From Clostridia bacterium (GTDB lineage: Bacteria; Bacillota; Clostridia; Peptostreptococcales; Anaerovoracaceae), in the NCBI GenBank assembly GCA_024403215.1, contig JAKSSJ010000001.1, positions 1 through 59,498 of the forward strand: a stretch of DNA of 59,498 nucleotides, written 5' to 3'. This document shows positions 1 through 59,498 of this stretch, one piece after another. A program made the translations under genes and the position numbers. Within the stretch, counting starts at the first letter, position 1, and each line of letters opens with the position of its first letter. The notes beneath the pieces are model-generated. The model ran no database searches. It worked only from the letters and a program-made list of their open reading frames with translations, and was not told where the DNA came from.

Positions 1-1012
1 CACCAACCTCGTCCATTAATAGCTTGGAACGATTAAGGCTCTCGCTAGATATAAGACCTCTCTTGTAATCAACTGCTGCCAAAAGATATCTTCTGATAAT
101 TTCTTGTTTGCTAGCTTCTATGCAGGCCTCTTCATCTGTGATGCAAAAGCCTACTCTATTAACACCCATATCTGTAGGTGAATTGTATTCTGATTCTGTT
201 CCAGTAATTTTTTCTATAATACGTTTAATTACTGGGAACATCTCAAGATCTCTATTGTAGTTAACGGCTGGCACTCCATACTTTTCAAGATGGAAGTTAT
301 CAATCATGTTAACATCATTAAGATCTATTGTTGCTGCCTCGTATGCGATATTTACTGGATGCTTAAGAGGCAAATTCCAAATTGGGAAGGTTTCAAATTT
401 TGCGTATCTTGCTTTAACGCCATTCTTTGCTTCATGATAAAGCTGATTAAGGCAGGTTGCGAGCTTACCAGAACCAGGTCCTGGTGCATTAATAACAACA
501 AGTGGCTTTGTAACCTTTATATATTCATTAGCACCGTATCCTTCTTCGGATACAATGGTTTCTACGTCTGTTGGATAACCCTTTGTTGCGTAGTGCTTGT
601 AAGTTTTGATTCCTCTTCTTTCGAGTTTAGTTATAAAAGTATTAACTGCAGGCTGATCCTCATAGCGAGTAATAACTACACTATTTACATAAAGACCATA
701 AGAACGGAACATATCTATTAATCTCATTACTTCGAGATCATAGGTGATTCCAAAATCCTGGCGAGTTTTATTTGTGAGTATATCTCCCGCATAAATGCAA
801 ATAATAATTTCTGCATGATCCTTCATCCTTGCAAGAAGCTTAATCTTTGCATTTTCGTCAAATCCAGGGAGCACCCTTGCAGCATGCTTATCTTGAACAA
901 GCTTGCCACCAAATTCGAGGTAAAGTCTGTCGCATTCTTTTGATCCAATGCGCTCTAAAATATATCTTGACTGTTCCTCTAGATATTTTTCTGAATCAAA
1001 ACCAATTTTCAT
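1..1012 (-). CDS. DUF1846/UPF0371 family protein; 3' end runs off the window (about 337 N-terminal codons present)
   Basis: Absent from the ORF track because there is no stop inside the window. My reverse-strand translation from ATG at 1012 reads [23 protein letters not shown]...[22 protein letters not shown]... with no stops down to position 1. This N-terminus and the PGPGSGK motif are typical of the family. Confidence 0.75.
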
Positions 1013-1104
1013 AACAATTAATCACTAATTCACAGACTAGTTTGGCAAGCCCAACGGTTTGCCATATATAATAGGTAGATTTAACCCTATTATTATATAA
1101 AAAA

Positions 1105-1138
1105 ATTGCGGCTCGTTCAAGGGCCGCAATGTTTTTTT
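1105..1138 (-). terminator. Rho-independent terminator after rpsR
   Basis: Hairpin ATTGCGGC(1105-1112)/GCCGCAAT(1123-1130). On the minus strand it is followed by a T-run, 9 nt after the rpsR stop. Confidence 0.7.
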
Positions 1139-1146
1139 AGCTTTTT

Positions 1147-1404
1147 CTAGTGAGCATCTGCGTCAAATGGAAGAAGAGCTACTGTTCTTGCACGCTTTAC
1201 AGCTGTTGTGATAAATCTCTGGTGCATTGTGCAAGCGCCTGTGATTCTTCTTGGAAGAATCTTGCCTCTTTCTGTAACGTATTTCTTGAGTGTTTCTACA
1301 TCCTTGTAATCTACCTCAAGGCTCTTATCTGCGCAGAACTGGCATACTTTCTTTCTAGCATGCATTCCGCCGTTAAAGCTTTTTCTTTTGTTATCTCTTT
1401 CCAT
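1147..1404 (-). CDS. rpsR: 30S ribosomal protein S18
   Basis: 85-aa ORF with ...CQFCADK...[24 protein letters not shown]...HQR..., a typical S18; sits in the rpsF-ssb-rpsR context. Confidence 0.95.
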
Positions 1405-1431
1405 AATTAATGGTTTTCCTCCTGAATTAGA

Positions 1432-1851
1432 CTAGAATGGGATATCGTCCTCAGTGAGCTTTTCAAATCCAGTTGGAGTTTCGTCTGAAACATCAGATGA
1501 ACCCTGAGTCTGGAAGTTACCTCCCTGAGCACCGTTTGCCCTATCTAAAAACTGAACACGATCTGCAATAACGTCTGTAGTGTAGACTTTTCTACCGTCC
1601 TTTTCATAAGAACCGGTTTGAATTCTGCCTGTAACACCTACAAGACGACCTTTTCCCATGTACTTTTCTACAAGTTCTGCTGTCTTGCCAAAGCATGTAA
1701 TACCGATAAAATCAGCTGTCTGCTCTGCGTCCTTGCTAGCTCTATCTCTGTCAACTGCAATAGTAAACTTTGCAATTGCCATTTGATTACCTGCACTATA
1801 ACGTACTTCTGGATCTCTAGTTAGTCTTCCGATTAAAGCTACAGAATTCAT
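1432..1851 (-). CDS. ssb: single-stranded DNA-binding protein
   Basis: MNSVALIGRLTRDPEVRY OB-fold N-terminus, Gly/Gln-rich tail and acidic C-terminal DDIPF tip. Confidence 0.95.
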   Translation of the reverse strand: MNSVALIGRLTRDPEVRYSAGNQMAIAKFTIAVDRDRASKDAEQTADFIGITCFGKTAELVEKYMGKGRLVGVTGRIQTGSYEKDGRKVYTTDVIADRVQFLDRANGAQGGNFQTQGSSDVSDETPTGFEKLTEDDIPF

Positions 1852-1862
1852 ATTATTTACCT

Positions 1863-2150
1863 CTACTTTTCGTCTTTTGCTACGATGATGTGTCTTATGA
1901 AGTCATCTGAGATTCTGAGTCTTCTATCCAGTTCCTTTGGAAGAGTTGGATTTCCGTTGAATTGCATTACAACGTAATAACCTTCTGTCTTCTTTTCGAT
2001 TGGATAAGCAAGCTTCTTCATTCCCCAAATGTCAGTGTCAACTACTTCGCCGTCTGCTGCAATGATTCCTTTGACAGTTTCGATTGCTGCTTCCTTTGCG
2101 GAGTCTTCTAAGACAGGATTGATGATAAACATCACTTCGTACTTATTCAT
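1863..2150 (-). CDS. rpsF: 30S ribosomal protein S6
   Basis: MNKYEVMFIINP...GMKKLAYPI is a typical S6; first gene of the rpsF-ssb-rpsR operon. Confidence 0.95.
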   Translation of the reverse strand: MNKYEVMFIINPVLEDSAKEAAIETVKGIIAADGEVVDTDIWGMKKLAYPIEKKTEGYYVVMQFNGNPTLPKELDRRLRISDDFIRHIIVAKDEK

Positions 2151-2258
2151 TTTGTCACCTCCCTGTGGTCAATGTGGCTACGGACATCCTCCGTAGCAGA
2201 GAGCATTAGTAATAGACGAATGCCTCAATATTATACACACGAAGCCTTGAAATTGCAA
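2151..2258 (-). promoter_or_regulatory. rpsF promoter (TTGCAA-17-TATAAT) plus about 80-nt leader with a hairpin; possible S6:S18 autoregulatory leader
   Basis: On the minus strand the -35 TTGCAA is at 2253-2258, with a 17-nt spacer to the -10 TATAAT at 2230-2235. An 8-bp hairpin GCTACGGA/TCCGTAGC lies at 2177-2197, just upstream of the GGGAGG RBS. The leader assignment rests on context only. Confidence 0.4.
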
Positions 2259-2449
2259 GTGTTTTGTGATGCAAAATTTTAAGGTTTCGGCATAATTTAC
2301 TAAAAATTTTTTAAAAAATTTCTTTTGGTTGATTACGGACCTGTTTGGGTATTTTAGGGTATTATCTAAGCTACCGAAACCTTATGCCATAATATTACCA
2401 AATATATACAACTATGTCAATATCTTTTTTGTATTTTTTTCCATCAACC

Positions 2450-2491
2450 TTGCCAATGGGGTCAGACCCTTTTGACAACTCCATTGACAAC
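2450..2491. repeat. Palindromic repeat family copy A (with an extra half-site)
   Basis: TTGCCAATGGGGTCAGACCCTTTTGACAA (2450-2478) followed by CATTGACAAC (2482-2491). Confidence 0.9.
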
Positions 2492-2597
2492 TTTTAATAA
2501 CTAATATACACCTCAGCCTCCGGGCTGATTCTAGGTGAGGGCAAGCAGCCGTAGGCTGCGCAGGCCGAACCAGCATCCAAGCCCGAGGCGGCATTAA

Positions 2598-2677
2598 AAG
2601 GCGCAAGTAATTAAATAGCTTTCTGAACGACTTCGCGAAGCGGCAAGTGAAGAAAGTCTATTTATTACTTGCGCCTT
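2598..2677. repeat. Long imperfect hairpin (about 25-bp stem, 28-nt loop) carrying the conserved GAACGACTTCGCG..GCGGCAAGTGA module
   Basis: AAGGCGCAAGTAATTAAATAGCTTTC (2598-2623) pairs with GAAAGTCTATTTATTACTTGCGCCTT (2652-2677). The loop sequence recurs at 32265-32383. Confidence 0.8.
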
Positions 2678-2690
2678 AGTTCACACATTT

Positions 2691-2721
2691 GTTGTCAAAA
2701 GGGTCTGACCCCATTGACAAC
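2691..2721. repeat. Palindromic repeat family copy B (inverted relative to copy A)
   Basis: GTTGTCAAAAGGGTCTGACCCCATTGACAAC. Its reverse complement matches copy A apart from one base; it overlaps the stop codon of the M42 gene by 1 nt. Confidence 0.9.
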
Positions 2722-3707
2722 TATTTTGTAGCGGCAAAGGCGGCCATGAGGGCGCCGGCATCTTCTATATCTGACAGCTGGCAAACCTCACCTGGACTAT
2801 GGATATATCTTGTTGCAACGGAAATTCCGCCCGTCCAAACACCAGATCCGCTGACTCTCATCTCTCCAGCATCTGTTCCACCAGCTCTAAGCACATCAAG
2901 CTGCGCCTTAATTTTCTTTCTCTTTGCAAGAGCCATAATCTTTTCTACCATTTCTGGGTTACAAATTACGCTCTTGTCCATAACCTTAACGGCAGCTCCA
3001 CCTCCAAGCACAGAGGTTCCAACGTGATTTGCGTTTGGAGTATCGTCAACAAGGGTTGTATCTGCAACAATTGCATACTCTGGCTCAATTCCAAAAGCAG
3101 CAGGCTTTGCGCCTCTTAATCCAAGCTCTTCTTGGACAGTGAAAACAAAATATGTATCGTAGTAAACTTTTTTAATTTGCTGTATTGCAAGTATTGCAGC
3201 AACGCAGCCTGCTCTATTATCAAGATAAGGAGAAGCTACTCTATTTTCGCCAAGCATAAGTGTTGGCGTGTTATAAACAGCCATGTCACCAACGCTTACC
3301 ATAGCAGCTGCTTCTTTTTCATCCTTTGCTCCAATGTCTATAAACATTGAATCTATTTCTCTTTTTTTAGCTCCACCGTTTTCGTAAATAGTTCCAACAA
3401 CTCCATTTGCAAATCTAACAGGTGTTGCAAGAACATCGTCAGGATGAATTCCCCCAACCATACCTATTCTAAGTAGGCCATCCTTTTCTATGTGAGTAAC
3501 AATAAAACCAATGCTATCCATATGGGCGGCAATCATAAGCTTTGGACCGTTTCCTTTTTTGTGAACGATGAGATTCCCCATTACATCTGTTTTAATCTCA
3601 TCTGCATAAGGTCTTACAAGTCTTTTAATCTTAGCAGCAATTTCTTTTTCGTTGCCAGATGGGCCAAAGCACTTATTTAGTTCTTTTAATATTTCAAATG
3701 TAGTCAT
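2721..3707 (-). CDS. M42 family metallopeptidase (FrvX/CelM/glutamyl-aminopeptidase-like), paralogue 3
   Basis: 328 aa with ...GPSGNEKEI...AAHMDSIGFIV...DNRAGC...QEELGLRGA... motifs of M42 peptidases. Confidence 0.85.
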   Translation of the reverse strand: MTTFEILKELNKCFGPSGNEKEIAAKIKRLVRPYADEIKTDVMGNLIVHKKGNGPKLMIAAHMDSIGFIVTHIEKDGLLRIGMVGGIHPDDVLATPVRFANGVVGTIYENGGAKKREIDSMFIDIGAKDEKEAAAMVSVGDMAVYNTPTLMLGENRVASPYLDNRAGCVAAILAIQQIKKVYYDTYFVFTVQEELGLRGAKPAAFGIEPEYAIVADTTLVDDTPNANHVGTSVLGGGAAVKVMDKSVICNPEMVEKIMALAKRKKIKAQLDVLRAGGTDAGEMRVSGSGVWTGGISVATRYIHSPGEVCQLSDIEDAGALMAAFAATK

Positions 3708-4735
3708 TATTTATACTTCCCTTCAGAAACTGCTTTGATGAAAAGCTTTGCTAGTGAAAACGCAGCGTCTATATCTTTTTCGTTTGCAATAGTATTTGCG
3801 CTATGAATATTTCTTACTGGCACTGAAATGCTTTCTACTCTTACACCAGCAATAGATCTTTGAATCGCCTGAGCATCTGTTCCACCAGCAATTCTCTCTT
3901 TAATCTGCCATGGAATATTATTCTTTATTGCGAGCTCTCTTGTCATTTCAAATAAAGCCCTGTCGTAAACCGCGCCGCTGTCCATAAAGCCAAGAACAGC
4001 ACCCTCGCCGCATCTAGTTACTTTTTTATTTTCTGCGACCTTTGCAAAGTCTGCAGCTGTAGTTCCTTCAAGCACTAACGCAATATTTGGCTTAACACTA
4101 CAGGCCGCACCAAAAGCACCTCTTGCTCCAACCTCTTCCATTGCGCTAAATACAAAGGTGACATCCTGAGGAAGTTTTTTCTCAAGAAGATTTAGCATTA
4201 CAGCACAGCCAAATCTATCATCAATTGCTTTTGCTTTTACAAAGCCCCTTCCAAAGCATACAAAGTCTGAATCGAAGACAACGCTGTCGCCAAGAGAAAC
4301 ATACTTCTCTGCTTCCTCTTTGTTCTTTGCACCGATGTCTATATATAGACTTGATTCCTTTGGCATTTCAGAGCGTTCTTTAACTGTTGTAAGATGTATA
4401 GCCTTAAGTCCTAAAACTCCAGGAATGCTGTATGGACCAACATAAACTTTTCTTCCGAGAATAACCCTTGGGTCTATTCCGCCAACAGCAGAGAATTTTA
4501 GATAACCTTCATCTGTTATCTTCTCTACCATAAAGCCAACTTCGTCCATGTGAGCTGTTACAACAAGCTTGGTTCCTCTCTTGGCACCTTTCTTAAAAAC
4601 GATTACGTTTCCAAGAGCGTCTACCTTTATGCTGTCTGCATATTTTTTTGCATGCTCTATAATATAATCTCTAACATTTCCTTCATCACCAGAGATTCCA
4701 GATAGATTGCAGAGATCCTCTAAATACTTTAGCAT
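3707..4735 (-). CDS. M42 family metallopeptidase, paralogue 2
   Basis: 342 aa with ...SGDEGNVRDYI...TAHMDEVGFMV...DDRFGC...MEEVGARGA...; its stop overlaps the next gene's start. Confidence 0.85.
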   Translation of the reverse strand: MLKYLEDLCNLSGISGDEGNVRDYIIEHAKKYADSIKVDALGNVIVFKKGAKRGTKLVVTAHMDEVGFMVEKITDEGYLKFSAVGGIDPRVILGRKVYVGPYSIPGVLGLKAIHLTTVKERSEMPKESSLYIDIGAKNKEEAEKYVSLGDSVVFDSDFVCFGRGFVKAKAIDDRFGCAVMLNLLEKKLPQDVTFVFSAMEEVGARGAFGAACSVKPNIALVLEGTTAADFAKVAENKKVTRCGEGAVLGFMDSGAVYDRALFEMTRELAIKNNIPWQIKERIAGGTDAQAIQRSIAGVRVESISVPVRNIHSANTIANEKDIDAAFSLAKLFIKAVSEGKYK

Positions 4736-5775
4736 GAGAGCACCTCCAATCCTGGATTCTGCGCATATTCCGCAACGAGTCTTGCGCAGTATTCAATATC
4801 TTTTATGCTTACAGTTTCTACTGGTGTATGCATATATTTAAGCGGCAAACCGATAAGACCTGTTGCAACGCCTTCTCTTGTAATTTGCATTGCCCAAGCA
4901 TCTGTTCCTGTTCTTCCGCTTTGTACTTCAATGTTGTATGGAATCTCTTTTTCTTTTGCGAGCTTTATCATTTGGTCTCCAACAATCTTAGAAATGTTTG
5001 GACCAATAGAAAGCGATGGACCACTTCCAAGTTCAAAGCCCTGAGCGTCTTCCTGCATATCTGGAGTTTTTCCATGAGTTACATCAATGGCTGCGCAAAC
5101 AACCGGTGCTTCCTTAAAGTTAGCAACAGCAGCTCCCTTGCCAGCTGTTTCTTCGCAAGTACTACCAACAAAAACTACATCCCAAGGAAGTCTCTTTCCC
5201 TTAAGAAGTTCTGCTGCTCTAATAAGCGCTGCAAAGCAAGCTCTATCGTCAAGAGTTTTGCTTACGTATAAATCCTCGCCAAGATTAAAGCCTTCTGTTC
5301 TAAATGTTATTGGTGTTCCAATTGGAATTTTCTTTTCTGCTTCCTTTTGCGAAAGACCAACATCTATTCTAAGCTGATCCATAGGAATTGCCTTTTCCAT
5401 GTCTTCTGGTTTTAAAACATGAGGAGGCATAGCACAAACAACACCAAGCATAGGTGTTGGTGTCATGATAATAAGATCACGGCCAGGAAGCATGCGCTGA
5501 TCAACTCCGCCTATTTGCCCAAAGCAAAGGAAGCCATCCTCATGACCTGTAACTATTAATCCTATCTCATCAAGATGCGCAGCTATGAGCATCTTCTTTG
5601 CATTTTTCTTTTTGCATTTCTTTGTTGCTATAAGATTTCCAAGAACGTCTATCTCTACGGTATCAACAAAAGGTTTGATTGCTTCTTTTGCAATTTCAGC
5701 AACACCTTTTTCAAAACCTGATGGTCCTTGGCTTTCACATAGCAAATGCAGATAATCTCTTATTTCCATTACCAA
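4729..5775 (-). CDS. M42 family metallopeptidase, paralogue 1
   Basis: 348 aa with ...GPSGFEKGV...AAHLDEIGLIV...DDRACF...CEETAGKGA...; overlaps both neighbouring genes. Confidence 0.85.
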   Translation of the reverse strand: MVMEIRDYLHLLCESQGPSGFEKGVAEIAKEAIKPFVDTVEIDVLGNLIATKKCKKKNAKKMLIAAHLDEIGLIVTGHEDGFLCFGQIGGVDQRMLPGRDLIIMTPTPMLGVVCAMPPHVLKPEDMEKAIPMDQLRIDVGLSQKEAEKKIPIGTPITFRTEGFNLGEDLYVSKTLDDRACFAALIRAAELLKGKRLPWDVVFVGSTCEETAGKGAAVANFKEAPVVCAAIDVTHGKTPDMQEDAQGFELGSGPSLSIGPNISKIVGDQMIKLAKEKEIPYNIEVQSGRTGTDAWAMQITREGVATGLIGLPLKYMHTPVETVSIKDIEYCARLVAEYAQNPGLEVLSC

Positions 5776-6683
5776 AGTTTCTCCGGATATTCTCCTGCTA
5801 AAGTTTTTTCTTTCATTGCAGCAACCATTAAAGCTCTATCTTCTTTATTTGTTACTCCAAACCATTTATCGTCGGATGGAAGAACCTTAACCCTTGCTTT
5901 ATTTTCGTTTACAAGATCAGATGTAACAAGTGGAATATAAAATTCACCCTTGATTGGATCTGTCTTAAGAATATTTTCTAATTCCTTTGGGAAGCGAGCC
6001 TCAAGCTCAGAGAAGATGCTCTTTGTAAATCCAAAGAAGTTCATAGATACTGGAGTTCCCTCTGCTATATCTGTCCAGGTTTCTCCGCCATCTAATGTGA
6101 ACTGAATCTTCTCTCCGTTTCTTTGAACAACCTTTCTCTCATCAATATGTGAAAGATAGCCATCCTTTGTTACGCATACGCCTCTGCTTACGCTTCCAAG
6201 TTCAGAGAGTGTATTTTCGATTTTATATCCTGCCATGCAGTATTCGTAATACTCTCCGTCTTCTGTGTTGCAAAGATAATCATATAAAGCCTTAAACACT
6301 CCTGGTCCATAATAGTCGTCTGCGTTAATAACAACAAATGGGCCATCAACCATATCCTTTACAGCAAGTATTGCATGACCTGTTCCCCAAGGCTTTACTC
6401 TTCCTTCTGGAATCTTAAAGCCTTCTGGAATTGCGTTTACATCCTGCAAAGCATATTTGATGTTCATATGTTTTGCAGCACCTCTTTCCATAATAGCCTT
6501 AAAGTCTTCTTCAATTTCTTTTTTAATAATGCAAATTGCTGTATCAAAGCCTGCGCGTTTTGCATCATAAAGAGAGTAGTCTATGATGAGTTCTCCTGCT
6601 GGTCCTATTGGATCCATCTGTTTAAGTCCACCGTATCTACTTCCCATTCCTGCGGCCATAATTACTAATACTGGTTTTTTCAT
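5769..6683 (-). CDS. sugar-phosphate nucleotidyltransferase family protein
   Basis: N-terminal VIMAAGMGSRYGGLKQ (the GxGxR nucleotidyltransferase signature); 304 aa. Confidence 0.7.
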   Translation of the reverse strand: MKKPVLVIMAAGMGSRYGGLKQMDPIGPAGELIIDYSLYDAKRAGFDTAICIIKKEIEEDFKAIMERGAAKHMNIKYALQDVNAIPEGFKIPEGRVKPWGTGHAILAVKDMVDGPFVVINADDYYGPGVFKALYDYLCNTEDGEYYEYCMAGYKIENTLSELGSVSRGVCVTKDGYLSHIDERKVVQRNGEKIQFTLDGGETWTDIAEGTPVSMNFFGFTKSIFSELEARFPKELENILKTDPIKGEFYIPLVTSDLVNENKARVKVLPSDDKWFGVTNKEDRALMVAAMKEKTLAGEYPEKLW

Positions 6684-6691
6684 TTTGCCAC

Positions 6692-6952
6692 CTATCTTAC
6701 TGAGTTCTGATAATCTCTTGAAAGCTGCATCAGCTTTTCAAAGAATTCATAAATATATATTGAAAGTTCTGGTTTAACTTCCTTGGAGTGCTTGTCTAAG
6801 ATCTCTTTTTCTCTTTCAGGATCTCTTGTTGGAAGATTGTTTGCCTTTTTATATGCGGCAATATTTTTAGAGACCTCCATGCGCTTTTCAAAAAGCTTTA
6901 CAAGCTCGGCATCAATCTCGTTAATTTCTTTTCTGTAGTCTTTTATGTCCAT
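6692..6952 (-). CDS. chorismate mutase (AroQ type II)
   Basis: MDIKDYRKEINEIDAELVKLFEKRMEVSKNIAAYK.. is typical of AroQ. I prefer ATG at 6952 because a GGAGG lies 4 nt upstream; the track ORF starts at 6970. Confidence 0.8.
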   Translation of the reverse strand: MDIKDYRKEINEIDAELVKLFEKRMEVSKNIAAYKKANNLPTRDPEREKEILDKHSKEVKPELSIYIYEFFEKLMQLSRDYQNSVR

Positions 6953-7003
6953 ATAGCCTCCAACTGTCATATTGCCCGGGCCGGCCGCAGGCCGTCCATA
7001 GGG

Positions 7004-7321
7004 TTACTGATTAATCTTTTTTACGGCATCCAAGTATTTACCTAGCATGCCAATGTTGACAAAGTAATAAGAGAAGCTCTTTTCTTTCTGCACTTCAACC
7101 AGCTTAGATCCCGTAAGCACATTCATGTGCTGAGAAATTGTTGATTGACTGTAGCCAAAATGCTCAACAAGCGTTTTGGTGCAAGGCTTTCTTCTTTGCA
7201 TATTCTCTTGGTAGATGAACTTAAATAGCTCCACCCTCAAAGGATGTGCTAATGCATCAGAAGCTCTTGCAATTATTTCTGTGTCTTCTTGGAATAATGT
7301 TTTTTCTTTTCTTATTCTCAT
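7004..7321 (-). CDS. ArsR/SmtB family transcriptional regulator
   Basis: ...ALAHPLRVELFKFI...LVEHFGYSQSTISQHMNVLTGSKLV... winged-HTH signature. Confidence 0.8.
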   Translation of the reverse strand: MRIRKEKTLFQEDTEIIARASDALAHPLRVELFKFIYQENMQRRKPCTKTLVEHFGYSQSTISQHMNVLTGSKLVEVQKEKSFSYYFVNIGMLGKYLDAVKKINQ

Positions 7322-7328
7322 CGCGTTG

Positions 7329-8156
7329 TTACTTTGTAATCAATTCAAAAAATTCTTTTAAGTAATCTCCGGCAGCAGATTCTATCTCGCCGGCGTCGCA
7401 CGCAGAAGCAAGCGCAGCATCAATTGGAAGCTCCGCTGTATTTGGAATGCCGTATGAAAGCGCAAGCTTTTTAATATGGCTCTCGCCAAATGGACGAATA
7501 AGTTTTCCGCAATCAGGACATTTGATATAGCTAAAGTTCTCAACAATGCCAAGCACAGGAATGTTCATCATGCCTGCCATCTTTGCTGCTTTTTCTACTA
7601 TCATACCAACAAGCTCTTGTGGACTTGTTACTATTACAACACCATCAACTGGCAGACTCTGAAATACTGTGAGCGTTACATCGCCTGTTCCTGGTGGCAT
7701 ATCTACAAACATAATATCTTCATCTTCCCAAACAACATCTGTCCAGAACTGCTTTACTGCACCTGCAATAACAGGGCCTCTCCAAACTACTGGGTCAGTT
7801 TGATTTTGAAGAAGATAATTTACAGACATAGTATCAATTCCTTCTTTGCTCTTAATTGGAATCATATACTTGTCGTCCTTTAATGATGGAATACCAGCAA
7901 GACCAAATGCTTTTGGTATTGATGGCCCTGTAATATCGGCATCAAGAACTGCTGTCTTTAAGCCCTTCTTTGCAGCTTGCACTGCAAGAAGGCTGGTAAC
8001 CATACTCTTACCAACTCCGCCTTTTCCTGATATTACGCCTATTACTTTTTTTACTTTTGAGTGTTCGTTTAAGTAGACTCTAAAGTCTGGCTTCTCTCTA
8101 TCGCCACAGCCTTCTACGCCGCAGCTACTGCAATCATGAGTACATTCTTCTGCCAT
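7329..8156 (-). CDS. Mrp/NBP35/ApbC family iron-sulfur cluster carrier ATPase
   Basis: Cys-rich N-terminus (CTHDCSSCGVEGC), deviant Walker A GKGGVGKS and the downstream CPDCG motif. Confidence 0.85.
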   Translation of the reverse strand: MAEECTHDCSSCGVEGCGDREKPDFRVYLNEHSKVKKVIGVISGKGGVGKSMVTSLLAVQAAKKGLKTAVLDADITGPSIPKAFGLAGIPSLKDDKYMIPIKSKEGIDTMSVNYLLQNQTDPVVWRGPVIAGAVKQFWTDVVWEDEDIMFVDMPPGTGDVTLTVFQSLPVDGVVIVTSPQELVGMIVEKAAKMAGMMNIPVLGIVENFSYIKCPDCGKLIRPFGESHIKKLALSYGIPNTAELPIDAALASACDAGEIESAAGDYLKEFFELITK

Positions 8157-8191
8157 GTGGTCTCTCCTTTATTGTCTTTATGATTAAAATT

Positions 8192-8329
8192 TTATTGTCC
8201 GAGCATTAATAAAAGGTAAGTTGCTGCACTGCCAATAAAAATCAGTGCGAGGGCAAATGCAAGAAATCTTGCGGCACCTTTTTTCTTTTTGTTTTTCTTT
8301 TCTGCTTTTGTGTTTTTATTGTTTGCCAT
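8192..8329 (-). CDS. possible 45-aa small membrane protein (below the ORF-track cutoff)
   Basis: My translation is MANNKNTKAEKKNKKKKGAARFLAFALALIFIGSAATYLLLMLGQ: a Lys-rich head plus one TM helix. It fills an otherwise empty 160-bp gap. The RBS is weak. Confidence 0.3.
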   Translation of the reverse strand: MANNKNTKAEKKNKKKKGAARFLAFALALIFIGSAATYLLLMLGQ

Positions 8330-8801
8330 TTCTAATAATCTCTATATCTAACATGTTTCTGCTTTCTGCAAGACCTTTTAAACTTATGTCATAGTCTATT
8401 GAAAGCTTATTCTCTTTTTCTCCGCCTATGCTTCCTTTAACATCGTTTGTTAAAAGCTCCATGACAATGCTTCCATACGGAGTAGAATATAGTCCTGTGT
8501 ATCTCTTGCCTTTTTCAAACTCCATGATTGTTTCTTCAAGAGCTTCACCTTTTCTTGTCATAGTAACTTTACCCGGAGCGATGGTAAGAGATGTTTTGCA
8601 ACCTTCCATTCCGGAGATTGCTGTCTCTTCATAACTTATGTAGGTTGTATCTCCCATAGACGAGATGGTACCCGGTGTTATGAACTCAACTACATCTTCT
8701 TTATTTTCGTCAAGGTTTATGTTTTTAAACGAGGTAAGTGTTTCTCTTGGAATTTGCTTACCTGTTATTTTTAGCATTATATCTTTCGTAACCATAATCA
8801 A
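8316..8801 (-). CDS. DUF1934 (YwiB-like) beta-barrel protein
   Basis: 161 aa with ...TTYISYEE...GKVTMTRKGE...YSTPYGSIVMELLT..., resembling DUF1934. The start is ambiguous (8801, 8795 or 8777); it overlaps the ddl 3' end. Confidence 0.6.
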   Translation of the reverse strand: MIMVTKDIMLKITGKQIPRETLTSFKNINLDENKEDVVEFITPGTISSMGDTTYISYEETAISGMEGCKTSLTIAPGKVTMTRKGEALEETIMEFEKGKRYTGLYSTPYGSIVMELLTNDVKGSIGGEKENKLSIDYDISLKGLAESRNMLDIEIIRNGKQ

Positions 8802-9828
8802 TTATCTTGTCAATTATCTCTGCATAGCTTAGGCCTTTTTTCTGCATCATCATTGGGAACATTGAGATGCTTGTAAAGCCTGGTATTGCGTTGATCTCGT
8901 TGATGTAAAACTTTTGTGTTTTCTTATCAAGCATAAAGTCTGCTCTTACAAAACCGCTGCATCCGCAAGCTTTGTACGCAATCTTTGCCATTTCTAAAAC
9001 TTCTTTTTGTTTTTCTTTTGAAATTTTTGCTGGTACTAATGTTTTACTTTCTGCGTTGTTGTATTTTGCATCGTAGTCGTAAAACTCTGCGGCTGGAACT
9101 ATCTCGCCAGGAACACCAGTTATCAGCTTATCGTTTCCCATGATTGCTGTTTCAATTTCCAGGCAATCAACGCCTTGCTCAACAACTAAGCGTTCGTCAT
9201 ATTTTGCTGCAAGCTTTAATGCAGCCATTAAATCTTTTTTATCTTTTACCTTTGTAATGCCAACCGATGAACCCATGTTTGCAGGCTTTACAAAAAGAGG
9301 ATACTTTAATTTTTTGTTAATCTCATCTACTGTCTTCTTGCCAATTTGATTACTGGTGAGAGCAATGTATGGCGTTTGAGGAAGACCTGCATTTGCGAAA
9401 ATTTCTTTTGCAACTATTTTATCCATTGTGACAGCACAGCCAAGTACACCGCAGCCGCCATATGGAATATTGATAAGCTCAAGTAGGCCCTGAACTGTTC
9501 CGTCTTCTCCATTTGGTCCGTGAAGGATTGGAAGTGCAAAATCAATTACATTTTTAAGATTCTTTCCGCCGCATCCTAAGATCTGAATTGCAAAATGCTT
9601 TGGGTTTTCTTTAAGATCCTTTTTAGCCTTTGCTTCCCATCGTCCATTTGCGATATCACTTACTGGACCCTCGTATAAAAGCCACTCGCCCTTTTTGGTA
9701 ATACCAATGGTCTTTACTGTATATTTTTTCTTATCAATAGCGTTAATTACGTAGCTGGCAGAAACTCTTGAAACTTCATGCTCGCCGCTTTTGCCACCAA
9801 AAATTACGCCTACTTTAATTTTTGCCAT
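8758..9828 (-). CDS. ddl: D-alanine--D-alanine ligase
   Basis: MAKIKVGVIFGGKSGEHEVS...HGPNGEDGTVQGLLEL...NEINAIPGFT are canonical Ddl motifs. Confidence 0.95.
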   Translation of the reverse strand: MAKIKVGVIFGGKSGEHEVSRVSASYVINAIDKKKYTVKTIGITKKGEWLLYEGPVSDIANGRWEAKAKKDLKENPKHFAIQILGCGGKNLKNVIDFALPILHGPNGEDGTVQGLLELINIPYGGCGVLGCAVTMDKIVAKEIFANAGLPQTPYIALTSNQIGKKTVDEINKKLKYPLFVKPANMGSSVGITKVKDKKDLMAALKLAAKYDERLVVEQGVDCLEIETAIMGNDKLITGVPGEIVPAAEFYDYDAKYNNAESKTLVPAKISKEKQKEVLEMAKIAYKACGCSGFVRADFMLDKKTQKFYINEINAIPGFTSISMFPMMMQKKGLSYAEIIDKIIDYGYERYNAKNNR

Positions 9829-9920
9829 TTTGCGCTCCTTATATAATAGAAGATTCCGTAAATTGAATTATACCATTTTTGGAAACTTTAGTCCATTTTG
9901 TTTAGGCCGCAGGCTGCCAA

Positions 9921-9949
9921 TTGACAGTTTATTTCCTCTATTGTATACT
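9921..9949 (+). promoter_or_regulatory. sigma-A type promoter for the symporter gene
   Basis: TTGACA (9921-9926), a 17-nt spacer, then TATACT (9944-9949); 45 nt upstream of the TTG start. Confidence 0.5.
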
Positions 9950-9993
9950 TACGGCAAGCAGGTGACCTTTATGGCACCCAGTGGAGGTTAAAA

Positions 9994-11667
9994 TTGAAAA
10001 TCTTATCTGACAAGGCGCTAGATGCTCAAGTCAGGAAGGAAGTTGCAAGTACGCTTCTCCTTACCCTTATCTGCGCTCTTTGGCATGTTATTACTGCGTT
10101 TGCTTTAAACAAAAGTGGGCTCTATTTTCTTGGGATGCCTGCCTGGTTTTCAGTGAGCGTTCTTGGAACGATTCTGATAGCTATTATTGGGGTCGTATTT
10201 TTGTGCAAAAAAGTATTTGTGGACTTTGAATATCCTAGCGAGGCCGCCGGCAGCATTGCCGGCGCCGGCGAAGCCGGCCGCGCCGAAGGCGCGAGGGGCC
10301 TCGCGGCCGAAAGATCCTTCTTTATTGGCGGCCGAGACATGGGCGGCCTAGTCCTTGCCATGACAACAATGGCTACTTACACATCTGTAAGCTCTTTTAT
10401 TTCTGGTCCTGGGGCTGCCGGCCTTACTTATGGATATGCCCAGGCCTGGATTGCAGCCGTTCAGGTGCCTGTAACCTTCCTTGTCTTGGGGGTATTAGGT
10501 AATAGTTTTGCAAATATCGCTAGAAAAACAGGTGCCGTTACTGTATCTGGGTACCTTAAGGCAAGATATAAGTCCGATGCCCTAGTAATTGTGACAAGTC
10601 TTCTAATGGTTGCCTTCTTTATAGCACAAATGATTGCCCAGTTTCAGGGTGGCGCAACACTAATCGAATCAGTTTTTGGACTTGAATATAAGAAGGCACT
10701 ACTAGTATTTGGGCTTATCGTCATCCTATACACATCATTTGGTGGTTTTAAGGCTGTCGCTTTAACTGATGCCGTCCAGGGCCTCATTATGTGCTTTGGA
10801 ACCATAATTTTCGTTGTTTTGGTTCTAAAAAATGGTGGTGGCCTTGAAGCTATAGACCTAAGACTTGGTGAAAATCTGCCAAATATTTATGATAATCTTA
10901 CCGCAATATACCGCCCAGGCACACTTTTGTCCTACTGGGTATTGGTGGGCTTTGGAACCGTCGGTCTTCCACAAACTGCAGTAAGATGTATGGGCTTTAA
11001 GAATACCCAAAGCTTAAAGCGCGCCATGCTCATTGGCGTTGTCTGCTGCTCACTTGTAATGGTTGGAATGCACACGGCCGGGGTTTGGGCCGGCGCGCTC
11101 ATAAATATAGGAGGCCAGGGCGCCAGCGGCGCCGCAGGCGCCGGAAGTGCAGCCCTCCCAAGCTCTGACTACTTTATTCCTTATATCATCCAAAAGATTA
11201 TGCCTGGCGCCCTGGGCTACATATTTTTATTGGCGCCGGCCGCAGCCGTCATGTCAACAGCAGACTCACTCCTTCTTTTGGCATCAGCTGCAATAGTAAA
11301 AGATTTATACAAAACCTACATTGTTAAAGATAATCCAGTAAAGCTCGAAAGATATAATAAAAACGTAAAGAAAATAACAAGCCTTAGCACCTTGGTCTTT
11401 GGAATCATAGTTGTGCTTCTTGCAACAGATCCTCCAAGCATAATTTTCTTCCTAAACCTTTTTGCTATGGGTGGTCTTGAGTGTAGCTTTTTCTGGCCTT
11501 TGGTTGGAGGAGTTTTTACAAAAAATAAAAACGCCCGCTCGGCTATCGCTGCCAGCATTGGCGGTGTTGCAATATATATCTTCTGTTACTATAATGTAAA
11601 GGTACTTGGTATTAATGCTGTAGTATGGGGGCTTCTTGGAAGCGGCCTTCTATATTTTATTTTCTAA
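9994..11667 (+). CDS. sodium:solute symporter (PanF-like) with a YhdT/DUF997-like two-TM N-terminal extension
   Basis: TTG start with a GGAGG RBS. Residues from about 100 onward (GGRDMGGLVLAMTTMATYTSVSSFISGPGAAG...) resemble SSS/PanF. The first approximately 85 aa form a separate 2-TM module joined by an Ala/Gly linker. Confidence 0.7.
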   Translation: MKILSDKALDAQVRKEVASTLLLTLICALWHVITAFALNKSGLYFLGMPAWFSVSVLGTILIAIIGVVFLCKKVFVDFEYPSEAAGSIAGAGEAGRAEGARGLAAERSFFIGGRDMGGLVLAMTTMATYTSVSSFISGPGAAGLTYGYAQAWIAAVQVPVTFLVLGVLGNSFANIARKTGAVTVSGYLKARYKSDALVIVTSLLMVAFFIAQMIAQFQGGATLIESVFGLEYKKALLVFGLIVILYTSFGGFKAVALTDAVQGLIMCFGTIIFVVLVLKNGGGLEAIDLRLGENLPNIYDNLTAIYRPGTLLSYWVLVGFGTVGLPQTAVRCMGFKNTQSLKRAMLIGVVCCSLVMVGMHTAGVWAGALINIGGQGASGAAGAGSAALPSSDYFIPYIIQKIMPGALGYIFLLAPAAAVMSTADSLLLLASAAIVKDLYKTYIVKDNPVKLERYNKNVKKITSLSTLVFGIIVVLLATDPPSIIFFLNLFAMGGLECSFFWPLVGGVFTKNKNARSAIAASIGGVAIYIFCYYNVKVLGINAVVWGLLGSGLLYFIF

Positions 11668-11675
11668 ACAAAAAC

Positions 11676-12842
11676 ATGAAAAACTTTATCATTAAAAAAT
11701 TTGTAAAAAATCCCGATAACACAAAAGATCCAAAAACAAGGGAAAGCTACGGAAGCGTTGCAGGAATTGTTGGAATTATTTCAAACATAATTCTTTGCGT
11801 TTTCAAAATTGCATCTGGCCTTATCTTTTCTTCAATTGCTATACTCGCGGATGGAATCAACAACCTTGCAGACGCAACAGGATCCTTAATAACTCTCGTT
11901 GGTTTTAAGCTTGCCGGCAAAAAACCAGACAAAGATCATCCTTATGGTCACGGCAGAACTGAATATCTTGCAGGACTTGTAGTTTCTGTAATGGTTCTTG
12001 CAATTGGTCTTTCTCTTCTTAAAACTTCTATCGAGAAAACAATTCATCCCGAGCCACTTGAGTTTAGCATCTTAACTATTGTTGTTTTAGTTGTAGCTAT
12101 TGCAATCAAGCTTTGGCAAACAAGCTTTAACGTTAGCATCGGTAAGATAATAGATAGCGATGCACTTCTTGCAACTGCTGCAGATTCAAGAAACGATGTA
12201 ATCTCCACATCAGCAGTTCTTCTTTCTGTAATCATTGGCAAGTTTGCAAACATAAATCTTGATGGCCCTGTTGGAATCGTGGTTGCAGCTTTTATTCTAT
12301 TTAGCGGCATAGGTCTTGTAAAAGAAACTATTGCACCTATACTCGGCCAAGCACCTGATGAAGAGCTCGTACAAAATCTTGAGAAGCTTGTTACATCAGA
12401 TCCTGCAATTCTTGGCATCCACGATTTAATAGTTCACGACTACGGTCCAGGAAGACTCTTTGCGTCGCTGCATGTTGAAGTTGACGGAAGCGCCGATGTC
12501 TTTGAGCTTCACGATACAATTGACAATCTAGAAGTTGCAGCCCTAGAACAGCTGCATGTGCTTCTTACAATACATATGGATCCAGTAAAAGTTAACGACC
12601 CAATAACAAACGAAGCCAAGGCTTATCTTGAAGAAATTAAAAACGAAGTAGAAGGTCTTTGGAACGTTCACGATGTTAGGGTTGTAACAGGACCAACTCA
12701 TATAAACGTTGTCTGCGACATAGTTGCAGATTACGACTGCAAATATTCTGACGAGGAGCTCAAACAAATTGTTGGAGCAAAATTAAAAGAAAAGGATCCT
12801 AAGATGAACGCGGTCCTCACCGTCGATCACCGTTTCGCGTAA
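11676..12842 (+). CDS. cation diffusion facilitator (CDF) family transporter
   Basis: ...LADGINNLADA...DHPYGHGRTEY...SRNDVISTS...IHDLIVHDYGPG... are CDF motifs. I chose ATG 11676 (MKNFIIKKF) over the track start 11625, which overlaps the upstream gene. Confidence 0.85.
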   Translation: MKNFIIKKFVKNPDNTKDPKTRESYGSVAGIVGIISNIILCVFKIASGLIFSSIAILADGINNLADATGSLITLVGFKLAGKKPDKDHPYGHGRTEYLAGLVVSVMVLAIGLSLLKTSIEKTIHPEPLEFSILTIVVLVVAIAIKLWQTSFNVSIGKIIDSDALLATAADSRNDVISTSAVLLSVIIGKFANINLDGPVGIVVAAFILFSGIGLVKETIAPILGQAPDEELVQNLEKLVTSDPAILGIHDLIVHDYGPGRLFASLHVEVDGSADVFELHDTIDNLEVAALEQLHVLLTIHMDPVKVNDPITNEAKAYLEEIKNEVEGLWNVHDVRVVTGPTHINVVCDIVADYDCKYSDEELKQIVGAKLKEKDPKMNAVLTVDHRFA

Positions 12843-12846
12843 GATT

Positions 12847-12885
12847 TAGGATAATCTAAAGTTTGAACCTAGGATAATCTAAAGT
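12847..12885. repeat. Tandem direct repeat TAGGATAATCTAAAGT x2 (7-nt spacer)
   Basis: Exact 16-mers at 12847-12862 and 12870-12885, just upstream of the RBS of the 12908 gene. Confidence 0.9.
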
Positions 12886-12907
12886 CTAAATATAAGAGGT
12901 AAAAAAA

Positions 12908-13375
12908 ATGAACAACAAAATGACCACAACCGGCGGAGTTAAAAGCGTTGGAGCTGTTTTCGCAGAGCTAGTTCCAGTTATTATTCTTGCCTTTATAGTA
13001 AATTATGTTTTCTTAAACCCAATTGTAGATCAGAAGATATTAGACAATGCAGCTTCTGTTTCTTGGACCTGCCAAGAAGAATTTACTGGAAGCGCAAAGG
13101 TTGATAAGGAAGAAGTTGAATACTCCTTTGAGACCGGAAAAACTTACGAATGTAAGATGGGTGATAAATATTTCAAAAAACTCCTTGATAGCCTTCAGAA
13201 CATGAAGGGCAGGAAGGTTCAAACCGTAAATGATCAGACCATCCAAGAAACCTTTATCATAAAAGCTGGCACAGAAACTCATAAGGTTGCCTTTGGCAGC
13301 AAATATATAAGGGTTGATGATCAATGGTACAGAATTTACGCTGGTAAATTTACCGCAATATATTGCTTTAAATAA
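12908..13375 (+). CDS. hypothetical membrane-anchored protein
   Basis: 155-aa ORF with RBS AAGAGG, an N-terminal TM (VFAELVPVIILAFIVNYVFL) and no recognisable domain. Confidence 0.55.
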   Translation: MNNKMTTTGGVKSVGAVFAELVPVIILAFIVNYVFLNPIVDQKILDNAASVSWTCQEEFTGSAKVDKEEVEYSFETGKTYECKMGDKYFKKLLDSLQNMKGRKVQTVNDQTIQETFIIKAGTETHKVAFGSKYIRVDDQWYRIYAGKFTAIYCFK

Positions 13376-13378
13376 CTT

Positions 13379-14641
13379 CTAATTGCCGAGCATTATTTGA
13401 AGAATTTCTTCATCTGTGCTCTTCATTCCTTCGCGGCCCATGCGGCCAAAGTTAGCAATCGTTTGCTCTATATCTTCAACTATCATGCCTTCGCCAGGCT
13501 TAAAGCTTCTATCGTTTTTAGCCTGAGCGTAAGCAACAAAGCCAGACATAACAGATGCAGCAATTTTTGCTGCGCATGATGACTTGGCTCCATCACATAC
13601 CATTCCACCAATTGTAGAGGCCGTATTGATAATAATATGGCCTATTGTTTCATAATCTTGCCCTTCTAAAAATGCAATACCGCAAATTGACGAGCATCCA
13701 GCACAGCATGCTCCGCAGTATGCAGACAGATCACCAATATATCTCTTTTGCAAAAGCGAAACTAAATTTGCTAAAGCGAGAGCTCTATACAAATTTTCTT
13801 CGTCAACATTTTTTTCTTTTGCGTAAACGTAAAGCGGCATACTTACGGCAATTCCCTGGTTACCACTTCCTGAGTTAATTACAACAGGCAAAGCGCAGCC
13901 ATTCATTCTGGCATCAGAACCAGCAGCTGCCGTAGCAGCAGCCTTTGCCATAACATTATCCTCGCCAAAAACTTCAAGCAAAGTCTTTCCAACATTTGCT
14001 CCATAGTTTTCTTTAAGTCCTACCTGAGCAATAGCATAGTTATATTCCACCTGCTGCTTTAAAAGCGGCTTAATCTTTTCTACATCAACAGTCTTTGCAA
14101 AGTTATAAATATCTTTTAAGTTTAAGCAGCTTTTATCCGCCCTACTGTCGCCGATTAAATCTTTTTCTTTGAATATTACTTTTCCGTTCTTTTTAATCTC
14201 GGACACAAATGTGTGTTTTGTTTTTACAATGCAGCTTGCAGTTTCAGTTCCTTTTGAAAGCTCTACTCTCACATAAAGATTATCAACGTCTTTTTCGTGA
14301 AAAACATTAATGATCTTTTCAGAAATTAATTTATCTGCGAGCTTTATATCTTCCTCTGTTACAGAATTTAATACTTCAAGTTCTTTGTCTGCTCTTCCGC
14401 CTACAATTCCGAGCATTGCAGCAACCTCAATTCCTTTTTGCCCATTGGAATTAGGCACAGTTACAGCTTTTACATTTTTAATAATGTTTCCGCTGCAATA
14501 TACATCTACATGGTCTGGCAAACTGCCCAAAGCCTCTTTAGCTTTAGCTGCGCAAAAAGCAACAGCGATAGGCTCCGTACAACCCAAGGCCGGACGAAGT
14601 TCTTCGTTTAAAATGTCTAAGTATGCCTCGAGATTACTCAT
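13379..14641 (-). CDS. UPF0597/YhaM-type L-cysteine desulfidase family protein (serine dehydratase alpha-like)
   Basis: ...LRPALGCTEPIAVAFCAAKA...INSGSGNQG...GMVCDGAKSSCA... is typical of this family. Confidence 0.7.
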   Translation of the reverse strand: MSNLEAYLDILNEELRPALGCTEPIAVAFCAAKAKEALGSLPDHVDVYCSGNIIKNVKAVTVPNSNGQKGIEVAAMLGIVGGRADKELEVLNSVTEEDIKLADKLISEKIINVFHEKDVDNLYVRVELSKGTETASCIVKTKHTFVSEIKKNGKVIFKEKDLIGDSRADKSCLNLKDIYNFAKTVDVEKIKPLLKQQVEYNYAIAQVGLKENYGANVGKTLLEVFGEDNVMAKAAATAAAGSDARMNGCALPVVINSGSGNQGIAVSMPLYVYAKEKNVDEENLYRALALANLVSLLQKRYIGDLSAYCGACCAGCSSICGIAFLEGQDYETIGHIIINTASTIGGMVCDGAKSSCAAKIAASVMSGFVAYAQAKNDRSFKPGEGMIVEDIEQTIANFGRMGREGMKSTDEEILQIMLGN

Positions 14642-14661
14642 ATAAGTTCCTCTTTCTTAAA

Positions 14662-15195
14662 CTATATCTGCATTTTATGAAGTGCATTAACAAGTGGAGG
14701 AACTATCAAAAGCTGAATCACTATTGCTGGCCAAGCCATTACAAATTCTGTAGTAATAAACATCTGCCAAGTAAATGGCGTTTGTGCTATGCCGAGCATA
14801 ATAAGCCTTGCAGCTCCCCACACCATTCTACCAAAAAGCATCGAAATTACAAGTGTCCCGTAGGTTCTTAAATACTTTGTTTTCCTGAAAAGATTATGGA
14901 AATAGCCGCAGAAAAAGCCATAGGCTGCAAGTTCAAAGGCCATGCCCAAAGCCGTTGGGTACATAACTGGCATTCCAAAGATGAGGCTTCTTGTAAGCGG
15001 CGTGATAAATCCGAGCACAAGGCCATATATAGGTCCTAGCACAAAGCCACCAACCATTACCGGAAGGTGCATTGGGCAAAGCATGGTTCCAAGGCTTGGA
15101 AGCTGCCCTGTTAAAAGTGGCAAAAGCCAGCCAATAGCAAGCATCAAAGCCGAAATTACTAACTTTTTTGTTTTTTCTACGTTTTTTGAAGTCAT
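14662..15195 (-). CDS. ECF transporter S (substrate-binding) component; substrate unknown
   Basis: 177 aa with about 6 TM helices and the pattern ...ALMLAIGWLLP...MHLPVMVGGFVLGP.., seen in ECF S components. No adjacent riboswitch was recognised. Confidence 0.6.
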   Translation of the reverse strand: MTSKNVEKTKKLVISALMLAIGWLLPLLTGQLPSLGTMLCPMHLPVMVGGFVLGPIYGLVLGFITPLTRSLIFGMPVMYPTALGMAFELAAYGFFCGYFHNLFRKTKYLRTYGTLVISMLFGRMVWGAARLIMLGIAQTPFTWQMFITTEFVMAWPAIVIQLLIVPPLVNALHKMQI

Positions 15196-15326
15196 TTTGA
15201 GCTCCTTTCTCTACATCTTTGCTTTCTACATTTATACTATCATAAGATTTTTATGCCAGAAAGCCTGGTAGGGGGTTACAATTTCAAGCTTTTTTTGATA
15301 TTATGTAGCAGTACGAGGACACAACA

Positions 15327-16193
15327 ATGAATAAAAATGAAGTAATACAATTTTTTAACGATCACGCAGAAACCTGGGACGAACACAGAATTCGTAACCA
15401 AAAGGTTATTAATTATATTCTAGACGAAGCCGGAGTAAAGGAAGGTGTAAGCGTTCTTGATATAGGCTGCGGAACAGGAGAGCTCTTTGCGGATTACCAA
15501 GACAGAAAAGTTGGAATCTTAATGGGCGTAGACATTGCAAGCAAGATGCTTGAGGTTGCAAGAAGAAAGTTCCCTTACGTATCAACAATTTGCGCAGACG
15601 CAACAGAGCTTACGCTTGAAAGCAGATTTGATTGCATTGTTGTATATAATGCATTTCCTCATTTCCCTTATCCTGAAAAGCTCATACACCAAATGTCTCA
15701 CCTTTTAAAACCAGGCGGAAGACTAACGATTGCTCATGGCATGAGCCGCGCCGCAATCGATAAGCATCACGAGGGCGAAGCAAAAAAGATTTCTATGGGT
15801 CTTATGGAAGCAGACGAGCTTGCTGATCTTATGGGAAAGTACCTTACAGTTGATAAGGTTGTTTCAGATAAGGAAAAATATTTAGTATCTGCTGTTGCAA
15901 CCTGGACACCAGAAGGGGAAGGCAGCCATCAGCACGATCAAGACGCAAAAAAGAAACAGCTCAATAGGCTTGCAAGGGCAACAGGTCATCTCAACCATGT
16001 TAAGACCATGATGGAAAACGGCGAAGATGTTTCAGAAATTTTAATTCAGCTCTCCGCAGTAATCTCCGCACTTAACGGGCTTGGCAAAGAAATGATTAAC
16101 GAGCACATTGTTCACTGCTTATCACACGCAATTGAAAATGGCGATACCCAGGCAATAGAAGAGCTTAAAAAAGCAATCAACAAATTTATCTAA
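15327..16193 (+). CDS. class I SAM-dependent methyltransferase fused to a CsoR/RcnR/FrmR-like (DUF156) domain
   Basis: The N-terminal part has VLDIGCGTGEL...LKPGGRL. The C-terminal 80 aa read KKKQLNRLARATGHLNHVKTMMENGEDVSEILIQLSAVISALNGLGKEMINEHIVHC.., matching the CsoR-family helix pattern. Confidence 0.7.
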   Translation: MNKNEVIQFFNDHAETWDEHRIRNQKVINYILDEAGVKEGVSVLDIGCGTGELFADYQDRKVGILMGVDIASKMLEVARRKFPYVSTICADATELTLESRFDCIVVYNAFPHFPYPEKLIHQMSHLLKPGGRLTIAHGMSRAAIDKHHEGEAKKISMGLMEADELADLMGKYLTVDKVVSDKEKYLVSAVATWTPEGEGSHQHDQDAKKKQLNRLARATGHLNHVKTMMENGEDVSEILIQLSAVISALNGLGKEMINEHIVHCLSHAIENGDTQAIEELKKAINKFI

Positions 16194-16210
16194 GCAAAAA
16201 ATATTCAAGC

Positions 16211-16240
16211 AAAAACCCTCGGCAATGCCGAGGGTTTAAT
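16211..16240. terminator. Bidirectional terminator between the methyltransferase fusion and trpS
   Basis: AAACCCTCGG/CCGAGGGTTT hairpin (16213-16237) flanked by an A-run and a T-run. Confidence 0.7.
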
Positions 16241-16255
16241 ATTTCTTAATTCTTT

Positions 16256-17239
16256 TTATAAACCAAGTCCAAAGTGATCCTTTACACGAGCCATAGTTTT
16301 TTCTGCAATTGCATTTGCACGCTCTGCACCATCATTTAAGATATCAACTAGTTCTTGAGTTTGTCTAATCTGATTGTATCTTTCCTGAATTGGAGCAATT
16401 GCATTAACAACAACTTCAACCAAATCCTTCTTTAGATTACCGTAGCCCTGTCCTTCGTAGGACTTAACCAAATCTTCAACGCTCTTTCCGGAAAGTGCAC
16501 TGTATATATTGAGAAGATTTGAGACACCAGGTTTTTCTTTAATATCAAAACGAATAACGCCCTCGCTATCTGTTGTTGACTTCATGATAGCTTTTTTAAT
16601 TTTTGAAGCATCATCAAGAAGTGAGATTCTTGAAAGCTCGTTTGGTGCGGACTTACTCATCTTTGATGTTGGATCATCAAGAGCCATAATTCTTGCACCT
16701 TCTTTTAAGAATCTTCCGTCAGGAACAACAAAAGTATCTTCGCCGTATTTTCCGTTTACTCTTATTGCCAAGTCTCTTGTAAGTTCAATGTGCTGCTTTT
16801 GATCATTGCCAACAGGAACAATATCTGTATCGTAAAGCAAAATATCAGCAGCCATCAATACCGGATAAGAGAACAGCCCTGCAGGAGCAGACTCCTTTCC
16901 CTGGGCTTTTTGCTTAAACTGAGTCATTCTTGAAAGCTCACCCGTATACGCATTGCACATGAGTATCCAACCGAGCTCTGCATGTCCACTTACATCTGAC
17001 TGTGCAAATACAATTGATTTTTTAGGATCTACTCCAACAGCTAAATATAAAGCTGCAATATCTTTAATATGTTCTTTTAAAAGCTTTGGATCTTGTGGAA
17101 CTGTGATTGAATGCATATCAACAACGCAGTAAATGCATTCGTTTTCTTCCTGAAGCTCTACAAACTGAGTTAATGCTCCAAGATAATTTCCAAGATGCAA
17201 ATTTCCTGTAGGCTGTACGCCCGAAAATACTCTTGCCAT
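16256..17239 (-). CDS. trpS: tryptophan--tRNA ligase
   Basis: ...SGVQPTGNLHLGNYLGA (HIGH-type)...KMSKS..; 327 aa. Confidence 0.95.
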   Translation of the reverse strand: MARVFSGVQPTGNLHLGNYLGALTQFVELQEENECIYCVVDMHSITVPQDPKLLKEHIKDIAALYLAVGVDPKKSIVFAQSDVSGHAELGWILMCNAYTGELSRMTQFKQKAQGKESAPAGLFSYPVLMAADILLYDTDIVPVGNDQKQHIELTRDLAIRVNGKYGEDTFVVPDGRFLKEGARIMALDDPTSKMSKSAPNELSRISLLDDASKIKKAIMKSTTDSEGVIRFDIKEKPGVSNLLNIYSALSGKSVEDLVKSYEGQGYGNLKKDLVEVVVNAIAPIQERYNQIRQTQELVDILNDGAERANAIAEKTMARVKDHFGLGL

Positions 17240-17263
17240 TTTTTATCCTCTTTTTGTTTGGAA

Positions 17264-19711
17264 TTATTCTTCTGTAGGTTCGTCTTCTTCTCTTGGTGCT
17301 CTTGCCATAGTAACAATCTCGGTGTCTCCCTCAACCTTCATGATTCTTACACCCTGAGTTGTTCTGCCAAGTCTTGAAACTTCTCCTGCGGAAATTCTAA
17401 TGATTACACCATCTGAGTTGATAAGGAATACTTCATCATCATCCCTTACAACCATAGCACCGATAAGCTCTCCAGTCTTTTCAAACTTTGATTTATCGTA
17501 AGTCAGAAGACCCTTTCCGCCTCTAGCCTGAATCTTGTATTCCTTAACTGGTGTTCTCTTTCCAAATCCGTTCTTTGTTACAACAAGAAGCTCTTCGTTC
17601 TTTTCAGCAAGCTCCATAGATACAATTGCATCTCCTCTGCTTAAATCGATTGCGTGAACTCCGCTTGCTGCTCTTCCCATTGGACGAACATCTTCTTCAC
17701 TGAAGCAAATGCACTTGCCCTGCTTTGTGATTATGATTACATTAGAAGTTCCTGTTGTTTCTTTAATATCAACAAGCTCATCGCCCTCTTTAAGCTTAAT
17801 AGCAATAAGGCCGGTCTTTCTGTTTGTAATAAACTCGGAAACAGAAGTCTTCTTTATAATACCATTCTTTGTGCAAGCCATGAGGAATCTGTTCTCATCA
17901 ATTTCTGGAACAGCCATGATGCTTGCAATTCTTTCATGCTGCATGAGATTGAGGAAGTTAATTGCAGGAATACCCTTTGCTGTTCTGCCTGCCTCAGGAA
18001 TCTCGTAAGCCTTAAGCATGAAGGCTCTACCAAGAGATGTAAAGAAGATTAAGTTGTCATGCGTTGAGCATGAGATCAAATGACGAACGAAATCGTTCTC
18101 TCTTGTTGCAAGGCCAGTAACACCCTTACCGCCTCTCTTTTGAGTTCTATATGTATCTGCTGTTACTCTCTTTACGTATCCAAGGTGAGTAACTGTTACT
18201 ACTACATCCTCTTCTTCGATAAGTTCAGACTCATCAACCTCATCTTCGTCGGCAATGATGTTTGTCTTTCTCTTATCTCCCCATTTCTTCTTGATTTCTG
18301 TAAGCTCGTCTTTAACAACGCCCATGAGCTTAACATCATCAGCTAAAAGCTCGCAATAATATTTAATCTTCTTTTGAAGATCTTCATACTCTGCTTCAAT
18401 CTTGTCTCTTTCCAAACCCTGAAGTCTTCTAAGCTGCATGTCTAAGATGGCCTGAGCCTGCTTATCAGAAAGCTTAAATTTCTTCATGAGTTTTTCTTTT
18501 GCGTCATCATAAGACTCTCTAATAGTCTTAATGATTGCATCGATATTATCAAGGGCTATTCTGTATCCTTCTAAGATATGAGCTCTTGCCTCTGCCTTTG
18601 CTTTATCAAACTCTGTTCTTCTTGTGAGAACTACTCTTTGATGTTTGATGTATTCTTCAAGGATTTGTTTTAATGTAAGAACCTGAGGTCTGCCGTTAAC
18701 AAGAGCAATCATGATGATGCTGATGTTGCTTTCAAGTTCTGTGTGTTTATAGAGTCTATTGAGTGTTACATTTGGATTTGCATCCTTTTTAAGATCAATA
18801 ACAACTCTAACTTCTCCCTTGGAGGACTCATCTCTGATATCTTTAATTCCCTCAAGCTTTTTGTCTCTAACAAGTTCTGCAATATGCTGAATCATCACAG
18901 CCTTGTTAACCTGATAAGGAATCTCTGTGATTACAATTGAAACCTGGCCTCTTGAACCTTCTTCAATTGATGTTTTAGCTCTTACTCTAACTTTTCCTTG
19001 GCCAGTCTTATACGCCTCTTTGATTCCAGACTTACCAACTATTGTTGCAGCAGTTGGGAAATCAGGCCCTTTGATGACTTTCATTAATTGTTCATCAGAA
19101 AGCTCTGGATCATCAATTAATTTAATTGTTCCATCAATAACCTCTCCAAGATTGTGAGGTGGAATTGATGTTGCCATACCAACGGCAATACCATTGGAAC
19201 CATTAACAAGAAGGTTTGGATATCTTGCTGGAAGAACAACTGGCTCTGTTTCTTCACCATCATAGTTTGGAACAAAGTCTACTGTGTCTTTATCTATATC
19301 TCTTAGCATCTCCAGAGCAAATGGTGCCATTCTTGCTTCTGTGTAACGAGAAGCAGCTGCGCCATCTCCATCCATAGATCCAAAGTTTCCGTGTCCATCT
19401 ACAAGTGGATATCTCATGTTCCAGCTTTGTGCAAGACGAACCATAGCATCATAAATTGATGCGTCACCATGTGGGTGGAATTTACCCATTACTTCACCGG
19501 TGATTCTTGCAGATTTTTTGTAAGGCTTATCTGGTGTGTTGCCAAGTGTAGACATTCCGTAAAGAATTCTTCTATGTACTGGCTTAAGACCATCTCTTAC
19601 ATCTGGAAGTGCACGAGCTACGATTACCGACATTGAATAGTCAATGTATGACTTTTTCATTTCGTCATAAATTTCGTGCTGTATTAATCTTCTATCATTA
19701 ATTAAATCCAT
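17264..19711 (-). CDS. gyrA: DNA gyrase subunit A
   Basis: ...ARALPDVRDGLKPVHRRILY...HPHGDASIYDAMVRLAQ..; 815 aa. Confidence 0.97.
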   Translation of the reverse strand: MDLINDRRLIQHEIYDEMKKSYIDYSMSVIVARALPDVRDGLKPVHRRILYGMSTLGNTPDKPYKKSARITGEVMGKFHPHGDASIYDAMVRLAQSWNMRYPLVDGHGNFGSMDGDGAAASRYTEARMAPFALEMLRDIDKDTVDFVPNYDGEETEPVVLPARYPNLLVNGSNGIAVGMATSIPPHNLGEVIDGTIKLIDDPELSDEQLMKVIKGPDFPTAATIVGKSGIKEAYKTGQGKVRVRAKTSIEEGSRGQVSIVITEIPYQVNKAVMIQHIAELVRDKKLEGIKDIRDESSKGEVRVVIDLKKDANPNVTLNRLYKHTELESNISIIMIALVNGRPQVLTLKQILEEYIKHQRVVLTRRTEFDKAKAEARAHILEGYRIALDNIDAIIKTIRESYDDAKEKLMKKFKLSDKQAQAILDMQLRRLQGLERDKIEAEYEDLQKKIKYYCELLADDVKLMGVVKDELTEIKKKWGDKRKTNIIADEDEVDESELIEEEDVVVTVTHLGYVKRVTADTYRTQKRGGKGVTGLATRENDFVRHLISCSTHDNLIFFTSLGRAFMLKAYEIPEAGRTAKGIPAINFLNLMQHERIASIMAVPEIDENRFLMACTKNGIIKKTSVSEFITNRKTGLIAIKLKEGDELVDIKETTGTSNVIIITKQGKCICFSEEDVRPMGRAASGVHAIDLSRGDAIVSMELAEKNEELLVVTKNGFGKRTPVKEYKIQARGGKGLLTYDKSKFEKTGELIGAMVVRDDDEVFLINSDGVIIRISAGEVSRLGRTTQGVRIMKVEGDTEIVTMARAPREEDEPTEE

Positions 19712-19723
19712 ATCAGCACCTCC

Positions 19724-21703
<1,980 letters not shown>

Positions 21704-21819
21704 TTAACCGTCCTATTATACAATTTTTGGGGCCCAAAATCAAGGATTTAAGCGAAAAAACAAGGGTAAAGTTTCAAAAACGGCAAAAATTCTTTTGCAT
21801 CTCTAAAATTGGCGATTTT

Positions 21820-21945
21820 TCAAAAATCCACAACCCCTTGTGGTTGTTCAAAAAGTGTAATACCTTATCCTCTGCTTGTGGAAAAACTGTGGAATACCTA
21901 ATTTTTTCGCTTTTTTGCTGGGTATATTCCTGTGGAAAACTTATT
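21820..21945. other. oriC part 1: DnaA-box cluster upstream of dnaA
   Basis: TGTGGAAAA at 21877-21885 and 21931-21939, and TGTGGAATA at 21888-21896, each with 1 mismatch to TGTGGATAA. Weaker boxes are AAATCCACA (21824-21832) and TGTGGTTGT (21839-21847). Confidence 0.75.
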
Positions 21946-21987
21946 CTGCTATAATAGGAGCACACACAAATTAGAGGATAATACGCT

Positions 21988-23331
21988 ATGACAAAAACTG
22001 AACTTAAAGACAAATGGCAAGAGGTTTTAAACAAATTAAATGGGCCCCTCAATAGCCTTATAATTTCAACCTTCTTTGAACCCCTTAAGCCTTGCAAAAT
22101 CAACGATAAGGAGCAAAAAATAATCCTGCTGGATGAGTCTGGCACAGGCATTATGAGAACCTCAGCATTAAAGTACATGGAAAAGGTGCTTCCTGTTGTT
22201 GAGTCTGTTTTTGGCGCGCCTTATACCTTAGATATAGTAGATAGAGAGCCAGGAGAAGAAGAAACTGACGAACTTATTGATCTTTTCCAAAAAGAAGACG
22301 CTCTAAACCCTGAATATACATTTGAAACTTTTGTAAACGGACCAAACAACAAGCTTGCATTTGCAGCATCCTTGGCCGTTTCAGAAAGCTTTTCTAAAAA
22401 ATATAATCCTCTATTTATATATGGAGGCTCTGGCCTTGGCAAAACTCACCTTATGCATGCCATTGGCCACTACGTTTTAAGAAACAGACCTAAAAAGAAG
22501 GTTCTTTACGTTTCCGCAGAAACCTTTGTTTCCGAGTTTGTAGAAGCCGTAAGAACAAAAACCCAGCAACAATTTAAGGACAAGTATAGAAAAGTTGATT
22601 ATCTCTTGTTTGATGATGTCCAGTTTATTGCCGGAAAGTCATCGGCCGTTGAGGAAGAACTTTTTAACACCTTTGAGGCCCTTGATAACTCTAATAAACA
22701 GATAGTATTTACCTCAGATAGACCACCTAAAGAGCTTGGCGAGCTCCCAGACAGACTAGTTGCTCGCTTTGCGCAAGGAATTCCTATCGACATACAGGCT
22801 CCAGAATATGAAACAAGAATGGCAATTCTTAAAAACAAGGCCATACTTGAGGGCTTAAATGTAGATGATGAAAATCTCATTGCCAGCCTTGATATTATTG
22901 CTCAATCTATTGAGGGTAATATAAGAGAGCTTACCGGGGCATTTAATAGAGTTAAGTTTAGTGTACTACACGAGGGTGGCAGTTTTTCTGTACAGAGAAC
23001 TAAAAAAATCCTAACAGACATATTTAATGTAAAAGAAAAAGAAATTTCGCCTGCATTAATAAAGAAAATTGTCGCAAAATACTATAATGTCAAGGTTTCC
23101 GACCTTGAATCTCCAAAGAGATCTCAAAATATAACCTATCCAAGACAAATAGCTATTTATTTAATCAGACAAAATTGTCCAACCTATTCCTTCCCTAAAA
23201 TAGGAGAGGAGTTTGGTGGAAGAGATCATACAACAATAATGCATAGCTATGAGAAAATAGAAAGTGATTTGGGTATAATTCCGGATTTAAAATCTGTTAT
23301 TACCCACCTTCAGGAGCTTATTGACGAATAG
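21988..23331 (+). CDS. dnaA: chromosomal replication initiator protein DnaA
   Basis: ...NPLFIYGGSGLGKTHLMHAIG...FGGRDHTTIMHSYEKI...; 447 aa. Confidence 0.97.
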   Translation: MTKTELKDKWQEVLNKLNGPLNSLIISTFFEPLKPCKINDKEQKIILLDESGTGIMRTSALKYMEKVLPVVESVFGAPYTLDIVDREPGEEETDELIDLFQKEDALNPEYTFETFVNGPNNKLAFAASLAVSESFSKKYNPLFIYGGSGLGKTHLMHAIGHYVLRNRPKKKVLYVSAETFVSEFVEAVRTKTQQQFKDKYRKVDYLLFDDVQFIAGKSSAVEEELFNTFEALDNSNKQIVFTSDRPPKELGELPDRLVARFAQGIPIDIQAPEYETRMAILKNKAILEGLNVDDENLIASLDIIAQSIEGNIRELTGAFNRVKFSVLHEGGSFSVQRTKKILTDIFNVKEKEISPALIKKIVAKYYNVKVSDLESPKRSQNITYPRQIAIYLIRQNCPTYSFPKIGEEFGGRDHTTIMHSYEKIESDLGIIPDLKSVITHLQELIDE

Positions 23332-23488
23332 TTATCCACAAGCCTGTGCAAAACATGTTTTTTGTTTTCCACAGCTTATAAACTTCTATCTTCTATTAAA
23401 TTTAAGGCTTTGTTTAACTTTTCAACAATTACACAGGCCCAACAACTACATCAACAACAAAAATATAATATAAAGAAAGGCATTCTAA
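23332..23488. other. oriC part 2: DnaA boxes plus an AT-rich stretch between dnaA and dnaN
   Basis: Perfect TTATCCACA at 23332-23340 and TTTTCCACA at 23365-23373, followed by an AT-rich tract and a CAA/CTA trinucleotide-periodic run at about 23440-23460. Confidence 0.65.
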
Positions 23489-24595
23489 ATGAAATTTACT
23501 TGTTCACAAGCTATTTTATCTAAAGCTATTAATACAGTTAGTAAAGCAGTTTCTGTTAGAACAACTATTCCTATTTTAAAAGGTATTTTATTATCTGTAA
23601 AAAACGGAAGACTTACTTTATCTGCTTCTGATTTAGATATGAGTATTGAGACAACTATTGATGTTCAAAATAGTGAAGATGGAAATAGTGTTGTTTCTGC
23701 AAAATTATTTGGTGAAATTATAAGAAAATTACCAAATACTTTAGTTACTGCATATAAAGATGATAATAATCAATTTAATATTAATTGTGTAGGATCTAAT
23801 TTTAATATTATTTCATTACCTTCTGAAGAATTTCCAGTAATTAAAGGAATAGAATCTAAGAATTTTATTGAAATTAAAAAAGAAAACTTTATTAATTTAA
23901 TTAAGAAAACAGCTTTTGCAGCAAGTATAGATGAGAAAAAAGGAATCTTAACAGGAACACTTTTAAATTTTGAAAAAAATAATTTAGAAATGGTTGCTTT
24001 AGATGGATTTAGAATGGCTGTTGCTAAAGATGAAATAGAAACAGGTTTAGAAAAGAAAATTGTTGTACCTGCAAAAATATTAAATGAAGTAAATAAAATA
24101 TTACAAGAAGAAGATGGAGATACTTTATCTTTACTTGTAGATGATAAGAAAATAGAAATTAGAACAGAAGATACAGTAGTAATTGCAAGATTACTTGAAG
24201 GAGATTTTATTAAGTATAATGATATTATTCCAGTATCATATAAAACAAGAATGGTAGTAGGAAGAGAAGATATACTTAATAGTATAGAAAGAGCATCACT
24301 GCTTGCTAAAGAAGGAAAAAATAATTTAATTAAAATAACTTTAGAAAACGGTAATGTTGATATTGCATCAAGAAGCGATGAAGGAAATGTTAATGAACAT
24401 GTTTCTGCTGAAGTAGAAGGAGAAAATATTGTCATTGGATTTAATTCAAAATATTTAATTGATGTATTAAAAGCTGTTGAAGATGAAGAGATTGCTTTTG
24501 AAATGGGTACTAGTGTAAGTGCATGTATTTTAAAATCAGTTGATTCAGATAAATATACATATTTAGTATTACCAGTTAGAATTACAGCTGCTTAA
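23489..24595 (+). CDS. dnaN: DNA polymerase III beta subunit (sliding clamp)
   Basis: 368 aa: MKFTCSQAILSKAINTVSKAVSVRTTIPILKGILL...LVLPVRI. Its composition is markedly AT-rich compared with its neighbours. Confidence 0.95.
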   Translation: MKFTCSQAILSKAINTVSKAVSVRTTIPILKGILLSVKNGRLTLSASDLDMSIETTIDVQNSEDGNSVVSAKLFGEIIRKLPNTLVTAYKDDNNQFNINCVGSNFNIISLPSEEFPVIKGIESKNFIEIKKENFINLIKKTAFAASIDEKKGILTGTLLNFEKNNLEMVALDGFRMAVAKDEIETGLEKKIVVPAKILNEVNKILQEEDGDTLSLLVDDKKIEIRTEDTVVIARLLEGDFIKYNDIIPVSYKTRMVVGREDILNSIERASLLAKEGKNNLIKITLENGNVDIASRSDEGNVNEHVSAEVEGENIVIGFNSKYLIDVLKAVEDEEIAFEMGTSVSACILKSVDSDKYTYLVLPVRITAA

Positions 24596-25677
24596 TGTAT
24601 TTTAAAAAAATAACATTAAATAATTTTAGAAACTATAAAAATTTAGAGCTTGAGTTTGATAAAAATTTAAATTTATTTTTAGGAAAAAATGCTCAAGGTA
24701 AAACTAATTTATTAGAGTCTCTATTTATAACAGGTCTTGGTAAATCTTTTAGAACAAATAAAGATCAAGATATGATAGCCTTCGGAGAAAAAAATTCGAA
24801 GGTTATTTGTCTAGTTGGACAAGATGATAATAATGAGACAGAAATAGAAATTAACTTTTCTAATGAAGGAAAAATAATAAAAGTTGATGGAGTTAAATTA
24901 CAAAGAACAATAGATTTACTCGAAAATGTATATATTGTAGTTTTTTCTCCAGATGATTTAAGAATAGTAAAAGATGGTCCTGATAATAGAAGAAGATTTT
25001 TAGATAGAGAGCTTTGTCAAATTAAGCCTTTATATTATTCAGACCTTGGAAATTACAAAAAAGTATTAAAACAAAGAAATCAGTTACTAAGAGAAAAAAA
25101 TAAAGATAAAAAATTATTTGAGGTTTTTGACGAATCTTTGGCAAATTATGGTATTAGAATAGTAAATGAGCGTAAAATCTTTACTGAAAGATTGCTAAAT
25201 ATAAGCAAAAATATACATAAAGAAATATCTCAAGGGGCTGAAAACCTTGAAATTTCATACGAAACAAAGATTACAACAAATGAAGAATATATAGATCAGC
25301 TCCATAAAAACATGGAAAATGACTATATTAAAGGCTACACAAGCTTTGGACCTCACAAAGATGACCTGGCAATTTCAATAAATGGGACAGATATTAGACA
25401 ATTTGGCTCGCAGGGACAGCAAAGAACAGCCTCTCTTTCAATGAAATTGGCAGAAATTGGATTAATTAAGCAAGAAACAGGCGAAAATGCCGTACTTTTA
25501 CTAGATGATGTACTATCCGAGCTCGATAAAGATAGGCAAAGATACCTTATTGAGGCAATGAAGGATGTTCAAGTCTTTGTAACGGCCACGGAAGTGGATG
25601 AAGACTTGAAAAATAAACTGCCAAAGGGTAATACCTATAATGTTGACAACGGTAAAGTATACTTATATAATATTTAG
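24595..25677 (+). CDS. recF: DNA replication and repair protein RecF
   Basis: ...FLGKNAQGKTNLLESL (Walker A)...GSQGQQRTASLSMKLAE...LLLDDVLSELD; its start overlaps the dnaN stop by 1 nt. Confidence 0.95.
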   Translation: MYFKKITLNNFRNYKNLELEFDKNLNLFLGKNAQGKTNLLESLFITGLGKSFRTNKDQDMIAFGEKNSKVICLVGQDDNNETEIEINFSNEGKIIKVDGVKLQRTIDLLENVYIVVFSPDDLRIVKDGPDNRRRFLDRELCQIKPLYYSDLGNYKKVLKQRNQLLREKNKDKKLFEVFDESLANYGIRIVNERKIFTERLLNISKNIHKEISQGAENLEISYETKITTNEEYIDQLHKNMENDYIKGYTSFGPHKDDLAISINGTDIRQFGSQGQQRTASLSMKLAEIGLIKQETGENAVLLLDDVLSELDKDRQRYLIEAMKDVQVFVTATEVDEDLKNKLPKGNTYNVDNGKVYLYNI

Positions 25678-25731
25678 GCTATTCCCTAATATGGGGGATA
25701 AGCGTTTTTAGCATGGAAAGGAGGACACACC

Positions 25732-25875
25732 ATGGCAAAGGGAGTTATGACATATCAGCCAAAGAAGGGCCAGAGATCAAAAGAACACGGATTCAGAAAG
25801 AGAATGGCTACAAAGAATGGCAGAAACGTTCTTAAGAGAAGAAGACTTAAGGGCAGAAAGAGATTAAGTGCATAG
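25732..25875 (+). CDS. rpmH: 50S ribosomal protein L34
   Basis: Below the track cutoff. My translation is [48 protein letters not shown] strong AAAGGAGG RBS precedes the 25732 ATG; the alternative start is 25747. Confidence 0.9.
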
Positions 25876-26219
25876 TGCTTAAAGAAGACGTACTGAGAAA
25901 ACGAGAAGATTTTAATAATCTTAGGAAATACGGTAAGTCTTTTGGTAGTGCGTATGTTGTCCTTGTTGTTAATAATAAAAAAGGACAAGCACTTAATCGT
26001 AAGGCCTTTTTGGCGAGCAAAAAGGTTGGAAACAGCGTGGTAAGGCACCGCGCAGTTAGATTGATGAAAGAAAGCTTTCGTCAAATAGAAAAAGAAAAAG
26101 CACTTAAACAAGGATACGATCTCTTGTTTATAGCAAGACCAACAATCAAGGATTTGAAATGTGCGGATGTGAAAAAAAGTATTGAAGCCGCAATAAGAAG
26201 AGCTGCGTTATATCAATGA
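25875..26219 (+). CDS. rnpA: ribonuclease P protein component
   Basis: GTG start overlapping the rpmH stop; ...[27 protein letters not shown].. is typical of RnpA. Confidence 0.9.
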
Positions 26220-26425
26220 AAAGTTTGTTTATAGTTTTAATTGATATATATAGAATGTATATTTCTCCAAGGTTTCCGTCTAAGTGTAGGTTTACGCCAA
26301 CATGTTCGGAATACACAAGAGAAGCGATTATGAAATACGGAGCTTTAAAAGGGTCTTGGCTTGGAATCAAAAGGATCTTAAGATGTCACCCTGGTTCAAA
26401 GGGCGGCTATGATCCAGTACCATAA
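26216..26425 (+). CDS. yidD: membrane protein insertion efficiency factor YidD
   Basis: ...[31 protein letters not shown]... is the canonical YidD signature. Confidence 0.92.
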
Positions 26426-26437
26426 CTAGGAGTTTAA

Positions 26438-27154
26438 ATGGGCGCAATAATTGGATTTTTTGCAAAGATAATAGCTTATCCAATGAAGTATATTTACCTT
26501 TTCGTAAATAACTATGGTGTTTCTATTATCATACTGACAGCACTCATCAGAGTATTAATGATTCCGCTTTATGCAAAGCAGATAAAACAATCAGCTAAAA
26601 TGGCAGAGCTGTCAGAAAAACAAAAAGAGATACAAGTAAGATATGCACGTGATAGACAGATGATGAATGAAAAAATGCAGGAGCTCTATCAAGAGAACGG
26701 CGTTAGCACAACAGCCGGATGCCTGCCTTTGGTAATTCAGATGCCTATCCTGTTTGGACTTTATGAATTGCTTAGAAATCCACTTTCCTACATGCTTGAG
26801 AGCAATATGATTGCTGCAGTACACGAATCATTCCTTTGGGCTGCAGATCTTTCTCAACCAGATAGTTGGATTCTTCCAATACTCGCAGGACTTACAACAT
26901 ATCTCACAACAGCTCTTTCAACAGCAAGCGCAGATGCTACAACACAAGGAACAATGAATGCAATGAAGTATTTCATGCCACTCATGATTTTCCTTCTTGC
27001 AAGATCTATGCCTGCAGGACTCTCATTGTATTGGACTATCGGTAACCTTGTAATGATGGTTCAGAACGCTTTCTTTAACAAAAAGAAAAAGAAAGAAAAA
27101 GAACAAAGAGAAGTTGAAAAAGAAGTATTAAAAAGACAGAAAGCAAAAGAATAG
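26438..27154 (+). CDS. yidC: YidC/Oxa1 family membrane protein insertase
   Basis: ...LTALIRVLMIPLYAKQ...GCLPLVIQMPILFGLY...PAGLSLYW.. plus a Lys-rich tail. Confidence 0.92.
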   Translation: MGAIIGFFAKIIAYPMKYIYLFVNNYGVSIIILTALIRVLMIPLYAKQIKQSAKMAELSEKQKEIQVRYARDRQMMNEKMQELYQENGVSTTAGCLPLVIQMPILFGLYELLRNPLSYMLESNMIAAVHESFLWAADLSQPDSWILPILAGLTTYLTTALSTASADATTQGTMNAMKYFMPLMIFLLARSMPAGLSLYWTIGNLVMMVQNAFFNKKKKKEKEQREVEKEVLKRQKAKE

Positions 27155-27171
27155 CATCTTTGGAGGCTAAG

Positions 27172-27990
27172 ATGAAATATGCAGAAAAGTGGGGAGACAG
27201 CATCGACGCTGCAGTTGAGCTGGCCCTGCAAGACCTCAAGCTTACCAAAGACCAAGTAACGGTTACAGTATTAGAGGAACCAAGCAAAGGTTTTCTTGGA
27301 ATCGGAGCTAAGCTTGCAAAAGTAAGAGTAGAAGAGATTGCAAAAGAAAAACCTAAGAAAGAAAAACAGCTTGCTCCAAAAGCTGATAGCTTAGAGGTTA
27401 AAGAGGAAAAGAAAGCTCCTCAAAAACAAAAGAAAGAAAAGAGTGCAAAAGCACCTAAAGAAAAGAAAGAAAAAACAAGAGAAGATGATTTAGAATTAGA
27501 CATTGCTCTTGTTTCAACAAGACCAACAGATCTTACTGAGGTAGAAAGCCACGTTGCAAAAGACTTCCTCAGAAAGGTTGCCCAAGATATGGGCATTGAA
27601 ATTGAAATCAAAGTCTTTGTAAACAAAGACAGCGTTTACGTTGATATTGATGGCAAGGACACCGGTACTGTTATCGGTAAGCGTGGCGCAACACTGGATT
27701 CAATTCAGTACTTAACAAGTTTAGTTGTTAATAAAGATACTGAAAATTATCTCCGCGTTGTAGTTGACGCTGAAGGATATAGAGCAAAAAGAGAAGAGAC
27801 ACTCAAAAAGCTTGCATTAAGACTTGCTGATAAAGCATTAAAGAGCGGAAAGAGTGTTAGACTCGAACCAATGAATCCGTACGAGCGCAAGGTTATACAT
27901 TCAACTCTTCAGACTGTTCCTAATGTAACAACAAAATCAGAAGGACAAGAACCATACAGAAAAGTTGTAATCGTTCCTGCACGAAAATAG
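27172..27990 (+). CDS. jag: Jag/KhpB RNA-binding protein (Jag_N, KH, R3H)
   Basis: ...GKDTGTVIGKRGATLDSIQYL (KH)...ERKVIHSTLQ (R3H). I chose the ATG at 27172, which sits behind a GGAGG. Confidence 0.88.
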   Translation: MKYAEKWGDSIDAAVELALQDLKLTKDQVTVTVLEEPSKGFLGIGAKLAKVRVEEIAKEKPKKEKQLAPKADSLEVKEEKKAPQKQKKEKSAKAPKEKKEKTREDDLELDIALVSTRPTDLTEVESHVAKDFLRKVAQDMGIEIEIKVFVNKDSVYVDIDGKDTGTVIGKRGATLDSIQYLTSLVVNKDTENYLRVVVDAEGYRAKREETLKKLALRLADKALKSGKSVRLEPMNPYERKVIHSTLQTVPNVTTKSEGQEPYRKVVIVPARK

Positions 27991-27995
27991 AAATT

Positions 27996-28026
27996 AGGGC
28001 TGCCTGTTGGCGGCCCTTTATTTTTA
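27996..28026 (+). terminator. Rho-independent terminator after jag
   Basis: AGGGCTGCC-TGTT-GGCGGCCCT hairpin followed by TTTATTTTT. Confidence 0.7.
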
Positions 28027-28038
28027 AAAAATATTTAG

Positions 28039-29382
28039 ATGAAAGATACAACAATTGCTGCAATCTCTACAGCTTATGGAGAAGCCGGAATTGGCATAGT
28101 AAGGCTAAGCGGTCCAGACTCATTAAAGATTGCAAAAGAAATTACAAATAAAGAGTTGCCAAACAGAAAGATGGTTTATACCAAGGTAAAAGATGGTGAG
28201 ACTGTTTTAGATGAAGCTTTGGTAGTATATATGCAAGGTCCTCATTCCTACACAGGAGAGGACGTTGTTGAATTTCAGTGCCATGGCGGTCTTTTATCTA
28301 CAAAAGAAATTTTGGCCCTTCTTTTAAGGAGGGGCGCTGTTATGGCAGAGCGCGGAGAATTTACCAAAAGAGCCTTCTTAAACGGAAGGATGGATCTTTC
28401 TCAAGCCGAGGCCGTAATAGATTTAATTAAGGCAAGAGGCAGCAAAAGCTATAACGAAGCCCTCTCTCAGATGCAAGGAAAGCTTTCAGCTGAGGTAAAT
28501 AGCGTTAGAAAGAAGCTCCTTGATCTTCTTGTAGACCTTACGGTAAACATGGACTACCCAGACGAAGACATAGAGCAAATAACATACGAAAAGATAGGAA
28601 ACAGCTTATCGGTAATAAACGATAAACTATTAAATTTAAAGGATTCCGCTGGAGAAGGACGCATTGTAAGGGAAGGTCTTTCTGTTGCAATAGTTGGAAA
28701 GCCAAATGTAGGCAAGTCCTCCCTTCTTAATGCCTTTCTTAAGGAAGAGCGGAGCATAGTTACAAATGTCCCTGGAACGACAAGGGACACCATAGAAGAG
28801 CAGGCTCAGCTTAGAGGCTTTACCCTAAGATTTATTGACACTGCCGGAATTCATAAAAGCCAGGACGAGGTAGAAAGCATAGGAATCGAAAAGAGCATTA
28901 AGGCCTTAGAGTCGGCAGATCTTTTGTTGGTTCTTTTGGATGCTTCAAGACCTCTTGAAAAAGAAGACCAGGAAATCCTTGATGCCTCAAAAGACATCCC
29001 AAGGATAATTATTATAAACAAAGTGGATTTAGGCGAGGCCAAAAATCTCCAATTTGAGGGCTCAAAAGATGCCATCCCGGTATCTGTATCCACCGGATTT
29101 GGGCTCGAAAAAATAGAAGATGCCATCGAAAAATATATTAGCGGCGGAAGAGTAAGAAGAGAAGATGATTTGCTTGTTACTAATATTAGGCACGCTAATT
29201 TGATAGAAAAAGCTTACGGTGAAATATGCCAGGCACAAGCTATGACAGGTGCGCATGAGGCAATAGATTTTATTGAAGTAAATGTTAAGGCTGCTTTTGA
29301 TTATCTTGGCGAGATAATCGGCGAGACAGCAACAGACCAGGTTATATCAGAAGTATTCCAAAGATTCTGCCTTGGTAAGTAA
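28039..29382 (+). CDS. mnmE: tRNA modification GTPase MnmE
   Basis: G-domain GKPNVGKSSLLN...DTAG and a C-terminal ...FCLGK tetrapeptide motif. Confidence 0.95.
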   Translation: MKDTTIAAISTAYGEAGIGIVRLSGPDSLKIAKEITNKELPNRKMVYTKVKDGETVLDEALVVYMQGPHSYTGEDVVEFQCHGGLLSTKEILALLLRRGAVMAERGEFTKRAFLNGRMDLSQAEAVIDLIKARGSKSYNEALSQMQGKLSAEVNSVRKKLLDLLVDLTVNMDYPDEDIEQITYEKIGNSLSVINDKLLNLKDSAGEGRIVREGLSVAIVGKPNVGKSSLLNAFLKEERSIVTNVPGTTRDTIEEQAQLRGFTLRFIDTAGIHKSQDEVESIGIEKSIKALESADLLLVLLDASRPLEKEDQEILDASKDIPRIIIINKVDLGEAKNLQFEGSKDAIPVSVSTGFGLEKIEDAIEKYISGGRVRREDDLLVTNIRHANLIEKAYGEICQAQAMTGAHEAIDFIEVNVKAAFDYLGEIIGETATDQVISEVFQRFCLGK

Positions 29383-29397
29383 AGAAGTTATACAAGA

Positions 29398-31269
29398 ATG
29401 GAAACAAAAAATCTTGGACAATTTGATCTTATTGTAATAGGCGCAGGCCATGCAGGTTGCGAGGCCGCACTTGCTGCTGCAAGGATGGGAAAGAAAACTC
29501 TAATTCTTTCTATTAATCTTGAAGCTGTTGCAAACATGTTTTGTAATCCTGCTATAGGCGGAACAGGAAAAGGACATCTTGTTAGAGAGATTGATGCTCT
29601 CGGTGGCCAGATGGGTCTTTGCATTGATAAAACTTTTATTCAATCAAAGATGCTTAATGTAAGCAAGGGCCCTGCTGTTCATTCCTTAAGAGCTCAGGCA
29701 GATAAGAGGCGTTATCACGAAGAAATGAAACGCACTCTTGAAAGATGCGAAAATCTTCTTCTTAAACAAGGAGAAGTTATTGATATTGATTATGATGAAA
29801 ACGGAGTACATGGCGTACTTCTTAGAACGGGCGCATACTACGAAGCAAAAGCTGTAGTCATTGCTACAGGAACTTTTCTTGGCGGAAAAATATTTATTGG
29901 CGACAGCGTAGTAGAAAGCGGACCTAACGGTCTTGCGCCAAGTACTATGCTCGCAGATAATTTAAAGAAACGTGGATTTAAGCTTAGAAGATTTAAGACA
30001 GGAACTCCAGCAAGATGCTTAAAAGATTCTTTGGATTTTTCTAAGATGAAAATTCAAGAAGGCGATGAGCATGTTGTTCCATTTTCTTTTTTGAATAACG
30101 ATTTAGATAAAGAGCAGGTTCCTTGTTACCTTACATATACCAACGAAACAACTCACAAAATAATTAGAGATAATTTTTCAAGATCCGCTCTTTTTGGTGG
30201 ACAGATTGAAGGTATAGGTCCAAGATATTGTCCAAGCATAGAGAGCAAGATTGATAGATTTAAAGATAAAGAAAGACATCAGCTTTTTGTAGAGCCAGAA
30301 GGACTTTCAACTGATGAGATGTATCTTCAGGGTATGAGCACATCTCTTCCAGAAGATGTACAGGAGGCTTTCTATAAAACAATTCCTGGTCTTGAAAATA
30401 TCAGAATTACAAGAAGCGCTTACGCAATTGAATACGATTGCATTGATCCTTTAGATATGAAGCAGTCCCTAGAACATAGAGAAGTAAAAGGACTTTTCTG
30501 TGCAGGACAATTCAACGGATCAAGTGGTTATGAAGAAGCTGCAGCGCAAGGCCTTATGGCAGGAATAAATGCTGCGCTTTGGATTGATAAAAAAGAACCA
30601 TTTATTCTTGATAGATCAGAAGCATACATCGGTGTTCTCATTGATGACCTTGTTACTAAAGGAACTAACGAGCCATATAGAATGATGACAAGTCGTTGCG
30701 AATATAGACTCGTTTTAAGACAGGACAATGCAGATATGAGACTCACAGAAATGGGAAGAGAACTCGGTCTTGTTTCTGATGAAAGATACAAAAGATTTTT
30801 GGATGATAAAAAATCTTTTGAAGATGAAATGCAAAGATTAAATGATTTGCAAATTACTCCAACGATTGCAAATAAATTTTTAGAAGAGAGAGGCTCTGCC
30901 CTTCTTGACAACAGAATTTCTCTTGCAGAACTTTTAAAGCGTCCAGAATTTTCTTACGATGATTTAGAAGAGTTAGATCCTGATAGAAAAAAATTATCTT
31001 ATCATGTAAAAACAAAAGTTGAAGTTGCGATTAAGTATGCTGGTTATATTGATAAACAAATGCAGCAAATAGAACACTTCAAAAAACTTGAAACAAAAAA
31101 ACTTCCAACAGATATTGATTACATGAGTATTGATGGAATAAGAATTGAGGCAAGAGAAAAATTAAATCAATTTAAACCAACATCAGTTGGACAGGCATCA
31201 AGAATTTCTGGTGTCTCCCCTGCTGACATAAATGTACTGCTTGTTTATCTTGAAAGAATAAAAAAATAA
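29398..31269 (+). CDS. mnmG: tRNA uridine 5-carboxymethylaminomethyl modification enzyme MnmG
   Basis: ...[19 protein letters not shown]...GPRYCPSIE...; 623 aa. Confidence 0.96.
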
Positions 31270-31282
31270 TCTATTTAGTTAA

Positions 31283-31918
31283 ATGGAAAATATTTACAAA
31301 TTACTAACTGAATATATTTTAGACTGGAATGAAAAGATAAATGTTACTGCAATAAAGGATCCTGAAGAATTTTATGAAAAGAATATAAAGGATTCGCTTG
31401 CAATAACAAATAGACCAGAATATATTGCTGCAAAGAAGGTTTTAGACCTTGGAACAGGCGGCGGCTTTCCTGGCTTACCCCTTGCAATTTCAAGTCCAGA
31501 GAAAGATTTTATTTTGATGGATGCTGTGGGAAAGAAGCTAAAGGTTATAGATGATGTAGCCTTAAAGCTTGGTTTAAAAAACGTTACCACGGTGCATTCT
31601 AGAGCAGAGGATTATGTTTCACGTGAAACATTTGACCTTGTTGTTTCAAGGGCAGTGGCAAACATGTCTACCCTTTCTGAATACTGTCTTCCTTTTGTAA
31701 AGCTTGGCGGATACTTTATTGCTTACAAAACAGAAGATGCAAAAGAGGAAATAGCAGCTGCCTCAAATGCTATTAAGCTTCTTGGGGGTGAGCTGGCAGA
31801 GATTGCGGACAATGGAGAAGGCTCTAATGGGCACATATTTGTAATAATAAAAAAGGTCTCCCCTTCCCCTTCTAAATATCCGCGGAAGGCTGGAATTCCA
31901 AGCAAACAACCGCTATAA
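31283..31918 (+). CDS. rsmG: 16S rRNA (guanine527-N7)-methyltransferase RsmG
   Basis: ...VLDLGTGGGFPGLPLAI...VVSRAVA...; 211 aa. Confidence 0.93.
   Translation: MENIYKLLTEYILDWNEKINVTAIKDPEEFYEKNIKDSLAITNRPEYIAAKKVLDLGTGGGFPGLPLAISSPEKDFILMDAVGKKLKVIDDVALKLGLKNVTTVHSRAEDYVSRETFDLVVSRAVANMSTLSEYCLPFVKLGGYFIAYKTEDAKEEIAAASNAIKLLGGELAEIADNGEGSNGHIFVIIKKVSPSPSKYPRKAGIPSKQPL
31615..31630. other. parS site 1 (inside rsmG)
   Basis: Exact TGTTTCACGTGAAACA, the perfect palindromic form of the Firmicute parS consensus. Confidence 0.85.
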
Positions 31919-31927
31919 CACAAAGGA

Positions 31928-31943
31928 TGTTTCACGTGAAACA
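31928..31943. other. parS site 2, embedded in the rsmG terminator hairpin
   Basis: Exact TGTTTCACGTGAAACA within GGATGTTTCACGTGAAACATCC, followed by TTTTTCTTTT. Confidence 0.85.
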
Positions 31944-31962
31944 TCCTTTTTCTTTTGATTCT

Positions 31963-32402
31963 TTTTCAGGGAGAAAGCGTACTAATACTTCTTCGGGAGG
32001 CAGGTCCTCGCGCTGGGCTGAATTGCAATCCTGGAAACGTCAGCACGCTCTTATTTTCAGGGAGAAAGCGTACTAATACTTCTTCGGGAGGCAGGTCCTC
32101 GCACGCTGTTAAACTAACGGCTCTGCTCGCTGCTCTCGTCGAAAGGGCTCCTTCGCGACGCTCGCATCGCCGAGTTTAAATACGCTTTGCTGTGGAGGCT
32201 CCCTCATAAGCATTAGCACGCTTTCCCCCTTGAAAAATGAGGCATAAGTGATATATGGCTTTCCGAACGACTTCGCGTAGTGACCGTTTTGCAACACTGC
32301 GAGGCGCCCGTAGCGAGACGTCCGCCTTCCGGCGCGAGCAGGGCGCCAAGCAGATGTTGCACAGGGCACGCAGCGGCAAGTGAGGAAGGTCATGTATCAC
32401 TT
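31963..32402. repeat. GC-rich structured non-coding repeat cluster
   Basis: Exact 49-nt direct repeat at 31963-32011 and 32054-32102, a diverged inverted copy at about 32194-32238, and a nested rod-like hairpin at 32246-32402. Confidence 0.85.
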
Positions 32403-32437
32403 CTGCCTAAATTAAATTTAAGAGGAAAGCGGTTGAT

Positions 32438-32453
32438 TGTTTCACGTGAAACA
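32438..32453. other. parS site 3 (upstream of parA)
   Basis: Exact TGTTTCACGTGAAACA, 34 nt upstream of the parA ATG. Confidence 0.85.
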
Positions 32454-32486
32454 TATATAATGAAGGTACGATTAAAGGAGATCACT

Positions 32487-33263
32487 ATGGGAAAAGCAAT
32501 AGCAATCTTTAACCAAAAAGGCGGTGTAGGCAAAACAACAACAAACATTAACCTCGCAGCCTGCCTTGCACTCAAAGGTAAGAAGGTCTTAGTAATAGAT
32601 ATTGACCCTCAAGGTAATACAACCTCAGGTCTTGGAATTCCAAAGAAAGACCTTGGTAACACAAGCTATGATTTAATGATTGAAGAGGACATAAATCCCC
32701 TCTCCACTATCTATCATACAAGTGTAAGAAATATGGATATAATTCCAGCAAGCGTAGATCTTGCCGGAGCAGAAATAGAACTTGTAGAAATTGATGGCAG
32801 AGAAAGAAGACTGGAGAAAGCCTTAAATGCAATAAGGCCACTTTATGATTACGTCTTTATTGATTGTCCACCAAGTCTTTCGCTTTTAACAATCAACGCT
32901 CTTACTGCGGTAGATTCAGTACTGATTCCTATTCAGTGCGAGTTCTATGCACTTGAAGGAGTAACTCAGCTTGTTAGCACAATTGAACTTGTAAGAAAGA
33001 GCTTTAACCCTTCAATTAAAATTCAGGGCGTAATTCTTTCCATGTTTGATGGCAGAGCAAACCTATCCATTCAGGTTGCGGAAGAAGTTAAAAAATTCTT
33101 TGGAAGCAAGCTTTATGCTACAGTTATTCCAAGAAACGTTAGACTTGCAGAAGCACCAAGCTATGGTCTTCCAATTACAAGTTATGATCCACATTCTAAA
33201 GGCGCAAGAGCCTATATGGCATTTGCAGATGAGTTCCTTGAGGCGGAGGTAAATAATGGCTAA
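32487..33263 (+). CDS. parA: ParA/Soj family chromosome partitioning ATPase
   Basis: MGKAIAIFNQKGGVGKTTT... preceded by RBS AAAGGAG. The track ORF start (32280) adds an implausible GC-rich extension. Confidence 0.93.
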   Translation: MGKAIAIFNQKGGVGKTTTNINLAACLALKGKKVLVIDIDPQGNTTSGLGIPKKDLGNTSYDLMIEEDINPLSTIYHTSVRNMDIIPASVDLAGAEIELVEIDGRERRLEKALNAIRPLYDYVFIDCPPSLSLLTINALTAVDSVLIPIQCEFYALEGVTQLVSTIELVRKSFNPSIKIQGVILSMFDGRANLSIQVAEEVKKFFGSKLYATVIPRNVRLAEAPSYGLPITSYDPHSKGARAYMAFADEFLEAEVNNG

Positions 33264-34218
33264 AAAGTCTGGTCTTGGAAGAGGACTGGGATCGTTATTT
33301 GGCGATAACAATATAACCCAGACTCCAGTTTCTATAATCGAAGACAAAAAAACTGAAGAAAAAAAGCCTGCAAGCGCAAAGAGTGCTGCCCCAAAAACAA
33401 CTAAGGCTCCTGCAAAAACAGAAGAAAAAAATGATGCAGCAGAAAAGGTTGTATACATTGGAATTTCAGACATTAAGCCTAATAGCGCACAGCCAAGAAA
33501 AATATTTTCTGAAGAGGCTTTAGAGGAACTTGCAAACTCCATCAAGGAGAACGGACTCATTCAGCCAATACTTGTTCGACCTGCAAAAAAAGGCTATGAA
33601 CTTGTTGCCGGTGAAAGAAGATGGAGAGCTGCAAGAAAAGCAGGCCTTAAATCTATCCCTGCAATTATTAGAGATCTTGACGAAAGACAGAACGCTTTTT
33701 ATGCGCTCATTGAAAATATGCAGCGCGAGGATCTTAATATTTTAGAAGAAGCTCAGGGCATTGATGAGATTATAACCAAATACGAGCTTACCCAGGACGA
33801 GGCAGCTAAAGCCGTTGGTAAATCAAGGTCTTACGTAACTAACGCTCTTAGAATTTTAAAGCTTCCAAAAGAAGTCCAAGAGCTTGTAAATTCAAAGAAG
33901 CTTTCAGCTGGACATGCAAGAGCTATTGCTGGTCTTGCTACAGAAAAGCTTCAGATAGAAGCTGCAGAAAAGGCTGCAAAGGAAGGCTGGTCTGTAAGAC
34001 AAATCGAAAGCTATACCGGTGCAGTTTCTACTCACAAGAAGAGAGGCAGATCTGCTGGCAGGGTTAAAGACGTTGAAATTAAAAGCGTTGAGGAAAGGCT
34101 TTCAAGGACAATTGGCACTAAGGTAATCATCAACGGAACCGAGAAAAAGGGAAAGATTGAAATCCAGTACTATTCAAGAGAAGAATTAGACAGATTGGTT
34201 GATTTCCTTGGGGAATAG
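33256..34218 (+). CDS. parB: ParB/Spo0J chromosome partitioning protein
   Basis: MAKKSGLGRGLGSLF...PNSAQPRK...LIQPILVR...GERRWRAA... Confidence 0.93.
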   Translation: MAKKSGLGRGLGSLFGDNNITQTPVSIIEDKKTEEKKPASAKSAAPKTTKAPAKTEEKNDAAEKVVYIGISDIKPNSAQPRKIFSEEALEELANSIKENGLIQPILVRPAKKGYELVAGERRWRAARKAGLKSIPAIIRDLDERQNAFYALIENMQREDLNILEEAQGIDEIITKYELTQDEAAKAVGKSRSYVTNALRILKLPKEVQELVNSKKLSAGHARAIAGLATEKLQIEAAEKAAKEGWSVRQIESYTGAVSTHKKRGRSAGRVKDVEIKSVEERLSRTIGTKVIINGTEKKGKIEIQYYSREELDRLVDFLGE

Positions 34219-34246
34219 CAGCTAAAAACATATTAAATCATTAAAT

Positions 34247-34276
34247 AGCGATGGCTTTGCGCCATCGCTGTTTTGT
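34247..34276 (+). terminator. Rho-independent terminator after parB
   Basis: AGCGATGGC-TTTGC-GCCATCGCT followed by GTTTTGTT. Confidence 0.65.
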
Positions 34277-34431
34277 TGGACAAATCACTGACAAATCCAG
34301 GAAATCCTGCTTTAACTTTTTTCTTATATATTTTATAATATTATCAATATGAAAATAAAAAACGGGACACTTTTCAGAATGAGGATGACAAAGTGTTCTC
34401 TTTTGGATTACACGGAAAGGATAATACAAAA

Positions 34432-37400
34432 ATGAAAAAATTCCTATGTTTGATTCTGAGTGTTTGTATGTTGGTAACATTTATGCCAACTGCAATCTTC
34501 GCAGAAGATGAGGGTGAAAACATCTCATTGCTACTCAACAACGGAAAGTTAGTAGCAGAAAAAATTTCAAACCCTACACATGGTGAACGTGAAGCCGATG
34601 GTCTTGTAGAAGGCGGCGACAGAATGAACAGCTATGCGTGGTCCATGACAAGATTAGGCGATTACGTGTACATTGGAAGCAATCGCAATCTTATCTATTC
34701 AGCAGTTTATTCTGAATTGAACAGAATGATAACAGAAGGAGAAATAGAGCTTGCATCATCAACAGATCTAAACAAGTCAATGGAAACATTAGCAAAAGCT
34801 GTTGATGTTGCTACAGCGGGAGATGTATACACGGACTGCACTATTGATCAGTTTGTTTATGCTGTTATCGTTCGCTACAACATAAAGGACGGAACAATAG
34901 AAAAATGTTTTGATGCTGCGGAAAATGCCTTAGATAATCCGTTCTATAATAATCCTGAACTTTTTGCTATAGGAAATAATTTTGTTACAGATATGGCGCA
35001 AGGTGTTGATGTTAAGCAAGCTCTTTATAAGATGGTAGCATCAACAACTGATTTGTATACAAATAGTGGGGAAGCTGAACCGCCTACGAAGGCAGCTATA
35101 ACATGTGGTGAGATAACAGATCTTTTAAAGGCATTGCAAGGCAGTGGCAGCACAGGAGAAGGTTTGCCTGAAAAGTTGATCTATACACCAAAGATTCCAA
35201 TTGCACCATATTCAAATATTATTGGTTTTAGAGCAGCACAAACTTTTAAAAACAAGGCTATCTTTAACGCTACGTATTACGGAACAACAATGGCAGATAC
35301 AACGAGTGGTTTTCTTGCAATAACAGAAACGACAGACGGAGCAGTAAGTATTGAGCCAGTATTTACAAACGTAGAAGCCACATTTAGCCTTAGAGCAATG
35401 GGGCTTTCTAAAGATGGAGATACTTTGTATATCGCAGGTGCATCAAAAGCTACTAGCGGTGAGTTCTCGGTAAACCTCTTTAAATCAGAAAATGGTGAAA
35501 CGCTAGAACAAATAGCTCCAGCTGGAACAGAACCAGGAACCCCAATAGGAAAACTTCCAGCAGAAATACGTTCATTTGGCGGTGATGTCTGGGATGTGAT
35601 TGAATATGACGGAGATTTATTCGTCACAGTTATGACTCTTGCAGGAGCCGTAGTTTATAGAGGAAGGCTTGGCGAAGACGGATGGACATTTACCGTATTT
35701 GCTGGAAATGAAGAAATAAACGGAGAGGCTGGAAAGTATGCTGTTTATCCAATAGGATTCGGAGTCCCAGAGTATTATGCAGTAACACCAGTAGAGTTTA
35801 AAGGAGATTTATATTTCTTAACCTTTGCAAATGCATATGACCCTGTGTTCTGGGCAACAGAAGGCGTGCTCTTCTCATACCTAAAGAAAGACATAAGCGT
35901 GCTTTTCAAAGAAATGGAAAGCATCGAGCGTTCGTTTGATAAACAAACAGCGATTTATCGTTTGACAAAAAATGAGGCTGGAAACGAAATCCTTCAAATG
36001 GTTGTTGGCGACAGAACAGATATTGTACCATATATCCAATATAAAGCAACGAAAGGATCTGGATTTAATAATAAAGACTTTGGTACAACTCTCTATAACT
36101 GGAGAGCAGCAGTATACAATGGCCAGTTATATGTTGGAACGTTTGATTCATATCAATTACTTAAGCTTACAACTATTTTTACAAATGGTGATTTGCTCCA
36201 GTTAGATGCAGAAACATTCTCTAACGAGTTAGATGAAATCTTAGAATTGCTGGATGATTTAACAAATCTGAATGTTAAACAGTATGAAGGACTTAAGACC
36301 TATATTGTTCAAATGCAGCAGATGCTAAAGTTGACAGAGCCATATTCAACAGAGGCTATTAACTGGTTCCTTTCACACATAAAAGAAATCAAGGCTCTTG
36401 TTAAGACCCTTGAGGGCCTTGCGTTCACAGCATCGTCACTATCTAAATTACCTGTTGTAAGGTCAATTTATGCAAGGCTAGCATTTGCTTTGGACGGATT
36501 ATACCATACGCTTGACTCTATAGATGTTGAGGGACTTAGCACATATGTAAGAGTTTCAAAAACAATTGCAGCAAATGATAACCCTGGATTTGAACTTTAT
36601 AGAACAAAAGACGGAATCTTCTATGAAACGCTTGCAGTAAATGGTTTCAATGATAAATACAACTACGGTGTAAGAACACTGTTACCTATTGAAAACGAAC
36701 ACGAAGGCAGTGGCTTGCTGCTTGGTACAGCAAATCCATTCTACGGAGCACAGCTTTGGAAGATTGTAGAATTCTGCGATGAGGATGAGCATGTTTATGA
36801 TGGCTACTGTGACGAAAACGGATACGGCAGATGCGTCAAATGCGGATGGTATTGTTTCCACGATGAATATATTGATGGAATTTGTACAACTTGCGGACAT
36901 GAATGCCAACACGAAGATCATGGCACAGACTGCATTTGCACAGTATGCGGCAAGACGGGAATTGCTCATAAATATAGCGATGGTGTTTGCACAGTTTGCG
37001 GATATGAGTGCACACACAGCTGGTCTAACGGCAAGTGCACAGTTTGCGGAGTAACATGCAACCATCCAAGCCACGACCAAAAGGGCGTTTGTGCAGTTTG
37101 CGGAAAGACAGGAATTGCTCATACATATAGCAAGGGTACTTGCACAGTATGCGGAGCAGTAGAGCCACAGCCAAAGCCACAGCCACAGATCATTGTTTGG
37201 GGCGGCGGAGACAGCACACCAGCTAAGCCAACTCCAAAGAAATATGTTGTTAACGTTACAAAAGGAGTAACAGCAGATGTAGTCAGTGCAGCAAAAGGTG
37301 ATACAGTAACATTAATGCTTGATGCATTATATAGAGTTCCTGTAATTAAGGATGCAAATGGAAAGGTTATTTCCTATTCAAGAAACGGAAAGACCATAGC

Positions 37401-38016
37401 ATTCACTATGCCAGATTCAGAAGTTACTATTACAGTAATGTGCTCAAGAGATGCAAATTGCCCACTTACAGTTTACGATGATGTTGATCTTTCAAGATGG
37501 TATCATGACGGAATTCAGTACTGCCTCGAAAACAACATTATGCAGGGACTCACAGATACAAGCTTTGGTGTTAACTCACCAGCAACAAGAGGACAGTTCA
37601 TTACAATGATCTGGAGAATTGCTGGAGCACCAAGAGTAACAGGCGTAGATCTTAAGTTTAAAGACATTAAGACAACAGCATTCTACATGGACGCTCTTCG
37701 CTGGGCTATCAAGAATAATATCATCACTGGTATCACAGAAGATACATTTGGTCCATATGTAGAAGTAACAAGAGAGCAGATTGCTACAATGCTTTACAGA
37801 TATGCAAATCTTAAGGGAGAAAAGTACGAAGGAAATGTAAACAGTATTCTTCCTTATGTCGATGTAAATAAGATTGGCAAATTCTCTAATGAAGCAGTTC
37901 ACTGGGCTGTAGAAGAAGGACTCCTCAAGGGAAAGACAGCTACAGAACTTGATCCAAAGGGCATTGCAACAAGAGCAGAAGCAGCAGGACTTACACAAAG
38001 ATTTTGCGAAAGATAA
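34432..38016 (+). CDS. large secreted cell-surface protein: unknown N-terminal domain, Cys-rich CxxCG repeat region, Pro/Gln linker, Ig-like segment, three C-terminal SLH domains
   Basis: Signal peptide MKKFLCLILSVCMLVTFMPTAIFA; repeated C[TA]VCG motifs at 36772-37160. The C-terminus carries three SLH-like units (..WYHDGIQYCLENNIMQG.., ..AFYMDALRWAIKNNIITG.., ..EAVHWAVEEGLLKG..). Confidence 0.8.
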   Translation: MKKFLCLILSVCMLVTFMPTAIFAEDEGENISLLLNNGKLVAEKISNPTHGEREADGLVEGGDRMNSYAWSMTRLGDYVYIGSNRNLIYSAVYSELNRMITEGEIELASSTDLNKSMETLAKAVDVATAGDVYTDCTIDQFVYAVIVRYNIKDGTIEKCFDAAENALDNPFYNNPELFAIGNNFVTDMAQGVDVKQALYKMVASTTDLYTNSGEAEPPTKAAITCGEITDLLKALQGSGSTGEGLPEKLIYTPKIPIAPYSNIIGFRAAQTFKNKAIFNATYYGTTMADTTSGFLAITETTDGAVSIEPVFTNVEATFSLRAMGLSKDGDTLYIAGASKATSGEFSVNLFKSENGETLEQIAPAGTEPGTPIGKLPAEIRSFGGDVWDVIEYDGDLFVTVMTLAGAVVYRGRLGEDGWTFTVFAGNEEINGEAGKYAVYPIGFGVPEYYAVTPVEFKGDLYFLTFANAYDPVFWATEGVLFSYLKKDISVLFKEMESIERSFDKQTAIYRLTKNEAGNEILQMVVGDRTDIVPYIQYKATKGSGFNNKDFGTTLYNWRAAVYNGQLYVGTFDSYQLLKLTTIFTNGDLLQLDAETFSNELDEILELLDDLTNLNVKQYEGLKTYIVQMQQMLKLTEPYSTEAINWFLSHIKEIKALVKTLEGLAFTASSLSKLPVVRSIYARLAFALDGLYHTLDSIDVEGLSTYVRVSKTIAANDNPGFELYRTKDGIFYETLAVNGFNDKYNYGVRTLLPIENEHEGSGLLLGTANPFYGAQLWKIVEFCDEDEHVYDGYCDENGYGRCVKCGWYCFHDEYIDGICTTCGHECQHEDHGTDCICTVCGKTGIAHKYSDGVCTVCGYECTHSWSNGKCTVCGVTCNHPSHDQKGVCAVCGKTGIAHTYSKGTCTVCGAVEPQPKPQPQIIVWGGGDSTPAKPTPKKYVVNVTKGVTADVVSAAKGDTVTLMLDALYRVPVIKDANGKVISYSRNGKTIAFTMPDSEVTITVMCSRDANCPLTVYDDVDLSRWYHDGIQYCLENNIMQGLTDTSFGVNSPATRGQFITMIWRIAGAPRVTGVDLKFKDIKTTAFYMDALRWAIKNNIITGITEDTFGPYVEVTREQIATMLYRYANLKGEKYEGNVNSILPYVDVNKIGKFSNEAVHWAVEEGLLKGKTATELDPKGIATRAEAAGLTQRFCER

Positions 38017-38049
38017 TATAAACTATAGTTTTTGAAAGAAGGTATTATT

Positions 38050-39921
38050 ATGAGAAAAATTATTGCACTATTATTATCGTTGGCAATGTTATTCTCCCTT
38101 TGCACTACGATAAGCTTCGGAGATGATATTGAGGTTGTCCCTATAACAGAGTCCTCAATACAGTATTCAAGGTATGTTGCTTTTGGCGATAGTATGACAA
38201 GAGGAACAGGTATCGATGAAAACGCTGATGCTAAAGCACGCAATCCGCTTTATAGAAATGTTTATAACATTTATGGTGATGCTGCATATCCTTACCTCGT
38301 TTCAATGGCAGTTGATTGTAAGGCAAATGATAAGTATTATGAATCGTGGCAAACTCAGCCGTTCTATAACGTGTCTAACAACGGATTAACGCTTGCCGCT
38401 GTTATGGATATTTTAGGGCTTGAGAAATATCCATCAGAATACGTACTAGATAATGTGTTTGATTATTATTACCAAGACACGGCAACTATGTTCGGTAATA
38501 ACGAAACTAAAACAAAAAAATATGAGCACACAAACGTAAGCTTATTTGAGGAGTACAGCAATCAAGCGTCCTATATAAATTTACCAACCGATACAAATTT
38601 ACCAACAGTAGGGTCTGGTGTTGTTGACTTCATTGAAAACGCAGAAGGATCAGATGAAAAGAAGCCTATCTTAATTACAGCAAACCTTGGTTTAGCAGAT
38701 GTGGTTCTTGAGCCTCTTGCTAGGTTCGCTTTGGACGTACAAAACCATAAATACGATAATGTAGCATTTTCAGATGCGTATTTTGTAAATGAGCTTGCAG
38801 AAAGCTTTGACTATTGGAAGACAACATATCCAAAATTTGTAGAAGCTCTTTATGAAATGAATCATGATGTAGACATTGCCCTAATTGGATATTCCAATCC
38901 ATTTGAAGGATTTAGACTTGACGACAATCTGGTTCTTGAAATAGGCAATATAGTAAAACCTTTTATCATGGCAATGAATGATGTTGTAAAACAGATTGCC
39001 AAAGATTACGATTATTGCATATATGTTGATACCAATAATGCGGAAAGCAATATTGACGAATTCAAGCTGACGCTTGATGACCTTTGGGATTATAGTAATT
39101 TAGAGCTTGTTTGGGCAACCCATCTTTCAGGAAATGCCCACAGATATGTTGCAAGACAGATTGTTAAAGCTGTAGAAAATCACTATGATAAACCTGTAGT
39201 ATCAAAATATAACCAGTATAATATTGTTGTAGATCTTGGAAGAGAAGAATTTGCAGGCCGAGATATAGATATAAAAGTTACTATTAATGGTCTTGAGGTT
39301 CCAGCAAGATTAGAGGGCACGGTTCTTTATGTTGAAAATATAAATCCATATGCCGTAACAATGAATGTTATAGTTTATAGTTGTTATTATAATGAAGCTA
39401 ATAGCAGTTGGGAGGATGCGTTATTCAGTTACGTTCTCAATTGGGAAGAAGATCATTTCGAGGCGTGCAGGGTCTATAGTACAAACAGCATTGATGATAC
39501 CGTTGATACAGTAGTCGATAACACAAAAGCGGTTGTAGATACTGCTATTGAAGTAGCAGTTGATGTTGCCACTTTCCCACTTGAGGTAACAGATGCAGTA
39601 ATTGACCGCGTTCTGGATGCTCGCGAGGGAAATTCTGTTGGAGAAAGAGAAGCAGAGCTTTGGAATGCATTTTGGTATGGTGCAGAGCACGTAGGAGAAG
39701 CCTTTGTCTGTGGCGCAAGCAATGTTGCAAAAGATATAGCCTGCTTTAATTATGGGAAGGCAGCATGCGATTTTGGCTGTATGCTAGACAAGGTTGCATA
39801 TGCTGTTGAAGATGCGCTGATTGCGGGAGATGACAGCGGAATAGGCGTAATAACAGCAACAGTAAACCTTTGGGAAGCTGCTGGCAATGCTTGGAACGAT
39901 TTCTGGGGAAATGATAATTAA
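38050..39921 (+). CDS. secreted SGNH/GDSL-family hydrolase with a long C-terminal region of unknown function
   Basis: Signal peptide MRKIIALLLSLAMLFSLC followed by YVAFGDSMTRGTG (GDS block I). The C-terminal approximately 250 aa are not recognisable. Confidence 0.65.
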   Translation: MRKIIALLLSLAMLFSLCTTISFGDDIEVVPITESSIQYSRYVAFGDSMTRGTGIDENADAKARNPLYRNVYNIYGDAAYPYLVSMAVDCKANDKYYESWQTQPFYNVSNNGLTLAAVMDILGLEKYPSEYVLDNVFDYYYQDTATMFGNNETKTKKYEHTNVSLFEEYSNQASYINLPTDTNLPTVGSGVVDFIENAEGSDEKKPILITANLGLADVVLEPLARFALDVQNHKYDNVAFSDAYFVNELAESFDYWKTTYPKFVEALYEMNHDVDIALIGYSNPFEGFRLDDNLVLEIGNIVKPFIMAMNDVVKQIAKDYDYCIYVDTNNAESNIDEFKLTLDDLWDYSNLELVWATHLSGNAHRYVARQIVKAVENHYDKPVVSKYNQYNIVVDLGREEFAGRDIDIKVTINGLEVPARLEGTVLYVENINPYAVTMNVIVYSCYYNEANSSWEDALFSYVLNWEEDHFEACRVYSTNSIDDTVDTVVDNTKAVVDTAIEVAVDVATFPLEVTDAVIDRVLDAREGNSVGEREAELWNAFWYGAEHVGEAFVCGASNVAKDIACFNYGKAACDFGCMLDKVAYAVEDALIAGDDSGIGVITATVNLWEAAGNAWNDFWGNDN

Positions 39922-39952
39922 AAACTAGTATCAAAAATTAAGACATTTTAAA

Positions 39953-39979
39953 ACCCTGCCTTGCATTGCAAGGCAGGGT
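39953..39979. terminator. Bidirectional hairpin terminator between the SGNH hydrolase gene and rnhA
   Basis: ACCCTGCCTTGCA-TTGCAAGGCAGGGT perfect stem with an A/T-rich run on either side. Confidence 0.65.
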
Positions 39980-40012
39980 TGCTTTACAAATCGTCAATTA
40001 CCGATGAGTTAT

Positions 40013-40576
40013 TTATCTTACGCCGTCTATTCCCTTATTTGCCAGGGCGTCGCAGCGGTTATTGTATTCAATTATCTTTGAAAACTGTTCAAAACTGAAT
40101 AAATCTCCGTTGTGTTCCTTAAATTTTTTGTAGTCTGCCTGGCTTGGGCTTTTAACATGGCCTTTTACTAAAAAATAGCTAGGTTTTTGCTTTTCTAGGA
40201 GCAAAATGAGCTTTTCCCAAAGATCCTGGTTCTCAACGGGGTCTTTTTTACTGGTTTTCCAGCCGTTCTTTTGCCAGTTTAGGTGCCAGCTTTGTTTGAA
40301 GCAGTTTATAAGATAAGAAGAATCTGAGAAAATTCTTATCTCAAGACCCTCTTTTTTGAGTGCTGAAAGGGCATTTACCAGGGCCAAAAGCTCCATTCTG
40401 TTGTTTGTGGTGTTGATTTCGCCTCCAAAAAGCTCTTTTTCAACCCCTTCGTACTCCAAAACAGCTCCCCAGCCGCCTATATTTTGTTCATTTTGGTTGC
40501 CTGAGCAGGCACCGTCTGTGTAAATATTAACCAATTCTGCTCCGCTATCTCTTGAAATTTCAAGCCTTGTTGACAT
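40013..40576 (-). CDS. rnhA: ribonuclease HI
   Basis: ...IYTDGACSGNQ...GGWGAVL...TNNRMELLALVNAL...SDSSYLINC...GHV... are the catalytic DEDD-type RNase H motifs. Start chosen at MSTRLEI (40576). Confidence 0.85.
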   Translation of the reverse strand: MSTRLEISRDSGAELVNIYTDGACSGNQNEQNIGGWGAVLEYEGVEKELFGGEINTTNNRMELLALVNALSALKKEGLEIRIFSDSSYLINCFKQSWHLNWQKNGWKTSKKDPVENQDLWEKLILLLEKQKPSYFLVKGHVKSPSQADYKKFKEHNGDLFSFEQFSKIIEYNNRCDALANKGIDGVR

Positions 40577-40735
40577 AATACTGTAAATTTTGCTTAACTT
40601 CAATGTAAATGTTCTGTAACATACAAGAAGTATACTAATACTGTACAAAAATATTATAAAGCCGAAATGGCCTTTGGTCAAAAAGAATTTTGATCAAAGA
40701 AATTTTGCATCAAGAAAAACAGGAAAGGAGGAGAC

Positions 40736-41473
40736 ATGAAAAGGTTTAGCAAACTAATTGCATTTGTTCTTTGCTTAGTAACATTAGCATCAACTTTTGC
40801 ATTTGCGGTTACACCAGCAGCTATTACAACAACAAATGCTGCAGTTGTTAAAAAACAAAACATTGCAGAGATTGTAAGCCCTGTAAGTGGTAGTGCAACA
40901 AAATCAGACAGTCTTCTCGTTTCCGTTAAGCTTAATAAAGCGGCAACAGTAAAGGTTACTATCTATGAAGAAAAAATAGAAAATAGAAAAGTAGTAACAA
41001 GTTATGTTTCTGGTGTTGCTATTACAAAAGAAGCAATTAGTTACACAAGTGTAGATGTTACTTCCTTTGGCGCAGTAAGTAGTGCAGCTATTACAAGCGC
41101 TGCAGCAACAACTACAAAAGAGGCTGTAAGCGGCAGTGCTGTAAATGCAAGTTCTGCAGCTGTTAAACCTTATGTTGATAAACTTTTTGTTAGTCCAGTA
41201 TATTACACAAGCAAGGATGAGCTTGGTTTCTACACAGGTCAAGTCAATGACGTAAAGCCTGGCTTATACAAGATGGTTGTAGAAGTTGTTGAAGAAAAGA
41301 CAGCAAAAGATAAAGACGGCAAAGAATATAAATACGAAACATCTATAGAAAAAACAGAAAGTATCTTTGCAGTACAAGAAAAGCCTGCTGAAGAAAAAAC
41401 TCAGGCACAAACAAAGGAAAAGGCAAACGCTCTTACGATAATAACAACTATTCTTAAATCACTGTTCAAATAA
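40736..41473 (+). CDS. secreted protein of unknown function (Ala/Ser/Thr/Val-rich)
   Basis: GGAGGAG RBS and signal peptide MKRFSKLIAFVLCLVTLASTFAFA; its stop overlaps the next start (TAATG). Confidence 0.6.
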   Translation: MKRFSKLIAFVLCLVTLASTFAFAVTPAAITTTNAAVVKKQNIAEIVSPVSGSATKSDSLLVSVKLNKAATVKVTIYEEKIENRKVVTSYVSGVAITKEAISYTSVDVTSFGAVSSAAITSAAATTTKEAVSGSAVNASSAAVKPYVDKLFVSPVYYTSKDELGFYTGQVNDVKPGLYKMVVEVVEEKTAKDKDGKEYKYETSIEKTESIFAVQEKPAEEKTQAQTKEKANALTIITTILKSLFK

Positions 41474-42819
41474 TGACAAACAGAACTAAAGAAAACATAA
41501 AATCAGTAATCATAGTAGTATTGTTTCTTACAACAATACTACTTTTATATTTAGTCTTTGCAAAATCTGCAGATGTAAACATCAAAAATCTTTTGCCTCA
41601 CCAAAAGCAAGAAGAGGTTTTGGATGCTGTGCTAGCAAAGGATGTTGCCGTGCCAAAGAAAGCTGTTTATTCAAACGGCAGCGGTGCATATATTAGTGCA
41701 AACGAAAAAGACAGATTGTTTGAAAAAGCTCTTGCGTTTTTTGCATCGGCCTCAAACCAAGGCACAATGATGGTTTCAGAGGTTTCACTTGCAGAATACG
41801 AGGAGGCTGTTCACCATGCAGAATCGCTCAGCTTTAATTTTGATTATTCAATTCCGTTCTCAGAGTTTATAAAAACATATGAAATAAAAAGAGCAAGTGG
41901 TTTTGCAAATATTAATAGCATTTCCGCATTTGTTTTTTCTGGCTCGGACGCAAACAACATAATTGCAGCAGACTATTTCACCGGAAAATATTTTAGAATT
42001 GTTTACGAATCAGAACGCGCTTGGAAGGATGAAATTCTTTTAGGCCGTGAACCATCAGGAGAAAGCTCGTATAGAATAGATCAGGTGCTTGGCCTTGGTG
42101 CTGGTGCTTTGGTGCCAGTTTCAACATCAAGAAAAACAGAAGAGATAGTTTTCATAACTGAAGACTATTCTGAAGAGTCACCAATATTAAAATCTGTTGC
42201 ATCAACTGTATTTGGAAACAACTTTAGTTTTGTAAGACGTATTCACGACAATTTTGGAAACCTTACATTTATGTACGGCTATGGCGGAAAAACCTTAAGC
42301 TCTAACGCAAATGGTTCTTTGGAATACAAGCAAACAGATCTTCAGGATGGAAGTTCAAATGGATTTTATGGAGACCTGCAAACTGCAGTAAACTTTATTG
42401 CGGCTTGCGGTGGTTTTAATGTAAATAAGGATAGCACTCAGTTTGTATTAGCTGGTGCAGAAAAAGATACAAGCTCTGATTCATATACCTTCTACTTTAT
42501 GCAAGAGCTTGACGGAGAAATAGTATACACAGAAAAACCATTTGCTGTAATGGTTAGAGTAGAAAAAGGACAAGTAAGCTCTTACCTAAGACAAGCAATT
42601 TATGCAAACAGATCCTATGCACAAAGAGAAGAAGTTTTGCAAGCAGCAAATGCAATCATTCAATCAAGGTTTGGTTTTGATTTATCAGTAACAGCAGAAA
42701 ATTTAGTAAGCATTTCAACATGCTATAAAGAAAAGGATGGAAATCTTGTTCCATCTTGGATGCTTAGATTTGCAGATGGGAGCACAGAATGGATTGGTCT
42801 AAAGCGAAGTCAGTATTAA
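41473..42819 (+). CDS. yycH: YycH-like membrane-anchored protein
   Basis: 448 aa. The N-terminus MTNRTKENIKSVIIVVLFLTTILLLYLVF resembles the YycH signature (..ENIKS.. plus a TM). Its size and its position ahead of yycI-like, walJ-like and htrA-like genes also fit. Confidence 0.55.
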   Translation: MTNRTKENIKSVIIVVLFLTTILLLYLVFAKSADVNIKNLLPHQKQEEVLDAVLAKDVAVPKKAVYSNGSGAYISANEKDRLFEKALAFFASASNQGTMMVSEVSLAEYEEAVHHAESLSFNFDYSIPFSEFIKTYEIKRASGFANINSISAFVFSGSDANNIIAADYFTGKYFRIVYESERAWKDEILLGREPSGESSYRIDQVLGLGAGALVPVSTSRKTEEIVFITEDYSEESPILKSVASTVFGNNFSFVRRIHDNFGNLTFMYGYGGKTLSSNANGSLEYKQTDLQDGSSNGFYGDLQTAVNFIAACGGFNVNKDSTQFVLAGAEKDTSSDSYTFYFMQELDGEIVYTEKPFAVMVRVEKGQVSSYLRQAIYANRSYAQREEVLQAANAIIQSRFGFDLSVTAENLVSISTCYKEKDGNLVPSWMLRFADGSTEWIGLKRSQY

Positions 42820-43304
42820 TAATTGCACTGCTTGCTGTTTGTTTGCTGCTCTCTGGAATTTTGCTTGAAGGAAAGCTTGCGGACAGCAAGAAAGAAAAGA
42901 TTGCAATTGAAGAAACAAAAGAATATATAAAGTCTATCGGCGCAGAGCTTAGCACGGAGATTCCTCTTGATAGGCCAGCTCTTCCTGTAATTTTTGTTGA
43001 GTATGATGAAAAGGCAGAAGGCCTTACATATAAAGACTACAAGGTTTATGCTGGAGCAAAAGAGGCAAGTGGCTACTCACTCTCAAAGGAAGGAGAAAGC
43101 AGTGCTAAGGTTATACCTGCTCACATTGCTCTTCTTCAGGCTGTTTCAAACGCAGAAAACAAGACTGAAATTACAAGCATAGAGCTTGTGTACTATATCG
43201 ATACTAGTGTATATAGCGGCAGCCCAAACAGCGATACAGCTATTCCTGCGTGGAGGGTTGAAACAAGTAATGGAACCTACTACGTAAATGCTTATGCACA
43301 ATAA
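42789..43304 (+). CDS. yycI: YycI-like membrane-anchored protein (short form)
   Basis: Begins MDWSKAKSVLIIALLAVCLLL, the characteristic YycI N-terminus. At 171 aa it is shorter than Bacillus YycI. Confidence 0.5.
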   Translation: MDWSKAKSVLIIALLAVCLLLSGILLEGKLADSKKEKIAIEETKEYIKSIGAELSTEIPLDRPALPVIFVEYDEKAEGLTYKDYKVYAGAKEASGYSLSKEGESSAKVIPAHIALLQAVSNAENKTEITSIELVYYIDTSVYSGSPNSDTAIPAWRVETSNGTYYVNAYAQ

Positions 43305-43358
43305 ACAAATAAACGACACATCATCTTCACATAGTTATACGATAATATAGGAGCAGAA

Positions 43359-44171
43359 ATGAATTTGGCGATATGCTCTCTTGCAAGCGGGAGCAGCGGG
43401 AATTGTTACCTGGTAAAATCAAATAATACATCAATTCTTGTAGACGCCGGTCTTTCAGCAAAACAAATTTCTGAAAGGCTACTTTGCTGCGGTGTGCGCT
43501 TAGAAGATTTAAGCGCGGTGCTCCTAACTCATGAACATTCTGATCATACGCAAGGAATCAAGGTCCTCTTAAAATCAGAAAACATAAAACTATACACTAA
43601 CAGGAAAACTTTTAGCGGCACAAATTTAAATTTGAATGAAAACCAAGTTGTCATAGTTAAAACTGGCGAAACCTTTCAAATAGGTGATTTAACAGTTTCG
43701 TCCTTTCAAAACTCTCATGATGCCGCTGATCCAATGGGCTTTTCAATTAGCGCAAACAATAAGACCATAACAATAGTTACAGATACAGGTTTCGTAACAG
43801 AAGAAGCATATAATAATATGAAGCTTGCTGACATTCTTGTCTTAGAATCTAATCATGATGAAAACATTCTAAAGATAGGAAGATATCCTTGGTTTCTTAA
43901 GCAAAGAATACTTGGGGATAAGGGGCACTTATCAAATGACGCCGCAGCAGAAATTCTGCAAAGGCTATACAAAGAGGGCGTTTGGAAACAGGATTTGGGA
44001 AGCGAGGCTCACCAGGTTCTTTTAGCCCATCTGTCTTTGGAAAACAATTTTCCAGAGATGGCTCAAACAACAGTATCAAATATTTTAGAGGCGGACGGAG
44101 TAGACGTTGGCAGAAGTGTTAAGTTATTTACACTGTCGAGAACAGAACCAAGTCCGCTGTTTGAAGCATAA
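43359..44171 (+). CDS. walJ: MBL-fold metallo-hydrolase (WalJ/YycJ-like)
   Basis: ...LLTHEHSDHTQG... metallo-beta-lactamase motif, 270 aa, with YycJ-like context. Confidence 0.75.
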   Translation: MNLAICSLASGSSGNCYLVKSNNTSILVDAGLSAKQISERLLCCGVRLEDLSAVLLTHEHSDHTQGIKVLLKSENIKLYTNRKTFSGTNLNLNENQVVIVKTGETFQIGDLTVSSFQNSHDAADPMGFSISANNKTITIVTDTGFVTEEAYNNMKLADILVLESNHDENILKIGRYPWFLKQRILGDKGHLSNDAAAEILQRLYKEGVWKQDLGSEAHQVLLAHLSLENNFPEMAQTTVSNILEADGVDVGRSVKLFTLSRTEPSPLFEA

Positions 44172-44210
44172 TTTTTTAGGTGAGGTATTGTCCACCTAAA
44201 GGAGGAAGAA

Positions 44211-45410
44211 ATGAAAAAAGTTGCAGCAGTAGTGCTTATTGTAGCACTCGCATTCTTGGCTGGCTTTAGCGGCGGCATGCTTGCAAATCAGCAGTCAGGA
44301 TCTGGCGTCAGCATTGATGCCTTTGGCCAAAGATTTGAAGTAACACAAAAGAAGGAAAAGACTCCTGCTCAAAATGTTACAATCAATGTTTCTGAAGAAG
44401 GAACAATAGCAGAAGCAATTGCAGAAAAAGCCCTTCCATCAGTTGTAGGAATTACAACAACATTCGAAAGCACTTATCAGAGCATAGATATGTTTGATTT
44501 CTTTGGCTTTGGCGGTGGCGGCAGAAATTATAACTATGAATCAACAGGAGTTGGAACTGGCTTTATCATTGATGAGGCCGGCTATATTCTTACCAACTCT
44601 CATGTAATAAACGACGGTCAGTATAAATCCGTAAAGGTAAGTCTGTATGATGGCGAGGAGCTTGAAGGAAAGGTTCTTTGGAATGATTCCACTTTAGACC
44701 TTGCAGTGGTAAGGGTTGAGGCCACTGGCCTTACAGCTGTAGAAATTGGAGATTCCGATACAGTAAAAATTGGGTCCTATGCGGCAGCAATAGGAAATCC
44801 TTTGGGTCTTGCATTTGAAAGATCTATGAGCCAGGGAATCATCTCCGGCCTTAATAGAACAATAACAGTAAGCACGGATGGCAGCACAACAAATGCTACT
44901 ACAATGGAAAATCTTATCCAAACAGATGCTACTATCAATTCCGGAAATTCCGGCGGCCCACTTTTCAACTCTAAAGGAGAGGTTATAGGCATCAATTCCG
45001 CAAAGGCTTCCAATGGCGAGGGCATGGGCTTTGCAATTCCAATCAATATTGCAAATCCAATAGTGCAGCAGATAAAAGAGACTGGTAAGTTTGAAAGACC
45101 ATATATTGGAATTTCAGGCGTTGGACTTGAGGGCCAGACGGGCTATAGCTCGGATCAGCTTAAGGAAATGTTTGGTACCGACAAGGGTATTTACGTAAAT
45201 AGCGTAGTAGAAGGTGGCGGTGCCGAGGCGGCTGGCCTTAAAAAGGGCGATGTCATTACAAAGGTTAATGGAACCGAAGTTGGTACCATGAACAAAATCA
45301 ACTCAATTTTGATTAAATTTAAGGCAGGAGACAAGGTTGATGTTGAATATATGAGGGATGGCGAGACCAAAAAGACAAGTATCACCCTCCAAACACAGCT
45401 ACTTAAATAG
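44211..45410 (+). CDS. htrA: S1C (HtrA/DegP-like) serine protease with a PDZ domain
   Basis: N-terminal TM, ...TNSHVI..., ...INSGNSGGPLFN... (catalytic Ser) and a C-terminal PDZ (..GLKKGDVITKVNG..). Confidence 0.88.
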   Translation: MKKVAAVVLIVALAFLAGFSGGMLANQQSGSGVSIDAFGQRFEVTQKKEKTPAQNVTINVSEEGTIAEAIAEKALPSVVGITTTFESTYQSIDMFDFFGFGGGGRNYNYESTGVGTGFIIDEAGYILTNSHVINDGQYKSVKVSLYDGEELEGKVLWNDSTLDLAVVRVEATGLTAVEIGDSDTVKIGSYAAAIGNPLGLAFERSMSQGIISGLNRTITVSTDGSTTNATTMENLIQTDATINSGNSGGPLFNSKGEVIGINSAKASNGEGMGFAIPINIANPIVQQIKETGKFERPYIGISGVGLEGQTGYSSDQLKEMFGTDKGIYVNSVVEGGGAEAAGLKKGDVITKVNGTEVGTMNKINSILIKFKAGDKVDVEYMRDGETKKTSITLQTQLLK

Positions 45411-45424
45411 TATTTAGCGCAGTG

Positions 45425-45458
45425 AAAGCCGGGCCCGAATGGACCTGGCTTTTTGTTT
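45425..45458 (+). terminator. Rho-independent terminator after htrA
   Basis: AAGCCGGGCC...GGACCTGGCTT imperfect hairpin followed by TTTTTGTTTT. Confidence 0.55.
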
Positions 45459-45496
45459 TACTAACCAAATCTTCATTAATTTTTCTATTATATATT

Positions 45497-45525
45497 ATTG
45501 TAATAGACAAAAACTTATGATATAA
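45497..45525 (+). promoter_or_regulatory. ftsH promoter (TTGTAA-17-TATAAT with an extended TG)
   Basis: TTGTAA at 45497-45502, a 17-nt spacer, then TGATATAAT ending at 45525. Confidence 0.45.
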
Positions 45526-45595
45526 TTACGTACCAAAATTCAAAATTGTATTGGGGAAACAAAAAACCAAGGGATTTATAAGGAGAATTTTATAG

Positions 45596-47683
45596 ATGAA
45601 CAACAAAAAAGGACCACAATTATTTAAGGGACTAGCACTTTACGCAGTAATTTTTCTGGTAGTCATTGCTATAGTTTCTTCTGTTTCTGGAGGATTCTTT
45701 GCAGATGACCAAAGCACAACAGAGCTTGAGTACTCAGACTTTGTGCTTTACCTAGAAAAAGGCATGGTAAACGAGGTTATCGTAAAGGAAAATTCCCTTA
45801 CCTATAAAGGAAAATTAGTAGACGGCACTGCTTTTGTAGTTTCTGTTCCGTCATCTTATGATGCTGCAGTAATTACAGAAAAATATTTAGTGCCTCTTTC
45901 AGCAGATGGAGTACTTACTGTAACAACAGTAAAGGCATCTGCTTTGTCGGGCTTACTCGGCTGGCTTCCAACCATTCTGATGTTTATTCTTCTGATAATT
46001 ATGTTCAGAAGTCTTTCAGGTGGCGGCAAAGGCGGAGTAATGAACTTTGGAAAGTCTAAAGCTAGAATGACAAAGGGTGAAAACAAAATCACCTTTGAAA
46101 AGGTTGCAGCTTTGGAGGAAGAAAAGCAAGAGCTCGCAGAAATTGTCGATTACTTAAAGAATCCAAAGAAATATAAAGAGATGGGCGCAAGAATTCCAAG
46201 AGGAGTTCTTCTTGTAGGCCCTCCAGGAACAGGTAAGACATATATTTCAAAGGCAGTTGCAGGTGAAGCAGATGTTCCATTCTTCAGCATTTCTGGTTCA
46301 GATTTTGTAGAAATGTTTGTAGGTGTTGGTGCATCAAGAGTTAGAGATCTTTTCGCTGATGCAAAGAAGAACTCACCTTGCATAGTATTCATTGACGAAA
46401 TCGATGCTGTAGGCAGAAGAAGAGGCGCAGGCATTGGTGGTGGAAACGATGAAAGAGAGCAAACATTAAACCAGCTCCTTGTTGAGATGGATGGATTTGA
46501 TGAGAACTCTGGAATCATTGTGCTCGCAGCAACAAACCGTCCAGATGTTTTAGACCCTGCTATTTTAAGACCTGGTAGATTCGATAGACAGATTGTTATC
46601 TCTACTCCAGACGTTAAGGGCAGAGAAGAAGTCTTTGCACTTTATGCAAAGGGAAAGCCACTGGATGAACAGATTGACATGAAGGTTCTTGCAAAAAGAA
46701 CCCCAGGCTTTACACCAGCTGATATTGAAAACACTATGAATGAAGCCGCACTTCTTACAGCAAGAAGAAACGGAACTATCATTCATATGGATGATATTGA
46801 AGAAGCAATCACAAGAGTAATTGCTGGACCACAAAAGAAGTCAAGAGTTATCAGTGAGAAAGAAAAGAGACTCACAGCTTACCATGAAGCTGGACATGCA
46901 GTTGTTATGCGTAGTACAGAAGGCGGCGATCCAGTTCACCAGGTAACTATTATGCCAAGAGGAAGCGCTGGCGGATTTACAGAGCAGCTTCCACAAGAAG
47001 ATAGATACTATGCAACAAAGACTCAGATGGAAGAAGAGATTAGACATCTTCTTGGCGGAAGAGTTGCTGAAGCAATTTATCTTAAAGATATTTCAACTGG
47101 CGCATCAAACGACCTTGAAAGAGCAACAAAGATTGCACACGACATGGTTACAAAGTATGGTATGTCAGAAGCAATCGGTCCTGTAAACTATTCTGATGCA
47201 GACGAAGTATTCCTTGGAAGGGACTTTACTTCAAAGCAGAATTATTCAGAAGAGCTTGCATCAAAGATTGATGCAGAGGTTAAGTCTATCATAGAAGCTG
47301 CTTATGCTGAAACAGAAAAGATTTTAAAGAAGCATAAGAAAGAGATAGAAAGAGTTGCAGAGGCGCTTCTTGAAATGGAAACCTTAGACCAGGAAGAATT
47401 CGAAGCAGTATTTGCTGGAACAAAGACTATAGAAGAGCTTAAGTCTGCAGATGCAGAAAGATTTGCCGCAAGAAAAGTTATTGAAGACGAAGAAGCCAAA
47501 AAGCGTGCAGAAAAAGAAGCAGAGGAAGCAAAGGCTGCAGAAAAAGAAAAGCTTAATGGCGTAAGAGTTGCAATTCTTGATAAAGACGGAAAATTTGTAG
47601 TTAAAGAAAACGAAGATAGTGCCGAAGATAATCAGGCAGAAAATTCTGAAGAGAGTTCTGAAGACAATTCCGAAAATGAATAA
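45596..47683 (+). CDS. ftsH: ATP-dependent zinc metalloprotease FtsH
   Basis: ...[11 protein letters not shown]... AAA+ module, ...HEAGHAV... zinc site and an acidic, Lys-rich C-terminal tail. Confidence 0.96.
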
Positions 47684-48848
47684 CGAAACTTTTACTAACA
47701 ATTTAATAAACAGCAGTATTTATCACCTGCTTAATTTTGAGAAGTATCAAAATTTTCAGCAGGCTGCAAGACAAGCCGCAACAAACAATAACTATCAAAT
47801 TGTTTTGTTTTCTGATGACTTTAATACTCTCTTCTCAGTAGAGACCAAACATGATACAACAATAGAGGCTGCTATCAGCTCGTCCTTTGCTCAGGTAGAG
47901 GATAGAGAAAAGAAGGGCTCAAGAGTTGATGTAAACGGCGTTGCAACATACTGGGGACCTTGTATGGTTGCAGGCAACAAATATTATTTGATGCTTGTAG
48001 ACAACGACAAAAAGTATAGTCAGGAAGATATAGTAAAGCTTGCAGAGATAATTGAGCTTGCAATGGGTATGTGGAACTACGTTCCACTCAGGGATCCATC
48101 AACGGAGTTTATTAGGGCTTTAAGAAGAGGAAACAAAGAGCTCGCACAAACTCTTGCTGCAGAGCTTAAGCTTAACGAAAATGATATTGCACTTGTTTTT
48201 GCTGTTTCAGGAATTAAGAAGAAGGATGCTCAAAAGCTCCTTGCAAAATTCCAAGCAGAAAAGAACATGACAACAATCATAAACGTTGAGCAGGATGAAA
48301 TCACAGGAATAGTTTTAAGGACGCCAGGCCTTGCTCCATACAATTCAGAAGATTGGGAAGATTTTGCTCAAAAGATGTACGAGCAGGGCGCTCCAAAGAC
48401 TATGCATGTAAGAGGTCTATACAATATAGAAGATGCTTGCAATGCATTTAGGCTCGTTGGGGAATCAGAAGCTTTCCTTCAACTCATATTCCCATACAGA
48501 CATTCGTTTAGTAAATATGAATTAGTGTTTACAAGCACTTGTATAAATATGTGTATGCAAGGCGGCGTAGCAAAAAAGAATTGCTTAGATTTAATAAGAC
48601 CAATTCTTGTTAGAACAGATCTTAAGTCCACGCAGCTAAAAGAAACGCTTGAAGTTTTTGTGCTTGACGCCGGACTTTCAACAACAAAGACTGCAGAACT
48701 ATTAGATGTTCATGTAAACACAGTTCAATATAGACTAAAGAGAATAAGAGAAATTTTAGGTGTAGATATAACATCTAACACAATAGTACCAGCGCTGATG
48801 AGCGCTTTGGCAATAACAAGAATCGAAAAGGAGGCAGGGCCACTCTAA
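47676..48848 (+). CDS. PucR/CdaR-like transcriptional regulator (C-terminal HTH)
   Basis: The C-terminus ..LEVFVLDAGLSTTKTAELLDVHVNTVQYRLKRIREILGVDI.. is a PucR-type HTH. The ATG at 47676 overlaps the last ftsH codons; the N-terminal domain was not recognised. Confidence 0.6.
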   Translation: MNNETFTNNLINSSIYHLLNFEKYQNFQQAARQAATNNNYQIVLFSDDFNTLFSVETKHDTTIEAAISSSFAQVEDREKKGSRVDVNGVATYWGPCMVAGNKYYLMLVDNDKKYSQEDIVKLAEIIELAMGMWNYVPLRDPSTEFIRALRRGNKELAQTLAAELKLNENDIALVFAVSGIKKKDAQKLLAKFQAEKNMTTIINVEQDEITGIVLRTPGLAPYNSEDWEDFAQKMYEQGAPKTMHVRGLYNIEDACNAFRLVGESEAFLQLIFPYRHSFSKYELVFTSTCINMCMQGGVAKKNCLDLIRPILVRTDLKSTQLKETLEVFVLDAGLSTTKTAELLDVHVNTVQYRLKRIREILGVDITSNTIVPALMSALAITRIEKEAGPL

Positions 48849-48866
48849 ATGAGGGCGCGAGCACAA

Positions 48867-49658
48867 ATGTTATTAGCAATTGATGTAGGTAATACAAATG
48901 TAGTCTGCGGACTATATGATGGAAAGAAGCTATTGCAGTTTTGGAGAATGGAAACTTCTCAAAGAAAATCTGCTGACGAATATGGAATAGCATTAAAGCA
49001 AATGTTTGAAGCAGATGGCTATTCGTTTAAACAGGTTGACGATGTAATCATTGCAACAGTTGTTCCATCGCTTACTTATACACTTCAGCATTTTTCTGAA
49101 AAGTATTTTAAAAAGACACCAATATTTGTAGAGCCTGGAATTAAAACAGGACTTATAGTTAAATACGATAACCCAAAGCTTCTTGGTGCTGATAGAATAG
49201 TAAATTCTGTTGCTGCCTATGAAAGCTATAAAGCACCTCTTATTGTAATAGACTTTGGAACAGCAACAACAGTTTGCGCTGTATCCGATAAGGCTGAATA
49301 CTTAGGTGGTGTTATAGCACCGGGAGTTAAAATTTCATCAGAGGCGCTGTTTGAAAAAACAGCCAAGCTTCCAAGAATCGAACTTGAGGTTCCAAAGCAA
49401 ATCATTTGCAGAAATACTGCAGAATGCATGCAGTCAGGCGTTCTTTATGGTCACATAGGAATGATTGAATATATTGTTGATCACATGAAGAAGGAAATTG
49501 CAAAAGAATGCAAGTTTGAGGAAGGCTCGAAAAAAATCACCGTTGTAGCAACTGGAGGACTTTCAAGTCTTATCGCAGAATATACAGATGTTATTGATGT
49601 TGTAGATAAGAGGCTCACTCTTACAGGACTTGAACTTATTTATGAAAAAAATAGATAA
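48867..49658 (+). CDS. coaX: type III pantothenate kinase
   Basis: MLLAIDVGNTNVVCGLY...GADRIVN...IDFGTATT.... The alternative upstream start at 48849 cannot be excluded. Confidence 0.9.
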   Translation: MLLAIDVGNTNVVCGLYDGKKLLQFWRMETSQRKSADEYGIALKQMFEADGYSFKQVDDVIIATVVPSLTYTLQHFSEKYFKKTPIFVEPGIKTGLIVKYDNPKLLGADRIVNSVAAYESYKAPLIVIDFGTATTVCAVSDKAEYLGGVIAPGVKISSEALFEKTAKLPRIELEVPKQIICRNTAECMQSGVLYGHIGMIEYIVDHMKKEIAKECKFEEGSKKITVVATGGLSSLIAEYTDVIDVVDKRLTLTGLELIYEKNR

Positions 49659-50544
49659 ACCGGTAATGGCGCCAATGGCTGGTGTAACGGACTGTGTTTT
49701 CAGGTATTTTGTTCATAGAGAGGGAGCGGCTCTTTCATATACGGAGCTTGTGTCTGCAAAGGGTTTGTATTATAAAAATGCGGGCACGGAAGAACTGCTA
49801 TATATAAATGAAAGAGAAGGAGATGTATTTATACAGCTCTTTGGCTCGGAGCCTGAGATTATAGCTCATGCGGTAAGATATCTTGAAGACAGGCCTAATG
49901 TTGGGATAGACATCAACATGGGTTGCCCGGTACCAAAGGTTTTTAAAAATGGCGAGGGCAGTGCGCTTTTAAAAGACCCAGAGCTTGCGGCCAGGCTAAT
50001 AGAAGCCGCAAAGAAAAGTACTAAAAAACCAGTCACTGCGAAAATGCGAATAGGAATTGATGATAAGCCTTATGACTACGTTGGCTTTGCTAAAAAATTA
50101 GAAGAGGCCGGCGCAGACATGATAGCTGTTCACGCAAGAACTAGGGAGCAATATTATAGCGGCAGCGCAAACTGGCAGGCAATAAAAGATATAAAAGAAA
50201 ACGTAAAGGTGCCGGTTATAGGCAATGGCGATGTTAAAGATCTTGATGATGCAAGCCGCATGAAAGAAGAAACTGGCTGCGACATCGTTATGATAGGAAG
50301 GGCTGCTATGGGAAACCCTTGGGTTTTCTCGGGTCGTCATCCAGGAAAAGAAGAAATTAAAAATCAAATTCTAGAGCATATGGCTCTCCTAATAGATTAC
50401 AAAGGAGAACAAAGAGCAATCAAAGAAATGCGAAAGCACAGCTCTTGGTATCTAAAAGGAGTGCCTGGTGCGCCAGAGTTTAGAAGAAAAGTTAATGAAG
50501 CAGCAACGGCTGCAGAAATAGAGAGTTTATTAAAGGAGATTTAA
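49642..50544 (+). CDS. dusB: tRNA-dihydrouridine synthase (DusB-like)
   Basis: ...VMAPMAGVTDCVFR...IDINMGCPV...VTAKMRIG... Confidence 0.9.
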   Translation: MKKIDKPVMAPMAGVTDCVFRYFVHREGAALSYTELVSAKGLYYKNAGTEELLYINEREGDVFIQLFGSEPEIIAHAVRYLEDRPNVGIDINMGCPVPKVFKNGEGSALLKDPELAARLIEAAKKSTKKPVTAKMRIGIDDKPYDYVGFAKKLEEAGADMIAVHARTREQYYSGSANWQAIKDIKENVKVPVIGNGDVKDLDDASRMKEETGCDIVMIGRAAMGNPWVFSGRHPGKEEIKNQILEHMALLIDYKGEQRAIKEMRKHSSWYLKGVPGAPEFRRKVNEAATAAEIESLLKEI

Positions 50545-50546
50545 AA

Positions 50547-51023
50547 ATGGCAGACGAAATTCTTTTAACACAACAAGGCTACGACGACATAGTCAAAGAA
50601 CATGAGTATTTAGTTACAGTTCGTCGTGCAGAGGTATCCGAACACTTAAAGGAAGCAAAATCCTACGGAGACCTTTCTGAAAATGCAGAATACGATGCTG
50701 CAAAGGATGAGCAGGCAAACCTCGAAGAGAGAATCGCTCGTCTTGAGTACATGATGAGAAACGCAAGGGTTGTAAGCGAAGATGAGCTTACAGGCGAACA
50801 CGTTAACCTCGGACTTACAGTAAAGATTAGAGACATTGATACAAAAGAAAAGTATACTTACACCATTGTAGGTATTACAGACGCAGATCCATTTGAAGGC
50901 AAGATTTCTAATGAATCTCCTGTTGGCAAGGCTCTTCTCGGAAAGAGAAAGGGAGAAAAGGTTGAAGTTGTAATGCCAGATAACAAGATAGCAATTTATC
51001 AGATTATGGAGATCACAAAGTAA
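50547..51023 (+). CDS. greA: transcription elongation factor GreA
   Basis: ...EAKSYGDLSENAEYDAAKDEQ... is the canonical GreA coiled-coil motif; 158 aa. Confidence 0.95.
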   Translation: MADEILLTQQGYDDIVKEHEYLVTVRRAEVSEHLKEAKSYGDLSENAEYDAAKDEQANLEERIARLEYMMRNARVVSEDELTGEHVNLGLTVKIRDIDTKEKYTYTIVGITDADPFEGKISNESPVGKALLGKRKGEKVEVVMPDNKIAIYQIMEITK

Positions 51024-53155
51024 TGGGCGATAATCAAAAAATGCAAAATAACGCTCAGCCTCAGGTTTCTGAGTCAGAGCAGTTTCAGATTAGAAAAGAA
51101 AAGCTTCTTGCGCTTCAGGCTGCAGGAAAGGATCCTTATGTAATCACTAAGTTTGATCAGAACAACTTTTCAAAGAATATTAAAGAAGAGTTTGCTTCTT
51201 TAGAACCAGAAGAGCACACAGGCAAGGAATTTAATCTTGCTGGAAGACTCATGAGCAAGCGCGTTATGGGTAAGGCTTCTTTTGCTGGACTTAGAGACGA
51301 CAGAGGAGATATTCAGCTTTACGTTACAAGAGATAATCTTGGAGAAGAAGACTACGCTGATTTTAAGAAATTAGACATCGGTGATGTAGTTGGAGTAACA
51401 GGCGAAGTATTTAAGACAAAGACAGGTGAAATCTCTGTTAGTGTTAAGAAGCTCTCGCTTCTTTCAAAGTGCCTACATCCACTTCCAGAAAAGTTCCACG
51501 GCCTTACAGACCTAGAGCAACGCTACAGAAACAGAAGCGTGGACCTCATTGTAAATCCAGAGGTTAAGGAAACGTTTAAAAAGCGTAGCGCTATTATCAA
51601 TGAGATAAGAGCTTATCTTAATGAGAGAGATTATCTTGAAGTTGAAACACCAATTTTAAATCCTATTGAAATTGGTGCATCTGCAAGACCTTTCGTAACT
51701 CACCACAATACTTTAGATATTGATATGTTCCTTCGTATTGAAACGGAGCTTTATCTAAAAAGACTCATTGTTGGTGGTATTGACAGAGTATATGAAATTG
51801 GTCGTATCTTCAGAAACGAAGGTATGGATAGAAAGCATAATCCAGAGTTTACTTCAATTGAACTTTATCAGGCCTACACTGATTTTGAGGGCATGATGAA
51901 TTTAGTTGAGGAGCTATTCAAAAGGCTCGCAGATAAGGTTTGCGGAACAAGACAGATTCCTTACGGAGATCTTACAATTGACTTTGACAATTGGACAAGA
52001 ATGACTATGAAGGAAGCTGTAAAGAAATATTCCGGCGTTGATTACGATGATTGGAAGACAGACGAGGATGCTATTAAGTCTGCCAAAGAGCATAAAGTTG
52101 AACTTCCAGAAGTTAAGACAAAGGGAAATATTCTTGCAGAATTCTTTGATGCGTTTGTTGAAGACAAGCTTATTCAGCCAACATTTATCTACGATTATCC
52201 AGTAGATATTTCTCCATTGGCAAAGAGAAAGCCAACAGATCCAGAATTTACAGAGCGTTTTGAGTTCTTTATTAATGCAACAGAGTTTGGTAATGCATTC
52301 TCCGAGCTTAATAACCCTCTTGATCAAAGAGAAAGATTTGAAAGACAATTAAGAGAGCGCCTCGCAGTAGAGCCAGATTCAAGATGTGCTTTAGACGAGC
52401 CTTTCCTTGTTGCAATAGAAACTGCTATGCCTTGCACAGGTGGTCTTGGTATTGGAATTGACAGGCTCGTAATGCTTCTCACAAACAACCAGAACATTCA
52501 AGACGTACTGCTCTTCCCTACAATGAAGCCAGAAGGCGTTCAGGTAAAGGCTGCTCCTGTTAAAAAGGGTGAAGCACTTGTTTCGCCACTTACAAGGGAA
52601 CAGGCTTTAGAGCTTTTAAAGAAATATAACCAGGATCCATTCCACATTCGCCATGCACTTACAGTTGAAGGCGTAATGAGATGGTATGCAAAAGAACTTG
52701 GTCTTGCAGAGGAAGAAGAATTCTGGGGTCAGGTAGGTCTTCTGCATGATATTGATTTTGAAATGTGGCCAACAGAGCACTGCAAGAAGGCGCCAGAGCT
52801 TCTCAAAGAGGGCGGCGCAAGTGAAGAGATGATTCATGCTGTATGTGCTCATGGATTTGGTCTTTGCTCAGATGTAGAGCCAACACTTCTTATGGAAAAG
52901 GTTCTCTTTGCAGCAGATGAACTTACAGGACTTATTTGGTCTTATGCGTTGATGCGTCCTGAAAAGTCTTGCGAAGGAATGGAGCTTAAGAGTTTAAAGA
53001 AGAAATTCAAGGACAAGAAATTTGCAGCAGGCTGCAGCAGAGATGTAATTGCAGACGGCGCAGCAAAGCTTGGCTGGGAACTCGATGAACTCCTCGAAAA
53101 AACCATTTCCGCAATGCAATCCTGCGAAAAATTCGTAGAAGAAAGTTGCCACTAA
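51023..53155 (+). CDS. lysS: lysine--tRNA ligase (class II) fused to a C-terminal HD-domain phosphohydrolase-like module
   Basis: Residues 1 to about 500 are a typical LysRS (..YRNRSVDLIVNP.., ..IGRIFRNEG.., ..GIGIDRLVMLL..LFPTMKPE). The extra approximately 200 aa contain ..HIRHALTVEGVMR...VGLLHDIDFE...AVCAHG.. (the H..HD..H pattern). Confidence 0.85.
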   Translation: MGDNQKMQNNAQPQVSESEQFQIRKEKLLALQAAGKDPYVITKFDQNNFSKNIKEEFASLEPEEHTGKEFNLAGRLMSKRVMGKASFAGLRDDRGDIQLYVTRDNLGEEDYADFKKLDIGDVVGVTGEVFKTKTGEISVSVKKLSLLSKCLHPLPEKFHGLTDLEQRYRNRSVDLIVNPEVKETFKKRSAIINEIRAYLNERDYLEVETPILNPIEIGASARPFVTHHNTLDIDMFLRIETELYLKRLIVGGIDRVYEIGRIFRNEGMDRKHNPEFTSIELYQAYTDFEGMMNLVEELFKRLADKVCGTRQIPYGDLTIDFDNWTRMTMKEAVKKYSGVDYDDWKTDEDAIKSAKEHKVELPEVKTKGNILAEFFDAFVEDKLIQPTFIYDYPVDISPLAKRKPTDPEFTERFEFFINATEFGNAFSELNNPLDQRERFERQLRERLAVEPDSRCALDEPFLVAIETAMPCTGGLGIGIDRLVMLLTNNQNIQDVLLFPTMKPEGVQVKAAPVKKGEALVSPLTREQALELLKKYNQDPFHIRHALTVEGVMRWYAKELGLAEEEEFWGQVGLLHDIDFEMWPTEHCKKAPELLKEGGASEEMIHAVCAHGFGLCSDVEPTLLMEKVLFAADELTGLIWSYALMRPEKSCEGMELKSLKKKFKDKKFAAGCSRDVIADGAAKLGWELDELLEKTISAMQSCEKFVEESCH

Positions 53156-53156
53156 A

Positions 53157-53198
53157 GTTGTCAACGAGGTTGTCAATGGGGTCAGACCCCATTGACAA
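53157..53198. repeat. Palindromic repeat family copy C (with an extra half-site)
   Basis: GTTGTCAACGAG plus GTTGTCAATGGGGTCAGACCCCATTGACAA, starting 2 nt after the lysS stop and followed by GTTTT. Confidence 0.9.
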
Positions 53199-53241
53199 GT
53201 TTTCATAGAAGCCAGAAGCTTAAAGCTTGAAGGAATGAAAC

Positions 53242-53529
53242 ATGTTAACAGGAAAACAAAGAGCTTATCTAAAAAAGTTAGCCATTGATTTGGAGCCAAG
53301 TGTTTTCATCGGTAAGAATGAACTAACTGAAAACATCATAAAAGAAATGGACAATTATCTTGAAGCGCATGAGCTTGTAAAAGTGAAGCTGCAAGAAAGT
53401 GTTGAGATGTCTCCAAAAGATACGGCAAACGAGGCTGCCGAAAAGCTCGGCGCAGAATATGTCCAGGCCATCGGCCGCAAATTTGTCCTCTACCGCCCAA
53501 GCCAATCCAACAAACAGATAATCATTTAA
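53242..53529 (+). CDS. yhbY: YhbY/CRM-domain RNA-binding protein
   Basis: MLTGKQRAYLKKLA...VFIGKNELTEN...ELVKVKL... is typical of YhbY; 95 aa. Confidence 0.85.
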   Translation: MLTGKQRAYLKKLAIDLEPSVFIGKNELTENIIKEMDNYLEAHELVKVKLQESVEMSPKDTANEAAEKLGAEYVQAIGRKFVLYRPSQSNKQIII

Positions 53530-53538
53530 TTTGATTTC

Positions 53539-53580
53539 TATACGTGATTAGCGTATAATTGATATACGTTAATCACGTAT
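53539..53580. promoter_or_regulatory. 18-bp inverted repeat (probable TA operator) overlapping a TATAAT box
   Basis: ATACGTGATTAGCGTATA (53540-53557) pairs with TATACGTTAATCACGTAT (53563-53580) with 1 mismatch and a 5-nt spacer, immediately upstream of the antitoxin gene. Confidence 0.6.
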
Positions 53581-53601
53581 TTTATGTTAAGAGGAACAGA
53601 A

Positions 53602-53871
53602 ATGGAATATAAAATTGACATTAAAGAAATCAGAGTATGTGAAGGGTTGAGCCAGAATGCTTTTGCGGAAAAATACGGCATTCCTGTTCGAACACTACAA
53701 GAATGGGAGCAGAAGCGAAGTAAACCTCCTGCATATATTGATAAGCTCTTGCGGAGTGCATCTATGAATCAGCCATATCCTTCTATTGATGAATTGTTTG
53801 CATCATACGATGGAGATTATAAGGCAGCAGAAATGTCTTCTGGTGATATGGTCGGAAAGGAGCTGCTCTAA
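53602..53871 (+). CDS. type II antitoxin: XRE-like HTH N-terminus with a MazE/PemI-like C-terminal tail
   Basis: MEYKIDIKEIRVCEGLSQNAFAEKYGIPVRTLQEWEQKRSKPP.. (HTH) and ..SIDELFASYDGDYKAAEMSSGDMVGKELL (resembles the toxin-binding tails of MazE/PemI/ChpS). RBS AGAGGA; its stop overlaps the toxin start. Confidence 0.65.
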   Translation: MEYKIDIKEIRVCEGLSQNAFAEKYGIPVRTLQEWEQKRSKPPAYIDKLLRSASMNQPYPSIDELFASYDGDYKAAEMSSGDMVGKELL

Positions 53872-54209
53872 TGAACTTTCAGCCTAAGTCCGGAGATATT
53901 ATCTGGATTGATTTAGATCCTCAGAGTGGTCATGAACAAAAAGGAAGAAGACCAGTATTAATTGTGTGGGGCAATTCGGCTTTAAAACACGTGCCGGGAT
54001 TGGCTCAGGTTTGTGCTATCAGTAATACTGATAATGGGTTCCCTTTGCATGTGGCGCTTGATGATGAAAGTAAGAATACAACAGGATTTGTTCTTTGCGA
54101 ACAGAATAAAGTACTAGACCTCAATGCAAGAAATGCAAAGTACAAAGACTGTGTATCTGATAAGGTTTTACAGCAAGTTAAAAATATACTAAAAGCTATG
54201 CTTGATTAG
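53871..54209 (+). CDS. mazF: MazF/PemK family endoribonuclease toxin
   Basis: ..PKSGDIIWIDLDPQSGHEQKGRRPVLIV... is the hallmark MazF/PemK N-terminal motif; 112 aa. Confidence 0.85.
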   Translation: MNFQPKSGDIIWIDLDPQSGHEQKGRRPVLIVWGNSALKHVPGLAQVCAISNTDNGFPLHVALDDESKNTTGFVLCEQNKVLDLNARNAKYKDCVSDKVLQQVKNILKAMLD

Positions 54210-54222
54210 GAAAGGTGTAAAA

Positions 54223-54840
54223 ATGAGAACAATAGCAGAAAGAAAAAGAGCTGCAAAAGCGAATCTTGGTAACGGTATTTTTTCAGCAAATTGGATGAGC
54301 GGTGTGCTCGTTAATTTAGTTCTTTGGGGAATCACAGGCGCAGTCGGCAGTTTTTCCTTAGGAATTTTATCTGTTATAGTGCTTGGACCTATAGCATGCG
54401 GCGTTAATGCTTGTTATCTTAAAAACGCAAGAGATAAGCAAAAGATGGACGTTGCAAATATGTTCGCACCGTTTAATGTTGACTTCGGCGGAACGGTTTT
54501 GCTTGGACTTTTGACAGATGTGTTTGTTGCACTTTGGTCATTACTCTTTGTTATTCCTGGCATTGTTAAGGCGTACGCTTATTCTATGTCATATTATATC
54601 AAGGCCGATCATCCTGAGTATGATTGGAGACAGTGCATGGACGAAAGCCAAAGGCTTATGAAAGGCCACAAGGGCGAGCTGTTTGTACAAGACCTTAGCT
54701 TCATCGGCTGGTCTTTTATTGGAGCACTGTGCGCTGGCGTAGGATTTTTGTGGGTTAATGCTTATGCAGATGCTACAAAGGCCGAGTTCTACCAAGACCT
54801 TATCGGAGCTTCCATTGCAACCAACTTTGACATATCTTAA
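54223..54840 (+). CDS. DUF975 family integral membrane protein
   Basis: MRTIAERKRAAKANLGNGIFSANWMSGVL.. with 4-5 TM helices, a pattern typical of DUF975. Confidence 0.6.
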   Translation: MRTIAERKRAAKANLGNGIFSANWMSGVLVNLVLWGITGAVGSFSLGILSVIVLGPIACGVNACYLKNARDKQKMDVANMFAPFNVDFGGTVLLGLLTDVFVALWSLLFVIPGIVKAYAYSMSYYIKADHPEYDWRQCMDESQRLMKGHKGELFVQDLSFIGWSFIGALCAGVGFLWVNAYADATKAEFYQDLIGASIATNFDIS

Positions 54841-54842
54841 AA

Positions 54843-54875
54843 AGTCTAGAGCTAAGCTCTAGACTTTTTTCTTTT
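54843..54875 (+). terminator. Rho-independent terminator after the DUF975 gene
   Basis: AGTCTAGAGC-TAA-GCTCTAGACT followed by TTTTTTCTTTT; it overlaps the last codons of the convergent gene. Confidence 0.75.
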
Positions 54876-55892
54876 GATTACTATGATAAACGCAACTACT
54901 ATGATTAGTAAGACCAAGACAACTATTATTGGCGAAGCATCGCTAATTATAGTTGCGACTGCCAAATTGTTTGTTGTGATTATTACTGATTGATAGTCCT
55001 GTATATCGCCGAGATTGATGTTTTCACCTGTATCGGCATTGCGAACGCTTGCGTTTTTTGTATGAACAGAAGAGGATTTTTTTGAGTCTCCTGGGTAACC
55101 ATTGCCGCCGCTTCCGACTAATTTTTTTCCACCTTTTCCGCCGTAGAGTTCTAGCGTACCGCTAACCAAATCAACTTCACATGACTGAATCGCGCAGGCT
55201 CCATTGCCTCCATTGTTAGGGCCCTGTAAGGCTCTTTTGCTGCCACTGTCGCCACCTTGTCCGCCGTATGCTCTTATGGTGCTATTAAAAATATTGACGT
55301 TGGTATTTTCAATTGCTGCATATCCATCTTTTCCACATGCATCAAGAGGTGCTACACCTTTGGCTCCGGTCGCTCCAGTTATAGTAACATTGCAGCCGTA
55401 AACTGAAAATTCTTTTAAATCTATACCTGGTCCAAATGCGCAATTGTGAAATCCGTCTATCACCGCTTTATCAGCGAACATTCCTTGTATTTCGAGATTG
55501 CAATTTCCGTACTGCACGCCATGAACGTGTAATTCTCCTTGGCGTGATCCGGGATGTTCTGTACCAAAGCCGCCTTGCACGCTTAAAGTTACTCCGTCGC
55601 CAATGACGATGTGAACTTCACCGTTGATTCTTACGCCGCCTGGTTGGAATGGTCCTATCGGGGCTTGCCCAATTGTACACGATTCTTCAACTATATACCA
55701 ATTGTTGTTAAGCTGGGTATAATCACAGTTTGATTTGTTGATTATAATGTAATCGTCTGGCAAGCTTTCTGAAATCATTTTAGTATACGTCTTGTTGCAA
55801 GTCATGTAATGAGTGACCCCGCCATAGGCATATACGTTAGTAACAGAAAGTAATAAAATTAGTATTAAAACTAATGGAAGAATTCTTTTCAT
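54852..55892 (-). CDS. secreted, C-terminally membrane-anchored Gly-rich (beta-helix-like) protein of unknown function
   Basis: Signal peptide MKRILPLVLILILLLSVTNVYA, repeated ..YGG(Q/K)GG.. and GSGGNG segments, and a C-terminal TM plus KRKKSRA stop-transfer. Confidence 0.6.
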   Translation of the reverse strand: MKRILPLVLILILLLSVTNVYAYGGVTHYMTCNKTYTKMISESLPDDYIIINKSNCDYTQLNNNWYIVEESCTIGQAPIGPFQPGGVRINGEVHIVIGDGVTLSVQGGFGTEHPGSRQGELHVHGVQYGNCNLEIQGMFADKAVIDGFHNCAFGPGIDLKEFSVYGCNVTITGATGAKGVAPLDACGKDGYAAIENTNVNIFNSTIRAYGGQGGDSGSKRALQGPNNGGNGACAIQSCEVDLVSGTLELYGGKGGKKLVGSGGNGYPGDSKKSSSVHTKNASVRNADTGENINLGDIQDYQSVIITTNNLAVATIISDASPIIVVLVLLIIVVAFIIVIKRKKSRA

Positions 55893-56100
55893 TGAGCCCT
55901 CTTTCTTCTTTTAATTATATTAATCATATTCTATTCTTTTCTATGGTTAACGTAAAGTGATATGTGGTATAATTAAGCTGCCTTGAAGCAGGCTGATTAA
56001 TTTTCCTACACTTGCTATATGGGATTTCGGACGTCTATTTTAGCATTATGTCAGGCCTCATTTTTCAGTGGAAGACAGAAGCTAGAAAGCAGAAAACCCA

Positions 56101-56116
56101 CCTGTTAATTAACAGG
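56101..56116. promoter_or_regulatory. Perfect 16-bp palindrome CCTGTTAATTAACAGG (candidate operator)
   Basis: Located 69 nt upstream of the 56185 start, in a 290-bp divergent intergenic region. Confidence 0.3.
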
Positions 56117-56184
56117 GAAAAGTGAAGGCCTCTTCAGGGCTTTTTGTAAAAAAAGTAAGATTTATACACTTTTTAGGAGATATT

Positions 56185-56784
56185 ATGCGCAGAAGAGATA
56201 GAGAAGTAACAGATTTACATGAAATAAAACATATATTAGATACTGGAAAGACGCTACATCTTGGTTTAGTTGATGATGGGAAGCCTTATGTTGTTCCAAT
56301 GAACTTTGGTTATGCTTTCGAAAATGACAGGCTTGTATTCTATGTGCATGGTGCTCTAGAAGGTAGGAAGTTAGATATCATCAGAAAAAACTCAGCATGC
56401 TGTGTGCAAATAGAATGTGATGTTAAGCCATTTGAAGGAAGCGTGGCATGCCAGTACGGTGTCAGCTATTATTCATTAGATGGTTTTGGCACAGCAAAAA
56501 TCGTAGACGATCCTCAAGAAAAGATGAAGGCTCTAAGCATTCTAATGAAGACGCAAACCTCCAAAGATTTTGAGTTTAACGAAAAACTTGTATCAGTGGT
56601 TAGCGTCATTCGGATTGAATGTGATTACTATACAGCAAAACACAGACCACTACCTGGGGCCATCAAAGCCGCTCCCCTTAATAGCAAGTGGAATCATTCT
56701 TTGGAAAGTCTAAATAATTTCTCTGAGGACTTTATGCAAGAAAGGCCAGATCAGCCACGCAGTGAAGAAAGAAATTCATTATAA
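56185..56784 (+). CDS. pyridoxamine 5'-phosphate oxidase-like (FMN-binding split barrel, NimA-like) protein
   Basis: MRRRDREVTDLHEIKHILDTGKTLHLGLVDDGKPYVVPMNFGY.. is typical of this family. RBS TAGGAG. The track start 56122 was rejected. Confidence 0.7.
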   Translation: MRRRDREVTDLHEIKHILDTGKTLHLGLVDDGKPYVVPMNFGYAFENDRLVFYVHGALEGRKLDIIRKNSACCVQIECDVKPFEGSVACQYGVSYYSLDGFGTAKIVDDPQEKMKALSILMKTQTSKDFEFNEKLVSVVSVIRIECDYYTAKHRPLPGAIKAAPLNSKWNHSLESLNNFSEDFMQERPDQPRSEERNSL

Positions 56785-56812
56785 AAAATCAACGGGTTAG
56801 TTCCCGTTGATT
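56781..56812 (-). terminator. Terminator hairpin for the DUF4230-like gene (stop codon lies in the loop)
   Basis: AATCAACGGG/CCCGTTGATT 10-bp stem, followed on the minus strand by TTTTTTAT. Confidence 0.65.
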
Positions 56813-57399
56813 TGTAAATTGTAGCCACCAACAACTACATATTGATTCATGAATGCGGCAATTACCTTTTTGGCATTGTCTTCTGCCTTAGTTAAAAGGC
56901 CTGCGGAGATTGCATCGGTCTCCGCTTTTTCTTTTATTGTTTGCTCGGCAGCGTTTGCATCAACCGGTGTAATTGGATTAAACAGATTGTTGTGCTCGTC
57001 AAGCATTTCGTAAGAGCCGTTATTAATTTCATTACTAATTATTTTGGCGCCAGAAATGCTCACGCTAATTGTCTTACTTTCTTCATCTACATCAACTTTG
57101 ATATTTCCAAAATCAACTCCAGCCTTAATAACTCCGCTGCACTTGATGATAAAACTCTTTTTGGTCAAAGGAATATTAAAGTCCTTAAAAGTTTTTTGAT
57201 CCTGGAATGTTTCTACTGATGTATACAAATATTCTTCAGTCGCGAGCTGTGCAATATCTGCCAACCCACTTTTGATTGTATCAACGCTTAGGCTTTGTTT
57301 GTTGCCAAAAAGAGACTCGTTGGTATAAAGCTTAAACCCCAACACAGCAACAACTACGAGCAATATTACAATTATTATTTTATATACCGTTTTCATCAT
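56797..57399 (-). CDS. DUF4230-like membrane-anchored protein
   Basis: 200 aa with an N-terminal TM (KIIIVILLVVVAVLGF) and ..GVIKAGVDFGNIKVDVDEE.., resembling DUF4230. Confidence 0.5.
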   Translation of the reverse strand: MMKTVYKIIIVILLVVVAVLGFKLYTNESLFGNKQSLSVDTIKSGLADIAQLATEEYLYTSVETFQDQKTFKDFNIPLTKKSFIIKCSGVIKAGVDFGNIKVDVDEESKTISVSISGAKIISNEINNGSYEMLDEHNNLFNPITPVDANAAEQTIKEKAETDAISAGLLTKAEDNAKKVIAAFMNQYVVVGGYNLQINGN

Positions 57400-57430
57400 T
57401 CACCACCTACAAAATGTTTATGTTGTTAAT

Positions 57431-57461
57431 GTTGTCAACGGGGTCTGACCCCGTTGACAAC
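57431..57461. repeat. Palindromic repeat family copy D
   Basis: GTTGTCAACGGGGTCTGACCCCGTTGACAAC: perfect 15-bp arms around a single T. Confidence 0.9.
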
Positions 57462-57468
57462 TTTCACC

Positions 57469-57579
57469 TCACTTGCCGTTTTTGATGAAATGTCTAAAAG
57501 CAAAGAAGATGAGTGTGCAATCGATGATTGCTGCACAAATTAATATTACTAATGGTAATCCTGATATATCCTTAATCAT
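57469..57579 (-). CDS. possible 36-aa hydrophobic micro-protein coupled to the upstream membrane-protein gene
   Basis: My translation is MIKDISGLPLVILICAAIIDCTLIFFAFRHFIKNGK. A GGAGG lies 7 nt upstream and overlaps the stop of the 57590-58252 gene. Confidence 0.4.
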   Translation of the reverse strand: MIKDISGLPLVILICAAIIDCTLIFFAFRHFIKNGK

Positions 57580-57589
57580 GTCGTGCCTC

Positions 57590-58252
57590 CTATATCCATC
57601 CGATAAATGCGCAAATTACGATAAGAATCACGTCGAATCCTAAAATGCCGCCAACAATTTTTATACTGTTTTTGATTTCCTTTTGATCATATACAAGGAA
57701 AGCAGCGGAGAAGAATGGTAAGTATCCAATGATCCATAATACCCATGGACATGATCTTTGCCAGAACGACCACTCCCAAGTAAGTAGTCCGCAATAATTC
57801 AAGAAACATTCAACAATTACTGCTGCAGTTGTTAAGATGCAGGCAACAACAATTCTGTTGTTTATGCCGAAGATTTTTTTCTTTGGGTCGTCAGGCAGAT
57901 TGTGACATGCCATAATGCCCATGATAAAGAACATCATTGATATTTCTACGTTGTAGCCAATCATAAGCAGCCATGCAGTATTGCCTACACCAACTGGCGT
58001 GCCCCATACTGGTGCCCAGCCGCTGGAGAAACAAATCATTGAGTTCCAAATTTCATTAAAGATGTCAACGCCCCAGAGCGCAAAGCCTGCAAGCACTGCT
58101 TTGTAATTCTTTTCATGAATTTCTTTTGCAGCAATATACAGCACTATTACGAAAAGTGGCACTACATACCAGTGCATTGTTTGTGATGGGTGACGCAAAA
58201 TTGTAAGCGCCGACTGAGTATACTCAGAAAATCCTTCCATACATGCCTCCAA
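57590..58252 (-). CDS. multi-pass membrane protein of unknown function
   Basis: 220-aa ORF with about 6 hydrophobic helices and many Trp residues; no family recognised. Confidence 0.55.
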   Translation of the reverse strand: MEACMEGFSEYTQSALTILRHPSQTMHWYVVPLFVIVLYIAAKEIHEKNYKAVLAGFALWGVDIFNEIWNSMICFSSGWAPVWGTPVGVGNTAWLLMIGYNVEISMMFFIMGIMACHNLPDDPKKKIFGINNRIVVACILTTAAVIVECFLNYCGLLTWEWSFWQRSCPWVLWIIGYLPFFSAAFLVYDQKEIKNSIKIVGGILGFDVILIVICAFIGWI

Positions 58253-58284
58253 AAATACTTATCTTAAAACATTATCTACAATAT

Positions 58285-58315
58285 GTTGTCAATGGGGTCT
58301 GACCCCGTTGACAAC
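58285..58315. repeat. Palindromic repeat family copy E
   Basis: GTTGTCAATGGGGTCTGACCCCGTTGACAAC, 3 nt downstream of the yqeY stop. Confidence 0.9.
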
Positions 58316-58317
58316 TT

Positions 58318-58761
58318 TTATTTTGTTCCTGAAAGCTTTGCAACAACTTCGCTAATTACCTTACCATCAGCTTTGCCCTTAAGCTCCGCCATAACGGCTT
58401 TCATAATCTGCCCCTTGTTTCCAGTTGCTAATACGTCTGCAAATTTTTCTTTGAGCAATTTCTCAACTTCTTCTGCAGAAAGCATCTTTGGAGCAAACTC
58501 TTCAACAACGGAAAGGTTGAATTTGTATTTTTCTAAAAGGTCTTGTCTTGTTGCAGGGCAAGTATCGATTTGTTCTTTTACAGATTTAAGCTCCTTCAAA
58601 AGAACGCTATCAACCATTTCTTCTGTAATGTTATCTCTTTCTCCCGCATCAATTGCAACCTTTTTAACAGCAGCAACAAGAAGGGAAATTGTTTCCTTTC
58701 TATCTGCTTCATGCGCTTTCATTGCGGCAATCATTGCCTTTTGTAAATCTTCAAATTTCAT
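58318..58761 (-). CDS. yqeY: GatB/YqeY domain protein
   Basis: MKFEDLQKAMIAAMKAHEADRKETISLLVAAVKK...GQIMKAVMAELKGKADGKVISEVV.. is typical of YqeY. Confidence 0.85.
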   Translation of the reverse strand: MKFEDLQKAMIAAMKAHEADRKETISLLVAAVKKVAIDAGERDNITEEMVDSVLLKELKSVKEQIDTCPATRQDLLEKYKFNLSVVEEFAPKMLSAEEVEKLLKEKFADVLATGNKGQIMKAVMAELKGKADGKVISEVVAKLSGTK

Positions 58762-59165
58762 TTTTTCTCACCTCTATCTATTTTTTTCACTAATCCGTCT
58801 GCAAAGCTTATTAAGCTATCTGCAATTTCTCTAATATCATTTATATCTTCTATAAGTGCGATAAAGTCGTCATTATATCTTGTTGATGTTTCCCACTCCA
58901 AAAGCATTGGCGCAAAACGTCTTAGCTCGTCAAAACATGGAAGCTGCACGCCTGCTTCTTTTAAAAGATTCATTTGCGCTCTTACGTCATGGTTTTCAAC
59001 ATAATGCTGACCCGTCATCTCGACACAATATTTTAATACAAACTCAATTGTTTGCTGGAGGTCGTTGCAGCAGGTATCAATATATGCATCGTCCATGCCA
59101 ATTCTATTGTAATTATATTCGGCATTATCTCTTTTTACTTTTGCTCTTGCTAGCAATTTGCTCAT
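58758..59165 (-). CDS. HEPN domain protein (toxin partner of an MNT-HEPN pair)
   Basis: MSKLLARAKVKRDNAEYNY...LEWETSTRYNDDF... is HEPN-like. Its ATG at 59165 overlaps the stop of the upstream nucleotidyltransferase gene (ATGA). The track start 59255 was rejected. Confidence 0.65.
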   Translation of the reverse strand: MSKLLARAKVKRDNAEYNYNRIGMDDAYIDTCCNDLQQTIEFVLKYCVEMTGQHYVENHDVRAQMNLLKEAGVQLPCFDELRRFAPMLLEWETSTRYNDDFIALIEDINDIREIADSLISFADGLVKKIDRGEKK

Positions 59166-59498
59166 ATTATCCTCTCCCCTTGCATTATTCCCTGATAAAG
59201 CTGGCTGTCTTTTGGTTCCTCGCAAAGCCAAACAATATCGCACTGCCAGTTGCATGCTTTTGAGATTTCCTCTCCAATGGCCGCGCGCAGCTGCATGTTG
59301 TCCTTGGGCTTATCAAGCAAAATTGCAATATCAACATCTGACTTAACGTTGCATCTTAAATTTGTAGAGCTTCCAAAAATATATGCCTCTTTTACTTCTG
59401 CATGACTTTTTAAGATCTTGTAGACATCTACAACCTTAGCTTGGTTTAAAGGATGGATTCTTTCAACAGAAAATTCCTGAGGTCCTACGACAACAGGA
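59162..59498 (-). CDS. minimal nucleotidyltransferase (MNT) domain protein; 5' end outside the window
   Basis: My translation is ...KEAYIFGSSTNLRCNVKSDVDIAILLDKP...CDIVWLCEE...QGIMQGERII*, showing the GS...DxD nucleotidyltransferase signature. There is no start codon inside the window. Confidence 0.65.
   Translation of the reverse strand, partial: PVVVGPQEFSVERIHPLNQAKVVDVYKILKSHAEVKEAYIFGSSTNLRCNVKSDVDIAILLDKPKDNMQLRAAIGEEISKACNWQCDIVWLCEEPKDSQLYQGIMQGERII

Follow-up and report, generated by a model that had tools for sequence, protein, structure and literature searches.

A GC-rich gap between rsmG and parA in uncultured Clostridia is probably a cluster of mobile palindromic repeats

The gap between rsmG and parA in the 59,498-nt stretch of Clostridia DNA analyzed here (hereafter the window) is probably a nested mosaic cluster of non-autonomous palindromic repeats of the MITE/REPIN/ERIC kind, reshuffled by hairpin-driven recombination and belonging to an undescribed family of uncultured Clostridia. 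Selfish palindromic DNA rather than an RNA gene is the most likely identity of the cluster, and we infer that it has no dedicated host function. Two families of rod-like quasi-palindromes make up the cluster: D-type rods of ~170–180 nt (rod D and A2-C-A′) and E rods of ~150–170 nt, represented here by the truncated arm B only. Both are now defined by alignments and covariance models within an uncultured Clostridia clade, together with a family of short palindromes. The evidence consists of polymorphism in presence, absence, truncation and inversion, paralogues at unrelated loci, an insertion at the center of a palindrome, and conservation of pairing without strand bias.

A 568-bp gap separates the end of rsmG (31918) from the start of parA (32487). 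As the original prediction stated, the gap has no credible ORF: the overlapping ORFs are all short and rich in Arg, Ala and Cys, and gene callers predicted no gene in the same gap on public contigs. The prediction was also right that this DNA is GC-rich against its surroundings (0.52–0.56 GC in 200-nt windows, with a peak of 0.67, vs 0.39 for the whole window) and highly structured, the whole gap folding with z = -6.5 on the + strand and -6.4 on the - strand (folding energies by strand, -198 vs -190 kcal/mol). Missing from that description were perfect parS palindromes (TGTTTCACGTGAAACAT, an exact 17-mer repeat) that flank the cluster on both sides, at 31928–31944 and 32438–32454. The left parS is the core of the rsmG terminator hairpin and the right one forms the spacer of the parA promoter, as it also does in conspecific contig L001. 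This promoter was the only promoter-like site in 31700–32700, with none inside the cluster in either orientation, and the same holds for L001. The cluster occupies exactly the untranscribed space from terminator to promoter. From left to right, the region comprises the following features:

31922–31949, + strand: rsmG intrinsic-terminator hairpin (terminator-like; 12-bp stem, T-rich tail), which bounds the cluster on the left
31963–32011, + strand: A1, first copy of the exact 49-nt repeat, 100% identical to 32054–32102 and present in the window's allele only
32012–32053, + strand: B, truncated 5′ arm of an E-family rod, 40/42 nt identical to L003 2894–2933
32054–32241, - strand: A2-C-A′, second, diverged D-type rod, with arms A2 (32054–32102) and A′ (32199–32241) and interior C (32103–32198)
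32235–32413, + strand: rod D, a 179-nt quasi-palindrome identified by inverted repeat I5 and by folding, with a 66% GC apex at 32278–32371
32412–32431, + strand: right-flank box TTAAATTTAAGAGGAAAGCG, repeat family D2, matching the initial 20 nt of the 49-mer region at 70%
32433–32461, + strand: parA promoter, a promoter-like TTGATT-17-TATAAT with 10/12 positions matched, which bounds the cluster on the right

The exact 49-nt direct repeat that had been described at 31963–32011 and 32054–32102 is real, and its first copy, A1, duplicates one arm of the D-like rod A2-C-A′; the 49-mer occurs only once on conspecific contig L001. The segment of L003 that matches B falls within a complete E rod (L003 2771–2938). 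A2-C-A′ is defined by inverted repeats I1 and I2 and by a D-family profile match at 32184–32057(-) (E = 5e-7). This rod lies in the opposite orientation to rod D and is a seed of alignment A5, in which its pairs are kept. The diverged inverted copy of the original prediction corresponds to arm A′ at 32199–32241, which is 77–79% complementary, and its nested rod-like hairpin corresponds to rod D, with arms 32235–32264 / 32384–32413 plus nested inner stems, and with homologues in L146, L150 and L144. The C(UUCG)G hairpin that it pointed out is present in the 49-mer, whereas the diverged copy (CTTATGAGGGAG) does not retain it, and in the global fold the tetraloop stretch of the 49-mer pairs instead with the inverted copy. 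By inspection of the junctions, the right-flank box holds half of a quasi-palindrome that adjoins rod D in simple alleles; we consider it a candidate breakpoint or crossover region. The GCCTCATTTTTCA box at 56055–56067, which had been put forward as a related copy, is a 13-nt match at chance level (E = 0.36).

The cluster varies extensively among conspecific strains. Across nine conspecific contigs with identical or near-identical RsmG and ParA we found four allele versions, in which modules are present, absent or truncated and the gap measures 301, 458, 510 or 568 bp:

L004, L005 and L137: rod D alone
L003: rod D and a full E rod
L001: rod D, A″-C-A and an E arm
Window: block inverted, with an extra 49-mer

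Rod D is found on all nine contigs, on eight of them in the orientation opposite to that in the window. The inverted block arrangement occurs on one contig only among conspecifics, that of the window, and the same orientation is seen in species L146; the locus thus offers a natural example of a strain-level inversion adjoining chromosomal parS sites and the parAB promoter. We rejected the two parS palindromes as the recombination sites behind the inversion, as the 17–24-nt spacers adjacent to parS are unmoved in both orientations. At the other extreme is the closest relative, sister species L142 (82% RsmG), in which two parS sites lie 48 bp apart, separated by an AT-rich spacer and no GC-rich DNA. 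L148 and L149 are likewise empty between rsmG and parA. In the sister species and another lineage without the cluster, the promoter is still there, together with two or three parS sites. None of the relatives has a gene in this position, contrary to the expectation that a noc-like gene would normally sit there.

Other relatives carry D-type and E rods in either orientation, alone or together, and at other loci too. D-type or E rods lie in or adjoin the rsmG–parA gap in 5 of the 8 sampled lineages; in four species the same parS has a D-type rod next to it. L152 has E without D (84 bits with a model built without the L152 copy) and L150 has D without E, so that an obligatory bipartite unit of E and D was rejected. 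In L144, a composite of E and F is found twice within 17 kb, at 83% identity over 304 nt, with the E rods 91% identical over 132 nt. The niche between terminator and promoter is also used at the M42–rpsF locus and in the L144 jag–mnmE gap, which carry the same elements though they have no parS. Local cores are 70–88% identical between species vs 42–47% at four-fold sites, and whole-rod identity between species is 49–62%. Copy number seems low (about three rods across 59 kb; none across 12–14 kb of two relatives), for loci that were all sampled around rsmG and are almost entirely origin-proximal.

Within the window, a second locus captures how such DNA enters a palindrome. Two features define it:

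2465–2705, no strand assigned: 241-bp insertion with perfect 15-bp terminal inverted repeats GACCCTTTTGACAAC / GTTGTCAAAAGGGTC, at 2465–2479 and 2691–2705
2590–2677, + strand: compact D-family rod, 81% identical to both ends of rod D (profile E = 4e-8)

The insertion is located exactly at the center of a 29-bp palindrome, P. Conspecific alleles of the locus are empty with a single P (L133, L135), filled (window, L136) or reduced to a deletion scar (L134), providing a natural example of palindrome-center insertion with all of these states. P is 29–31 nt long, has 11-bp inverted arms around a 9-bp center, and is present in five copies in 59 kb. Insertion at its center regenerates two hybrid palindromes (hybrid site P* = TTGTCAAAAGGGTC-N-GACCCTTTTGACAA), and a P..P doublet spans 2450–2720; the 11-nt repeat GTTGTCAATGG consists of a P arm and an internal half-site. 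Comparison of filled and empty alleles places entry at P's central base; the flanks are not duplicated, so that there is no target-site duplication at this insertion. Inspection of rods D and E likewise revealed no flanking direct repeats. The cargo comprises a GC-rich rod at 2500–2597, not detectably E or D in profile searches, and the compact D rod at 2590–2677, which lacks the 94-nt apex of rod D. The insertion has a fold z of -12.6. The core of rod D, GAACGACTTCGCG..GCGGCAAGTGA, recurs here inside a 25–27-bp stem, as originally reported. The interpretation of this stem as different but equally complementary, and so as a sign of covariation, does not stand: it is ~80% identical to the outer stem of rod D, and the two rods are therefore diverged copies of one element.

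A fold conserved through compensatory changes, as initially proposed, is nevertheless evident across the wider family. Paired cells make up 86.5% in the D superfamily, vs 64% when shuffled and 34–44% when slid, and double (compensatory) changes affect 28 of 35 D pairs and 12 of 31 E pairs. Stem mismatches are symmetric (25 G.T vs 28 A.C), and between the L144 E copies a 9-nt indel is mirrored in both arms. Pairing without strand bias together with a mirrored indel is the outcome expected of arm-to-arm copying in a DNA palindrome; true covariation exists in this family, but a DNA palindrome can yield it without selection on RNA. The rods are thus a natural example in which compensatory-looking stem evolution need not mean RNA function. 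They occur in both orientations relative to flanking transcription, with no preference. Some unpaired, asymmetric motifs are also conserved, namely CACGCTCYCGCTA in the four seed E copies and CACGCTCTCGCTTA in L152. We rejected the idea that locus-specific outer stems arose by inverted target duplication, given that these stems, in the two L144 E rods as in rod D and its compact relative, are homologous but diverged, and show compensatory substitutions as well as the mirrored 9-nt indel.

Database searches, like the original prediction, matched the region to no known RNA family. A scan of the window and six related loci with Rfam 15 gave zero matches at the gathering threshold and nothing credible at E <= 10 (best sub-threshold E = 0.6–5.6). 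BLAST against 72,556 plasmids returned no match at E <= 0.01, and scans of viral contigs with four motifs gave zero matches. The 17-nt core TTCYGAACGACTTCGCG searched against genome contigs, and the 20-nt core GCTTTCYGAACGACTTCGCG against metagenome contigs, found only chance matches in GC-rich genomes or conserved Paenibacillus genes, and the partner motif GCGGCAAGTGA was absent near these matches. A Pfam search of the 30 ORFs of the 59-kb window detected no transposase, recombinase, invertase, integrase, relaxase, Rep or RAYT gene. In the literature on Clostridia and Firmicutes we found no specific described equivalent of these repeats.

We propose that the rods act as DNA-level quasi-palindromes that would settle where they are harmless, here between the rsmG terminator hairpin with the left parS and the parA promoter with the right parS, and that they would spread or be exchanged within and between related Clostridia genomes. 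Arm-to-arm template switching could maintain stem complementarity, hairpin-stimulated deletions could leave single arms, duplication of an arm could give rise to the 49-mer, and the whole block may invert. Mobilization would presumably occur in trans through an enzyme encoded elsewhere, for which the candidates are a hairpin-recognizing HUH/Y1 transposase of the kind that serves REPINs and a recombinase with crossover at the centers of palindromes. This activity is hypothetical, as the 59-kb window contains no transposase or recombinase gene; if found, the enzyme could represent a new hairpin-targeting activity. Also counting against mobility are the lack of target-site duplication at the rods and the apparently low copy number; in addition, the rod D shared by all nine contigs and the D-type rod beside the same parS in four species could reflect vertical retention under selection.

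Such retention would be expected if the rods were instead a host-useful DNA structure at the origin-proximal parS/ParABS region, whether a cruciform or protein-binding spacer, a parAB insulator or an invertible switch, that is selected and occasionally copied elsewhere. We consider this unlikely. The presence of rod D on 9/9 conspecific contigs and of D-type or E rods in or by the gap in 5/8 lineages speaks for it, as do pairing maintained over ~50% whole-rod divergence, inversion of the block both between strains and between species, and the position of the cluster next to the -35 box of the parS-containing parA promoter. However, the cluster is missing altogether from the closest sister species and from another lineage, both of which keep the parS sites and the promoter, the content varies among strains (E present, truncated or absent; A-C-A′ present or absent), and the same elements occur at jag–mnmE and M42–rpsF without parS; the parS association is moreover partly a sampling artefact, because every locus was taken around rsmG. 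As for a switch, there is no internal promoter to flip and no invertase gene nearby. Compared with fimS-type invertons, inspection of the breakpoints showed only weak quasi-palindromic similarity, with no internal promoter and no recombinase in the window. A smaller likelihood still attaches to a structured RNA, produced as an independent sRNA, as the leader of parA or by extension of the rsmG transcript at its 3′ end. The original prediction saw a hint of function at the RNA level in the cUUCGg hairpin of the 49-mer, to which can be added the very stable folds (z about -6.5 and -12.6), the strong covariation-type support for the stems, the conserved asymmetric unpaired motifs CACGCTCYCGCTA and CACGCTCTCGCTTA, and the precedent of MITE-derived sRNAs known in Coxiella (PMC5896051). 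Against it, the cluster contains no sigma-70-like promoter and lies downstream of an efficient-looking terminator, and even within one species the same rod points either way with respect to the flanking genes. Stems show no bias of G.U over A.C (25 vs 28), the two strands fold equally well, the diverged copy does not conserve the tetraloop, some strains have modules truncated or missing, and Rfam has no match even at E = 10. Explaining this RNA-like island as palindromic DNA should prevent its annotation as an sRNA or riboswitch.

Two further explanations are very improbable. One is a functional element of single-stranded DNA, such as a single-strand origin or priming site from an integrated rolling-circle plasmid or conjugative element. 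Long GC-rich hairpins would suit such an element, and TAGCGA, which we take to be the CS-6 motif of ssoA-type origins, is found close to the rod D apex and, read on the complementary strand, in two E rods (L003, L146). Yet a 6-mer match is weak, orientation is inconsistent with respect to the direction of replication, no similarity was found to the 72,556 plasmids or to viral contigs, and no Rep, relaxase or integrase gene is nearby; of the RSB, CS-6 and Rep gene of an ssoA-type origin, only the TAGCGA hexamer was seen, with no plasmid match at E <= 0.01. The other, that the cluster is a one-off local duplication, junk DNA or an assembly artefact, is largely refuted. It would account for an exact 49-nt duplicate and inverted arrangement confined to the window contig, and several public contigs do end at the parS palindrome. 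But rods with conserved structure recur in independent assemblies from several projects and several species, the junctions in the window consist of unique k-mers that an assembler could not have invented, and species L146 has the window's orientation. The contig breaks coincide with a 28–32-nt perfect palindrome, about equal to the assumed word size of the assembler, which explains them and led us to reject within-sample switching as their cause. The original prediction named random local duplication as a refutation should the copies be the only ones, which does not apply because further loci, and no fewer than four related species, carry related rods.

Read as mobile palindromic repeats, the rods can be placed among several known systems. 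REP, BIME and REPIN sequences of Proteobacteria are GC-rich extragenic palindromes located just after genes and mobilized by RAYT, a Y1 HUH transposase. The rods share with them mosaics of modules in alternating orientation (BIME-like), long hairpins with compensatory arms (REPIN-like) and the lack of target-site duplication. Palindrome P resembles REP and the P..P doublet at 2450–2720 resembles REPIN; together with 28/35 D pairs and 12/31 E pairs showing double changes, the doublet matches the co-varying inverted hairpin doublets of REPINs. They differ in that the rods are 150–180 nt long vs 20–40 nt for REPs, neither rods nor P have a GTAG head, the host is a low-GC Clostridia, the window encodes no RAYT (30 ORFs), and the copy number is apparently low here. 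ERIC/IRU elements of Enterobacteria are 127-bp imperfect palindromes in transcribed regions, for which we know of no target-site duplication or transposase. Like the rods, they are long, intergenic, imperfect palindromes found in both orientations with patchy presence among strains and species, and they have short and long versions that differ by an internal indel, as do compact D and rod D. Unlike ERIC, to which they have no sequence similarity, the rods lie between terminator and promoter and are nested and clustered.

Pneumococcal BOX elements are modular, and resemble in this the A/B/C mosaic seen here. More broadly, bacterial MITEs (QMITE2, Neisseria Correia elements, pneumococcal RUP/BOX) share with the rods a small, non-coding, rod-folding form, terminal inverted repeats and variability among strains. 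The elements described here have terminal inverted repeats (15 bp in the 241-bp insertion and, in rods, inverted repeats over their full length), measure 90–240 bp with no credible ORF, occupy two loci each in the window and in 17 kb of L144, and have polymorphic alleles. The 241-bp element at 2465–2705, with its perfect 15-bp terminal inverted repeats and its empty site, also resembles them. Differences from MITEs are the absence of target-site duplication at the checkable insertion, the position at a palindrome center, the lack of a known parent IS, and a GC content far above that of the host genome. QMITE2 of Coxiella also exists in large and small versions and is found in intergenic or 3′ regions (PMC5896051).

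The crossover apparent at the center of P also recalls pdif and attC sites, as a lead only. In pdif modules, which are acted on by XerC/D, and in integron attC cassettes, cargo lies between palindromic recombination sites; here, too, cargo lies between short palindromic sites and is found in either orientation. This cargo, unlike theirs, contains no genes, no recombinase was identified, and P is unlike the dif or attC consensus. It is conceivable, if improbable, that rods and P together constitute an undescribed kind of mobile DNA, in which GC-rich hairpin cassettes integrate, excise and invert through crossing over precisely at the center of short host palindromes. Target sites would then be the terminator-like P and possibly the parS neighborhood, and the driver would be a hairpin- or palindrome-specific enzyme. 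Separately, we observed that a PanF fusion gene in the same genome contains in-frame GC-rich palindromic insertions. Crossover of the cassette type could have seeded these as well, as a Clostridia counterpart of the Rickettsia palindromic elements.

The rsmG-parA gap (568 bp, between rsmG of the GidB family at 31283-31918 and parA at 32487-33263) lies in the replication-origin region of a low-GC Clostridia genome (dnaA, dnaN, recF, gyrBA, rnpA-yidC-jag-mnmEG-rsmG-parAB). As predicted, it is GC-rich relative to its surroundings (0.52-0.56 in 200-nt windows, with a peak of 0.67, vs 0.39 window-wide) and holds no credible ORF, only short Arg/Ala/Cys-rich ones, and gene callers leave it blank on public contigs. 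Its folding energy is -198 and -190 kcal/mol on the two strands (z = -6.5 and -6.4 vs shuffles). The exact 49-nt direct repeat (31963-32011 and 32054-32102), its diverged inverted copy (32199-32241, 77-79% complementarity) and the rod-like hairpin (arms 32235-32264 and 32384-32413) were all confirmed; the proposed cUUCGg hairpin holds for the 49-nt repeat itself and is absent from the diverged copy. We found the cluster to be assembled, mosaic-like, from copies of two families of long hairpin, or rod, D and E, some copies whole and others truncated or duplicated; it is bracketed by two perfect parS palindromes, TGTTTCACGTGAAACAT:

31922-31949, directly after rsmG: terminator-like hairpin (12-bp stem and T-rich tail) with the left parS, 31928-31944, as its core
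31963-32011, A1: copy of the 49-mer, a duplicated arm
32012-32053, B: truncated arm of an E rod
32054-32241, A2-C-A': second, diverged D-type rod, oriented opposite to rod D (profile E = 5e-7)
32235-32413: rod D
32433-32461, ahead of parA: TTGATT-17-TATAAT, the sole promoter-like site of the region, with the right parS, 32438-32454, as its 17-nt spacer

With the terminator-like hairpin on the left and the promoter-like site on the right, the repeats fill exactly the terminator-to-promoter space, and no promoter-like site occurs inside the cluster in the window's orientation or the opposite one. A third perfect parS (31615-31631) lies inside the rsmG coding sequence, making three within 840 bp, and the placement of parS as the spacer of the parA promoter would imply ParB autoregulation.

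Conspecific contigs from several projects, found by exact-protein look-ups with RsmG and ParA and carrying identical or near-identical flanking genes, showed four forms of the gap:

301 bp (L004, L005, L137): rod D reversed right after the left spacer, then the last 15 nt of the 49-mer
458 bp (L003): rod D(-) and a complete rod E, with module B within the arms of E
510 bp (L001): rod D(-), an A''-C-A hairpin and B
568 bp (window): entire block inverted vs all eight other contigs reaching it, and one additional 49-mer

The parS-adjacent spacers are unmoved in every form, so the breakpoints are the block ends and not the parS sites. The inverted arrangement is found in the window contig alone; it has junctions of unique sequence and is oriented as in the related species L146. 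One assembly, GCA_024500545.1, holds the window's RsmG together with a second RsmG (P0016, 76% identical, on a 654-nt contig), and so is either a mixed bin or an assembly at metagenome level.

A search for RsmG homologues gave eight related lineages. None carries a noc-like gene in this gap, which leaves the original description of it as such a gene's usual place unsupported. Listed by RsmG identity to the window, the gaps or their surroundings contain:

L142 (82%, the closest): two parS 48 bp apart, without GC-rich DNA
L152 (77%): lone E(-), upstream of both parS, scoring 84 bits with a model built without L152
L146 (76%): E(+) then D rod(+), the window's order and orientation and the mirror image of L003
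L150 (76%): lone D(-) after the left parS
L147 (72%): different hairpins, D or E undetectable
L144 (69%): E and a D-like rod, F; the jag-mnmE gap holds the pair a second time
L148 and L149 (67%): gap empty

In L144 the two E+F pairs align over 304 nt at 83% identity, and their E rods over 132 nt at 91%; near-identity is seen in the cores of the rods, and the outer stems and spacer are much more diverged. The jag-mnmE gap that holds the second pair (L144 2975-3402) measures 428 bp, vs 48 bp in the window. Between species, element cores are 70-88% identical and whole rods 49-62%; at four-fold degenerate rsmG sites, identity of the window species to L144, L146, L150 and L152 is 42-47%, and to L142 59%. 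The GC-rich hairpins of L147 (5450-5690, e.g. GGCGCCGGAATTC..GAATTCCGCCGGC) fit neither of the two rod models, D or E, and may represent a further, third family. In L148 and in L149, a stretch of about 100 bp holds three parS sites.

Six D-type copies from four species aligned to a consensus rod of 35 pairs. Compensatory double changes occur at 28 of these and at 12 of 31 E pairs, and 86.5% of D cells are paired, vs 64% when shuffled (0/500 shuffles reach 86.5%) and 34-44% with slid partners; the double changes and excess pairing together indicate that the hairpins are real and maintained. The original prediction took the C(UUCG)G tetraloop as a hint of function at the RNA level. We consider a strand-specific RNA improbable, and the prediction is not supported here, because stem mismatches in 11 rods are symmetric (25 G.T vs 28 A.C), neither strand folds better than the other, both arms of the two L144 E copies show the same 9-nt indel in mirror image, and the same rods lie both ways round relative to flanking transcription, even inside one species. 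An Rfam search of the window and six related loci found nothing, in agreement with the earlier failure to place the cluster in any known RNA family. The pattern fits DNA quasi-palindromes, whose arms would be kept complementary by arm-to-arm copying, the template-switch process called 'quasipalindrome correction', or by a need for the hairpin in mobilisation.

Evidence for mobility comes from a second locus. The rod core GAACGACTTCGCG..GCGGCAAGTGA recurs, as predicted, in a compact D rod at 2590-2677, where its stem is not a different one as had been thought but a ~80% identical homologue of the outer stem of rod D; the supposedly related GCCTCATTTTTCA box at 56055 is a 13-mer at chance level (E = 0.36). 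Contigs with an identical M42 peptidase (gene 2721-3707, minus strand) carry three alleles of the M42-rpsF interval:

(i) empty (L133, L135): one 29-nt palindrome, P, TTGTCAACGGGGTC-T-GACCCCATTGACAA
(ii) scar (L134): a half-site, then the right-hand hybrid palindrome
(iii) filled (window, L136): 241-bp insert, 2465-2705, with perfect 15-bp terminal inverted repeats GACCCTTTTGACAAC and GTTGTCAAAAGGGTC

The insert, whose cargo is a GC-rich rod and the compact D rod, sits exactly at the central base of P and regenerates two hybrid palindromes, each with its outer half from P and its inner half from the element; comparison of filled and empty alleles showed no target-site duplication. Such alleles are the signature of a reciprocal exchange, or of breaking and rejoining, at the palindrome centre, and the scar of L134 is the product expected if allele (iii) underwent a deletion between its two GTTGTCAAYGR repeats. 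The P family (GTTGTCAAYGGGGTCWGACCCCRTTGACAAC; 29-31 nt, 11-bp inverted arms around a 9-bp centre) is REP-like or terminator-like, with five copies in 59 kb (2450-2479, 2691-2720, 53170-53198, 57431-57461 and 58285-58315), mostly just after genes, and none in 12-17 kb of each related species or in viral contigs. At 53154-53198 an additional half-site (GTTGTCAACGAG) immediately precedes P in the layout of the L134 scar, and by analogy may mark a lost insertion. The ORF at 51023-53155 (710 aa) is a class II Lys/Asp/Asn-type tRNA synthetase whose catalytic and anticodon domains reach to about residue 500, followed by a C-terminal extension of about 200 aa.

With REP/BIME/REPIN, ERIC and bacterial MITEs the cluster shares palindromes that are GC-rich and extragenic, form mosaic clusters, come in longer and shorter versions, have arms that co-vary and differ from strain to strain. 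Coxiella QMITE2, which occurs in a large and a small version within intergenic or 3' regions, is a documented parallel (PMC5896051). Nevertheless, none of these named families shares sequence similarity with the cluster; unlike REP/REPIN-RAYT it lacks a GTAG head, with no RAYT gene visible among the 30 window ORFs scanned, and unlike MITEs it shows no target-site duplication at the single insertion that could be tested for one, and it has no known parent IS. It is best filed in the general class of palindromic intergenic repeats, membership in a named family not being established.

From strain to strain, copies are present or absent, truncated, duplicated or inverted, paralogous rods occupy unrelated loci, one composite is inserted precisely at a palindrome centre, and pairing is kept without strand bias. 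We therefore think it probable, with moderate confidence, that the cluster consists of non-autonomous selfish palindromic elements, mobilised in trans and tolerated in the terminator-to-promoter space, where rods would persist because insertions there are harmless. The mobilising enzyme would be encoded elsewhere and be either an HUH/Y1 transposase that recognises hairpins or a recombinase that works on the centres of palindromes; the 30 window ORFs scanned include no gene for a transposase or recombinase. The 49-nt duplicate, single-arm remnants and block inversion may have arisen as side effects when hairpins stimulated slippage, template switching or recombination from centre to centre. The main rival, a DNA structure that is useful to the host and linked to the parS/parAB locus, would account for rod D never being absent within the species and for D or E rods at the gap in five of eight lineages, although locus sampling was centred on rsmG. 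It seems unlikely, since the sister species lacks the rods, content differs between strains and the same elements occur at loci without parS.

GC-rich DNA also lies within a gene elsewhere in the window. A DUF997-PanF (sodium/pantothenate symporter) fusion at 9994-11667 contains inserts at ~10245-10320 and ~11110-11160 (71-80% GC) that are made up of small palindromes (e.g. GCCGGC-GAA-GCCGGC and three GGCGCC) and encode Ala/Gly-rich loops. Homologues of 75-80% identity lack these loops, some having other inserts at the same two points, and by sequence the inserts look like in-frame GC-rich palindromic insertions.
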